A stretch of 61,731 bases of DNA, filler included, from Globobulimina sp. (Eukaryota): assembly GCA_003354225.1 (NCBI GenBank). It is 26 parts of 26 records of this genome, joined end to end, with 100 filler letters (N's around TTAATTAATTAA, not from the genome) between each part and the next. Parts side by side here need not be neighbours in the genome. Positions count along the whole stretch, not along the records: positions 14,280 to 16,558 come from PIVH01007700.1; 25 more parts are not named here. One strand, written 5' to 3'. The stretch's first letter is position 1, and the number at the start of each line of letters is the position of its first letter. This document shows positions 1-61,731 of the stretch, in pieces. The position numbers and the translations under genes are program-made. The notes beneath the pieces were generated by a model. That model did not search any database, had not been told where the DNA came from, and worked only from the letters and a program-made list of their open reading frames with translations.

Positions 1-333
1 TAGAAATCATAAATACATCGGCCGTTATGGAATAAACCACATTTTTTCTTACTTGCCTTATCTTCAGGTGAGCATTTTTTCTTTTTGTTTACAAACAATG
101 CAAAACAATGCAGATGTGTACATTGGGTTTTCTTATGTTTTTTAGTTAATTCAAATGCAATATTACACAGTTACCACTTACCATTTTATTGCTTGATAAT
201 TTACAGCTGTTCGTTCAAAGAGATAATGAAACGGTTATCCGCACTGTGTGACTGTCATAACGCCGCAAAATTACCTTTGACTTTACTCAGTATCCACAAC
301 TAAAAAATTCAGAGAGAATCAACACACACACAA

Positions 334-1147
334 ATGGGAATATGTTCTAGTGATATCACAGGATTAAATGATCCGATCGTCGAACAGAAACATCCACCAA
401 CAGAACCTTTATATTCCACAGTTAATCGTGTCACTTTGGCACAAAAAATCTCAAAGGAAAGTAAAATGAAAAAATTATGTTTCATTCCACAATTTGAACG
501 CAAAAATAACAAAAACTGCGAGGAGAGAGAAACGATACAAATCAAAGCAATCAAAACAATCACATTTTACAACCCCGAAACAGGTATTTAATTTTTCATT
601 CATTTTTTTCGTGCACGGCACACAATTCATGAATGGATATAAATTGATGGTTTTTTTGTGATAAACAGAGAAAGTGTGGTTTGAGATATTTGAATACGAG
701 ATAGGTGAAGGTCATACTGGCTTAATTATTGTAAATGATAGGAATGAATATTTGTTCAATCTGAAACGAAACAGATTGGATATTAGAATGAAAAAAAAAG
801 ATGTACTGAAACAAGAGGCAAAATGTTACATTTATAACGATTTTAACTCCGAAAGTCAAGAAATATTTGGAAGCATTGGAAGAGATCCAGGCAAAAACAA
901 AAATTATTTGGATACGAAACATTACTTAATGATCGATGGAAGGACCATTTATGAGTTTTTAGCGGAGGGTAATTGTGTCAAATTTGCTGTTTGTTCAAAT
1001 GGCGGTGTTATTGCAAAAAGTAAAAACAGTAAAGACCTGGAAATGGGTAACAATGTCGATTCTGCCTTAATTGTATTGATTTATGCTGGCTTATATTTAT
1101 TGAAAGATGAATATAAACTCAGATTGCATTTGGCTTATAATAATTAA
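334..1147 (+). CDS. LURP-one/tubby-C-like beta-barrel protein, 2 exons (334-583, 669-1147)
   Basis: GT-AG intron 584-668 joins the two ORFs in frame (NPETEKVWFE). N-terminus MGIC is a lipidation-type start. C-terminal VDSALIVLI helix is typical of the LURP-one/scramblase-tubby fold. Confidence 0.55.
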
Positions 1148-1379
1148 AAATACATGTTTTTGACATTTATACTTTCTGTATTCTTGGTCGTCAGTACTCT
1201 TTGTTTGCATAACTGTATAATATCTGAAGTCAAAAACCTTGGCGAACAATTTTACACACTTCCCAAACCATGGCGAAGTCTTCGTAATCTCACCACATAC
1301 ACAACTCATTTTGAATGAAAAAGGTACATAACAACACACAACAAATACCTCCACCAAAACAAACCTTATCTCAGATTCA

Positions 1380-2063
1380 ATGGACGGTATCTTCGAAGAG
1401 AAAACACCCGAACAATCCGATGAAGATTCACTATTATTAAACGAAAAAAGTAACACTTTTATGCATCAAGTTCGACTCAGTCGAAAAAATAGCTTTTCGT
1501 ACAACAACGAACAGTCTGATTCACCGCTTCGCATAGTCGACGATATTAACAATTCCTATATTCATGATGCCATTGATGAATATAAATCCGATCAACCAAT
1601 AAAAGTAAAACCATCATGTCATACCTCGCAGTCTGCCATAATTTACTTGAAACGGCCACATCCGCACACTTTCATGGATAAACCGACCAAACTCGCCCGT
1701 CGCCATTCCGCTGATAAAATATTATGCAAAGCATCCCACAAAAATATAAATTCTCGCGATTATTTAAACAGAATGGTCATTACATTGCGGTATAAAATAG
1801 CGACATGCAAAGAGGACCTACGCATTGCCGGCGAATTGGGACAGAATTTATTCTCTCAAAACGGCCAAAAAGATTTAACCATCCAACGCTACGAAGATGA
1901 TATACATAAATTGAAAGCGGAAAATGACGAAATATCCAATGTTAAAAACCAATTATTACAAACCACAAAACTCGACGCTGAGCTCGCACAACGCCTAGAA
2001 AAGTATGTACATATTACACAGTTCCAAACGAAAAAAAAACATTTGAGTCTAAAAATATTTTGA
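1380..2063 (+). CDS. Coiled-coil protein with HAP1_N/CC1-box-like motif; 3' end probably spliced or incomplete
   Basis: KEDLRIAGELGQNL resembles the DLxxAAxxGQxL motif of HAP1/TRAK/BICDR/Spindly and is followed by heptad repeats. Likely donor AA|GTATGT near 2003. Confidence 0.45.
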   Translation: MDGIFEEKTPEQSDEDSLLLNEKSNTFMHQVRLSRKNSFSYNNEQSDSPLRIVDDINNSYIHDAIDEYKSDQPIKVKPSCHTSQSAIIYLKRPHPHTFMDKPTKLARRHSADKILCKASHKNINSRDYLNRMVITLRYKIATCKEDLRIAGELGQNLFSQNGQKDLTIQRYEDDIHKLKAENDEISNVKNQLLQTTKLDAELAQRLEKYVHITQFQTKKKHLSLKIF

Positions 2064-2280
2064 AATTAATATTTTTTTGCTGTTTGAAACTGGAAAACAT
2101 TACATATTTGGGTGCGAGGATAAGTATATTATAAATGTACGCAAATTCGCTGAAAAACATTTTATTTTTGTAGGGATTTACACCATCAGAAAAGCTGTCA
2201 TATGCAATATAAGAGCAAGTACCAGCAAGAATGCGTAGTGTTACAAGCGCAGTTAGAACGCGGTGTGTCCTATGTTCGGC

Positions 2281-2380
2281 NNNNNNNNNNNNNNNNNNNN
2301 NNNNNNNNNNNNNNNNNNNNNNNNTTAATTAATTAANNNNNNNNNNNNNNNNNNNNNNNNNNNNNNNNNNNNNNNNNNNN
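2281..2380. other. Artificial contig spacer (first of 25; others start at 4661, 7041, 9421, 11801, 14180, 16559, 18938, 21317, 23696, 26075, 28453, 30831, 33209, 35587, 37964, 40341, 42718, 45095, 47472, 49849, 52226, 54603, 56980, 59356)
   Basis: Identical N-run/TTAATTAATTAA/N-run blocks at a ~2.38 kb period; flanking contigs decrease steadily in length. Confidence 0.99.
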
Positions 2381-2702
2381 GGCGTAGGTGAAATCACTGG
2401 AGGTGTTTTAATAATGTTCTTAGGATATTTTAATATGACAAGATTGCCCTTAAGAATGATTATCTGGCAATGGTTCCATTTTCAAAAAGGAATGGCTTCT
2501 ATCAAGAGAGCTCAAGAGCTTCTTGAAATAGAACCAGAAAATTATAACGAAGGAGGAGAAGTTATTAAAGATCCTCAAGGAAAAGTAGAATACAAGAATG
2601 TTCATTTCGGATATGAAGGAAAAGGAATGGTTTTAAAAGATATTAACTTCACTGCCCTACCGGGGCAGAAGATCGCTTTAGTTGGAGGAAGTGGAGAAGG
2701 AA
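2381..2702 (+). CDS. Prokaryotic-type ABC exporter fragment (TMD end plus NBD start), truncated at Walker A
   Basis: GKVEYKNVHFGY...VLKDINFTALPGQKIALVGGSGEG, which stops before the expected KS/T. No introns. Confidence 0.85.
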
Positions 2703-4227
2703 TACTTTGAGCTGGACGAGCTGAGGGACGAATTTGATAAGGAAAAGGATGATTTCTTGCAGCAACGTGACAAGGTATTGGCGCATATTGCTACGGCAAG
2801 GTCGAGATTGGAAGCTGCCGCACAGCGAATGATTGTGGAACGAGAGAAATTTGAACAGGAAAAAACGCAGTTTGACCAAATGGTATGTACTGTTTTTCGG
2901 TGTGATGTACTGACGAATGACAAAAACGTTACAATAATATAAGGTAAGTACGAGTGGTGTGGTTATGGATGGTGTCGGCGGAGACAATGCCAAAATGCTG
3001 CAACAGTTAGAAAGTCAAAGATTGCTAATGAAGCAGATGAGAGATGCTATGATTAATCAAAAGCGATCGACGCAGACAGATTATTTGCAGGAGGAATGGA
3101 TCAAATTAGATGAAGAAAAGCAATATATCGCGTCTACAGTGAAGGAGATCGAAGCCACGTTACAAGAAATTGAAGACACAGAAAAGGAGAATAAAAAAGA
3201 AAGAAACGAGTTGGACAAAGTAAAGAAGCAAATTGAAGAACGAACCAATGAGTTAAATGCAAAAGAAAATAAATTAAATGAAAAAGAGGAACATTTACAG
3301 GAATTTAATGCAAAGTTACAACAGGAATCGCAAAGGTTGCTACAGGATAAAAAAGTAAATAGTTCCATGTATAAGAATAAATTGAAAATGCTAAAAACAA
3401 AAAATAAATTATTGTCTTCCAAATTAAAACAAAGTATATCTGGTAATACTTCTGAAAGGGAAATGGAGACAGAAACAGCAGAAATGCATCATTTAAGTTT
3501 AAATATCGGTGTTTTGACCCAAACGGATTTGTTGTCAGAGACCTTCGCCTCCGCAGACGAGGATTTTTATTCTGATGATTTGGACACGGACAATTCGTAT
3601 GATATTGAATATTATCAATACGAAGAGGACGATACAGAGAGGGTGCCACCGCTGACATTATTGCCGCATTCGACGGAAGAAGTGCTACATATTCCAGTGG
3701 GCGACACCCCCGAACCACCCATACATATATCGAGCGAGCCACACAATCGAAGGTCTACGCCCGCACCAGAAAAAAATAAAAATGATACGTACAAAGCTGT
3801 GCTGTCTACGGCTGCATTCGTCGAATCACCGTTAACTTCAATTCATAGTAAGTTGGAATTACAATCGAATTCAATGTTTCTGGATAAGGATCGATTTAAA
3901 AAACAGCAAGAAAAACGCAAATCGTTTCACCAAAATAAAGCACAAACGATTACATTGGCAAATAATAAAAAAAGACATGACTCTGTGAAATTAGAATTGT
4001 TAACGGATGATATGATGAACGAATTTGATGTTTTGATCGGCGAACAGACGAAAATTAGCGAAGATATTCAAGATAAGCTACACTCTGCATTCCAATTGCT
4101 TGAAATCGATTTCAAGTCGCACATGCAGAAAAACGTTGAACTGTTAAGTACAGTCCGTAATGGCAGCGTCACGCTATCCCGAAAGCTTGAGTCTTTGTTC
4201 GCTTATTCTTGCTTCGAATGGAATTGA
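2682..4227 (+). CDS. Long coiled-coil eukaryotic protein, 5'-truncated; intron 2883-2943
   Basis: E/K-rich heptads. The 61-nt GT-AG intron joins the ORFs in frame (FDQM|VSTSGV). Confidence 0.7.
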
Positions 4228-4760
4228 TACACCAATTTCCCGGACACACTCTGCATTTAATACATGATAACCATACTATAATCCAAAACATTGTAAGTCC
4301 CGGGAATACATACACCACGAATACAAAATATAATGAATGTCCTTTTATGCATACTCCGTAGGTATAGATTTTATTTGCTCTGCAATCGTAGGCCCACGCT
4401 AAGGATGGAGATGGACAGCCTTTGTAGTTACTTGCACGCGCCAGACAGGCGCCGCATTCTTTGATAAAGAAAGGTTTGTCGCCTATGAATGTCTGCCATC
4501 GACTGTATTGGGTGCCTGGTCCACCTATCATTGGCGCCACGCCATGCAATGTGTTCCATTGACATCTACCACCTGCGATCCACGCCATATTTGAGCCGGA
4601 ATATACTAATGGAATCCCATTCTTTCCTACTATTACCCACAAAACAGCGGGATTGCCAGGNNNNNNNNNNNNNNNNNNNNNNNNNNNNNNNNNNNNNNNN
4701 NNNNTTAATTAATTAANNNNNNNNNNNNNNNNNNNNNNNNNNNNNNNNNNNNNNNNNNNN

Positions 4761-7040
4761 GCTTTGCCATTGGTAAAACAAAGGGTGGCGTTGGAATACG
4801 ATCTCTATGAAATTTATCATTTTTCCATTGTATAACTTTTGATAAATACTTATAATCGTCAGATTTTTCAATCTCACCATATGGTGTCGAGTCAACTTGT
4901 TTTACTTTTAATAAATGAATTTGTATAAATGGCAAAATAAAATCTTCCAAAGCAGCATTATATGAAAACACCTGTTGTTTAAATAAATGAATAGCAAAAA
5001 AAGCAAATCTTAGTTTTGAATCCATGCTGACATACAATGGAATGCTCTTAATATAAATCTTGCGAATTCTTAAATAAATATGGCCAATTAACCATTCTTG
5101 CTCTTCGGGATAATCGCTGAGCGTCGATGCATTGAAAGCGTTACATATTTTCAACCGCGGATATTGTGAGCCAATCGATAATATCATGCCTTTATCGCTC
5201 GCAAAAGTCTCTGCCACATAATAAGAGGATGTCGTCGACAATGGCCCATAAAATGAATTTGTTGATGATGCATTTAATATCATTTTCTTATTAATGCCAT
5301 GAAATAAACGCCATTCAACTTCTTTTCTCTGCGCTTTATCATAATACGTTGGTTCCAAAATAGTTGAAAATTTATTGATAAATATTAATAATTTCCCTCG
5401 CCAATGATAAAACTCTGAGTTTCTTTCTTCCAATTTTTTTGTTACACGATCTGTGAACGAAATCAGCGGTGAAGACGTTTTAAATCTTCTTAACACTGAA
5501 GGTTGCCAACTTATTGTATAATTATTTCATTTTTTTATAGCATGATTTGGCAAATGTTGTTAACTCAACTGTGGAGTGGTAGCATTTCCAGGATCAGAGG
5601 ATGCTTTACGCATTGCATCAGGATTCATATTCATTCCACGCAGTGAGTTACTGGCATATTGCCGCATAATATCATCGTTACTGTCTATACGAAAACACTT
5701 TTTTAAATGAAATTGCAAGTCATCCCAATCAGTGTATAATTTGATAACCATAATTTCCTTAATTGAGGGTATTTCGCCTCTCTTCCACGATGCTTTATGT
5801 CCTAATACGTGATCATTAAAGCGTCCATCATATTGTGTTCGAATTCTTTGAACGCCAAATGTTTTCTTGAACTCCGTTACTTTTCGAACAGTTTGGGACC
5901 AATCTTCCTTTGATAATGAATGATATTTATTGTTTAGTACTTCTTCTTTGACATTGGCAAATTTTGGTTTTATATGTGATAGAGCACCACGATTATTGTT
6001 AGCAAATCCGGTTGAACCCTGCCAGCGAAATGTGCCTGCATTCTTAACCAATGTTGTATATATTTTATCTTCTTTCATTATATCAATATGATCCATACTC
6101 TCTATCCATATTCGATCGTCTCTTCCATCATATTTTGATGTTGTTGGTATATGAATATTATCTGCTTCTTTTTCATCATCTTTCTCCTCATATTCCCCGT
6201 CGTCTTTCTCCTCATATTTCTCCTCTTCTTTCGTTACATCATCTTTCTCCTCATATTTCTCATCATCGATATCTTTGTCATCCTTATCATGAAGATCCAG
6301 ATAATGACAGCCCTTCGCCATTGTTGAGCTGACAAATTGCAATTATTTCAAAATTTAAATTATTAATATTAATATTAAACGATGAGGGAATTAAAGCTAA
6401 AGTAACTAAACTGCAAAAAGTACGAATGTATATCATCCAATTTGTTTGGAAATAAACTTCTTTCGTCAAATGTCAATGTATTTTCGCTTTGCGTTTTTCT
6501 TTGTCTTCGTTTTTTTCTTCGCGTTGCAAGATTGCAAGTTTTTGATGTATGATCACATCCATATTTTTCCCGTATTTGACAGCAAATTAATATTTGCATT
6601 TCATGGTTGTTTAACATATGATAAGTATGAATATGTTGAAAATCATTACATAATGCGGTATAATTATATTTTGAAAATCTAAAGCAATCATCCATCTTTT
6701 TGTTATATATAATATTATAACATTTGACATAAAAATTAACGTTTCTGTAACGTACCTGTGGCAAAATGCGTTGGCTAGTTATTTGTTGATAAAACTCTTT
6801 ATAAATATTTAAAAATACACATATTCGTTTGATACAGGGACATTTAGACACATTACAGTCAACATCCTTGCATTCTATATTTAATTGAGCCTTTGTATCA
6901 TTATAACCAATTAATAATTTGCCCATTTCAGTTAAAAACATATTCTTAATATCTTTATAAAAAGGTGGAGGTGCTGGCATATTGACAGTTGAACTGTCAC
7001 TTCGTTTCATCTCTTGTTCCAATGCGCTGTCCGCAGCAGA
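4761..7040 (-). CDS. Large protein with C-terminal ADP-ribosyltransferase-like domain, partial at both ends; exons 7040-6412, 6328-5570, 5509-4761
   Basis: Introns 6329-6411 and 5510-5569 join three ORFs in frame (YFLH|STMA, TTPH|WQPS). ART-like motifs LFHG, PLSTTSS and YPEEQEWL. Tandem (E)KYEEKDD repeats. Confidence 0.65.
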
Positions 7041-7140
7041 NNNNNNNNNNNNNNNNNNNNNNNNNNNNNNNNNNNNNNNNNNNNTTAATTAATTAANNNN
7101 NNNNNNNNNNNNNNNNNNNNNNNNNNNNNNNNNNNNNNNN

Positions 7141-7268
7141 TTTATTTTGAATAATCTGTAAAAAACTGTAAATTCAAAGAGTTTACAGTAAAAAACAGTA
7201 ATTTCAAACTGAAAAGCAAAAAGTTAAATGTTACCTTTAACATTTTATTATTAACCTATATTCCTTCC
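7141..7268. mobile_element. Right part of a ~212-bp foldback MITE-like repeat
   Basis: 7237-7268 is the reverse complement of 9302-9333 (31/32 identical). 7141-7175 matches 9386-9420 directly (34/35). Confidence 0.7.
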
Positions 7269-7336
7269 ATATATTCCCAAGAATACATATATGATCCCTT
7301 GACAGGTCCACCATTTATTAAATATATTATCCTAAG

Positions 7337-7427
7337 CACAGGGGTGTAAAAAAAAGTGCCTTCAATCAATGTATTTTACCATAAAATGGTGCTGATATAC
7401 AGAAAAAACTTTTTTTATACCCCTGTG
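7337..7427. mobile_element. 91-bp MITE with ~20-bp TIRs and 8-bp TSD (P- or hAT-type)
   Basis: TIRs CACAGGGGTGTAAAAAAAAGT (7337-7357) and ACTTTTTTTATACCCCTGTG (7408-7427). ATCCTAAG is duplicated at 7329-7336 and 7428-7435. Confidence 0.9.
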
Positions 7428-7880
7428 ATCCTAAGTCATATATGTGATTAGGATCATATGTGTAGTTCTTATCGGGAACATTACTGTAACAAAATGTTTA
7501 CATTTGCACATAAATGCTGCATTTTTTTGATCATTATATTCTGCACAAATTTTTAATACGCCAGACAAAATTTGCTTCAGAGACAAATGATGGCAACTCA
7601 CAACGGTTCATCAGATTAAGGAAATCTTGGAGAAACGCTTTGCAAATCCAGAAACGGTTTGCTATATGTTTGTGTTGGGTTTGTCTGTGTTTGTTATAAC
7701 TTTGTCTTGGGTTTGCAAATCGAGAACAAAGTCAGAACAAATTTATCATTGAATTTTCGGTATACAAAGGGGGGTGGTATCTAGTAATGGAATATATCGT
7801 TTAGTGATATATGGTTAAATAAAGTCAAAGTGCAAGGATACAGTGGGAATTGTTTCAAGAATTGTTTCAAGCGAGAATTG

Positions 7881-8801
7881 TTACAAGAATTGGTCGTCTG
7901 AGCATATGCGTATACTTTGCTGTTGATTAAATTTTGTAAAATCAACGATTTGATCGCGTGCATTTATATATTCCTTTCTAAATTTTTGATGTCGAATAAC
8001 AGTGATTATTCTTAAGAGTCGAACAATAAACCGGGCCAATAATACAACAGATAGTATCCAATCGGGCGCAAACCAGTATATTGGTATGCTAACCACACAA
8101 ATACATACAATTATAAAATCAAATAAATTGAAAAGGGAAATAAAGAATTCCTTCAATCCGGTTGCTTGAACTTGAATTATTATATCAAAAACCATGAGGC
8201 CGACACAAAAGATATCCAATGAGATAAACCATATTGGCTCTTTATCCAAATTGCTGTTTGCCACAGACCCGTTACTCAAATCATACACCAATAATGCCAC
8301 AGTAATCAATATCGATAATATGTAGATTGACAAATACAATTTTGTATATAACAAAGCCAATGAACACATTTTTCGGTCATAAGCACTCCAAAAACAACAA
8401 CAACACACAATACAACAATATGGCAATTTATTTGTTAACCAAGGGCATGGCGGGCTATTTATTTTAATATTTTAATATCTATTATGTATTATATGTATAC
8501 AGTACCTGTAATCAGTGTTTGTCACTGTATTTTCGTGATTATTGATCCATGGATCTTTACCTGTTCCCGTTTCAAATTTAAGGATTTCAATGCCGGATTT
8601 ACCATTTTTTCGTTTTTGTCCATTTCGTGTTGGCGATATCGATGGTGATAAGACATCCATATCGATATGTTGTAATTGTATAAAGCTATCGTCGTGTTCA
8701 TGCATTGGCTGTTCCAATTCAGAAGCATCACTGTTTTTATTTCTATGAATTGATGTTGGTATAATTACAACAGGTTCGTTTGAAACAGGATTGTGTGCCA
8801 T
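7881..8801 (-). CDS. Stand-alone voltage-sensor-domain (S1-S4) membrane protein; intron 8455-8505
   Basis: Four TM helices with S3 motif FNLFDFIIV and S4 RFIVRLLR, and no pore domain. The 51-nt intron joins the ORFs in frame (TDYSPPCPW). Cys-rich juxtamembrane stretch. Confidence 0.75.
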
Positions 8802-9301
8802 GTTTATAACAGATGTAAATAACTGACTACAGTAACGTGTTTTTTTTGTTTACAAGGATTTGAGTAACAAGACGAACACATCATGCATATGTATTTTGGG
8901 ATTCACATTATTATGTATTCATTCTTTCCATGTACATGTACAGAAACATCAACATAAACAAACAAAGTTGACAACACACAACAAAACAGCATAGTTTTTA
9001 TAAATATATCCTTCGTTTAAAGTTCGTTTTCCAATGACTTACAACAACTCACCAATAGAATATAAGTATACATTTGCAATAATTCATAAGTTTTACCCCA
9101 AACCATAACATCCGCGGTGATCCCTGCAATGTAAATCGGTGCATTTGCGATAACATTGAATGGCCGCATCTCGTTACGCTTTTCAATGTGTTCATGGCCC
9201 ATTAACAAAGAAGATATAAAATTGTGCTATTTACGTTTTTGTTTGAGATCTGTCTTACGACATCTCGATAAATTTGAAGTTCCGAACATTTCCAAAACTT
9301 C

Positions 9302-9420
9302 GGAAGGAAAATAGGTTAATAATAAAATGTTAATGGTTCCCGATGAAACACAACCTTTAAGAATTCAATTTTGACTTTCAATGTTTTTATTTTGAATAAT
9401 CTGTAAAAAACTGTAAACTC
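9302..9420. mobile_element. Left part of the same foldback MITE-like repeat
   Basis: Starts GGAAGGAAAATAGGTTAATAATAAAATGTTAA; the contig ends inside the element. Confidence 0.7.
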
Positions 9421-9520
9421 NNNNNNNNNNNNNNNNNNNNNNNNNNNNNNNNNNNNNNNNNNNNTTAATTAATTAANNNNNNNNNNNNNNNNNNNNNNNN
9501 NNNNNNNNNNNNNNNNNNNN

Positions 9521-9983
9521 CATTTATAAATATTTTGCATGCTTCATTGTTGAATATAATGCATTTCTTAAAATGATGCCGTTCATAATAATAACCACTC
9601 AAAGTATTACAAATGCTGCCTTTAAATAAAGCTTCTTCCGGATATTCTTTATCAAAGAAAATAGATAATTTGGTTAATTTCTTTTCATTCACTTGCTTGT
9701 CATATAAATCCATGTATTCCAATGCTGAAACATACGGTGAATCACCATCATCAATGAACAGGTATCTTGTTGATAGTATGGCAAATAATTTTGGTATTTC
9801 ATATGGTTTATAATGTTTCATAAAGTAATTATGTAAATATTCATGAATAATTTTGAATTGTTCTATTGATTTTGGAGAATGCTCATAAAATAAACATATA
9901 TTGGCAATAAACTGCATCGGAAATGAGATTGTTATATTGCTGCATCGCAACGAATAGTTTTTAATTTGATTGATGAAATCCAT
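9521..9983 (-). CDS. Helical/TPR-like hypothetical protein, 3'-partial
   Basis: Open frame from MDFINQ to the contig end; TPR-like segment GSICNTLSGYYYERHHFKKCIIFNNEA. Confidence 0.4.
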
Positions 9984-10035
9984 GCCCAAGCCAAGCCTAT
10001 CTCTTTTCACAAAATCATTTTTCTTTCTTGTCATC

Positions 10036-11380
10036 ATGTCTTGGGATTGCCCAACCTGCACATTCAAGAATCATAGGGATGTTATTTTTTGTGAGCAATG
10101 TCATTTTAAACGAAGTATTGCAAGGAAATCTGGCACAATTATTAGATGGAGTAGAATTGAGAAAAAGTATTGGTGTGGTTTTGTTGAAGTAGACAGTGGC
10201 GGACTGATTTTTGTAGAGTATGTATTTCTAATATGTAATTTGAGGCAATCAGATGCATCCTACAACAACGAAAAACAGTGGACGTGATTTGAAAGATTTG
10301 AAATTATTTACAAATGATCGCATTACATTTGAAGTAATCCATGGACCCAAAGGTCCAAAAACAAGAGATGTTATGAAACAGCATCATCAACGCAGACAAA
10401 AAAATAAATCCATATCACAACATAAAAAATCAACATCCATTACAATGGTTTTATGGAATATATTATTGTTTTTACGTTATTTAATGATTTTTGCTGTTAT
10501 ATTAATATCATTATTCGCAGCAATTTACCCAATTGTTGTTGCGTATGGCATCAATGTCATTTTTTGGTTGATGAGCATTGCTTTACTTTTGTGGTTTGTT
10601 CCGACTATAAAACAAGCATATTCTCACAGAAATGTTGACAATGCGTATACATTGATTTCGATATTATTTGTATTGTATTTCTTGTCATTTGCAATTGATT
10701 TTAATCAAGAAATTAATTTATTAAACCATGATATCAAAATTAGTGATTTACAATATTTACCAGCAAAAGTTAATGAATTAGAAAAAACTGCGAATGAATC
10801 TTGGACAAAATATCTTGACAAAGACACTTATGTGAAAACATTTGATGATAAAGTTGTGTCAACACTGCATAAATATGGCGTGTTGCGGCAATTTGGATGT
10901 TTTATTGCAGGCTCTCGAATACAAATTGATAAATATGGCAATACTGTAAATGTTGAAGAACTTCGAATTGGGCATTATGTATTTCATCCGATATTAAAAG
11001 AACGGGTTTCCATTAAAATATGGACATATGGCAATGAGACAGGAGATATGTATCAGATAATTAGCAGAGATGCATTATCTGTGACTGTGACAGAAAAACA
11101 TGCAATGAAAATCTGCACCAAAAGCAATGACAATTTATTTGAGTGTGATCATAATATTGCTGCCAAAAATGTATATGAAGGTAATTGGACATTAACTAAA
11201 AATGGTTATCAACAAATTATATCAATTATTAAATTTCCTGTTCAAAATGTAATGGTTTATAATTTAGAGTTAAATGTTAGAGAGAACAGTGATGTCTCAT
11301 CTCGTGTCGTCATTGCTAATGGTATTTATACGCTTGATTTATATGCACAAACACTTCATGAAAAGAATGTTAATCAATAA
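10036..11380 (+). CDS. RanBP2 zinc finger - cold-shock domain - multi-TM - Hint-domain protein (427 aa); intron 10218-10278
   Basis: WDCPTCTFKN...CEQC zinc finger. Splicing restores the CSD GFVEVDSGGLIFVDGRDL...ITFEVIHGPKGPKTRDV. Hydrophobic helices ~10441-10700. Hint motifs GCF (Cys at 10898), TVTEKH, VYNL and VIANG. Confidence 0.85.
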
Positions 11381-11438
11381 TCAAATATACTATACTTATG
11401 TGAATTGACTTATGTAAATTGACTTAACTTGTGATAAT

Positions 11439-11800
11439 TAAGGCTGTTCAAAAAGATACGTGATGCGCATCACCGTCTCATAATTGGGATGATCGCGATA
11501 CGTTTTTCCAATTGACACTTTTTGAGTCGTAAGTTTCATTTTTTATCTTTTGAGATCCGTTTTGATACGGAAATATTGGATTGATGCGAATCACATGATA
11601 CGCTTCATAAAGTGTCATTTTTATATCAATTATGATGCGTATCATGTGATTCGCATCACTGAAAAAAAAGTATCTTTTCGGATTTTTGCATAAAAAAAAC
11701 GGATCATAAAATGGATCATGACTTTTAAAACGAATCAAAAATGTATCATTTTCCTAGCATCAATTATGTATCAAAAACGTATCTGATGCGCATCAAAAAG
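11439..11800. repeat. Probable non-autonomous DNA transposon end with palindromic subterminal motifs
   Basis: Begins TAAGGCTG. TGATGCG(C/A/T)ATCA-like palindromes at ~11461, 11582, 11633, 11648 and 11784. Runs off the contig end. Confidence 0.5.
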
Positions 11801-11900
11801 NNNNNNNNNNNNNNNNNNNNNNNNNNNNNNNNNNNNNNNNNNNNTTAATTAATTAANNNNNNNNNNNNNNNNNNNNNNNNNNNNNNNNNNNNNNNNNNNN

Positions 11901-12912
11901 GCATCATACAGGTTTGACAGAGAACTTTGAAAACATGTTCCAAGTCAAAGTCAAAGCAAAATCAAACTCAAATGTAAATTCGCTCCATTCAGTACCCTCA
12001 GATTCCCCACAGGTCTCCAGCTATGATGTGAGTAATATAGATTATGCAGTCGCTGCTGATGCGAATGCCAGCAATGCAAACCTGCCAACTACGCATATTG
12101 GTGCGCCCATCAATACGCACATTAAAACGGCTTCGTCATTCGACCCAAACCTATTTGGGAATGGCTTGATTGGCGGTCGAGGTCACACGCACAGCCACAC
12201 CAATTTCCGTGGGCGGGAATCTGCGTTGAGAGATTCGTTGCATTTCAATAAATTTTCGCGTCAACCGTCCATCAGACCGGGTGCGTTAATACCACATTTT
12301 GAAAAGAAAATATATTTAGATTTGCATTTATTTGATGACTCTTTCATTCAACGGAGAGAATCGCAGTTGGATAAAGAATTAGATTTTGATTTTGCGCCGA
12401 CCCAATCCATGGGCAGTGTCACTAAAAGGTCTAAGAAAAAATATCGACGGACTGGCTCGGGCTTAACCAAAAAAGTGGCGAGGAATTTATTGAAAAAATC
12501 AAAATCCATATCGTATAATGAAGCGCATGAACATGACGATTCGGATGGGTTTAATTCCGATTCTGAAGCGAAAAATGATCCCTTTGGGGTATGTACACCA
12601 AGATCGACCACCGGGACTACGGCATATAACGAGAGCAGCGGGATTGAGGGGGCGGAGGGAACCTTTTTAGGCTCTGCGCATATTTCGATCAATATTGACG
12701 ATCCCGATGCATTGGCTCAATATCATACAAAAACTAAAGAAAAAGAAGTTAAAATTGGCAAAAAATCATTAAATTCCGCAAAAGAATCAAAATTGAAATT
12801 TAGAGTTTATTGTAATGCATTGTCTGCGTATTTGAAACATGGCAAAAATTATGGTGATAGACTAAGGGAACTAGAAATTGTGGAGAATGCGGAAAGGGAA
12901 AAAATTGCATGA
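11901..12912 (+). CDS. Hypothetical low-complexity protein, 5'-partial
   Basis: Single open frame of more than 330 codons; no recognisable domain. Confidence 0.6.
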
Positions 12913-13111
12913 TATATATACAGTATTTGTTTTTTGATTGATTTTTTATTCCGTTCTTTGTCGTGTATTATTTTTGTATGATCTTTCTTTGATATTATAT
13001 CGTGTCTTTTTTTTTTGTTTAACTTCACCGCAATTTGCATTAATATTTTTCAAAAAATTGTATTGGTGTTGTTTTTGTAGCACACGTTTTTATAAAGTTT
13101 TTTCAAGTGAC

Positions 13112-14134
13112 TCAATCAATATCTTTTTTAACCCACGGTTCTTTATCATCAACATAGGAATAATATGCTCTGCCCTGAGTTGATGATAATATACATTTTA
13201 AAAAGTATTGTTTTTTGGCACCAGGTGGTCTTAAATCATCTCTGATTTGTTTCAAAAACGATAATATGTTTTCTTTTATTTTATGTTCCCCAAATGATGC
13301 TTTACCAATTGGTCCTTGTATGATTCCTTTGCCTTTCCCCGCATCAATCATTCTTATCGATACTTGTCCTTTTTTAGCATTATGTATGGCATTGATTGGA
13401 TCATTTGTTAACGTCCCCAATTTTGCATTGGGCATTAAACCTCTTGGTCCTAACTGGCGGCCATAGGCCACCATCTTACGCAACTGATCAGGCGTTGCTA
13501 TTATTACATCAAATGGATATTGTTTGTGTTCATTTAATATGGAACCATCACCAATGGACAATAATAAATCGTCGCTACCAATCAGATCTGCGCCTGCCGC
13601 CAATGCTTCTTTTTCCATTTCTTTATCTGTTAAGAATACACATATTTTTGTGTCTTTTCCAATGCCGTTTGGTAATATTATATTTCCCCGAATATATTCT
13701 TTTCCTTTGCGCGGATCCAAATTCATTTGACATTCAATAGAGATGGTTTCATCATAATTTATTCGCGATAATCGAATCACTCTTTTCATGCATTCGTCCA
13801 ATGATAAGCTATGTTTCTGATCCACTTCGATCAAATTATCCAATAAGTTGACATTTTTATCTTTCAAACGTGCTAAATGTGCCTCCCATTTCTCTTTATA
13901 TTCCTTTTCTCTTCGACGCCGTTTCGGAATCATTGCGAAATCAAAACATTGATGGTACAGTAGCTTATTATTATTGCTACTCTTTGAATTCCCTAAATAA
14001 GTCAAGTTATAATGTATTGAATGTTTCTGAGTGATTCTGATATTTTGATTACAAAAACTATTGTTTATCACCGATGATTTCGATGTTATTGATTTTATTT
14101 GATGGCATCCTATCTTCATTGTTATTTCATGCAA
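13112..14134 (-). CDS. MRPL1: Mitochondrial ribosomal protein uL1, start probably upstream or uncertain
   Basis: YDETISIECQMNLDPRK, IRGNIILPNGIGK, AGADLIG, LGPRGLMPNAKLGT and ILSSTQG motifs, plus a long N-terminal extension. Confidence 0.9.
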   Translation of the reverse strand: MHEITMKIGCHQIKSITSKSSVINNSFCNQNIRITQKHSIHYNLTYLGNSKSSNNNKLLYHQCFDFAMIPKRRRREKEYKEKWEAHLARLKDKNVNLLDNLIEVDQKHSLSLDECMKRVIRLSRINYDETISIECQMNLDPRKGKEYIRGNIILPNGIGKDTKICVFLTDKEMEKEALAAGADLIGSDDLLLSIGDGSILNEHKQYPFDVIIATPDQLRKMVAYGRQLGPRGLMPNAKLGTLTNDPINAIHNAKKGQVSIRMIDAGKGKGIIQGPIGKASFGEHKIKENILSFLKQIRDDLRPPGAKKQYFLKCILSSTQGRAYYSYVDDKEPWVKKDID

Positions 14135-14611
14135 GAATTAGTATATAAATCTTATCTGTATCGGAATTTCTTGAAAATTNNNNNNNNNNNNNNNNNNNNN
14201 NNNNNNNNNNNNNNNNNNNNNNNTTAATTAATTAANNNNNNNNNNNNNNNNNNNNNNNNNNNNNNNNNNNNNNNNNNNNGAAGCAATTGTTGTTGCTTTC
14301 GAAATAAAAAGATTTGAGTTGTGACACACTCAAAAGACTTTAAAATATTTAAATTAAGAAAAGTTAGGAGTAGTGATATAAGTTCACATTAAATATCGCC
14401 TCTTTTGCAATAGCAAACTTATAAAATAAAATAAGTCTATATGCAGTAAGGGACTCTCTGGCGGCAATACTTAAGGTAGTAACGCTAAAATGGAGAGTAA
14501 TTTTTCTCAGCCAATTGAGTTTTTGTGAAGAAGGCACCATAAATATACCAATAAATCAAACTTAAATATCAAACAAATTAAAATAAAAATAAAATTGAAG
14601 ATACAGAAAAA

Positions 14612-16245
14612 TTGGCATTTGCAGCGTTTAGACAGGCATATGGCACTGCAAAATATAAAAAATCCAAATTAATGTTGAATAGTCAGATTTGGTATATAGA
14701 AATATTGCCATTTATTGAGAAGCATAGTGATGAGAAGCTGTGCATTCTGGCAAAAGCAATGTATCACCAATTGAAGTTTGGATGGCAGATTGGTATAACA
14801 AATAAAAATAATCAGAAATTGAACCAAGAAACGTATGCAGATGATGCTGGTGGAAGAGTGGCAAAATTGGCAATCGCCAAAGATTTAACAAATGACCTAT
14901 GTAGAGGTAAAATCATTGGTTGGATGGCGGAGCCAAATGGATTTGTACCGCTATTTGTAAGACCCAAAGAGATTGATCCTATAACAGGTGAGATATTGCA
15001 ATGGCGTGTAATTAGAGATGGAACCTATGGATCAGAGGAATTTCCATCGTTAAATATGTTAACTGGCGATGATAAGGCAAATATACGCTTATTCCATGCA
15101 CAAAATTTGATTGAATACTGCTATATATTCTATTTATTGTGGGGGAGAGGCTTTTATTTAGCTAAAACAGACTTAGCTATGGCTTTTAGACAGTTGCCTT
15201 TGGCAGTGACTGAACCCAAAAACTGTGCGTATAGATTTGATGGGAAAGTAATGGTCGATTTATATGACTTTTGGGGAACCAGATCAGGTTCAAAACACAC
15301 ACAAGATGTTGGCCAATTGGTGTGTAGATATTTTAATGTTAATGTTAATGGTATACAATTAATAAAAGATATTGATATGATTTCGAATAAAAATAATGTT
15401 GTTTATTTTTATAAACGTTTTATTAATGAATTAAATAATAAAAATATCATTGATTTTGACTACATTTATGATAATAAATTAGTATATAAATGGAATAGAG
15501 CAATGGTGGAGAGATGGTGTAATGAGAATGGATTGATTGGTGTAAAAAATATCATATTAAAACATTGTGATAATGGATGCAAATTAATTGCGGCGAATAC
15601 AGATATTTTATCCTTGAAATTGTCATTTAATGAATTCAAAACATTAAAACAAGAGCAATTTTTCTTGAAATTAGCTATTTTAAAATTAGATTCGAAGCAA
15701 TTATTGAGATTAATATTGAATAATTATATTGATGATTATATATTGTTTTTGCCTCCAATTTTATGCATTGCAGAGGAGATATTTGATAATTTTTGTCAAT
15801 ATTTACATATTTTGGGATTGGATGAATTGCCCAAAAAGAGAGAAGGTCCTTTGACAGTGTTGGAAATAATAGGTTTCATCATTGATTCTTATAATATGAC
15901 CATTGCAATATCGCAGGATAAATTGCATAAAATTAAGCAATTATTATATGGCGCGTTATTGCACGAAGCGATTTTGTTGGAAGAATATGAGTCACTGATT
16001 GGTAAATTGCAGGATGTGGCTAACCTGAAATGGCCAGGAAAGGCTTTTTTGAGGCGTTTGAGAGAGCGCTTGTATGAATGTATTGCATTCTATGGAAGGA
16101 AAAACGTCGTTATTCAGTTATTGCAATGGGAAATGAAGGATCTTTGGTGGTGGAGCAAGTATATTGATGTAGTTGCAGTGGCGTCGATCATTGATTTGGC
16201 GGACACTGTGATGCCAACAGATATCATGCACTTTGATGGTGCTAA
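14612..16245 (+). mobile_element. DIRS/Ngaro-type (tyrosine-recombinase retrotransposon) reverse transcriptase, truncated at the start of RNase H
   Basis: PLFVRPK, WRVIRD, SLN, KTDLAMAFRQLPL, FWGTRS, YIDD (15725-15736), LEIIGFIIDS, SLIGKL...PGKAFLRRL, DLWWW and HFDGA motifs. Confidence 0.85.
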
Positions 16246-16420
16246 AAGTGCTTATGGCCTTATCGTGGCAGGAGCTCAGGTAGGTATCGTATCATTACTA
16301 CTATATTTATAATGATTATAATTTTATTTAGTAGTGGTGGTGGTTACACCTCTCATGTTGGTTATACATATGTGGTGTGCCATGAGTGTGTTATCTGTGC
16401 CCTTGTTTTGAAATAATATA

Positions 16421-16455
16421 TCCAATCCAATCCAATCCAATCCAATCCAATCCAA
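16421..16455. repeat. (TCCAA)7 microsatellite
   Basis: Direct reading of the sequence. Confidence 0.95.
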
Positions 16456-16879
16456 CAATCTTAACCTTGCACCGCCGCCTATTTCTATTTGATGGGTCTA
16501 AGGTGGGGTCAATTCTTGTTCCAACCCTAGCTGCAAAGTACGCTTCTACCTTTGGAGTNNNNNNNNNNNNNNNNNNNNNNNNNNNNNNNNNNNNNNNNNN
16601 NNTTAATTAATTAANNNNNNNNNNNNNNNNNNNNNNNNNNNNNNNNNNNNNNNNNNNNACGAAGGCAAACCTATATTATTTTTACCTTTATCAGTCACCA
16701 GAAACGGTTTGCTTATACCTTACCCCAAATAAAAATCTGACGCTGAAGACAGGATGCTCTTTGGCAACGTTAAATACTTTAGAACATGAATCATTTGAAA
16801 CAGGAATAGTTAAAACTTAAAGACTATCAGGTATCAAATTAAAAATACAAAGCATAAATTGTCAACTTTTGCATGGTCA

Positions 16880-18173
<1,294 letters not shown>

Positions 18174-18219
18174 CTATAACTTTGATGTAAAACAGCTTAA
18201 ATAATTGGCAAGTTTAACA

Positions 18220-18937
18220 ATGTCGTCGAGGACAGCAAAATCCAAAAAGAAAAAAAAGTCAAAACGCAAATTAAACCGACAACAAAATCCGGAAACAAAC
18301 CCAGAAAACGAAGCACTAAACGAAGCCAAACGCATAGCCAAAGCAGAAGAACTAGCTCGCAAACTAGAGGCAGAAGAGAAAGAGAAGCAACGTATATTAG
18401 AAGCAGAGCGCGACAACGAACAAGCACACAAAGACATAATCAATGACTATATTGCAAAGTTTGTAGATGGCAAACTATTGCGAGATATAGAGACCATGGA
18501 CGATGTCGATGCATTGGAACACACTGAAAAGGCCAAACCCAGACACCAACTCACCTCATTTCTCGAAGTATTGCTCGATTGTGAGCCAAACAAACGCAAT
18601 CTACACCAAATTCTAACTGACCAATTCTTAGAGAGCCCCATCGAGTTTGAAGCATTGACCACCAGCGATGCCATTGATTTTAGCTCTGCGGATTACGGCA
18701 CATTGGATTACTCGCAGTGGGAATTGGACGATAATGAAGTTAAGCGACTGCTGACTGAATGGAGACGCAACGTATTGGACCCAGTCATGTCTACCTATCA
18801 AGATCAAATGTTGCCGTGGTGTCCAAATGTGCCCATTGCCTTGGAAATATACGACTCATTTGGTGAGGAGGAGGAGGAGGATGAGGGTCAGCCTGAGCAA
18901 CTGGAACAAGATGCAGATATCGATGAGGAAACACTCG
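18220..18937 (+). CDS. Hypothetical protein, 3'-partial
   Basis: Open frame from MSSRTAKS to the contig end with a basic N-terminus and coiled coil. Confidence 0.65.
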
Positions 18938-19037
18938 NNNNNNNNNNNNNNNNNNNNNNNNNNNNNNNNNNNNNNNNNNNNTTAATTAATTAANNNNNNN
19001 NNNNNNNNNNNNNNNNNNNNNNNNNNNNNNNNNNNNN

Positions 19038-21165
19038 TAAATCGTAAATCAATTTTCAGTGCGAAATATATTGCAAATTCATATACAAACACACCTCAAA
19101 CCAATAGCTCCTTTGGACGAATGCAACTGGATATCACTGCCGCAGCCACCATGGAATATCTTATCCGGCGGAGCTTCCCCATTAAACACAAAATTGCGCA
19201 TCGAATCCGATACATACAGTGAATTCATAAAATACCAGGAATCCATTACATGGCTGATGGCAAAGGTAATATCCGTATACGCGTCCCCATAATACACGGA
19301 CTGCGAAGGAATCAGCGTCTCACTCGTCACGGCATTCCAATCAATGGCATCGAAAAATATCAACCGAGTGGCGCCAAAATCCGCGGTGTATTTCACCTTT
19401 TCAACGACCTGAACGCCGAATAATATCTATGCATAAATCAGATATTATTTAAACTCAAATATAATTCAAACCTGGTTATAAATGCCGTAAATCTCCACAT
19501 TGCTAATCGTAACATCCGCAGTGTCGCCATGCCGGGCTCCAATGCCAACCACTTGCGCCCCGTCGCCACCAACCAGCAATCCGTACGAAGAGCCGCCATC
19601 CATCCAACCCGTTGGATTTAAGAACAACTTTTTCGCCGCAATCCACGCGGCTTCATCCTCAAATACCTCTTGTTGCTTATTGGCATGATTATAAATCATA
19701 TCCATTTGCTGGATCAATGTATAAATAATGTCCGACACTGTCCTCGCTTCGTGATTATAAAAAGTCACTTGTCGACCGCCATAGCCATCGTCTATTAACT
19801 GCTTCAACCGAGGCAACAATGCACGTGAATGAGTATAGCGTCCTAACAGCGGTATGTTATTATTTTGCGGTCCAATCAGACAGTCAGAAATCAATAAATT
19901 AGTACACGAATTGCATTGAATCCCAGCGACGTCAAAACCAAACACATTCACATTGGAAATCGTGACGAAGTTGTTGTTATTGCCATGTATGCCATGATGC
20001 GAAGTCAAGCCTAAATTGCCATTTTTAATCACCACATATTGCGCATACACATCATTGCCCGCGCCCCAATTTGCCGGTCCTTGGCCAGGCACAAAAGGCT
20101 GCGAAGCCATCTCAATCAAACTAAAAAAGCGTTGTTGGAAATAAAACAACTCATTCTGTGCCAAGGTATAACCATTCAACTCGATGGTGACATAGTTAGT
20201 TTCAATGGTGATTCCGGCAAAAAAGCCCAACGTAAACGCGCCAGAATAACTATACAAGCCAGGATAAGCCCCATCGCGCTCCGATTGTGCGCGGGTGGGA
20301 TACCAATATAACTCATCCAAATCGATATTATTTGGCGAGAAATTATCATCATTCATGGCCTCAATACTGGGCGCATTGAAATTAAATGTAACATCTTCCT
20401 GTAATATATACGTACCACTCTCAATGATACGTAATGTGCCATACTCGAAATCCGCATTGGATAAATACACAGTATTCGTATCCCGTTGGTCGATGAAGTT
20501 GTGCTGATCCTCGTAATCAGAGTCAAATTGGATGTTATCGGCAACGGCAAAACCGAGCTTTTTAAAATCATTCACTTTGGCGGTGACTAAGGGCAGTTGC
20601 GCGATGGGGATGGCATAGGATATGCGGTCTGACTGTGCCTGAAAACATGTACAAGCGTCACGCACATTGGATATGACCGGATGGAAAGTTAAGCCATGCG
20701 CTACACAGCTGACATGGTCATGGTTTATGCTGTGGTCTGCAGAGAGCTGCAACGCAGTGCATTTGGTCCAAAGTTGTGTGGGGTCGTCGTCGGGAAATAC
20801 GCCGACATCACATTGCGAGCAAGATTCGGTGTGGTATATGGCCGATGTATTCGCCTCAATGCAGCCGGTGGTGATTGCGGCGCTGAAACAGAAGGTATGC
20901 GAGTCTGCATAGTATACGGTATTGTCTCCGTATTGTGTGCCGGCTTCACATTGTATACAGTTTGGGGCAATGTTGAATTTCGTAGTTTCGTCGGCGAAAA
21001 GTAACCATTCTCGATATGTGGAGAGGTCGTCTAACGAGGAGATGGTGTAATATCTATTGAATCGGCCGTAGTCGTACGAAGATAAGAGATTGGGAATGGT
21101 TTTCATGCTTAAGTCTAACGAGCCGTCGAGCATTGCATAGCCGTTACTGCAGATTACCGCAAATG
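19038..21165 (-). CDS. Secreted-type right-handed beta-helix protein, partial; intron 19409-19471 (alternative acceptor 19427)
   Basis: GTYILQEDV, GITIETNYVTIELNGYTL, VVIKNG...HGIHG...VTISNVNV repeats and a Cys-rich N-region. The 5' end is broken by a chimeric junction. Confidence 0.7.
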
Positions 21166-21194
21166 CCTGCGAGACTCGATTATAATTAATTAAA

Positions 21195-21316
21195 ATGGAA
21201 GCAGACTAGGAAATGGACGCCGGTAACGAGCATATCGACGACTGCCTTATACTCGTGCAGTAGATGTTCTCCGAGGGAATCATCACCGAAGAGCAGCGAG
21301 AGACGCTCAAGGGTAA
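21195..21316 (+). CDS. Gene start readable only with TAG=Gln (ciliate-type code), foreign fragment
   Basis: MEAD*EMDAGNEHIDDCLILVQ*MFSEGIITEEQRETLK with in-frame TAG at 21207 and 21261, GC-rich third positions, an AT-only leader and a terminal GTAA donor. Confidence 0.6.
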
Positions 21317-21583
21317 NNNNNNNNNNNNNNNNNNNNNNNNNNNNNNNNNNNNNNNNNNNNTTAATTAATTAANNNNNNNNNNNNNNNNNNNNNNNNNNNN
21401 NNNNNNNNNNNNNNNNAAAGGTGTTAGATAACCACATATATTTCTTTTACGTTTCCAACAAACGTGAATCGAGTCGAGATAAGGGTATCATCGTTAAGCT
21501 AGTTTTAATCGAATGGTATAAGTCAGATTCCAGACTCACGAATGAAAGCAAGTTTAATTTCAAGGATAGCAATGTTTTTTTTG

Positions 21584-22608
21584 TTAAATTTTTGGTTTTG
21601 TCAACTTGGTTGATTTCTTTATTCTTTTTGCATAAACAGATGCAAGTATTGCGAGTACAAATAATATGAAACCGAACTGATGTTTCAAAATAAATGGCTT
21701 TGGAAATAAATAATACGATGTAATAATAGTCAACACCTTCCTCGCAGTCGTAACCTCGGACGCAATCACCGCACCAAACCTTTTTGTCAATGCTAAATAA
21801 GCAACGGCGCCCACATAAATAGACAATGACCGAATTAAAAACAACATCCATATCTCCGGATTAACCTTCACAAATTCTATCACAACGTACATTTCCTTGG
21901 TCAAAACACAAGCCATCGCAGATAACAATGCTGCGATCCCATTCGAATAAATCATTAATTCATTTATACCACATTTAAATTTCCGTAATGCATGATCTTG
22001 AAAGTTAGATCATGAATGCTATCAAAAACTAATGAAGTTACCACCAACATAACGCCAACAAAAGTAAATCTTGTCGTTGTTTCGTGGTCGCCCAAACTGA
22101 ATAATATCGCAGCAAAAACCATTGCAAAATGGCCGAGTATTTCTAAGAAAGTATACTTAAAACCAAAACACATATAACTACCAAATAAAACAAACACCAA
22201 CTTCATCGATTTGAATATAACTTGAGTCGGATAATTCAAATAAATTAAACTGAATAATGTCAATGAACGCGCAAAGGTCATCGCAAAACCAATTATTATA
22301 TGGATGTAAATGGGCGAACGCGGAGCAAATGTCGCTTTGATCAAAGTGAGCAATGAATTGTAATGCTTTTTCTTTGCGAATAAAGACTGTAGATTGCATA
22401 ATGAGGTTACTATCATAAAAAATGATAATTCAAAGGTTGCCAAAAACCAAGCACATTCAAACTTATTTTTAGCAAATATCAATTCTTCGTAATATCCACA
22501 TAACCAAAACCCAAAAAAGCAAATTGATGCTAACATTACAAATTGAATTTCTATCGGTAATAGTGAGATATTTATGGTTGGTTTGCCATTTGATGCGTTA
22601 CCGTTCAT
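21584..22608 (-). pseudogene. UAA-family nucleotide-sugar/PAPS transporter (SLC35B3-like), frameshifted
   Basis: YLNYPTQVIFKSMKL and VTTARKVLTIITSYYLFPKPF motifs. Removing 2 nt at 22010-22011 restores DSIHSNFQD...ELMIYSNG. Confidence 0.8.
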
Positions 22609-23795
22609 TACGTTGTCTGATATCGATATTTTAATACTTTGTAGTGATGATTGAGACAGGTTAGACAGTGACCTATTTTCTAGGTCAGTACGGATTGCAT
22701 AGTGCAGTGGTTGCCATAATTAGTATTGTTTTGCAGTGACTTGTTTTTAATCTTTTAATTAAACTGACTTGTTTTGCAGTGACTTGCAAATTCCAGTCTT
22801 TCCAGTTAATAAAGTCCATCGCTAATGATTTTGATGTTGAAATAGCAAAACATTGCATCAAATTCTAATGTGCAGAATAATCGGTGAAACATATGATAAA
22901 GAACTGCACAATGATTCATTCCAAATTAATGAAGCTTTAAAATGGATATCAAAAGGAAAAGAAATTATAATGGATGAAATATTTATAAATCGGAGATTAA
23001 TAATTTTATGGATTGGTTCGCAAGTAAATGAAATTGAAAAAACCATAAAAATATTAATTATGTTATCAAATAATAATAATAATGACATAATGACATACAA
23101 TGCAATTTATTATGTCACTCATTCAAAATTATAAAGCAAAAAAATGGTTGGAAATATGTGAAAAAATGAGTGACCTGAATCCCAATGGAATATTTAATTC
23201 AGGAACGCCTCATCACATTCAAACAACTGCTCAAAAACTGGATGAAGTTACTAATGATATTTTCCCATAAATAAAATTGTATTTTGCTTTTACATCAAAT
23301 ACAACATCAGATATCACAAATTATCAAAAACAAACACCATTTCCATTACCTTCTTCCAACGTCAACCATAACTAACTTGAGCGCCCCTTTTATCTCTAAA
23401 CAGCAAAAATGATAACAAGAGCTCCAAAGTTAATGGAATAACACAACACATCTTTCGTATTAGACTCTGATATAGACTTTTTGTGCTAGACTCTGATAAA
23501 CGAAAGTAACATCTCAAAAAAAAAATATAAAATTCGTTGCCTTTATTCCTATTTTTCCGAAACGTACAGTGCTTTGTCATGTGTACATATTTTCATTGGT
23601 GACACCAGTGAGCCGACAAAGCAAAAGCATGAAAAATTGAATAAGAATAAAATAAGTATAGCGATGATATTAAATAATAAAAAAACAGACTCAAANNNNN
23701 NNNNNNNNNNNNNNNNNNNNNNNNNNNNNNNNNNNNNNNTTAATTAATTAANNNNNNNNNNNNNNNNNNNNNNNNNNNNNNNNNNNNNNNNNNNN

Positions 23796-25577
23796 ATCCT
23801 CATTTTCTTCTTCCAAATCTTTGCCAAACCCACTATTTTTGGAATATACTTTATTTTTCAAAACATCCTGCAAATTAACACCAAAACTGGCTTGCACAAT
23901 TTCCGAGAATCTGCTATTTTCATTGGATAATAAGTGTTGAGGCGTGTCATATTCCAAAACATGTCCTTGATCCATAATTAATATCCTATCATAGTCTAAA
24001 ATCGTATCAATTCTATGAGCAATGGTTAAAATAGTATTTGTTTTAAATTCCTGTCTTATCGTAGTTTGTATCAATTGATCTGTTTGAGGATCGACCGCTG
24101 ACGTCGCCTTTTATTTTTTTTTAACAATTTTTTAAACAAAAAATCGATCACAAAAACTAAAATCAAGACACATACCTCGTCAAGCAACAATATTTTAGAT
24201 CTACGAACAATGGCTCGCGCCAAACAAATTAACTGTCGTTGTCCCACACTAAAATTCGATCCATTTTCCTCCACTTCAATGTCCAACGGATTCAAATCTT
24301 TATATGCCGGATCATTCAGATATTGTTTAATATTAATTTGAGAAATAGAGGCTTCTCGCTGTATTCCTGTATCATTGATTAATAAATGCTTTTTCTTCGA
24401 ATTCTCATCCGCAGCTTTCCCGTTTTTCTTTTTCTTTTTCTTTGACCGTTGCTTTTCTTCTTTATCCTTTTCGTCCCTCTCCTTTTTAACCGTAATTTCT
24501 ATAATCATTTTTCTCAACGCTTCATAAACATGACTGTGCTTCAACGCTTCTACCAAATCATTATCATTCCGCGTCTTGAAAGGATCCAAATTAAATCGAA
24601 TCGTGCCTGTAAATAAAATCGGATCCTGCGGTATCACCGAAATCCGCGAACGCAAATCCTCCAAACCAATGTCGGCGACATTTATCCCATCGATCAATAT
24701 CTCACATTTTCTCATTTTCTCATTCTCATTCACGTGCTTTTCAATCTCAACAATACGTAGCAACGTCACAAACAAAGAGGACTTCCCCGCGCCGGTCCGA
24801 CCAATCACGCCAATTTTCTCTCCGCCGCGGATATCAAAACTCAACCCTTTCAATACATATTCTAACTGCACGCGATATTTCATCCACACATTGTCAAAGC
24901 GAATGTTGCCGTGACTTGGCCATGTTTTTGGAGGCCGCGAATGTTCCACAATGGCTGCAGCTTCCTGCACGGTGTCCTCATTTGAATATTGATCGATTCG
25001 TTCCACGGAAACGATGTCTTGTTCCAACTGTGCCTTTTGTCGAACAAACCAGTTCAAGCCTTGCGTGATACCCATGATTGTGGACAATGCGACGCCGACA
25101 TAGCCCGCTTTTGGTTTGGTGATAGCACAGAACAACGCAGCAAATCCAATTAAACAATTTCCAATGAATTCCAATCGAATGGCCAGCCAACGATTGCCTG
25201 CCACCGAGGGGTAATAAGCCTGATGGTCTTTGTCGACCATGTTTTTGTTTTTGTCGCTGAATTCGTCACTTTTCCCAAAGGCTTTGATGACATCCACGCC
25301 ATTGATGCTTTCGGCAAAGTTGGAATAAATTGGCGAGTTCATTAATGTGGACAGTCGCCGCAATTCGCGCGATGCGGCAATGAAATATTTCTGCAAATAG
25401 TAATATAAGACACTTAATGGTAATATACTTAAAGCAAACCACGGCGTAACCAAACAAACAGCGATCGCAGTGAAGACCAATGAGGCAGTGATTCGTAATG
25501 CGGATTGATACGAACTAGGAATGGCTGTATCCACTGCGTAGATATCACGGCTAAATCTGTTAATAATTCTGCCTGTT
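23796..25577 (-). CDS. ABCC/MRP transporter, TMD2-NBD2 half; intron 24108-24175
   Basis: [19 protein letters not shown], Walker [10 protein letters not shown], signature [20 protein letters not shown] across the intron, and IAHRI. Confidence 0.95.
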
Positions 25578-26174
25578 TTCTATCATCTGTTACAGATTTT
25601 GTTTTTGGAGAACCTCTTTGTTTGGGCGAGGGTGAGGATAACAATTCATTCTCGTCCTCTTTTGCATCGCTTTCTTCTTCGTCGTCGAGTTCTCAATTTT
25701 TATGGTTTGATTCAAAATAATTTCATGATCACCTTTCTTTATTTTGTCACTGTCCATTAATTCGATTCGGTGCGATTCGATTCCAATCGGATTTGGTTTT
25801 AAACATTTTTTTAGAATCAATTCCACGATGTCTGCGGTTCCAGGCAAATTCTCGAGATATTTTGAGGCAATAAACGTATGGATATGGAATCATAAGCTGT
25901 TGTTGTACATATTACGTGCAAGGATACTATATACACAAATATGCAGTTGTTGATTAAACAGATGCTTTTCTCGAGCACAACGAAGACATGCTTTCATTGG
26001 CTGAGAAGTAACTTTAAAAATGCGGATGTAATGAAATCAAGGCGAATAAGCCGGTGCTGATGGCGAAGGGGACGNNNNNNNNNNNNNNNNNNNNNNNNNN
26101 NNNNNNNNNNNNNNNNNNTTAATTAATTAANNNNNNNNNNNNNNNNNNNNNNNNNNNNNNNNNNNNNNNNNNNN

Positions 26175-27381
26175 CATCTTGCTGCATCTTTATATCATTT
26201 GTATCATTAAATTGTATCAGTTTTAAATTAAACTCAATCTCGGACAGATATGCACCACCAAATTTATTATGCTTTTCTTGAATGTCTAAAATGGATTCAA
26301 TGCCATCAATGCCATCAATGCCATCAATGCCATAAATTATAAATTGAGATTTGATCCAATTTGTCCATATCTCCCAATCATCGACAAATAAATTATTATA
26401 TTTGTCATTAAATAGCATTTCAGCGCATAGTCTATTTACCTCCGACCATTGGTTGAGGGATAGAAAACATTCTAGTTTCCATAATAATAACTTGTTTTTG
26501 TCAGTAAAAGCAATTCTTATGACGTCTGACTCAATAAATTGGTTTAATTTTGCGTATTCTTTCCGCAGCGACAATATTTTATAATACATAGTCATTAACG
26601 CATCAAAATTGTCAATCTCTTTATAATTACAATTATCATTACTAGTATTATTTAAATATTGTCTTTCAAATTGTAATTGCTGTAATTTTAATATTGTGTC
26701 TCTGTTGTTATTGGCCATGCCATCAATATCAATGTCAATGTCAATTACTGCGCCGGTGATTGCCCACATATTATAATTTGAATTTGAATTTGAATTAAAG
26801 CCTCTGTTCATTTTTGTGGCTAATTGTGATAACTTATTATATTTAGCATTGATAAAATATGTAAAGTATAATTCTCTGCATCGATTCTCATTTTTTATTA
26901 TTTTTTTTGAATTAAATGCAGATTCTAAGAATATTAATAAGTAATGTATTTCACCAGATATTTGACATGCATTTTGTAAGCAATTTAGAGATTCATTATT
27001 CCAGTCGTCTGACTCGTATTTATTTTTTAAAAATAAACTGTTTATTTCGCAAAATAATAATTTTAATGCGTCATAGTCTTGGCATTGTGCCAGAATTACA
27101 CATTTCAAACTATTTAGAATTAAAGGTAATATTTGATGAGTTTTTTGAAAATTTTGTTGAATAATGTTTATTTTATTCATTGCTGCTTCATCATCATTTT
27201 TGGCAATCATTACTCTTATTTCTTTTGCTAGTTTTTCTATCATTTGTGGTGAATAATTCACATTTTTCTTCTCGTTTGGGTTAGGCTTAGATTTAGGTTT
27301 AGGTTTAGATTTGTTTTGCTTTTTAGGTTTGTATTTTTTGTGTTTATTTTTTCCTTTGCCACCAGTTTGACGGCGAGGCAT
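26175..27381 (-). CDS. NAA25: NatB auxiliary subunit-like TPR protein, 3'-partial
   Basis: NENRCRELYFTYF...QLATKMNRGF...YNMWA, DDWEIW and GAYLSEIE match NAA25/MDM20 patterns. Confidence 0.65.
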
Positions 27382-27430
27382 TGTTTTTGAGTATATGCTT
27401 CAGCTTAGCTGCACCTCAAAACTGCAAAGC

Positions 27431-28452
27431 ATGGCTCTTCCTAAAAAAAAGACACGACGATCGTCACAGATTGGCCGATTGGGCTTAGAATGCTCTTTTT
27501 TAAAATATGATGATGATGAAAATCATATAACATATACAATTCAACTCAAGTGTCAGGCAAATGAGACTGCGTGGAATATATCAAAAAGATATAATGAATT
27601 TTATCGATTAAATACTGAATTACAAAAAGATAGAAATTTCCGTGGTATAAAGTTGCCCAATTTCCCAGGGAAAGCAATATCTTTTACTGATGCCTCAAAA
27701 AAAGAATTAGCTGAAGAAAGAATGCAACATTTAGAAATATATTTAAATGGATTAATATCACGCACTGTTTTTTTATCATCGCCCGCTGTTCGCGCTTTTT
27801 TAAATATGCCTATATCTGTTCGCGATTTAGCCATTATATTATCGACGCGGCAGAATGCTGCCTTAAAACAAGGATATATGCAAAAAAAAGGTGAATTAAA
27901 CAAAAAATGGAGAAAACGATGGTTTGTACTCCAACCAAATTATATTTTAAAATATTATAAACAAGAATCGTCACATGATCCACAAGGAAGTATTGATATA
28001 TCCACGATTCAACAGGTTCAGATGAAAAATACTACGCAAGATAAAAAATATAGGTATAATACATTATACATTTAAATATCTATAATAAGTATATATTATA
28101 TGCGCATATTCGCAGCTTCACTTTAGTTGGGAAACAACGTCGATGGTTCTTAGCTTGCGAGAATGAAACAGAAAAAAGGGAATGGACCCGCATGTTTATG
28201 CGATTACGTGACACCAAGGCACCCTTTAAAAACGACATAGTGAGTATCAATGATACGAGCATACATGACAGCAAATATAAGCAACAGCAACAGCAACAAC
28301 AGCAAGCGCTCCCTCCGCATGGCCAAAACAGGAAATCCTTCAATTTAGGCCCGCATTTTAAAAGAGTGACTCAAGTGAAATGGTGTCCCACTATCCCAGG
28401 CATCTTAGCCACGGGATCGGAAGACGAATCCCTTAAAATCTGGCAAACCCAT
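27431..28452 (+). CDS. PX + PH domain protein followed by a WD40 repeat, 3'-partial; intron 28054-28115
   Basis: PX motif KRYNEFYRL...LPNFPGK...ERMQHLEIYL. PH motif KQGYMQKKG...WRKRWFVL...EKREW. WD40 repeat VTQVKWCP...LATGSEDESLKIW. Confidence 0.85.
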
Positions 28453-29267
28453 NNNNNNNNNNNNNNNNNNNNNNNNNNNNNNNNNNNNNNNNNNNNTTAA
28501 TTAATTAANNNNNNNNNNNNNNNNNNNNNNNNNNNNNNNNNNNNNNNNNNNNATATATACATATATACGTTCATCGCAAATCCGCACTCACATCCTTCAT
28601 ATCCAAGCATTATCAGTGCAATGTGTTTTTGTTTCGGTTCAGAAAAATAAAATTAGAAACAACTAATACCTGCATTTAAAATGCTTGGATATCGGGAAAA
28701 CCCAATCGTTAATAAATATAAAATGAAAAAAAAGGTGATTATATGAATATTCATCGTGGATATTTTGAAAATTACATTGACTTATTTTTATTGCATATTT
28801 CTATTCTTGTTTGGGACTCTTTTGTCAATATTTTGTGTTTGAATTTACAATTCAATCACACGGATATGTTGTATAGAAAGTTATGTTATTTGTGTATTAA
28901 ATGTGCTTATAATAAGTAGCTAGTCGTTAGTATTTGTATTGGTGTGTTTTATATAAATATTATGTTAATTACTGCCTGCTTTGTGACTTTTGTTTGCTGT
29001 TTTTGTTATATATTAAATTGATGTGCCAGAGATTTTTTTTTTGATGATTAATTTCATGACTGTAAATTTTTCATGAAATACTCATCGATGATTTTCATGG
29101 CTTTTTTCATGACTTTTCATGACATTGTTTTTAGTTTTTGTAATTTATTTGATTGTTTGTGTGATTAACTTTCACTCCGTGGCCATTAAGGTCACATTTT
29201 TCGCTTAGAAAATGTGTTGTTATGCATCTTAACCACTTAAATAACTTAACAAACTCTGTAAAACAAC

Positions 29268-30830
29268 ATGTCGTCTTCAGATGAGAAACAGTCGACAATA
29301 ATGGTTAATGAAGAATCAACAGCAGAGCCATCATCTTCATCACAAGTAATCCTTCACGATCCAACAAAACAAAAAATAGTTTTATATGACCCACGATCGC
29401 AACAAATAACATTCTGTCAAAGTCGATGGTATCATTATAACAATGGAGAACCGATAAATTTATCATCTTTTTTACACAACAGTCACAACTACACAAATAA
29501 TAACGGACACAACGTACACAACGGACTTAATCAATTTTCTATTTGTCCCATGTGTCATCAACGGCTGCCATCCATATATCAATCCACATCCATTCCACCC
29601 TTCGATATATCTTCACATCATTTGCAAATTATGCATCGGGATTATTTTATGTTACTGGATAGATCCTATGCTACTGATTCAGAGCCAAAAGAGTCAAAAC
29701 AGTCCAAACATATTGACACCGATGCTCTGAATAACGGATATTACACTAAATTCTTTGAAAAAGTTAAGAAATTAGGCTCCGGCAGCTATGGCACTGTACA
29801 CTTAGTCAAACACGTAATGCATGACATATCTCTCGGCAATTTTGCTGTGAAAATCATTTGTGTCGGCGACAAAGTACCGCGCTTAATAGAAATATTGAGG
29901 TATAATTGCATTTAGTCCTTAATCCTTGCACTTTATTATAACATTACTATTAATCAAAGAGAAGTGCGTGCTCTGCAAAGACTACATCATCGCAATGTGA
30001 TTGATTATAAACATTCGTGGCTAGAAAACTACCAACCAGCCATCAACGGGCCGTTAGTGCCGACCCTATTCATCTTAATGGAGTACGCAGATTGTGGCAA
30101 TATTATGGATTACATCACACATTCAAATGGTAATAAAAAAAGAAAATGGTTGTCGGAACATGAAATCTATACAATTATGTTTGAGACTTGTATGGGTTTA
30201 CAACACTTGCATGAATATGGTATTTTGCATCGTGACCTAAAGCCAAATAACTTGTTAATGACATCGTTGCATACGAGGCATCGCATAGATTTTGAGGATT
30301 TAGAGTTATATGACACCAATTATAGGATTGTCTTATCAGATTTGGGGCAATCTGAGTTTTTAGATAGCAATCAGCGGTCAGAAAGGACGGGGAATACTGG
30401 AACATTGGGGTTTGCTGCGCCTGAGTTGATATTGGATGGAGATTGGGACGAAAGTGTGGATATATGGTCGTTGGGGCATATTTTATACTTTTTGGCTTTC
30501 AGTAAGTGGCCCTATGACAATGGCAATGATGCATTGATGGATATGGACGAATATGAGCTATATGACGGCATTCTGAGTGGCAAATATAAATTGTTAATTC
30601 CTCAGAATAATGGCTTTAGATCGCAGAGTATGATTGAAATGATTGATGAATTGTGTTGCATTGAGGCACAAAAGCGACCCTCTTTGAGCTGGATTATTCT
30701 GAAAATATCAAATATATTGAAACAGCATCAATATATTACCATATCGTCGACTTCTACGCAGACGGAACAGATGGCATTGGCGGCACCGCCGGGGATTGGG
30801 TTGGTGCCTGCCGTCGGGTCATTGGCTGCC
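29268..30830 (+). CDS. IKS1-family Ser/Thr protein kinase; intron 29900-29959
   Basis: CPMC and DYFMLL N-region, NGYYTKFF, GSGSYG, FAVK, ILR|EV, HRDLKPNN, SDLG and GTLGFAAPE. Confidence 0.85.
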
Positions 30831-30987
30831 NNNNNNNNNNNNNNNNNNNNNNNNNNNNNNNNNNNNNNNNNNNNTTAATTAATTAANNNNNNNNNNNNNN
30901 NNNNNNNNNNNNNNNNNNNNNNNNNNNNNNCATGCCATTAAATTTTAAATTAAGAATTTCGAATTGAACCTAAGCAAATGAGCAATA

Positions 30988-31050
30988 ATGATGACTGTAA
31001 CTGTGACATTAATGGAGCAAATCCTCTCAATTTGGTTGGATTAATTCTGA
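30988..31050 (+). ncRNA. Possible box C/D snoRNA
   Basis: Box C ATGATGA at 30988-30994 and box D CTGA at 31047-31050. No terminal stem and no guide target identified. Confidence 0.3.
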
Positions 31051-31194
31051 GAAAGGAGATATCAAAAGGTTTGCGACCAACGCATCTTTCGATAACATAA
31101 AAATCAAAACACAAAAACATAAATTAAATGAGAGACCAGTCACCGGTTTAAATGCAATTTTGTAGCATACACCGGCCACAATGTCTAATTTATT

Positions 31195-31258
31195 GTGATG
31201 ATGGCTTAAGCAAAGCATCTAAATAAAGAAGATTTGGGTTCAAATCCCTATCATCACA
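31195..31258 (+). ncRNA. tRNA-like element (64 nt) with truncated anticodon arm, followed by T6
   Basis: Acceptor stem GTGATGA/TCATCAC plus discriminator A, D stem GCTT/AAGC, T arm TTGGG-TTCAAAT-CCCTA. The anticodon arm is only 12 nt. Oligo-T at 31259-31264. Confidence 0.65.
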
Positions 31259-31375
31259 TTTTTTATTTACTATTTTTTTAAATTCAGATCAGATCGATAT
31301 TAAAATTAAAAGCATTAAATTAAATTAAATTAAATTAAAAAAGAAACAAAAACATTAATTCAAGATATAGAATAT

Positions 31376-31854
31376 CTATTTTTTAGTACATTTGAACATA
31401 GTTTGTACTGTCCCCGCTGAATCACAGGTTGTATCATGCTCGAAAGAGGAAATAATACTGCCTGAACAACCGTCTTTCGAGTAAAGAGTATCAATAAATG
31501 TTCCATCTTGAAGGCAATCATACATTCTTGTTCCAAAACATTTGCCCAGAACATAAGTCGTAGTGCTTTTACCGTAATCGTTTGGCACTCCCTTTGTACA
31601 TTCTTGTACCAAAACATCGGCCAAACCACATTGAGTTTGTGATGAAGAACAATCACATTCATATGAAGCATCACAATTAACTGTTACCGATCGTCCAGGA
31701 TTGTGGTTTAAGTCATTACAGTCCCATCCATCAAATGCCTTGCCTTCCACTTGCAATCCATTGACGTCACAAATAAACTTCCATGACTCAGGTGCCAACC
31801 AATAGACATCGTTGACACATTCGTTTGTTTGCATTCCTTCGAAATGATTGCAAT
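31376..31854 (-). CDS. Small Cys-rich protein, last exon (candidate intron 31855-31921)
   Basis: Two similar Cys-patterned halves (WKFICD...DGWDC; RMYDC...KDGC). The upstream exon is uncertain. Confidence 0.55.
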
Positions 31855-32070
31855 CTGAACAATAAACAAAGTTATTTGTAAAGAATAGAATAGAATAGAA
31901 ATAGAATAAAATAAAACATACTCTGTTGTTTGTTATTATTATTCATTGTCAATGCTGTTAGGATTCCTGTAAGTAGCCCCGCTAGCCCGCCCATGTTATT
32001 ATTACTTAGGAATGTTGTTATTGTTGTAAGTAGCCCGCCCATTTTATGATTGGTATTAAATGTATGCAAT

Positions 32071-32115
32071 CAGATCAAATTAGATCAGATCAGATCAGAT
32101 CAGATCAGATCAGAT
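32071..32115. repeat. (CAGAT)n microsatellite flanked by an 11-bp direct repeat
   Basis: ATGTATGCAAT at 32060-32070 and 32114-32124. Confidence 0.85.
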
Positions 32116-32689
32116 GTATGCAATTGCAAATAAAAGGGAGAAAGGCAAAGTGCAGAGAATAAAGTGCAGAGAATAAAGAATTCGAATATAAATAGGATAT
32201 CGATATAATAATAGATATACAAATATTAATAGGAATTATGAGGAATTATGTCAATCAGAATATAATTTATGTCAGATCATGCATAGAAATAACATTTTGG
32301 AATTCATTTGGCGTATTTCCATTCATATTCAATGTATTAGATTAGACACTGCTCATATTGGCGTATATCATAATCAAAATCATATTACTCTTTATTATTT
32401 GGGTCATGATTCAAGATAGTGATGTTACTGAAAAAAAAAACTATTAATTAAAATGGCAAATACAAAATCATTATTTCTATTATATATCTATGACAATTTG
32501 TTAGCTGAACCACCTTTACTACCTGCTGCAGATTATTCTTTTGCAATTTGTGCATATAAAAACACGATTGTTTTATTAGGTATGTTATTTTATAAATAAT
32601 TCAACACAAACAATCACAAATGCTTCATTACCTAACAGTACATTTCTGACATTGATCCTTTTAGGCTTTAGGTCAAACTATTTTTGTTT

Positions 32690-33065
32690 ATGACTTGCAG
32701 ACCACACAGTTGTCACAAATATTGTCACCATGGCCATTCGCGACAGATGTGGATAAAAACGGTTGTTTGTAGTTGGTGGTTGGAACAATATCGATGGCAC
32801 TTTGAACACATTACAAATTTACAACAGGTTGTCACAAATATGGTTTTATGGACCACCGATGCTGCTGTCAATTGCAAGAAGGTCATTTTCCTGCATTGTC
32901 CATCCAGTATACAACGCATTATATGCAATTGGAGGCTATCACGAAGAGACTCAAATATATTTAGATCAAGTGGGGAAAATACTGATTGACAATATTACAA
33001 ATAATCAGTGGATATCCGTTGCACCGTTAAATGAGCAACGTTGCTGTTTAAGAACAGTGTTATAA
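32690..33065 (+). pseudogene. Kelch-repeat gene fragment, disrupted
   Basis: LFVVGGW...LQIYN...W and LYAIGGY...W...PLNEQR Kelch motifs, with a frameshift upstream and an abrupt end. Confidence 0.65.
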
Positions 33066-33308
33066 TTTGATTTAGAAAAGAACAAGGAATCAAGCCGTTA
33101 ATGAATTCATTAGGAAATCATTAAAATGAATTCATTAATGATTTTTGGCAATATTGGCAATTTACAACAATGATTTTTTTAATGATTTTTTCAAAAATTG
33201 TAAAATTGNNNNNNNNNNNNNNNNNNNNNNNNNNNNNNNNNNNNNNNNNNNNTTAATTAATTAANNNNNNNNNNNNNNNNNNNNNNNNNNNNNNNNNNNN
33301 NNNNNNNN

Positions 33309-33513
33309 ATCTTTTAACTGGAGATTTGGATAAGGGTATTGAATGTATTCAAGAAGCTTTTGCAACAGCTCAAGAAGCTTTTTATCAGGCGGAAAGGCTA
33401 AGGATAAAAGCACAACTTTATGCACATTCGAATAAAGAGCACGCATTGGAAATGCTTAAAGAGTCAATCGATATCAGCAAGTCAAAAGGAAATAAAAGTC
33501 TGCAGCTGAGATC
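33309..33513 (+). CDS. Bacterial-type TPR-like C-terminal fragment (AAA-ATPase/cyclase class)
   Basis: FYQAERLRIKAQL...ESIDISKSKGNKSLQLRS resembles the EAELxRxKG...A...AKSLELRA tail. Confidence 0.5.
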
Positions 33514-33922
33514 TACTTTAGCCGCTATTGATCTGAAAAGTGGTCGAGTTCTATGGAAACGACAATATTCTTCTTATCGTCAAATTTCAATTTACCGTAA
33601 TACTATTTTCTTAACCAACTTACGTGGTCATGTTTATGCGATAGATCGAGTTAATGGGATTGAGCGTTGGAGTAATTTATCGCTTGTGAATCGTGGTGTA
33701 ACTGGTCCTGCTGTTATAGATGACTATGTTGTTGTGGGTGATTTTGAAGGCTATTTACATTGGTTAAACCAAGAGACGGGTGATATTGTTGCCCGTCACG
33801 AAGTTGATGGCAGTGGTATTCACTCTACACCAACGGTAGTTGATAATGTTTTGTATAGTCAATCACGCGATGGTGATTTACAGGCCATAGAAACGCCTAA
33901 AATAATTACAGCTGAGCAATAG
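33514..33922 (+). CDS. bamB: Outer-membrane assembly factor BamB, C-terminal fragment (gammaproteobacterial)
   Basis: AAIDLKSGRVLWKRQYSSY...VYAIDRVNGIERW...VVVGDFEGYLHWL...QSRDG PQQ-type propeller. Confidence 0.9.
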
Positions 33923-33974
33923 ACTCAAAGCTTTTAGCTATTTTTTAGACTAGAATACACTTAGTTATATAGAT

Positions 33975-34016
33975 ACGGCTCCAATGCTTTTGCATGTGGG
34001 GCCGTTACTTGTTTTT
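33975..34016 (+). terminator. Hairpin with T-rich tail downstream of bamB
   Basis: ACGGCTCCA-ATGC-TTTT-GCAT-G-TGGGGCCGT followed by TACTTGTTTTT. Confidence 0.55.
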
Positions 34017-34041
34017 GTACTCTTGATTTTAGTGAATAATA

Positions 34042-34980
34042 ATGGCTTATAATACAACATCTGTATTGATATTACACGATTTCCAGATACGCTCATTACC
34101 AACAATACCATCAGCATTTATTACCCGAATTGATGATGCGGTATGGAAAGAATTTACAGATGAATGTGTAAAAAGAGTAAATCACACATATTCACAAAAT
34201 AACGATATGACAAATTTAGGATCAAGGCGTTGTTGGTTACGAGTAGCATATATTATCTGTGCACCATTAGTATTTATATTAGGTTATTCCGCTTATTATT
34301 GTTTAGTACTTGGCACTGCATTTGGTGTTGGCGTGTTAGTTGCTGGCGCAATATTGGCGATAGCTGCATTTGCTGCATTTGTCTGCGCTGCGGTTAGTGT
34401 GGCAAAGTGTGGCTCTTTGATGAAAGGTATTATTATCCTAATTATACTATGTTTATCTATCTCTATTATCTATCCATATGGCTATATTATAGGTTATAGA
34501 TTCGCATCTCAACAAGATTTAGATGGGATATTTTCATATATGAATGCGAGATATAATAATTTAATATATTTTAGTTCAGCACGTTCAACGCATAGAAATA
34601 ATGGAACTGTGCAGTTAGGAATTAATATTGTTTTAAGGGTACAGCAATTAAGCAAATCAATGGCTGCTATGACTGGAACCAATACCAACAATGCCGCTGT
34701 CGGTGTGATGCCTGTACAAGTTCATGGAGTGCCTATACAATTGGCAAATGGACAGATTGTATATCAAGTGGCTGCTCCGCAACAACAACAACAAATACGG
34801 CCAATACAACAAATACAACCACAACCGATGGCAATTCAGCAACAACAAACCAGACAACAATTGCCAGAATATCAACCACCACCAGGTGTTAATCCACAAT
34901 ATCAAGCAATGAACCAAAATGAAGGTGAAGGAAATGTAAATAATAATAATTATGGTAATACTGGTGCTCATTATCAATAA
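34042..34980 (+). CDS. Membrane protein (2 TM) with Q/P/N-rich tail; probable in-frame intron 34427-34492
   Basis: Hydrophobic hairpin and low-complexity C-terminus. A 66-nt GT-AG AT-rich segment lies within the ORF. Confidence 0.7.
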   Translation: MAYNTTSVLILHDFQIRSLPTIPSAFITRIDDAVWKEFTDECVKRVNHTYSQNNDMTNLGSRRCWLRVAYIICAPLVFILGYSAYYCLVLGTAFGVGVLVAGAILAIAAFAAFVCAAVSVAKCGSLMKGIIILIILCLSISIIYPYGYIIGYRFASQQDLDGIFSYMNARYNNLIYFSSARSTHRNNGTVQLGINIVLRVQQLSKSMAAMTGTNTNNAAVGVMPVQVHGVPIQLANGQIVYQVAAPQQQQQIRPIQQIQPQPMAIQQQQTRQQLPEYQPPPGVNPQYQAMNQNEGEGNVNNNNYGNTGAHYQ

Positions 34981-35686
34981 ATAATATTTGTTTTAATTTT
35001 TTTGTCTAATTTAGTAAGTACATTGTTGATTGTTCATTATTTTAAGTTGATTGGTTTTTGTGTTGACTATAAATATCTCGATGATATTTTAATGGCTGCA
35101 TTTTATTTACTTTCTCCAACGATTTACTTTCTAACGTTCCTAAGCGTTGCCTTTATCATTTCGGCCGGGAATAAAAAAAAAAAAAAATAAAAAAAAAAAT
35201 AAAAAAGTCATACAAATTAGAACACAATATAGAAAACATATATATTATACCATCATTCAACAAATGTTTTTGCATCATCGTTACTGTTATTAGTTATTAC
35301 TGTCATATGCATCCTTATCAAGCGTAATTAGCATATTTGTTTGATTTGGTTGCTTTTGTTGACATGACACACTATTTTGTCCAATTAAGTTTTTTATATC
35401 ATTTGATGGCGCAGGCGTTAAAACAACACAATTACAACTCTCATCATTGTGCGTAATACTATTTGAAACTTGCCCCATATCGGATATATTTATGCTTGTC
35501 ATATTATTACACTCATTGTTTACTATATTTTCTTCAATTAAAGGTTGTGAATATGGTGTGAGCACAGTTCCTATTTCGGTGTCAGCNNNNNNNNNNNNNN
35601 NNNNNNNNNNNNNNNNNNNNNNNNNNNNNNTTAATTAATTAANNNNNNNNNNNNNNNNNNNNNNNNNNNNNNNNNNNNNNNNNNNN

Positions 35687-37953
35687 CTGTTGAGCCAATC
35701 AGAGTGCAGTATGGCATAAAATAATTGTATGGAGAGATAGAATGCGTTTTGTGTGGGATTTTCAAATGAGACATGGAAGAAATCCGTCAACGACACACAA
35801 AATATAATGGCATCACTATTTATGCAATACTCGCGGCCACAATATTTTTTCCTGATTTCCGGAGTGGTGGCGGGAAGGTCGAATATTTTTACTTTTGGTG
35901 CATGCGGGTCATTGAATTTAAATGTTTGCATTTTAGTGCAATAATTGCGATATAGTGATAAGTGTTGATTGGTTGCTTGGAAATGCGGACCGAATATTTT
36001 AGTGGAATTATACAGCCAATAATCCATATTTGAGGGGAAATAAAATAGATTATAATGTCTGTTGTATATCTGTTTAATTGCTGGTAAGTTCCATAATTTT
36101 TTGATTGATTCACCTAATTTTTTCATATCATTCCAAAACTGTGAAATTGTTATTTTTTCGCCATTTACCTCCACCAAAGTTGCTTCGTCTGGCAATTCAT
36201 CCATTTTATTATCACTGTCTATCTCTTGAATCTCATCTATTTCTATTGCGGTTGCTATGGTCGCCTGTTTTTCTTCAGTTTCTTTATTTTCCTCCATTGA
36301 TATTTTAATATCCTTATCATCATCGGCGTGTTTTTTAAGTTGTTGCATTAAATTTTCCTTTTTTTGCATAACACTGCTATCCCAATCAGTCATTTTCTTA
36401 ATTTTGCCATCAACGATATCTATTTTATACTGCAACTGTTTCTGTTTCGGAGTTAAACGGAGCTCCATAGCCTGATCATGGCCACTCTCATCATCTGAAT
36501 CATAATTACTTAATTTCGTAACTTTTATTTTATTTTGCAAGACAATTTCTAATTTTTTCATTGAAAACTCGCCATCATTCCTTTGTTTATGTGGATTCCA
36601 CCACAAATCACCAATTATTTCATATTCATGCTTGATTGGATTCATTTTGTCATTTAATTTCATTGCAAAATATGACGACATTATACCTGCTTTATGCCCA
36701 AACTCATTCCATTGTTTCTGTTTAATTTCATCTTTATTTGCATTGTTTGTTACAGTTTGAATATATTCATAATAAGCACCAAAATCTTCGATTAATTCTT
36801 CATTTAACAACTTACTGTCTTTTTTTTTATTTGTCCAATAGCCATTTTCTGTCAATTCACTGTCTTCGTCAAAATATTTTATTCTGCCGTCTCCAAATCC
36901 ATTGTTTCTATTTCTGTTATTTTGTAATTTCTCCCATTCCCTCTTTTTCACATAAAACGCGTCAAAATCAAACGGTTTATATGCCTCAAACTCATATTTT
37001 TTATGTTTATGATCAGCATCCATTGTTCCATTGAATTTATTCTTCCAATTATTGTTATTCAAGTGATCAAATTGATAGTTCCAAATATCAACACTGAATT
37101 CGTCATATTCATTCATTAACGATCCGGATCCAAACTCCTCAATATCCCAATTCACATTCTTTACTTTTAATTTATTGCTCTCCACATTCTCCATTGTCAA
37201 ATAACTCGCATCGTCTGATTCCATCACATTATGCACTTTTACTTTGTCCTCATTCTGAGGAATATTCTCATTATGTTTGGATTCCTGATCCTCTTTCAAT
37301 GTCTCAGTAGGTTCTATTATGTCTTTATTACGTTTATAAAAATTATCATCTTTATGCTGCTGCGAGTCATCGATATTAAACCGCTCCATAAATGCAGATG
37401 AATCAACATTCGATTGCAAGTTTTCAATCGCTAGTTTTTCCACACTCGATTCGAATGAAAACTGTTTCTTCTGCTCCTCCACAACTGGCAATTGGTGTGG
37501 TGTGGTGATGGATGATATGGGTTCGATGATAGGTTTACTGCGATCAGTTTTGTGTATTGGCGTTGCTGGTTTGTCAGGCGTATATTTGTCAAAATTATAT
37601 GGTATATACTTGGTGATTAATTGTATGGCATCTTTGATGGATTTGTTATTATAATCAATGTAATATAAATCATTTTGTGTTTTGTCATATAATTTCTCAG
37701 ATTCATTGATTAAAACAGCAATATATAACAAAGAATTGGAACGGATAATAGATTCACAATGCTTTAATTGCTGTTTATGATCATATTCTGGATCATTGAA
37801 TAATTGTTGTAAATTGAGATATAATGTCGACTTACCACTGCCTGATAAGCCAAATAAGCATACTTTCTCGTAATCCATTTCATTGTTTTCCATGTCATTT
37901 CGAAATCCTTGGAATACAATGTCTTCGTTCGGATCAATAAAACAATTACCCAT
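35687..37953 (-). CDS. Divergent, very large heterotrimeric G-protein alpha-like protein, 3'-partial
   Basis: MGNC, KVCLFGLSGSGKST, IKKLWNLPAIKQIY, KIFD(LPAT) and DAIIFCVSLTDF motifs, with a ~480-aa insertion in the helical domain. Confidence 0.85.
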
Positions 37954-38063
37954 TATTTATTACNNNNNNNNNNNNNNNNNNNNNNNNNNNNNNNNNNNNN
38001 NNNNNNNTTAATTAATTAANNNNNNNNNNNNNNNNNNNNNNNNNNNNNNNNNNNNNNNNNNNN

Positions 38064-38597
38064 AACGATTTGCAGGTCCATTTTATGCAAAGTATTCGCT
38101 TCAATGACCATATGGTATGCAATATGTTTATATTTATATTTTATAATTAGCAACAAATATTTGTCAGGCTATATCTCGCCATTTCAATTATTATATTCTC
38201 GTTTAGTTTGTATATGGTTGTAATGTTCAAATTGGTTTATATGTTTTTGATGGTATTTTCACTCCAATTTATCTGTTCGTGGCTCTTTCAGTTTATTGGA
38301 TTGTACGTCAGATTTAAAAGGCTATGGATCCGCGATCATAAAATGGTTTCTGGTAATCATAAGTGTTTCTATTACCTAACTTTCAAAGACTATGAAGAAT
38401 ACAGATATTCCAATAAATTAAATGCTTTATCTCGCTCTCCATCCACACAAAGTCCACAGTCGCAAAGTCCACCTGTTCATTATAAGAATGGATCTATCGA
38501 TGATAACCCGTTATTGTTGCAAATGGAGCAAGATATGGAAATAGAAAATGATATCGCTATTCATAGAGAATCAGTAGAATATCGATTATCATTTTGA
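38064..38597 (+). CDS. C-terminal part of a multi-TM protein
   Basis: Hydrophobic helices followed by a polar tail; 5' part missing or spliced. Confidence 0.45.
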
Positions 38598-38878
38598 TTC
38601 TAAATTATTTGCGTTTGTATTAAATCCATCTCAATACTGGTCACTATCAATTATTTGCTCACTTTTCTTTTTTTTATTATTAGTTTTATTGTTTTTCCCT
38701 CTTCTACGTTTTTATGGAATTTTTGTTGTTGTTTTTTGTTTTGATTAGCAAATTGTTGTACTGTATATGTGATAATCAATCCTTAATTGAATGTAAAAAT
38801 TAGACGTTGCGTATTGAGTGCAAGGAGATAGTTTGTAGTAAACGTTTCCAGTCAGCAACGTATTGATAACTGTGAAAA

Positions 38879-40294
38879 ATGCTTGGCGCAATGACTGCTG
38901 CCTTCACAGATCACAATACAATATATTGGCTCATTTATGAAGTAATGTTAATTGTATTTTTCATTTTGTTTGTCTGGATCTATCATATTGGAAGAAAAGA
39001 ATATAGACCCTACACTCATCAACGATTTGAGCAATTACGCATTGCATGTGTTGTTTCATTATTATTTAACATCATTTGGACACTACAATTTGTATTTAAA
39101 CATACCAAAATAGTATCGCTCATATTTGGTTTTTTATCAGATACGATGTTTGCACTTATAATCTGCAGTATTTCTGCACATATAATATCAAATTATTTTA
39201 GCTTAAAATCTGAACATACACCACGTTTTTATGGGTATTTTTTATACTCATGGTGTTTAATGACATTTTTGACAATAATCGGTCAATTATTGTCCTATTC
39301 ATTGGATACAACATTTGTGAACGATTTATATCTGTATTGTATTTATGTAGATACTGCATTTAATATATCTTTTTTTGTGTTATTGATGATCTTTATCACG
39401 TTATTTGCTTCATGGATATTGAGACATTATCATAGAATCAATTGGATGAAACATACAGATTCCCCAAAATGGGCAGGGTCAGAGTCTGATGTATCAACCG
39501 GCGGAGTTGAGTACCTTTTTAATTCTACACTTTGCCTGAAATCGAAATAATTATTGAAATGTACGCAACAGGAAAATGATGCGACTGCACAAAGATTTTT
39601 ACTGCGTCTTATTGTTTTGTTATGTGGATTTGGCACATATTTTGGATTAATATTGGCGTCAAATATGTACGCGATACATATCTCACATACGGATGAATAT
39701 GGCCCCTATCACATATTAGTTCATTTTGTATGCGAGAAATTGATATTATTCCTCTCATTTTTAATGTATTTATTGCCGCGGCCAGATAATTATTTATCAG
39801 TGAATCCAAATATATTGAACTCGTTGAATATAACTTTAAATATAGACTCAAACAGACAAAAAAAATCGACATTTAAGGATCCAAATGCCAGCGATAAATG
39901 GGACTATCATGCGGGACATTCGGTGGATACCAGTTATAGAGATGACAGCGGATTGATTGATTACAGTAAAGACGAGACATGGGACAATGAGTCAAATGTT
40001 AGTTATACGACTTTGATGTTCAGAAAGGAACAGCAACAGAAACAAATATTGGCGGCACGGACACCGAGAGCACAACATTGGTTATCCGGATTGTCTTTTT
40101 TTTCCCCTTCATCGGGATTTCATAGTAAGGATAAGAGTGATGATCGGTTAATATCTGTTCCTACCAAAAAAAGCAAAGCAAAGAAATCCTCCAGAATTAA
40201 AAAACAAAGATTTTTATCTCAAGCACAACAAATTGGTGATAGTGTTGATGAAGAATCACAATCTATTCGCTCAATGGTTTCTAATGAAACATAA
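38879..40294 (+). CDS. 7-TM (GPCR-like) membrane protein; intron 39506-39571
   Basis: Five helices in exon 1 and two in exon 2, joined by a phase-0 GT-AG intron. Long Ser/Lys-rich cytoplasmic tail. Confidence 0.65.
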
Positions 40295-40440
40295 AAATAG
40301 ATTCTGTGTTCGTTTCATAGGTATCTCTATTACAGCGTTTNNNNNNNNNNNNNNNNNNNNNNNNNNNNNNNNNNNNNNNNNNNNTTAATTAATTAANNNN
40401 NNNNNNNNNNNNNNNNNNNNNNNNNNNNNNNNNNNNNNNN

Positions 40441-40559
40441 ATGAAAATAAATTGGATTCAATGATTAGTGATGGACAAATACAGCAAATTAAAACATTAT
40501 TTCCATCAAAAAAGAATAAAGGTTCGGGTGGAACGAAAGGCGGAATAATTTTAATTAAA
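40441..40559. repeat. 119-bp terminal direct repeat identical to 42599-42717
   Basis: The first and last 119 nt of the contig match. Confidence 0.95.
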
Positions 40560-40754
40560 ATAGTGTAAGAGTCTCGACGACGAAACAGAAATCATATTTG
40601 GGACAATCTAAAATCGACCCTTCCCGATTTACTTTTTTCAAGAATCGACATTTCTTGAAACAGTCTAAAAAGCAATGGATATTGATTTGGAATCATACAA
40701 AGAAGAAAAATGGGAAGGAAAATAGGTTAATAAAAAAATGGGAAGGAAAATAAT

Positions 40755-40932
40755 GAAAATAGGAGAAGGTGGTGGATGCATTGAGGAGAATGAGTTGATT
40801 GAATTGGTCTGGATTCCAGTTAAAAAATCAAGGAAATTTGTTTTAGAGTCTGATGATATTCCACCTGGATTAAAATTTGCGGTGTTTTGGTTTTATTATC
40901 AATACCCGCAATTTTGTAAAGATATGGAGTGA
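40755..40932 (+). pseudogene. C-terminal fragment of a NUDT14-like Nudix hydrolase
   Basis: KIGEGGGCIEENELIELVWIP...GLKFAVFWF. The 5' part is replaced by repeat sequence (40713-40740). Confidence 0.6.
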
Positions 40933-41046
40933 TTTTGTTGTCTGTTTCAAAGGCGGTTGCTGTTGGTTCAATTTTCAGAAAAAATATTAATTTCAGGAAA
41001 AATCTTGCTCTTTTCGCTTAATTTTACTCTGCCAACCAATCATTCA

Positions 41047-42717
41047 ATGGGCAACGAACCGTCTGACCAATCCGAGCAGTTTGCTGTCAATGATGATGTT
41101 TTAGATATGGATCAAAATTTCACCGACTGGACAACAGATGACATAATAAAATGGATAGGAACATTAAATGGTGATTTTGCCAAAAAATATTCTAATCAAT
41201 TTATAAAACAAAAAATAACAGGCAAACATTTTACCACTGCCCAACTTGGAAACGTTAAATGGTGCACAAAAAAATTATTTGTTATGAATTCAAAAACAGC
41301 AGAAACATTTGCAAATATTGTTTGTCAACGAATTGAAAATTATGAAAAATCATTAAAAGTGATAATTGCTACTAAAGACACGCGTCGATATTCTGAATCA
41401 GATCATGCCTCAATATCAGAGTCGAATTCGTCAGCCGCAGCCCAGGAACATCAAAAACGATATGAACGTCAACGCAGAGCCAGCTGCGCGAGTGATATTA
41501 TGTGTGCGAGTGATTCAGAGGAATCAGACTGTATAGGTTTTAGTGTCGGAGGTGGCGCAAAAGATATTAATAATTTTATTCAAAATGTGAGACAAAATCG
41601 AATGCCTCCTTTGACCTCAATTACTTATCAAGGCACATTTTACCAATATTTATTTGACACAAAAACAAACAAAAGAAAGTGTATTGATGTGGTAGACGCT
41701 GCAGACGATGAAAAAAAAGAAAACAAGCAAACCAAGGCCGATTCGCCATTATTTTATCCAACTTATTGTTATTCGAAAGCATTTATTCCAGCTTTCTTAA
41801 AAGAAAACGATTCTGAGCAATATGCGTATTATATGACCATAGGTTTGAACAGCACGATAAAGCAAAGTGATTTTAAACGAAAGAAATTGAATTTGTGTAT
41901 AATTTTAGATAAATCCGGCTCAATGCAGAGCTCCTTCAGTGGCTCATATAATTATGACTCAAATTCGCAGAATTCTAAAATGAAAGTTGCGGAAAAATCG
42001 GTGATTGCTTTGTTGACACATTTAACGGAGGAGGACAGATTTGGTTTAATTTCATTTGATACGAACGCATATATTCATCAACCCATTGATTTTATGAGTA
42101 ATATTAAAATCGATGCATTGAAACAAAACATAATGGAAATCAAAGCCGAGAATGGCACAAACTTCGAAGTTGGCTTTAAAAAAGCATTGGATTTATACTC
42201 TCAATTATTTTCCACAATTTCTGATGCGGAATCTGGTGCTCATTCGGGTGAGTATGAAAATCGTATAATTATTCTAACGGATGCTTGTCCCAATTCAGGT
42301 ATGACGGACTCCAACAGCTTATTGAATATGGTCGAGAAATGTGCAGAAGAAGTGCAGTGTGCACAAAATAGAATTTATACCACATTTATTGGAGTTGGGC
42401 TTGACTTTAATACCTCATTAATTGAAGAGATTAGCACTGTTCGTGGGTCAAATTATTACTCTGTTCATTCAAATGTAGAATTTGAAGAGAAAATGGATGA
42501 AGAATTTGAATATATGGTAACTCCGTTGGTTTTTAATTTGAGTTTAAAGTTGAAGGCTGAGGGCAATTCGTGTACAATTGATAATGTTTATGGGTGTAAT
42601 GAAAATAAATTGGATTCAATGATTAGTGATGGACAAATACAGCAAATTAAAACATTATTTCCATCAAAAAAGAATAAAGGTTCGGGTGGAACGAAAGGCG
42701 GAATAATTTTAATTAAA
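41047..42717 (+). CDS. SAM-like + VWA-domain protein, 3'-partial
   Basis: MGN start, SAM-like WTTDDIIKWI...ITGKHF, GFSVGGGAKDINNF, MIDAS LDKSGSM, GTNF, ILTDA and TFIGVGLDFN. Confidence 0.85.
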
Positions 42718-42817
42718 NNNNNNNNNNNNNNNNNNNNNNNNNNNNNNNNNNNNNNNNNNNNTTAATTAATTAANNNNNNNNNNNNNNNNNNNNNNNNNNN
42801 NNNNNNNNNNNNNNNNN

Positions 42818-43368
42818 AATACAGACGGCATGGAATCAATTATATTTGAGCCAAATTTGAAAGTTCTTCGACTCTCTACCACTGATAACACCGCATTTGA
42901 AAGTGCCCGCAAATGGTTTCGTTCAATTAACTGAGTGGTATACACCAATAACGGTTTTAAGTGTTTCTCATTTCTTGATATTTTCTTCTTTCTGTAGCCT
43001 AATTTACCAAATTCTAATCCTTGAATTTCAACCTCGAGAAAGTGTAAATAGTTTTTGAGCATTCCAATTCCGAAATATTTTGTACCTGTTTGGGTTTGGC
43101 TGTTATTTCTCTTCGCAAATGTCACGGAATAAAAGAATCGTATTTCGTCGCATTTGGTTAATATTTTGCATTGTTTTACAAACTCTGAAATAATCTGTAA
43201 AGTGCGTGTAGTGTGTTAATTGGCACAGAAGTGTTATAAGAATAAAAAGAAGCACGTAACATCACAATTTGAACTTGAATTACTGTCAGAAACCTTCCTG
43301 ATACATGCGGATGCTTCTTCGAGTTTAGCTAATTCCCGTTTTCCTTCCAAAGCAAAGCAATTTCCCAT
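42818..43368 (-). CDS. Hypothetical protein with MGNC start, 3'-partial; intron 43195-43260
   Basis: A phase-0 GT-AG intron joins MGNCFALEG...NCD to IISEFVKQC...VTFAKR in frame. Confidence 0.6.
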
Positions 43369-43800
43369 TAGTCCGATCGAGATTTCTTTACTGAATTATT
43401 TTAATTTACTCTCACTATTTTTATCAATTCTGAAATATTTTTAGTTTTTGCACAATAATTATGAAATGCAACTGATTCCTCCAGCTGCAAATCTTAAAAC
43501 AAATATGCTGTGTTTTTCATATTAAAATCCGGCAACTCCCAAATGAAATGTACTATATAGATATATGTGCATATGGTGCTCCCATTAAACTTTAGCATGG
43601 TTTTTCGAGATCGAAGTCCAAAAACTGTTAAACATCCACTCAACCTCACTCATATTCATGTCATCTGCCCTGGATTCTATTGACAACTTGATCCATTCAA
43701 TTGATAATAACGTATGGTGTCTTGTATATGGATTTGATTTGCTATGCATTTCCGCCAATATATGTTTTAGGACGATTGCAAAACAGAAAAAAATCAAAGA

Positions 43801-44478
43801 ATGAGATCGCGTGGAGCTTTTATTGTATTTGAAGGGATCGATAGGTGCGGAAAATCGAGTCAATGCACAAAAATATTAAATTATTTAAATGCAAACAATG
43901 CTCGCAATAAATTTTATAGATTTCCAAATCGTGACTCATTGACTGGTAAAATAATAAATGATTATTTAACGAATAAAATTGCAGTGTTGGATGATCGATG
44001 CATTCACTTATTATTCGCAGCAAATAGACATGAATCAAAAGCAGAAATTCTAAATGATTTAAACAGTGGAATAAATATAATTTGTGACAGATATTCGTAC
44101 TCTGGAATTGCATATTCATCCTCAAAAAACATAAAGGACAAAATGAGTATAAAATGGTGTACGAGCTCGGAATATGGATTACCAAAACCGGATTGTGTTA
44201 TTTTCTTAGATTTATCAGTAAATTGTGCGCAAAAAAGAGGTAATTATGGCGAGGAAAGATATGAAAAAATTGAATTTCAAAAGAATGTTAAGTCTGCATT
44301 TGATCAAATTATTGAAAATGAAACAAAAAATAATAAATTTACACAATGGTGCATTGTTGATGCAAATAATAATATTGATACTGTTCATAAACAAGTTGTC
44401 GAGATTGTTGGTAACACGATCAAGGCATTAAATGATGAATCAAACACCAAACAAATTGAGTTATACAAAGAACAGTAG
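43801..44478 (+). CDS. DTYMK: Thymidylate kinase
   Basis: RGAFIVFEGIDRCGKSSQ, HLLFAANR, CDRYSYSGIAYS, GLPKPD and YGEERYE. Confidence 0.97.
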   Translation: MRSRGAFIVFEGIDRCGKSSQCTKILNYLNANNARNKFYRFPNRDSLTGKIINDYLTNKIAVLDDRCIHLLFAANRHESKAEILNDLNSGINIICDRYSYSGIAYSSSKNIKDKMSIKWCTSSEYGLPKPDCVIFLDLSVNCAQKRGNYGEERYEKIEFQKNVKSAFDQIIENETKNNKFTQWCIVDANNNIDTVHKQVVEIVGNTIKALNDESNTKQIELYKEQ

Positions 44479-44520
44479 CTTCAACACGTGATCAGATCAT
44501 ACTAACTTTTATACATTTAT

Positions 44521-44715
44521 TTAATCGTAGTTGAGCCACTCGTTAAGCGATGGATTTAATTTGTACTCTGTCCAATCTTTGGTTTGGTATAGGTTTAGCA
44601 TTGCTAACTTAGCTAATAAGTCCGCTAAGTCATTGCCTGGCTCCCCAGTATGGGAATTTTTCCATGAAATATGTACTTTAATGTTGCTTTGGATACTGAT
44701 ATTAAATATAACAAA
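44521..44715 (-). pseudogene. RNase HI C-terminal fragment (retroelement-type); not in the ORF track
   Basis: Manual translation gives VHISWKNSHTGEPGNDLADLLAKLA, with a stop immediately upstream in this frame. Confidence 0.7.
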
Positions 44716-45284
44716 AGTGTGTTAACAGAAAGACTACAAACACACCATTCTGCCTCTTCATATATATCTTTCTGATGCGCGCAGAACAATACCTGGCTGG
44801 ACCTGAACTGCAACCACTTTTTATTCTTTTTCTTTTTATTTTTTTTTCGTATACAATTAATGTGCTTGTGTTCTTAAGCTCAGCTGCGTTGATTAACTGC
44901 TCTTTAATAGCAGACATTTGAGAGCTTCTTTTTGTCAGTTTCAGTTTGATTGCTGAAAAGATTTTACCAGCTTTAACAGAAAATGAACCATCCTCTCAGG
45001 AAAAGACGATCCCAATTATTAGTAAGTGGATACGTTAGAAACTGCAGCACCCACTACATCCATACAGATATTATTAGTGTCATTCATGCGTTCCNNNNNN
45101 NNNNNNNNNNNNNNNNNNNNNNNNNNNNNNNNNNNNNNTTAATTAATTAANNNNNNNNNNNNNNNNNNNNNNNNNNNNNNNNNNNNNNNNNNNNAAAACA
45201 CTTTTTTTTTTGGGTTGGTTGAATAAAATGTAATGTTAAAAAACAACTATAAACCAGTAATGTTTTTTAAGTAGAAGCATTTAT

Positions 45285-46500
45285 TCAAGTTTCACAATTC
45301 TGTACGTCTTTGTCAACAATATTGTCAACCTGAAGAGAATATTGTTGATCAGTCAGCAACTTTTGATTAGTTTTCCACTTTTTTTCAATTATTTTGGCTT
45401 TCCTTAAAGCCTTCATATACAATGAACATCCAATACCAACCACAATAAATCCAAATAACCTCAGCCATGACCATCCATTCCATCCTTCCCCATATAATTC
45501 ATTTACTGCATAATAAGTAACCAATGACATAATCCATGTTAACGACGGATACATTTGTTCATATATCTTACGCGATAAACTCGACGATAACATTGTTGTT
45601 TTCATTTGCATGGTCTCTTTGCCATAAATCGCAATCAAAAACAATATAAAACAAACAATTATCGCATATCCTTTGTTCGAATCAAATATATAATTCCTAG
45701 CCTCACTCAACCGGTTCTGCGTTAAATCACTGTCTTTATGAAATGGGTCAATAAGCAACAAATACACAGCAAACAGTACCAATATTACTGAAGCAATGAT
45801 ACTCTCCATTCCCACCACAAAATCACTGTGGAAATTCAAGTCCTGCATAATATAACAACAAAATATGATGAATGACACATGAAATACAATTATTTGCCAT
45901 AACCTGCAATATTATTTCTTCTGTGCTGTTTCGGACTGCACCCAATATTGCTGCGGTTATTACAATTGTAAGACCAATACATGAATTTTGAAACTTATGA
46001 TTGTCGGTATGGTTATTTAGTAACTCCGCAGCTGACACAATGGCTAAGCCACAGATAGTGATTACAATGGAGATCCATTGCATTCGAATGACTATTTTTT
46101 TCAGAAAAATAATGCGTATAATTGCTAGAAACATGAGTTGTGAGCCATTTTTGAGTATGGAAATCAAGGCGGAGGGCAAGAAAATTAAGGCCAAATAACG
46201 TCCAGTGTCCACAAATAAATCCATTATGGCAGGAACGCATATTTTAAGGAATGATTTGAATGTTAATATTTTGAAAGATTCTCGTCCTGAAATTATTGCA
46301 AATCCACAAACCATAAATTGTCCCATTGTTATGATGACTGTTGCCCAATAATCTGCGTCTAAACTTGTTGTGCCATCATCGTTGCCTGGCAATAGCTGAT
46401 ATATTAATTTACCCAAAAAATCATTGGAAGACCCACTTATAAGCATTAATATGACGGAGGCTGTCAATAATTTGTTGTTTCTTGAACTGCTCTCTGCCAT
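45285..46500 (-). CDS. SLC35F6-like DMT-superfamily transporter; intron 45843-45903
   Basis: About 10 TM helices; VPAIMDL, EEIILQ|D, VVGMES and WLRLFGFIVV. Confidence 0.75.
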
Positions 46501-46591
46501 GGTGACGACTTGTATTATTGTTTAATTTTTTTGAAGTAATTTAGTCATTGATTAATTTATATCCTCCTGAATACACAACAATTTAATTGAG

Positions 46592-47471
46592 ATGAATGCA
46601 GTTGCAGCAATACCTGTTGCTATACGAAGATGCATTAATAATAATGTGGTTGGTCATAATATTATGTATTTATCATCTTTTCACATCCAAACTCGTCAAA
46701 TAAAACAACGGAAAAAAATAAACAAGAAAACAATGAAAATGAAATCAATCAAATCATCACCACCACCATTACTGAGACAGAATGAGATAGCAATAGATAC
46801 AGTGCCTGATTTAGCGATAATTGACGAAAAACATTCTATTTGGAATGAAACAATAAATAAATTGTTAGAAACGGATTATAACGATAGTTATAAAAATGTA
46901 TCTGATGTTCGATCAATTTGGAACGATATAAATGTAACAATATCGACAGAAATCCAACAATCAATGCAATTATCACAACGACATTTGAATTTTTCAGAAA
47001 TTTCAAATTTAATTCACAATATTTTAACAACGAATGTTTTTATAAATATGTTGCAATTATGTTCAAAATACGATGATATTGAATTAGTGTTAAACATTTA
47101 TGAATTTTTAATTTATCATAATATTCCATTGAATAATGATTCAATTATTATAATTTTAAACTGTTTGAATAGATTCAATGATAAATATGAACAGAACATA
47201 ATAAATATATTCAATAATTACATTGGTACATTCAATAAAAAAGCAACTGCAAACAAATCAAAACGGGATAAATTAAGAATGAACAGAAAGAGAAATAGAA
47301 TGGAATTACAAATACAAAATAAAAACGATATTTCGGATATTATACTTTCGGAGTTGGACGCTACTGAAACGCCGTCGGAGTTATTATTATTTCAGGATGA
47401 AACTGCTGAAAATATTGAGCTTAAAACACCAAATTTAATGTTATTAAACTGTGCATTGGATTGTTTTTCAA
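46592..47471 (+). CDS. Probable mitochondrial PPR-like protein, 3'-partial
   Basis: Basic targeting-like N-terminus; PPR-like VFINMLQLCSKYDDIELVLNIYEFL and PNLMLLNCALDCFS. Confidence 0.5.
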
Positions 47472-47571
47472 NNNNNNNNNNNNNNNNNNNNNNNNNNNNN
47501 NNNNNNNNNNNNNNNTTAATTAATTAANNNNNNNNNNNNNNNNNNNNNNNNNNNNNNNNNNNNNNNNNNNN

Positions 47572-48776
47572 ATTCTAAAATAATATTAATCCCCAAAGCT
47601 ATCGACATATTACTACTTACATTGCCCGACAACACAACATCCAATAACTTATTCAATGCAGTTTTATCATTATCGTTGCATCGATCCAGTCTGTAAAGTA
47701 TGGGTGGAATTAATATTCGATTATAAAAATCTGTCAATAAGCTGAAGAAAATTTGTCTTAAAACTATCGGTGAATAACCAGCCACACATTCTTCGTCGAC
47801 AATTTTCTCAAATAATTCCTGCATTGATTGGTATGGCGCAGCGGCGTTAAATTGAGCTTTACAGAAAACATCATCGCCGCACAAATTAACAAAGTTAATG
47901 CCAACAGCATTGGCATTCATGTCATAGTCAATGATTCTACACTGATCCGGCGGACACAATCCATCCAAAATGGCAGCATTTGATTGATTTGGAAATAAAT
48001 ATAAATAAGTATTTAAATAATATGTTCCATAGCTGATGCCATAAATTACTGTATCAGAGACTTGATACAATGTAAGATTTTCGATAAACAAATCAATGGC
48101 ATATCCTAGACACAAAAATTAAAAACAAAATGCAATATGAATGTTATGATGAATATGTACCTAAATCCATGCTCGCAGCATAGGTTGAAAAATAATGGAG
48201 GTCGTTGCCATATGTTTCATTAATAAAATCAACACAATTTGCCATGTTTGCTAATGAATCGGTTGGGCATTGGATAGGATTTGAATATCCAGTCCCTCGG
48301 TGATCAGGAATATATAAATCATATGTCGCGTCAATATAAGTTAACCATGGAACTGCTGTGAAATATAATTGTTGCCCATCGCCGCCTGGACCACCATTAA
48401 GTATCCAAAAAGCTCCATTTCCATTGGAGTTATCTGCATTGTTTGCTGCAAAAATATGTGCTAAATGATAGTCGATTGTGGCTGTTGATAATGGATCGTC
48501 CCAAGCCAATGGAACTTGCATTGTAATACATTTTGCTGTGAAATTATATGCATCATTTTTCATTGCCGGTAATCGGACTCTGGTGACTGTGCCAAATATT
48601 GTATCCAATTGAATTTCGGTCGCATCAGATGTTGGTGACCAGCCTGGACAATCAACCCAGCCGTCAGAGAGTTGAAGTACATTTTGTTGATGAACTTCTG
48701 TTTCCTTAAACCACGCAATATCTGATAGCACAATATCTGAACTCAGAGAGAGTAAAGGCAACAGCAACAGCAACAT
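47572..48776 (-). CDS. Secreted alpha/beta hydrolase (peptidase S33/TAP-like), 3'-partial; intron 48106-48160
   Basis: Signal peptide, NGGPGG, PDHRGTGYS and nucleophile motif YGISYGT. Confidence 0.85.
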
Positions 48777-48846
48777 GGTCTGAATTAATATTAATGTTTT
48801 TTGTTTTGCATGTTTTTATCAACAACGAAAAATCACAAAAGTAACC

Positions 48847-49804
48847 ATGGCTTTTGAGTTACACACTCGATTTCCATCAGCCAGGTCCGCGCCAACAAAA
48901 GTAATTGGCATCGAGAGCAAAGGTGGCACAGTTTATTTTGTCAACATATCGGCCAAAGAGAAACTCAAAAAATCTGCAATCGAAGACAAATTGGGATTAT
49001 CTACATTCCACAGACTTCACTTTTTCAAATGCGACTCTGCCAAAGCATATAAAACCACATTTGCATATTTAAGGCGTAATCATTTCCAAATCAGTATATT
49101 AGAAATATATGCAATCAGCGATACCATATTGGAATCATTCAAAACCGAACTAATTCAATTCATTTCATCTCAATGTTGCTCAAAACTGATTAAATTAGCA
49201 ATACATTCCAACGATGGGGACGCGTTTGCTTTACATGATTTATTTGCTGCTTTGTCGGACTCCGACTCCTTAAGGCACACTTTGCAATGTTTGCAACTTG
49301 AAAATATGGAAATAAATCGAGCCATCAAATTAGATAAAACTCTCTCGAAATTTATTTTTAAACAGCACATTGAGCATTGTCGATGTACGCAATCTTAAAT
49401 TTGGCAGCAGGCAAAACTATGACTTATGCAGTGTGTTAACCAGTTGTTTGTGGCATGGCGGTCATGTCAAAAAAGGCTCAAATTCCTGCAGTATTCGTGA
49501 ATTTTTCTTTGGTGGCGGTGACAATTGGACTGCCAAAGCGATGCATTTAATGTGTGATTTCATTAAATATAATTACAATTTAGAAATATTAGGTGTGGAG
49601 TTATTACATTCTCCAAGAGATAATCCGTTCATTTCCGCAGCTGATGGGACTGCAATTGGAGTATTTATATTATCGCTGGAAAATCATCCATCAATGCAGC
49701 GATTGGAAATATATCATATTCAGGGATATACATTGAAAGTCGTTGGCAATCAGTTTGAAAAACGCGTGAAATGTATGCATTCATTCATATTTTTTTTAGT
49801 TTAA
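48847..49804 (+). CDS. LRR/RNI-like protein with a 1-nt frameshift near 49357
   Basis: Repeated LxxLxL motifs. Deleting one T in ATTTTTAAA fuses the two ORFs (KFILNSTLSIVD). Confidence 0.5.
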
Positions 49805-50661
49805 GGGTTTGGTCCGCTATTTTTTTGACAAATTGACAAAAACGATTTNNNNNNNNNNNNNNNNNNNNNNNNNNNNNNNNNNNNNNNNNNNNTTAATTAA
49901 TTAANNNNNNNNNNNNNNNNNNNNNNNNNNNNNNNNNNNNNNNNNNNNAATTGGTGGCTTTGATTTGAATGCAGAGTATATTTCTTTTGAAGCGGTGCCA
50001 ATGTCGGCTAATTTATAAGTAGATGATAGATGTTTGATTGTAGAATGACATAAAGATGGGACCGTTATATATTTTTTAGTTGCAAATCCAGTAAAAAATT
50101 GTATCACATTATCTCTTGTTGTTTCTTTATTTTTTAATTGTTTTGATACTGTGTCGGTTTTTATTTATATTATATTTATAGTTATTTAATTGTATACAGA
50201 AACATTATCTGTGTTTGTCTATATTATAATTTGTAGATTGTAGATTGTAGATTGTAGTTATAAAATCATCTAAAAAATGATGATAAAAAAGGGAGTACTT
50301 TTTAACAGATATTTGTATAAGAAAAACCTCGGTTTACCACCTTGGCAATAAAAGATAAGTATAATATATTTATAATTGATTGCAGAAAAATATGCAGTTT
50401 GAGAAATGAAAAGGAGAAGAACCAAAACTTTGAGGTAAAGTTTGGTACTTACTCACGTCAAAAAACCGTACTTTTTTGGATAAAATCCGAGAATGATAAA
50501 GGCTGAATCATTCAATGCTGTACAGAGACACTGCTGCAGTACCGTTGCATGTCATGGAAACAGACAGAAACACGCCACAAATAAAAATCGCGAAGTTTGG
50601 TTAAAAAGAGTATAATTTAAATTATGTAAACACACAATTTAAATATACAGAGAAGATTGAA

Positions 50662-52225
50662 TTATATATGTAAACCTTCGACTTTGTCGACTAAATCTTT
50701 ATTAGAGTCAGTGTTTGCCCGTTTTCGTCCATTCATTTCTCTTTGCATAATTTGCATCATTATATCGTCATGCGATTTAGTTTCGGCCTGAGATACAGCT
50801 TTGGATAATAAAAGGGTGGCTTCTCGATCTTGGTTACGGTCCACTGTCAAAGCGGAGATTTTATTGGATTCTAATGTTACTAATTTCTTTTGCGGAGAGG
50901 CATTGCGGGAGAATTTTTGTGTTTCTCTTAAAAAAAACGTTTTTGGCCATGCGGATTTTCTCGATGTGCCACAATTTTTGATTGAAGATAATGCTTCTTT
51001 GGGCCATCAACAATCATTTGGTCAGCTTTCCGTTTTAATTTAAAATGTTTGACTTTTGAATTTAATATACGACCCCCAAAAAATCCGTGATTCCATGGTT
51101 TTAATTGGTCGCCATGTCTATCTAAAAAATGATCGGATTTCAGGGCTTTGAATTGATGTAATATTTTGGGGACAAACCATTTCCACCAAAATTTAACCGC
51201 ATCTCTCTCCATATAATTGGAATAAAAAAATAAATGGAATACAAAATCGAATAACGATCTTGAATCCAATGCACGTTTAATATCAACATAATATGAAAAT
51301 TCATTGAAAATACCATATTTAAATTGATTCCATTCATGATAATATTATCAATGAGAGCAACCAAACAAATACGTTTTTCCTCATTGAAATTTTCCATCGC
51401 ATTTTTCACCGAAACGCCAGTTTTAATAAGACGCTCAATTTTGAATAATAATTCACTGAAATGATTTCTCGCAGTGCCATATAAATTAATTAAATTATGA
51501 ATGGATTGGTTGTCTCGTAATCGTTTCTTGCGATATAACAATAAATTATTGACTTCAATACCAATCTCATGGACATTCTTCGAACGGAATACCTTCAAAT
51601 TCAAGTCATTGAGATACGTATAAAGCATATTTTTATCTAAATATGTCTGCAATGATGTGATTGAGTTAAATCGCGGTGTCGGTGGAGACTTCATTGGAGT
51701 ACCAAGGGGATTATAGGCAAATAAATTGTCATCTAAATCCATGGAATTTGTATTGGAATTTGGTATTCTTGCGAGGAGACGAGGCTATATTGGTATTCTT
51801 GCGATTTCGTGTGGTATGGACAGGAGAAAGAGAGGTTTGAGAGGTGGAACCCTGAATATTTGGGAACTCTGCCTGCTGCGATAAAATGAATACTTCGTCG
51901 GTGGAGATATCATTGCCATCATTTGTAATGTCCCCAACCTCGTCATCGTTGGCATCATTCAATAAATCGCCATTTGGTGTGTTTGTATCGTTGGAGGTTT
52001 GTCCGGCTTTGAAGAAAGCAGACGTTTCTAAATCATAATCCTTGATTTTGCAATAAAGCTTCCATTGTTTGGATTTTCTAAATCTAACGACGGCCGCAAT
52101 GGTAGTTTTGCGACAGAATTCGGCTAATAAATCTTTATCATGTCGAGCATAATGTGCTGGCGCTACAGGAGCTGAATTAAATTTTGATTTGAATCGATCC
52201 AAAATGTCTTGAAACGACGAGGAAA
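50662..52225 (-). pseudogene. Multiply frameshifted hypothetical gene
   Basis: Four consecutive same-strand ORFs, overlapping or adjacent, with breaks near 51740, 51265 and 50930 and no intron-like gaps. Confidence 0.5.
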
Positions 52226-52629
52226 NNNNNNNNNNNNNNNNNNNNNNNNNNNNNNNNNNNNNNNNNNNNTTAATTAATTAANNNNNNNNNNNNNNNNNNN
52301 NNNNNNNNNNNNNNNNNNNNNNNNNTTTTATTAAATAATCCTTAGGCATTATTAACAATACATTGATCCGGCATATTTTTTCGCGCCGCAAAAACTTAAA
52401 ATGTGCAGCAATGCATATAACAGGACATATTATGATGATGTCTCAACTCTCAAAATAATTGAGCAACATTTACTCTCCAACCCATGAATTTTATATAAAC
52501 TAGGAGGAAACAGAGAATTGATAGAAATGGGAGAGAGGGACATCTCTCTAATCAATATATGTATCCTTCCATTTATTGTAGTTCGGATATATTTATTTAA
52601 AACCGTGTCTATTTTTTTATCTTTTAACC

Positions 52630-54546
52630 ATGGAACAACTAATTAGGTTTCGGTTACTCGCAGATTCATTATTACCAAATGAGTTTGATTTATTTACTAA
52701 AACAGCACGTTTAGACATACGAAGCATGCTTTTAAAAGAATTATTCCATTCATTTCAGGCACAAATGCGAACGGAGACAAATACAACAAAATTAACAGAA
52801 ACGATACAAATTATCTCAAATATAATTAGTGCCAGAAATTCAACACAATTAAAAGAAATTGAGTCAAAAAAAGAAGAGCCAACAACATTATCATTACATA
52901 ATTTACCATTTGCACTTATTGGCGAATGTGCCTCTTATTTACCATTTATTGATTACAATTCAATACAAAATGTATCAAGATCTGTATTTATTGGATGCAA
53001 TGATGTAATCAATGCAGTGACAACAATTAATGACAAAATATTTCGCAGAAATTATACCATGAAACTAATTAAGTTCCGGTTTCTCGCAGATTCATTATTG
53101 CAAAATGAGTTTGATTTATTTATTAAAACAGCACATATAAATATACGAAGCGCACTTTTAAAAGGATTATTTAATTCATTTCAGGCACAAATGCGAACGG
53201 AGACAAATAATACAAAATTATCCGAAACTATTCAAATTATCTCAAAAATAATTCGAGCAAGAAATTCAAAACAAATCAAAGAAATTGAATCAAAAAAAGA
53301 AGCAACAACATTATCATTAAATGATTTGCCATATGCACTCATTGGAGAATGTGCTTCTTATTTACCATTTATTGATTACAATTCATTACAAAATGTGTCA
53401 AGACCTGTATTTATTGGATGCAATGATCCAAACACAGTGACAACAATTGATACAACAATATTTCACAGAAATTATGAATCCAATCAACATTTACAATTAC
53501 GAAAATATAAAAAAGTAAATCATTTTGAAATTTATATAGATTATCTTTGTGAAATGAAGTCAATTCACAATTTACCATTATCACCAGATACAAAATCATT
53601 GTTATTGTGTGATATGACTACAAATGGAATAAAGAAATTTTTGAATATGAAATGTTTCAATTTTGATAAAATTGAAAAACTTATCCTTGAGACACACAAT
53701 GAGTTTGAAGAAAACATGTGGGAGGAAATCCAAATTAATCATGTTACATTTTGTGATTTATTAAAATGTTTCAAAAATATAAGATTTTTCGAATTTGAGT
53801 GTTGGAATAGCATTTTTGAAACACAACGTTTGGAATCAATTTTTGACAATGAACAATTTAGAAACAAAGTATTCAATAATTTACAAGGTTTATCTTTGTG
53901 CCTCACTCTGGACGAGGAGACTGAGAACGATTTGGCTAATTTTTATAACCATTTATTGCATTATTTCAGTGATAAATTATTATCATTACATATCTATTAT
54001 GATATAATCCCTCCAAAAAATGGATTTATTAATTTAAAAGAAGTATGTATTCGCGAGGTAAATTATAATAAAATAAATTCTATATTAAAGACTGCAAAAA
54101 AATTAGAAAGAATACATTTAGACATTCCTTGTATTCCAGATAAGAAATTAGAAGATATTTTAGTGGAATTATTGAGTCAGAATACATTGGAATTCATTTC
54201 AATTGAGATTGGCAATAATGAAGAAGCAATAAAAAATGTATTACAAAACATATCATTTTCAAAACGAAAAAAATTAAAAATAAAAATAAAGTTCAAAATT
54301 TGGTTTGGTGGAAATGCAAATGAATATCTTGAAATTTTAGAAAATATGTTTAGTAAAGATGGTGTTTTTGATGATTGGATGATAATATTTAGATTTCGCT
54401 TTGTTGAATCAATGAGAAAACATTTTAGTGGAAAAGAACAACACAGCATTGGTGATGTAGTGCAATTGGTGAAAACTAATAAAGACTGTAAAATTAATGG
54501 TTGGAGAGAGAAATGGCTATATCATTGTTCCCCTTGTACTGAATAA
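52630..54546 (+). CDS. F-box-like/LRR-like protein with a tandemly duplicated 143-aa N-terminus
   Basis: LxLxxLPxALIGECASYLPFIDY occurs twice; the second unit starts at ATG 53059. Confidence 0.8.
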   Translation: MEQLIRFRLLADSLLPNEFDLFTKTARLDIRSMLLKELFHSFQAQMRTETNTTKLTETIQIISNIISARNSTQLKEIESKKEEPTTLSLHNLPFALIGECASYLPFIDYNSIQNVSRSVFIGCNDVINAVTTINDKIFRRNYTMKLIKFRFLADSLLQNEFDLFIKTAHINIRSALLKGLFNSFQAQMRTETNNTKLSETIQIISKIIRARNSKQIKEIESKKEATTLSLNDLPYALIGECASYLPFIDYNSLQNVSRPVFIGCNDPNTVTTIDTTIFHRNYESNQHLQLRKYKKVNHFEIYIDYLCEMKSIHNLPLSPDTKSLLLCDMTTNGIKKFLNMKCFNFDKIEKLILETHNEFEENMWEEIQINHVTFCDLLKCFKNIRFFEFECWNSIFETQRLESIFDNEQFRNKVFNNLQGLSLCLTLDEETENDLANFYNHLLHYFSDKLLSLHIYYDIIPPKNGFINLKEVCIREVNYNKINSILKTAKKLERIHLDIPCIPDKKLEDILVELLSQNTLEFISIEIGNNEEAIKNVLQNISFSKRKKLKIKIKFKIWFGGNANEYLEILENMFSKDGVFDDWMIIFRFRFVESMRKHFSGKEQHSIGDVVQLVKTNKDCKINGWREKWLYHCSPCTE

Positions 54547-54968
54547 TATTATAACTCTTTACTTTCACTTCAACGATATGTCAGTGCATTGCAAAAAGAT
54601 TTNNNNNNNNNNNNNNNNNNNNNNNNNNNNNNNNNNNNNNNNNNNNTTAATTAATTAANNNNNNNNNNNNNNNNNNNNNNNNNNNNNNNNNNNNNNNNNN
54701 NNTTTTTAGGTTCACACTTCTTTTGTGATTGTAATAACTGCATTTATCGGAGAGGTTTGTAGGTTTGACCATATTGTCACTACAGATCAGCAGTAATGAA
54801 AGAAACATAATCGGATTTTGTCGCACCTACAAACATTGAAACTTAAAGACATTTTTTATCCTCGTCAGGCAAATGAAATGCACAAAATTACAAAGCAAAA
54901 ATTTTTAATACTAACAAAATATACATATTACAAAAAAACAGTACAATATTATTTTTGTTTAATTAATA

Positions 54969-55789
54969 TTATTGATTGATATTACCTTTTCGATTTTTTT
55001 TTCTTTTTTTTCTTTTTTTATCACCGGAGTATTTTAGGATGGGTTTACGTGTTGTAATTGGTTGTGGCATTGATTGCGGTGGGAATGTAGTCGGATATGG
55101 TGCTGTATATAGTGTTGGATTTGGTGTTGGATATGGTGTCGGATATGGCGTTGGATATGGTGTTGGATTTGGTGTTGGATATGGCGTTGGATATGGTGTC
55201 GGATTTATTAACATCGGAGTTTTAAGTGTTGGTTCAAGTGTGGTGATTGCAAATGGCGTTGTATCAGAATTTGCTCTCTTGCAATATGCTGATGGTGAGC
55301 AGCTAAATGCAGATGCTTGGCTTGAATAAATGGACATGCCCTCGCAACTGGTATACCTTCCACATGTCAAGCCACATTTGCCTGTACCACAATAAAATTC
55401 TGTGTTACCTTTTTGTGTGTAAAGCATATTTTTTATTTTATTTTTATATATTACATATAAAATCTGTATGAATGACAATATATATATACACCTTTGCATG
55501 CATCTTTTTGAGTACATATAAGCTCAACATCAGTTGCTTTTTTTGCAATGATGCGTGTGTTGCCAGAACATGCATTGTCTCCGTAACATGTAATAATGCA
55601 TTTGTCCCCAGATCTACATCGTAATGTACTATCTTTGCATGTGTCTTTTCCTACGCATTTTAACCTGCAGGTTTCTCCTGATTTTTCCTTGCTACAACGG
55701 CATGATCCGCTACATTGAATAATTTCGCCGTTCAACAAAACAGTATGCAACAAAAGTGTCCATAGGATCAGAACCCTGCTGATTGGCAT
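54969..55789 (-). CDS. Secreted Cys-rich protein with PTP(Y/N) repeats; intron 55409-55491
   Basis: Signal peptide, repeated C-x4/5-C modules and a 12-bp tandem repeat at ~55090-55205. The 3' end is probably spliced further (donor 55024). Confidence 0.75.
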
Positions 55790-55872
55790 TGTTGCACGTA
55801 ACTAAAATAACTTTCGAGAGGAACGAAAACAACTTTGGTGTCTTGAACTACTAAGACTGTAAAAAAAAAACA

Positions 55873-56880
55873 ATGACTTCTCAGTATACATTTGAAGATT
55901 CAAAGGAAGCAAATCTTATCAACGCATCATTTGATACGAGTTCTTTTGATCTTTCCCGCGGACCAGCTGCATACCATGCATATGTTCGACAGAAATTATT
56001 AAAAAACAATATTGAATTAAAAAATGATATTGAAGCATTAGAGAAAAACGGTTATGTTATTTTACATGGTTTGTTGAGTTCAAATGAAATAAATGAAATT
56101 TATACAACATCACTAAATTTATTATCAATGTCTTCGTATTTTGGTCGTAATGATTTTGAAGGATATAAAACAAAGCGATTAAGGTAATCTGGAATTAAAT
56201 AATAGCAATTTATACCATTACAATAATATAAGCCATCTATTTTATGTTTGTATTGTACATAAAATTCAGAAACAGGAACATAGAATAAATGCAATATTCA
56301 AATTCTTTTGATGTATAAACGTATCTTATACATGTTTCTGTTTCTGAATATTATGTACGAAATCATAAATTATATTATGTACAAACGTGGCTAGTCTTGT
56401 TTTATTGCAATAGTGCTGTACTATCTTAAGTGGATTGTTAGGCAAATCCCGCGTTTATGATAAAATGATATTAAATGAACGTCTTGAAAGTATATGTTCA
56501 TACTATTTATATCCAAATTATTTACTAGGAATAACCCAATTGGCTCAAATATTTCCTCAGTCAAAACGACAAGCACTTCATCGAGATTCTGGTTCTTACT
56601 TATTTTTCGATACCAAATTACCTCGAAAGACACCAGTGGCCATCAATATGGTTTGGGCATTGAATGATTTTACAGAAACAAATGGAGCGACAGTATTTAT
56701 ACCAGGCAGTCATTTATGGACTGAAAAAAGGAAAATAAATTATAAAACGGATAAAATAGTGGCTGCTGAAATGAAAGGTATAGCATCATGCAAATATTTG
56801 TGTGTGTTCTATAATTGTTTTGTTTGTGTGCAGCTGGTTCATGTTTGGTATATTTTGGAACATTGTATCATTGTGGTAAT
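55873..56880 (+). CDS. Phytanoyl-CoA dioxygenase (PhyH) family, 3'-partial; intron 56184-56430
   Basis: LEKNGYVIL, GRNDFEGYKTKR, QALHRD and WALNDFTETNGATVFIPGSH. Confidence 0.9.
56255..56358. mobile_element. MITE-like inverted repeat inside the PhyH intron
   Basis: 56255-56281 pairs with 56332-56358 (25/27). Confidence 0.6.
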
Positions 56881-57617
56881 CATAGCATTTACTGTCAGAA
56901 TCATCAGTAGTATCTTCCGCTTTGGTCTTGCTGTTGTTTGTGGCGACGGTGGCAGTGTCAGTGCTGGTGTTGGTCGTGGNNNNNNNNNNNNNNNNNNNNN
57001 NNNNNNNNNNNNNNNNNNNNNNNTTAATTAATTAANNNNNNNNNNNNNNNNNNNNNNNNNNNNNNNNNNNNNNNNNNNNATATATTTTTGATGGCAGACT
57101 AAATCTTGCCAATTTTGTGCCTGTACGTGATCGATATTGTGGTATGAAGATATTATATTAATTTAATGTGATATTTAATTTAATTGATTATAATATTAAT
57201 GATTCGCTTATTTCTACCATAATTATAAAGTTGTAATTTTACGCATCATAAATATGCAGAGAGAAATGCTTAATTTGACTAAGAGAAAGTGGTAAACAGC
57301 CACCACCAAAGAGTTTATTTGTTATCTGACAAAACGGTTACAAAACAATCAATATATCTCTGCTGGTTTTAATTGATTGGATGCATATTTAGTATAACCA
57401 TCAATACGCACACAATATACTTTGGCACACAATAAATATGAAATTTCATGATCAATGCACCAATGACCCATGCAAATATTTGTTAAAACCAGTATTGATG
57501 GTATATGAATATGTTTGGCTCATCACCCATATCTAGTCTCTGCTGTGTGCGCACATGCCTCCTCACACGATACTGTTCACTTTCGCTTTTTGTGAAGGAT
57601 AAGAAAATTAAAAAATT

Positions 57618-58820
57618 TTAAAAACATTTTCTGTGTATTACTTTGCTACCAATCTCATCGTACTCATCTTTATTAATCAACATGTTTTCAAATGAGGTCC
57701 ACGTCGACAAAATAGACGCTCCGATCCAAACACTATATTTTCTACATTGCGGTGCAACAATTTTGCACTCTATCACAGGTTTACTATATTTATGCACTTC
57801 ATCCACAATGTCTTTATATAACTTCTTCTCATAATTACGCCGCAAATATCCATCAATGACACAAGAATCAATGCCATCAAACAATATATTCATCTCTTTC
57901 CCCAATCTTTCCTCAATTTTATCTGACGATGTACCAAACATTGTATTGCCTCCACTCAGCACAATGTTGCACATTTCAATCCAGTTATGATCACATTTCA
58001 TGATCGAATCATAGATCATTTCGTGGATACCATTGCAATCTCTACCAATCAATTTCGGTTCAAACATAACCTCAAAACATCCAATCCTCTCATCGCAGAC
58101 TGTAATAATTTCCCCGTCCGGCAATTCATACTTTTTATGAATATCCATATCACCAAATTCCGCATCAAAATCATATGCAACATAGCATAATTTCTCTTTA
58201 ATATCTCTGACAATCTCCCTTTCCGCAGAAGTAGTAAAATCATAACCTCTTTTAACAAATAACTGCATTAAATACGCAGTCAGATCAGCACCGCCAATCT
58301 GCAATGTATTGATGCCATATTTCAATGCATGTCCTTCATAAACAGGCACTGTCTGTGTAACACTGCCAGATTCCAATACAATTCCTGTGGTTCGACCTGA
58401 ACAATACATGGAAGCAACCGCCGTATTTAACAAATACATTCCGGGCACATTGAATGTTTCAAACATTATTTCAGCGCTTTTCTCTCTGTTAAGTTTGGGA
58501 TTTAATATATGCTCTGTCAATAATACAGAATGTTCCTGAGGTGCAATTCTGAGCTCATTATAGAATGTATGATGCCATATTTTTTCCATATCTCTCCAAC
58601 TTACAACAATTCCGTTTTTCAGTGGATAATGATTTTTTAACACACCTCTTCTCGCATTGCATTCATCGCCAACATAGGCATCTTTTTGAGCCATTCCTAC
58701 CATGACGCCGTAGTGTCGGGGTCGTTTTACAATGGTTGGAAATACTGCTCGTGGATGGTCATCACCGCCGAATCCGGCTTTCATCATAGTAGTGCCATTG
58801 TCAATTATCAAATGTGCCAT
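57618..58820 (-). CDS. Divergent actin-like protein, intronless
   Basis: [67 protein letters not shown] and HRKCF. Confidence 0.95.
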
Positions 58821-59455
58821 GATGTTAGTAGCTAGATGTTAGTGACACATTTTTAAAAAATCACATGAGACGAAGACTCGGAGAGTGCTAATTTTCAGAT
58901 AAAAATACAACAATCACTAACTTATCAAAACAATAACACAATAACTTATCAAAACAAGCATCCCAGAAACACGAACATTGGAAAAAACAGAATGTTGAAA
59001 AAGAGAACTAAATAAATCATGAAAAACGGGTGAAATAAATCATAAAAACACAAAATATGAATAATGTCACTGTCAAAATGCAAATAAATTATCAAAAATA
59101 ACTCAAAAACAAACTCACTTTCTAATTATCGTATAATTGCCATAATAATCACCGTTAATATGTGCCACAAATACGTCCACATTAAACTTATTTTGCCCAT
59201 CATATTTTTTATAAGTCTCCAATGGTACAATCACGGTCTTATAGCCTTTAAAAAATGCGCCGTATCGAGACACGAACACTTTAACATACAAAACCTCGGC
59301 AAACCAAGAAACAATAAATCTAATTTCCGTATTGTTTTTAATCGATAATCCATCGNNNNNNNNNNNNNNNNNNNNNNNNNNNNNNNNNNNNNNNNNNNNT
59401 TAATTAATTAANNNNNNNNNNNNNNNNNNNNNNNNNNNNNNNNNNNNNNNNNNNN

Positions 59456-59656
59456 TTTTCAAGATAATCTCTGATGTAGACCCCTAGAAATCTGTTATGT
59501 ATTATCCATTGGTGCGGGATTATCATTTACCTTCCCATCAGGACCCACTTCCACAGATTTAGTTACCTTATCCGCTTCATCGCCCTCTCCAATTGATATT
59601 GTTAGCCATAATAACAATATAAAGTGAAAAACTAACTGGCGTTTGGACACGGACAT
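59456..59656 (-). CDS. Secreted protein, 5' part only; intron 59484-59530
   Basis: MSVSKRQLVFHFILLLWLTISIG signal peptide; a phase-0 intron gives GPDGK|GSTSEIILK. Confidence 0.55.
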
Positions 59657-59753
59657 GGTTGGTAGTTTGTTCTAGTCTAAAATTAAATTCCTCCTTGCAC
59701 ACAATGTCACTGAACAAGGAAACATCGTGTATCAGTATGTTATCATAATTATG

Positions 59754-60467
59754 TTACGTTCTTATTCCAGCCATTTGTCTTTGTAGTTGCTGTTCTGCCT
59801 CCTCAGACTCCCTCCATTGTTCCACATATTCGGGAGAATAAGCAGCAGCCATCCAGTCTGCCATTTGGTTTTTAGCATCTTTTAGGCCAATGGCTTGAGG
59901 GTTTGCAACGCCCGATTGCTTAAATCCAATATATTCCTTATATCGTTTTGCTTGATGTACAGCATTCATACCACCAAACATAAATGCTCCACAGCCCAAT
60001 GTATATACATGGAACGAGATCGGTATTTCGTGCGTCAAAGACATGAATCGTTTGGCCCACAATGACAAAAGTACACCAACTCCTAATCCAAATATTGACC
60101 CTCGAATTCCTCCCATTAGAGCACGCCTTAACAATGCATCCTGTGTAAACATTGAGTCATGTCTTAATTTTGATTTTTCTGGTTCCCAATCCAAATGTGC
60201 ATCATATCCGCCTTGGTTGGCATATCTCGACACAAATGTTGATGACTTGTTTGAATTCGATGCATATGTATTTAATGGTTCATCATGCTCAATATCATCA
60301 TCTAAATCATCCACTGATACATTGGAATAATCTGGAACAAGTTCAGTCGCAGTGTCGCCATCAAGTAGTCTATTTAATTCTGGCGGTAGTTCAGGATATG
60401 CCAATGTGTATCGAGTTGTGCCAGTTTCATTTTCTTCATGTTTTAACTTTTGGCCAATTTGAGACAT
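59754..60467 (-). CDS. Two-TM membrane protein (loosely HIG1/Rcf-like)
   Basis: Gly-rich TM hairpin GGIRGSIFGLGVGVLL...YTLGCGAFMFGG. Confidence 0.55.
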   Translation of the reverse strand: MSQIGQKLKHEENETGTTRYTLAYPELPPELNRLLDGDTATELVPDYSNVSVDDLDDDIEHDEPLNTYASNSNKSSTFVSRYANQGGYDAHLDWEPEKSKLRHDSMFTQDALLRRALMGGIRGSIFGLGVGVLLSLWAKRFMSLTHEIPISFHVYTLGCGAFMFGGMNAVHQAKRYKEYIGFKQSGVANPQAIGLKDAKNQMADWMAAAYSPEYVEQWRESEEAEQQLQRQMAGIRT

Positions 60468-60519
60468 TATGTTTTGTTTGTTAAAGTTTTTTATACTGAA
60501 ATATATAATATCAACTAAA

Positions 60520-61494
60520 ATGACGTCGACAACAAAGAGTGCCTTAACAGAAGCTAATCAACAAGAAATGCAAAGAGAATTAGAACAACTTGCATCAAGT
60601 CATAAAAAAGCTAAATTGCAAGAATTGTTTACCAGACAAGATGAATTACGGCCATATCCAATTGAAATAAATGATAATAATGAAAATAATCCACGATCGC
60701 AATCAGCACCAAATTTGGTGGATGCTAATCGATCCAATGAAGAAATTGAAGCAATGAAACATGAGTTTAATGATTTACAGAAAAAGCAATTAGATAAACA
60801 AATATCCAAACAATTTTTATTGCGCTCTGATGAGGCTGTCAATGATGTTGATGCGCAAATTGATGAAAAAAAGCAGGGCTATGGATCTGGATCAGATACC
60901 AGCGGCGAACAAAAAGTGAGTCAACAGGACATTACAGATATGAGGGCAGAATTTGATAAGTATCAAAAGAAAATATTATCGACACAAATCGAGAAATCAT
61001 TTCGTTTACGAACCTCAATCGATATCACCAAAAAATTCGAACCCGATCAAGAGTCGATACAAGAAATGAAACAAGAATTTCAAAAACTGAATAAAATGAT
61101 GGTGAGGATGATTAGCACAAAAACTATAGAAATGGGGATTGCGAATCCAGAGATTACACCGAAGCATCACGAACAATTTAACTCATTAATGCGAGACATT
61201 GGCATTGTAAATCAAGTTATTTTGGATAATTTATGGCTGAATATCGAAAAAACGGTAAATCAAAATTATAATAATGACGAATTCGACGATGATGATGTTA
61301 GTTTTAAAACAGATGATGATTTTGTTGATGATGAGCCAATCGTCAACGAGAATATTACTATTATACAGAAATTAGAAAACGAGAATAAATTACTTCGTCA
61401 ACGAATGAAATATATGGAAGAACAAATATCTTCATTAGAAATTGCACAATCTCCAGTTGATAGTCTTGATGATCAAATGTTAATTGTTAATTAA
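60520..61494 (+). CDS. Coiled-coil protein with three internal repeats
   Basis: IxxMKxEFxxLxK motif three times (EEIEAMKHEF, QDITDMRAEF, ESIQEMKQEF). Confidence 0.7.
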   Translation: MTSTTKSALTEANQQEMQRELEQLASSHKKAKLQELFTRQDELRPYPIEINDNNENNPRSQSAPNLVDANRSNEEIEAMKHEFNDLQKKQLDKQISKQFLLRSDEAVNDVDAQIDEKKQGYGSGSDTSGEQKVSQQDITDMRAEFDKYQKKILSTQIEKSFRLRTSIDITKKFEPDQESIQEMKQEFQKLNKMMVRMISTKTIEMGIANPEITPKHHEQFNSLMRDIGIVNQVILDNLWLNIEKTVNQNYNNDEFDDDDVSFKTDDDFVDDEPIVNENITIIQKLENENKLLRQRMKYMEEQISSLEIAQSPVDSLDDQMLIVN

Positions 61495-61731
61495 TTAAGT
61501 CTTACTCCGTAAATAAATAAAAATACTTAAAGATGTGTGTTGCATTGAGAAATAAATGTAATGTAATAATATCAATCAATATATCACATTTTCTTTGGTT
61601 TGTTTTATTCAATAATGTCACTATGTAATTTTTTTTACAATTTATAATTGTTGCGTGTTTTTTATTTGAATGAATCTTTTTTTTTTTTTTTTTTGAATTT
61701 TTTTTTTTTAATCTGTTTTTTTTTGAAAAAG

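Follow-up and report, generated by a model that had tools for sequence, protein, structure and literature searches.

Few enzyme scaffolds are as strongly conserved as the cores of reverse transcriptases (RTs), and the lineage-specific additions found in telomerase and in non-LTR and group II intron RTs are informative on enzyme recruitment and regulation. A reading frame from Globobulimina sp. raises this question for the catalytic palm. Within the window, the whole 61,731-nucleotide stretch of DNA analysed here, one contig encodes an RT in which 150 codons separate the motif B glycine (position 15275) from the YIDD motif (15725). An earlier note on this DNA had placed both motifs exactly and had read the interval as a SAM-like insertion in a DIRS-type RT. 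Is this interval protein, what does it fold into, which kind of element carries it, and what might it do in the palm?

The window frame and its contig

The window holds 26 contigs of 2276–2280 bases each. The neighbours of the contig that carries the frame are unrelated to it and are separated by linkers of the form N44-TTAATTAATTAA-N44; they hold ordinary eukaryote-like genes only. The 2279-base contig itself lacks gag, a recombinase and terminal repeats, and a tblastn search of the whole window revealed no second copy of the element. Homology of the frame to its relatives spans 14600–16252, and its first ATG, at 14672, is the start also in relatives P0002 and P0024. The features of the contig are collected in Table 1.

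Table 1. Coordinates of the contig, the reading frame and its parts, in window positions; secondary structure is that of the predicted model.
Feature	Position	Strand	Content
Contig	14280..16558	.	2279 bases, carries the element fragment
Stop-to-stop frame, 576 codons	14582..16312	+	N-terminal helical region, RT fingers/palm with insert, thumb/connection, first RNase H residues
RT motif A, KTDLAMAF	15164..15187	+	Catalytic Asp197 at 15170-15172; model strand E192-198
RT motif B, FWGTRSGSKHTQDVGQLVCRYF	15269..15334	+	Begins palm helix H234-256
First insert part, residues 252-299	15335..15478	+	Conserved N-G turn, helical hairpin H258-268/H273-282, variable linker
SAM-fold core (predicted), residues 300-371	15479..15694	+	Helices 306-315, 319-328, 332-337, 340-346, 349-357, 360-371
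Tether and beta strand into motif C	15695..15736	+	YIDD at 15725-15736, Asp384/Asp385; model strands E378-382, E385-390
Palm remainder (motifs D, E), thumb/connection, first RNase H residues HFDGA	15737..16242	+	Near-identical run contigs cover to 16242
Non-element 3' part	16243..16558	.	Sequence unlike that of any relative; (ATCCA)n run at 16420-16456

The contig is chimeric or foreign 3' of 16242. Near-identical contigs from public runs fall to zero depth from 16256 and leave loose ends behind 16242; past that position they read on, unlike the window contig, into the codons TNGSR.TGW at the start of RNase H. As for copy number, run X1 contributed 80 contigs on the stretch, 58 of the 80 less than 90% alike. 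At 15259 the run contigs break at a fold-back joint, and no near-identical run contig crossing this point into the upstream half was found.

The chimeric 3' end and the fold-back joint would both be at home in an account that makes the insert an assembly chimera of this contig alone. Against this, record 14 of run X2 covers 15259–16242 with two differences from the window and record 19 of run X3 covers 15259–15476 with none, so that both insert ends are bridged. Both records derive from a single sample, perhaps the one that was assembled, and so lend no independent support; the relatives, drawn from other sources, do. We rejected the artefact, which the relatives contradict and which we hold to be vanishingly improbable. 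The insert, whose confinement to a single contig would have told against the earlier note, is bridged by run contigs and recurs in relatives.

The predicted structure of the full frame (AF2; pLDDT 90.8, pTM 0.88) is confident across the insert blocks as well, at 85–97 except in a linker. In VIA comparisons its best match is an MLV RT fragment (Z 19.7, rmsd 2.4 Å over 234 residues), with HIV-1 (Z 19.4), Ty3 (Z 18.5) and CaMV (Z 16.9) also matched. Foldseek against the PDB returned 464 matches at E<=0.001, headed by foamy virus, CaMV, MLV, HIV and Ty3 RTs, the best being foamy virus PR-RT at 1.6e-8. By its modelled fingers-palm-thumb fold and its catalytic motifs, the window protein is a retroviral/LTR-type RT.

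The motifs are well kept. In alignment A1, of 13 sequences, D197, A201 and F202 of motif A are invariant, as are G232, G236, S237 and Q241 of motif B, which reads FWGTRSGSK in the window (F-W-G at 15269–15277). At least 90% of the 13 retain Y382, D384 and D385 of motif C. The catalytic aspartates of the window protein are intact, as had been proposed from the window alone. Family models see less of this protein: Pfam RVT_1 (PF00078) gave no match to it at E<=1 and matched one of 13 family members, at 0.022 and below the gathering score, and RT_RNaseH (PF17917) matched 10 of the 13 (best 5.1e-5). The sole Pfam match of the window protein, PAN2_N at 0.04, was taken as chance. Matches in the ESM Atlas were generic RT clusters with sparse taxa, one of them labelled diatom.

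The insertion between motifs B and C

In the model the insert lies in the palm, where the earlier note had put it, between the motif B helix (H234–256) and the motif C hairpin (E378–390). Net insertion is ~112 residues, from 137 versus 25 between identical alignment columns. From Gly to Tyr, nine insert-less relatives have 32–39 residues, 21 proteins with the insert have 139–189 and one fragment has 113. About 72 of the ~112 inserted residues are modelled as a complete five-helix SAM fold, and the remainder as a helical hairpin and a variable linker. The linker is the weak spot of the prediction (pLDDT 62 at residues 281–290) and is expanded in P0008, P0029 and P0034; fragment P0048 keeps the SAM and has no hairpin part. 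The last SAM helix is predicted to pass almost directly into the strand bearing the catalytic YIDD.

In favour of an intron or other non-coding stretch that stays in frame by chance, the insert DNA (15335–15709) has 22% G+C, 14 points under the 36% of both flanks. The coding evidence is at odds with such a reading. The frame runs through the insert with no stop where ~13 are expected, the other five frames each hold 4–23, and none of 20,000 dinucleotide-preserving shuffles stayed open (mean 12.9 stops), which upholds the open frame claimed before; the peptide quoted with that claim, WNRAMVERWCNENGLIGVKNIILKHCDNGCKLIAANTDIL, is present in the translation. Relatives from other sources encode the same domain in different sequence, the predicted fold is confident, and in the locus pair L001/L002 the insert has a pN of 0.262 against a pS of 0.765. 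Synonymous sites are saturated in this sole usable DNA pair, and the comparison is accordingly one of pN and pS and not of dN/dS. Outside the insert the protein has a pN of 0.152 in the same pair, which makes the insert the faster-evolving part. Conservation at the protein level throughout a deep clade shows that the insert is protein and not an intron; we rejected the intron reading, whose probability is negligible.

Which domain is it? An insert-only profile (A3) searched against PDB sequences matched 16 of them at E<=2.1e-5, led by liprin-beta-1 at 2.1e-9 and SARM1 at 2.9e-8, and the top 41 of its 44 matches at E<=1 are SAM/PNT-containing proteins. The whole-protein profile had already matched the SARM1 SAM, at 1.9e-5. 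Across 20 sequences with no more than 20–35% identity to the window insert, five positions do not vary: W304, W312, G332, L367 and K368.

The predicted structure of the insert (AlphaFold, pLDDT 90) points the same way. In a wide VIA search eight chains reached at least Z 8 (Z 8.0–9.1, rmsd 2.3–3.2 Å, 68–80 residues), the best being SARM1 at Z 9.1 (2.5 Å over 73 residues), and 44 of the 50 entries listed are SAM/PNT domains or TEL-SAM fusions, with whole SAM chains covered; superposition on SAM domains gave an rmsd of 2.3–2.7 Å over ~70 residues. By the tool's own guidance a Z of 8–9 is not unusual for helical models, and our fold call therefore draws on the consistent SAM identity of the matches, together with the sequence profile. 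Foldseek of the insert model against the PDB gave no match at E<=0.001 (best 0.84); among the rows listed, 38 of 39 are SAM, all at E>=0.84. Against BFVD, 26 rows fell at E<=10, the best of them giant-virus SAM proteins, and no reverse-transcribing-virus polymerase appears by name among these rows, four of which are unnamed. Pfam SAM models did not match the window's own insert, and on 20 single inserts SAM_1 matched three (best 0.0014), SAM_3 two and SAM_PNT two, all short of the gathering score.

Taken together, we have little doubt that a real SAM domain sits in this RT palm. Profile and predicted fold agree on the similarity that the earlier note had suspected; its size of ~120 residues, however, comes down to ~112, with ~72 in the SAM itself.

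The insert is shared by a deep group of relatives. Twelve close relatives and 27 representatives at E<=1e-30 were recovered, and the ~112 extra residues are common to 19 full-length relatives at 33–47% identity. Alignment A2 has insert residues in 27 of 34 rows and none in the other seven. A tree computed without the insert columns groups the 19 rows that bear the insert as a single clade (UFboot 100, SH-aLRT 98), sister to six insert-less rows, and a single origin of the insert follows from the one change that the tree needs. The median end branch in this clade is 0.73 changes per site, and the insert is kept in all of its rows. The insertion is thus a translated segment with a confidently predicted fold, gained a single time and since maintained by purifying selection throughout a deep clade. 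The phylogeny also supports, on the sequences compared, the proposal that insert-bearing RTs make up a lineage of their own. Members of the clade turn up in metagenomes; among IMG/VR viral contigs, 58 pattern matches included no relative.

A host SAM exon could have been captured once, been accepted by the palm loop and persist as a tolerated passenger with no binding role, its removal now misfolding the enzyme. Such an origin would suit the looser constraint on the insert than on the core (pN 0.262 versus 0.152), its 22% G+C and the variable length of its linker (spacing 139–189). It sits poorly with five invariant positions among such divergent inserts, with retention in 19 of 19 clade rows across those branch lengths, and with P0048, which is without the hairpin part yet has kept the SAM. 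We consider a passenger quite improbable.

Gene order in the relatives

The layout of the element was read from loci of relatives. In L002 a CCHC ORF is followed by RT/RNase H and the start of a third ORF; in L001 and L003, RT/RNase H is followed by an ORF of 417 and 447 residues, respectively. Of nine downstream ORFs, seven gave a PF00589 match at E<=0.01 (best 6.5e-6; L003 scored 25.7 bits, where the cut-off is 27.1). R204, H346, R349, W372 and Y381 are invariant in these ORFs, in the pattern of an HxxR motif and a catalytic Tyr. PHROG integrase families matched the recombinase ORF at 1.5e-3 only, and its comparison with the PDB, as a single sequence and as two profiles, gave nothing relevant. 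The downstream ORF is therefore a putative tyrosine recombinase, assigned in relatives only, from sub-threshold Pfam and PHROG matches and motifs.

Methyltransferase families gave no match among 13 members at E<=0.1, and the RT/RNase H ORFs stop ~160 residues past the DGATNGS motif. A search for longer proteins found no fused RT forms of 1009–2880 residues at E<=1e-10, which is weak evidence. Split direct repeats, A1-ORFs-B1A2B2, are the defining feature of Ngaro. On our loci of at most 4.1 kb, which stop short of the termini, no terminal repeats were seen; the only repeats that a scan picked up were short tandem ones, which precede the RT ORF in L001 and L002.

An order of gag(CCHC), RT/RNase H and tyrosine recombinase without a methyltransferase in the relatives points to the DIRS order and a Ngaro-like layout. 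The label DIRS-type thus survives at the level of the order, via relatives only, for an element that is Ngaro-like rather than DIRS1-like and has no recombinase on the window contig. Its Ngaro likeness is one of gene order, the tree of the insert clade covering insert-bearing and insert-less relatives only.

Possible roles and known systems

What might the SAM do? Encoded in an ORF of its own and not within a Gag-Pol fusion, the RT/RNase H needs a route into the replication complex. The leading possibility is that the SAM acts as a protein-protein module that self-associates the RT or docks it to another element or host protein, a role to which we give slightly less than an even chance. The fuller reading that we favour, with moderate confidence, is that the frame at 14582–16312 is an RT/RNase H gene fragment of a tyrosine-recombinase retrotransposon whose SAM insert would provide such docking.

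In a bolder version the SAM would be an oligomerisation switch that is built into the catalytic hairpin and regulates the enzyme. By assembling RTs head to tail, or by tethering them to the Gag or recombinase of the element, the SAM would gather the stand-alone RT at its RNP and, since the last SAM helix feeds the YIDD strand, would allosterically license polymerisation. This gating is unlikely in our estimation; if true, it would be the first case of an RT gated by a protein-interaction domain nested in its palm.

Some SAM domains bind RNA hairpins, and a SAM of the Smaug/Vts1 kind might instead hold a hairpin of the element RNA near the active site and so give the enzyme a preference for its template in cis. 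The domain does reside in a polymerase that must choose its template, and the short tandem repeats of L001 and L002 could fold. The net charge of the SAM core, however, ranges from -6 to +5 in 20 sequences, with a mean of -0.1, and this spread leaves no conserved basic character; nor do Smaug or Vts1 appear among the 44 sequence matches or the 50 structural entries listed, a weak argument. RNA binding thus seems a doubtful alternative to the protein-protein module.

In this family a retroviral-type RT that is canonical in other respects contains, from motif B to motif C, a recognisable interaction domain predicted to fold independently. This domain would define a new, diagnosable lineage of YR retroelements, with W-G in motif B, a ~150-residue spacing to YxDD and the SAM signature as markers. 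The palm loop can evidently accommodate a domain exceeding 100 residues, a property of use in RT engineering. The arrangement also gives a handle on a question common to DIRS and Ngaro elements, namely how an RT outside a Gag-Pol fusion reaches the replication complex. A literature search, with subscription-only reviews of YR elements outside its scope, brought up no paper describing a SAM in an RT palm in the text that was accessible.

Among known elements, Ngaro is the closest in layout. Two papers describe its gene order as gag, RT/RNase H and tyrosine recombinase without a methyltransferase (PMC8547959, PMC3783388), the same order as the gag-like CCHC ORF, RT with RNase H and putative tyrosine recombinase of L001–L003; the window family differs in its ~112-residue SAM-containing palm insertion and its highly divergent RT. 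DIRS1-like elements use a tyrosine recombinase in place of a DDE integrase, as the window family putatively does, and share with it an LTR/retroviral-type RT/RNase H, but in DIRS1-type pol a Dam-like methyltransferase follows RNase H (PMC3783388), where the ORF of the window family ends. With the RTs of Ty3, MLV, foamy virus, HIV and CaMV the window RT shares the fingers-palm-thumb fold and catalytic motifs; set against MLV fragment 39–278, model residues 27–441 hold ~175 extra residues over the same fold, of which the insert accounts for ~112.

The telomerase IFD and the extra segments in the RTs of non-LTR elements and group II introns are, like the window insert, lineage-specific additions within an RT core. 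They occupy other motif gaps, such as that from A to B', where they extend the RT fold itself, and are not known as an independently recognisable domain family like SAM. The SAM domains of SARM1/TIR-1, liprin-beta, Aveugle and Scm/Sfmbt/PHC3 resemble the insert as five-helix bundles of ~70 residues with a W...W..L....G..L core. In all of these, however, the SAM stands at a terminus or in tandem within a signalling, scaffold or chromatin protein, whereas the SAM of the window protein is nested inside a catalytic subdomain.

Reverse transcriptase core and open frame

The window joins 26 unrelated contigs, each 2276–2280 bases long, in descending length through linkers (N44-TTAATTAATTAA-N44); it is not one molecule, and the adjacency of contigs within it therefore carries no meaning. 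G+C ranges from 28 to 45% per contig. The features of the contig bearing the reverse transcriptase (RT), and of the contigs on either side, are listed in the table.

Features of the RT-bearing contig and of the adjoining contigs (residues number the 576-codon frame)
Feature	Position	Strand	Remarks
RT-bearing contig	14280–16558		location of the finding
Open frame, 576 codons	14582–16312	+	
FWG of motif B	15269–15277	+	Gly at 15275
YIDD	15725–15736	+	150 codons past Gly 15275
Helical hairpin and variable linker	residues 252–299		linker pLDDT 62 at 281–290
SAM core	residues 300–371, nt 15479–15694		W304, W312, G332, L367 and K368 invariant in 20 sequences
Zinc-type alcohol dehydrogenase, ADH_N and ADH_zinc_N	16883–17719, 17739–18173	-	next contig; split over two adjacent open frames, the break being a short intron or else a frameshift
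Ribosomal protein L1 family gene (PF00687, 1e-39)	13115–14137	-	previous contig; N-terminal extension of ~125 residues

The earlier note had read a 150-codon gap in an unbroken frame between the motif B glycine and YIDD, and this proved exact. The insert DNA (15335–15709) has no in-frame stop, versus 4–23 in the other five frames, and in 20,000 dinucleotide-preserving shuffles a stop always arose (mean 12.9); the observation is therefore far beyond chance. Its G+C is 22%, versus 36% on each flank. Just before and at the frame start lies a short A-rich stretch (14554–14616), 37–41 bases of which are common to many otherwise unrelated, high-depth contigs of the sequencing runs; a dispersed simple repeat is the probable explanation.

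A Pfam scan of the window protein alone gave no RT match. The protein carries RT motifs A (KTDLAMAF), B (FWGTRSGSKHTQ) and C (YIDD), and an AlphaFold2 model of its full length, built on a 34-sequence alignment, reached a mean pLDDT of 90.8 and a pTM of 0.88. Foldseek returned 464 PDB matches at E ≤ 0.001, with foamy virus, CaMV, MLV, HIV and Ty3 RTs on top, and VIA-align superposed the model on the MLV fingers-palm fragment (Z 19.7, rmsd 2.4 Å, 234 residues), HIV-1 RT (Z 19.4) and Ty3 RT (Z 18.5). Motifs and model thus uphold the RT identification. The model's topology also bears out the placement of the insertion in the palm, with the motif B helix (234–256) on one side and the motif C hairpin (378–390) on the other. 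A confidently modelled N-terminal helical region (residues 1–110, 14582–14910) precedes the fingers; it has conserved GW..G and LNQ motifs and occurs in insert-bearing and insert-less relatives alike.

Fold of the insert

By sequence profile and predicted fold, the insert contains a sterile alpha motif (SAM) domain. Among PDB sequences, a whole-family profile matched SARM1 (1.9e-5) and liprin-beta-1 (3e-5) at their SAM domains. A profile of 20 inserts alone gave 44 matches at E ≤ 1, 16 of them at 2.1e-5 or better, including liprin-beta-1 (2.1e-9) and SARM1 (2.9e-8); all of the top 41 contain SAM/PNT domains, and PTPN22 accounts for the remaining three (E ~0.9). Modelled alone, the insert reached a pLDDT of 90. 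A structure search independent of Foldseek, taking in 48,161 chains, returned eight at Z ≥ 8 (Z 8–9 being common for helical models, by the tool's own caution), among them SARM1 (Z 9.1, rmsd 2.5 Å, 73 residues), Aveugle (Z 8.9) and Sfmbt (Z 8.9, 70/70 residues). SAM/PNT domains or TEL-SAM fusions make up 44 of the 50 structural entries listed; the others are five mitoribosomal small-subunit chains and one designed lattice, its nature not given in the title. Foldseek gave no E value better than 0.84 for the insert model, yet SAM makes up 38 of the 39 rows listed. Single-sequence Pfam found SAM_1 in 3 of 20 inserts (best 0.0014), the window's own insert matching none. We make the SAM call because a significant, independent sequence profile agrees with a uniformly SAM structure list covering whole SAM chains; what had been called "SAM-like" thus held up to both profile and structure prediction.

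The variable linker is expanded in three related proteins (P0008, P0029 and P0034). Another relative, the 217-residue fragment P0048, keeps the SAM core and has neither hairpin nor linker (motif B to YxDD spacing 113 by motif scan), which suggests from sequence that the insert has two separable parts.

Descent of the insert and state of the window copy

A word-indexed search turned up 22 proteins, of which 12 are close relatives (E 1e-155 to 1e-41). Searching exhaustively raised the number to 1370 at E ≤ 0.001, of which 106 reach ≤1e-10 and 27 reach ≤1e-30. In an alignment of the whole protein and its relatives, 27 of 34 rows have insert-region residues and 7 have none; over the same column interval the window protein has 137 residues versus 22–26 in insert-less rows, hence a net insertion of ~112. 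Gly-to-Tyr spacing by motif scan is 139–189 in 21 insert-bearing proteins and 32–39 in 9 insert-less ones, and the residue before the motif B Gly is W in every insert-bearing protein, Y or F in the insert-less. For a maximum-likelihood tree, insert columns were removed and full-length or near-full-length rows picked, fragments excluded (29 rows: 19 with insert, 6 without, 4 outgroup). The 19 form one clade (UFboot 100, SH-aLRT 98) with the insert-less group as sister (98/91), and one change explains the distribution. With end branches this long (a median of 0.73 changes per site), the insert-bearing clade is old and diverse.

The sole usable DNA pair, relatives' metagenome loci L001 and L002 (73% protein identity), gave pN 0.262 and pS 0.765 in the insert, and 0.152 and 0.646 in the rest of the protein; synonymous sites are saturated, making these pN/pS figures and not proper dN/dS. 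The pair indicates purifying selection on the insert, looser than on the core. The earlier note had named splicing of the insert as an intron among the refuting conditions, but the insert is a conserved protein segment: relatives share it, its bearers form a single clade, and pN is below pS.

Contigs from four runs of a single sample, which may be the source of the assembly itself and is hence not independent, give near-identical cover of 15259–16242 (X2 record 14, with 2 differences; X3 records 19 and 22; X4 record 29). They bridge motif B, insert and YIDD, so the insert is not confined to this contig without spanning sequence. Past 16242 the run contigs read on with TNGSR.TGW codons, all relatives have DGATNGSR..GW, and no contig of the four runs covers 16256–16558. 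With run contigs and relatives continuing into RNase H, the last 316 bases (16243–16558), which include an (ATCCA)n run at 16420–16456, are therefore foreign: the contig is chimeric or misjoined past 16242, and RNase H looks truncated here because of the assembly. Upstream of 15259 the matches are all to diverged copies, about 84% alike; that half of the contig may derive from a different copy. In three runs near-identical contigs end at 15259, where a joint goes back from 15287 to 15259 with 4 extra letters; it resembles a chimera from fold-back or amplification, or an artefact of the graph. The window protein is colinear with relatives across 15259 (48% identity to related protein P0001 over residues 7–556). 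Of 80 matching X1 contigs, 58 are <90% alike; the sample thus contains many diverged copies.

Element type and possible role of the domain

One metagenome scan yielded four loci. L002 runs from an ORF with a CCHC knuckle (PF00098, 2.5e-3) through a 709-residue RT/RNase H ORF to the start of a third ORF; in L001 and L003 RT/RNase H is followed by an ORF of 417 and 447 residues, respectively. Eight relatives were found for the third ORF. Seven of nine aligned third ORFs match Phage_integrase at E ≤ 0.01 (best 6.5e-6; L003 scored 25.7 bits, the cut-off being 27.1), and R204, H346, R349, W372 and Y381, the tyrosine-recombinase (YR) pattern, are invariant in all nine. The third ORF matched PHROG integrase families (1.5e-3) and no recombinase among PDB sequences. 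No family member searched has a methyltransferase, and the protein search found no fused form >1008 residues. Under definitions by gene content and order in passages of PMC8547959 and PMC3783388, the relatives' sequences probably place the element in the DIRS order, with Ngaro-like gene content and order. "DIRS-type" thus probably stands at order level, through the relatives' ORFs; the gene content is Ngaro-like, and both gag and recombinase are missing from the window's own contig.

Tandem repeats lie upstream of RT/RNase H in L001 (1–268, two copies of ~130 nt) and, as three 61-nt copies, between the gag-like ORF and RT/RNase H in L002 (906–1088). They could serve as an internal promoter, in packaging or as a site of recombination.

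Profile, model and tree together show a folded SAM domain that was acquired once and has been retained within the palm of an RT that is catalytically intact. In the model the last SAM helix (360–371) is six residues from the strand running into YIDD, and the high pTM suggests a fixed SAM orientation on the RT core. The domain could be a protein-protein docking or self-association module of the RT, a reading to which we give somewhat less than an even chance, because the SAMs that it most resembles in sequence and fold are of the interaction or polymerising kind, because the RT is a stand-alone ORF needing to reach its ribonucleoprotein, and because LTR-type RTs work as dimers. RNA binding by the SAM domain is unlikely and not favoured over docking or self-association: basic character is not conserved in the SAM core (net charge -6 to +5), and Smaug/Vts1 are absent among the matches listed, neither argument being strong.

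A BFVD search with the insert model gave no polymerase of a reverse-transcribing virus among the named rows. In the literature within reach, which included passages of PMC8547959 and PMC3783388 and not subscription reviews, neither an RT nor a YR retroelement is described with a SAM domain. YR retroelements as a kind are already known; the lineage with a SAM-bearing RT we rate as new.
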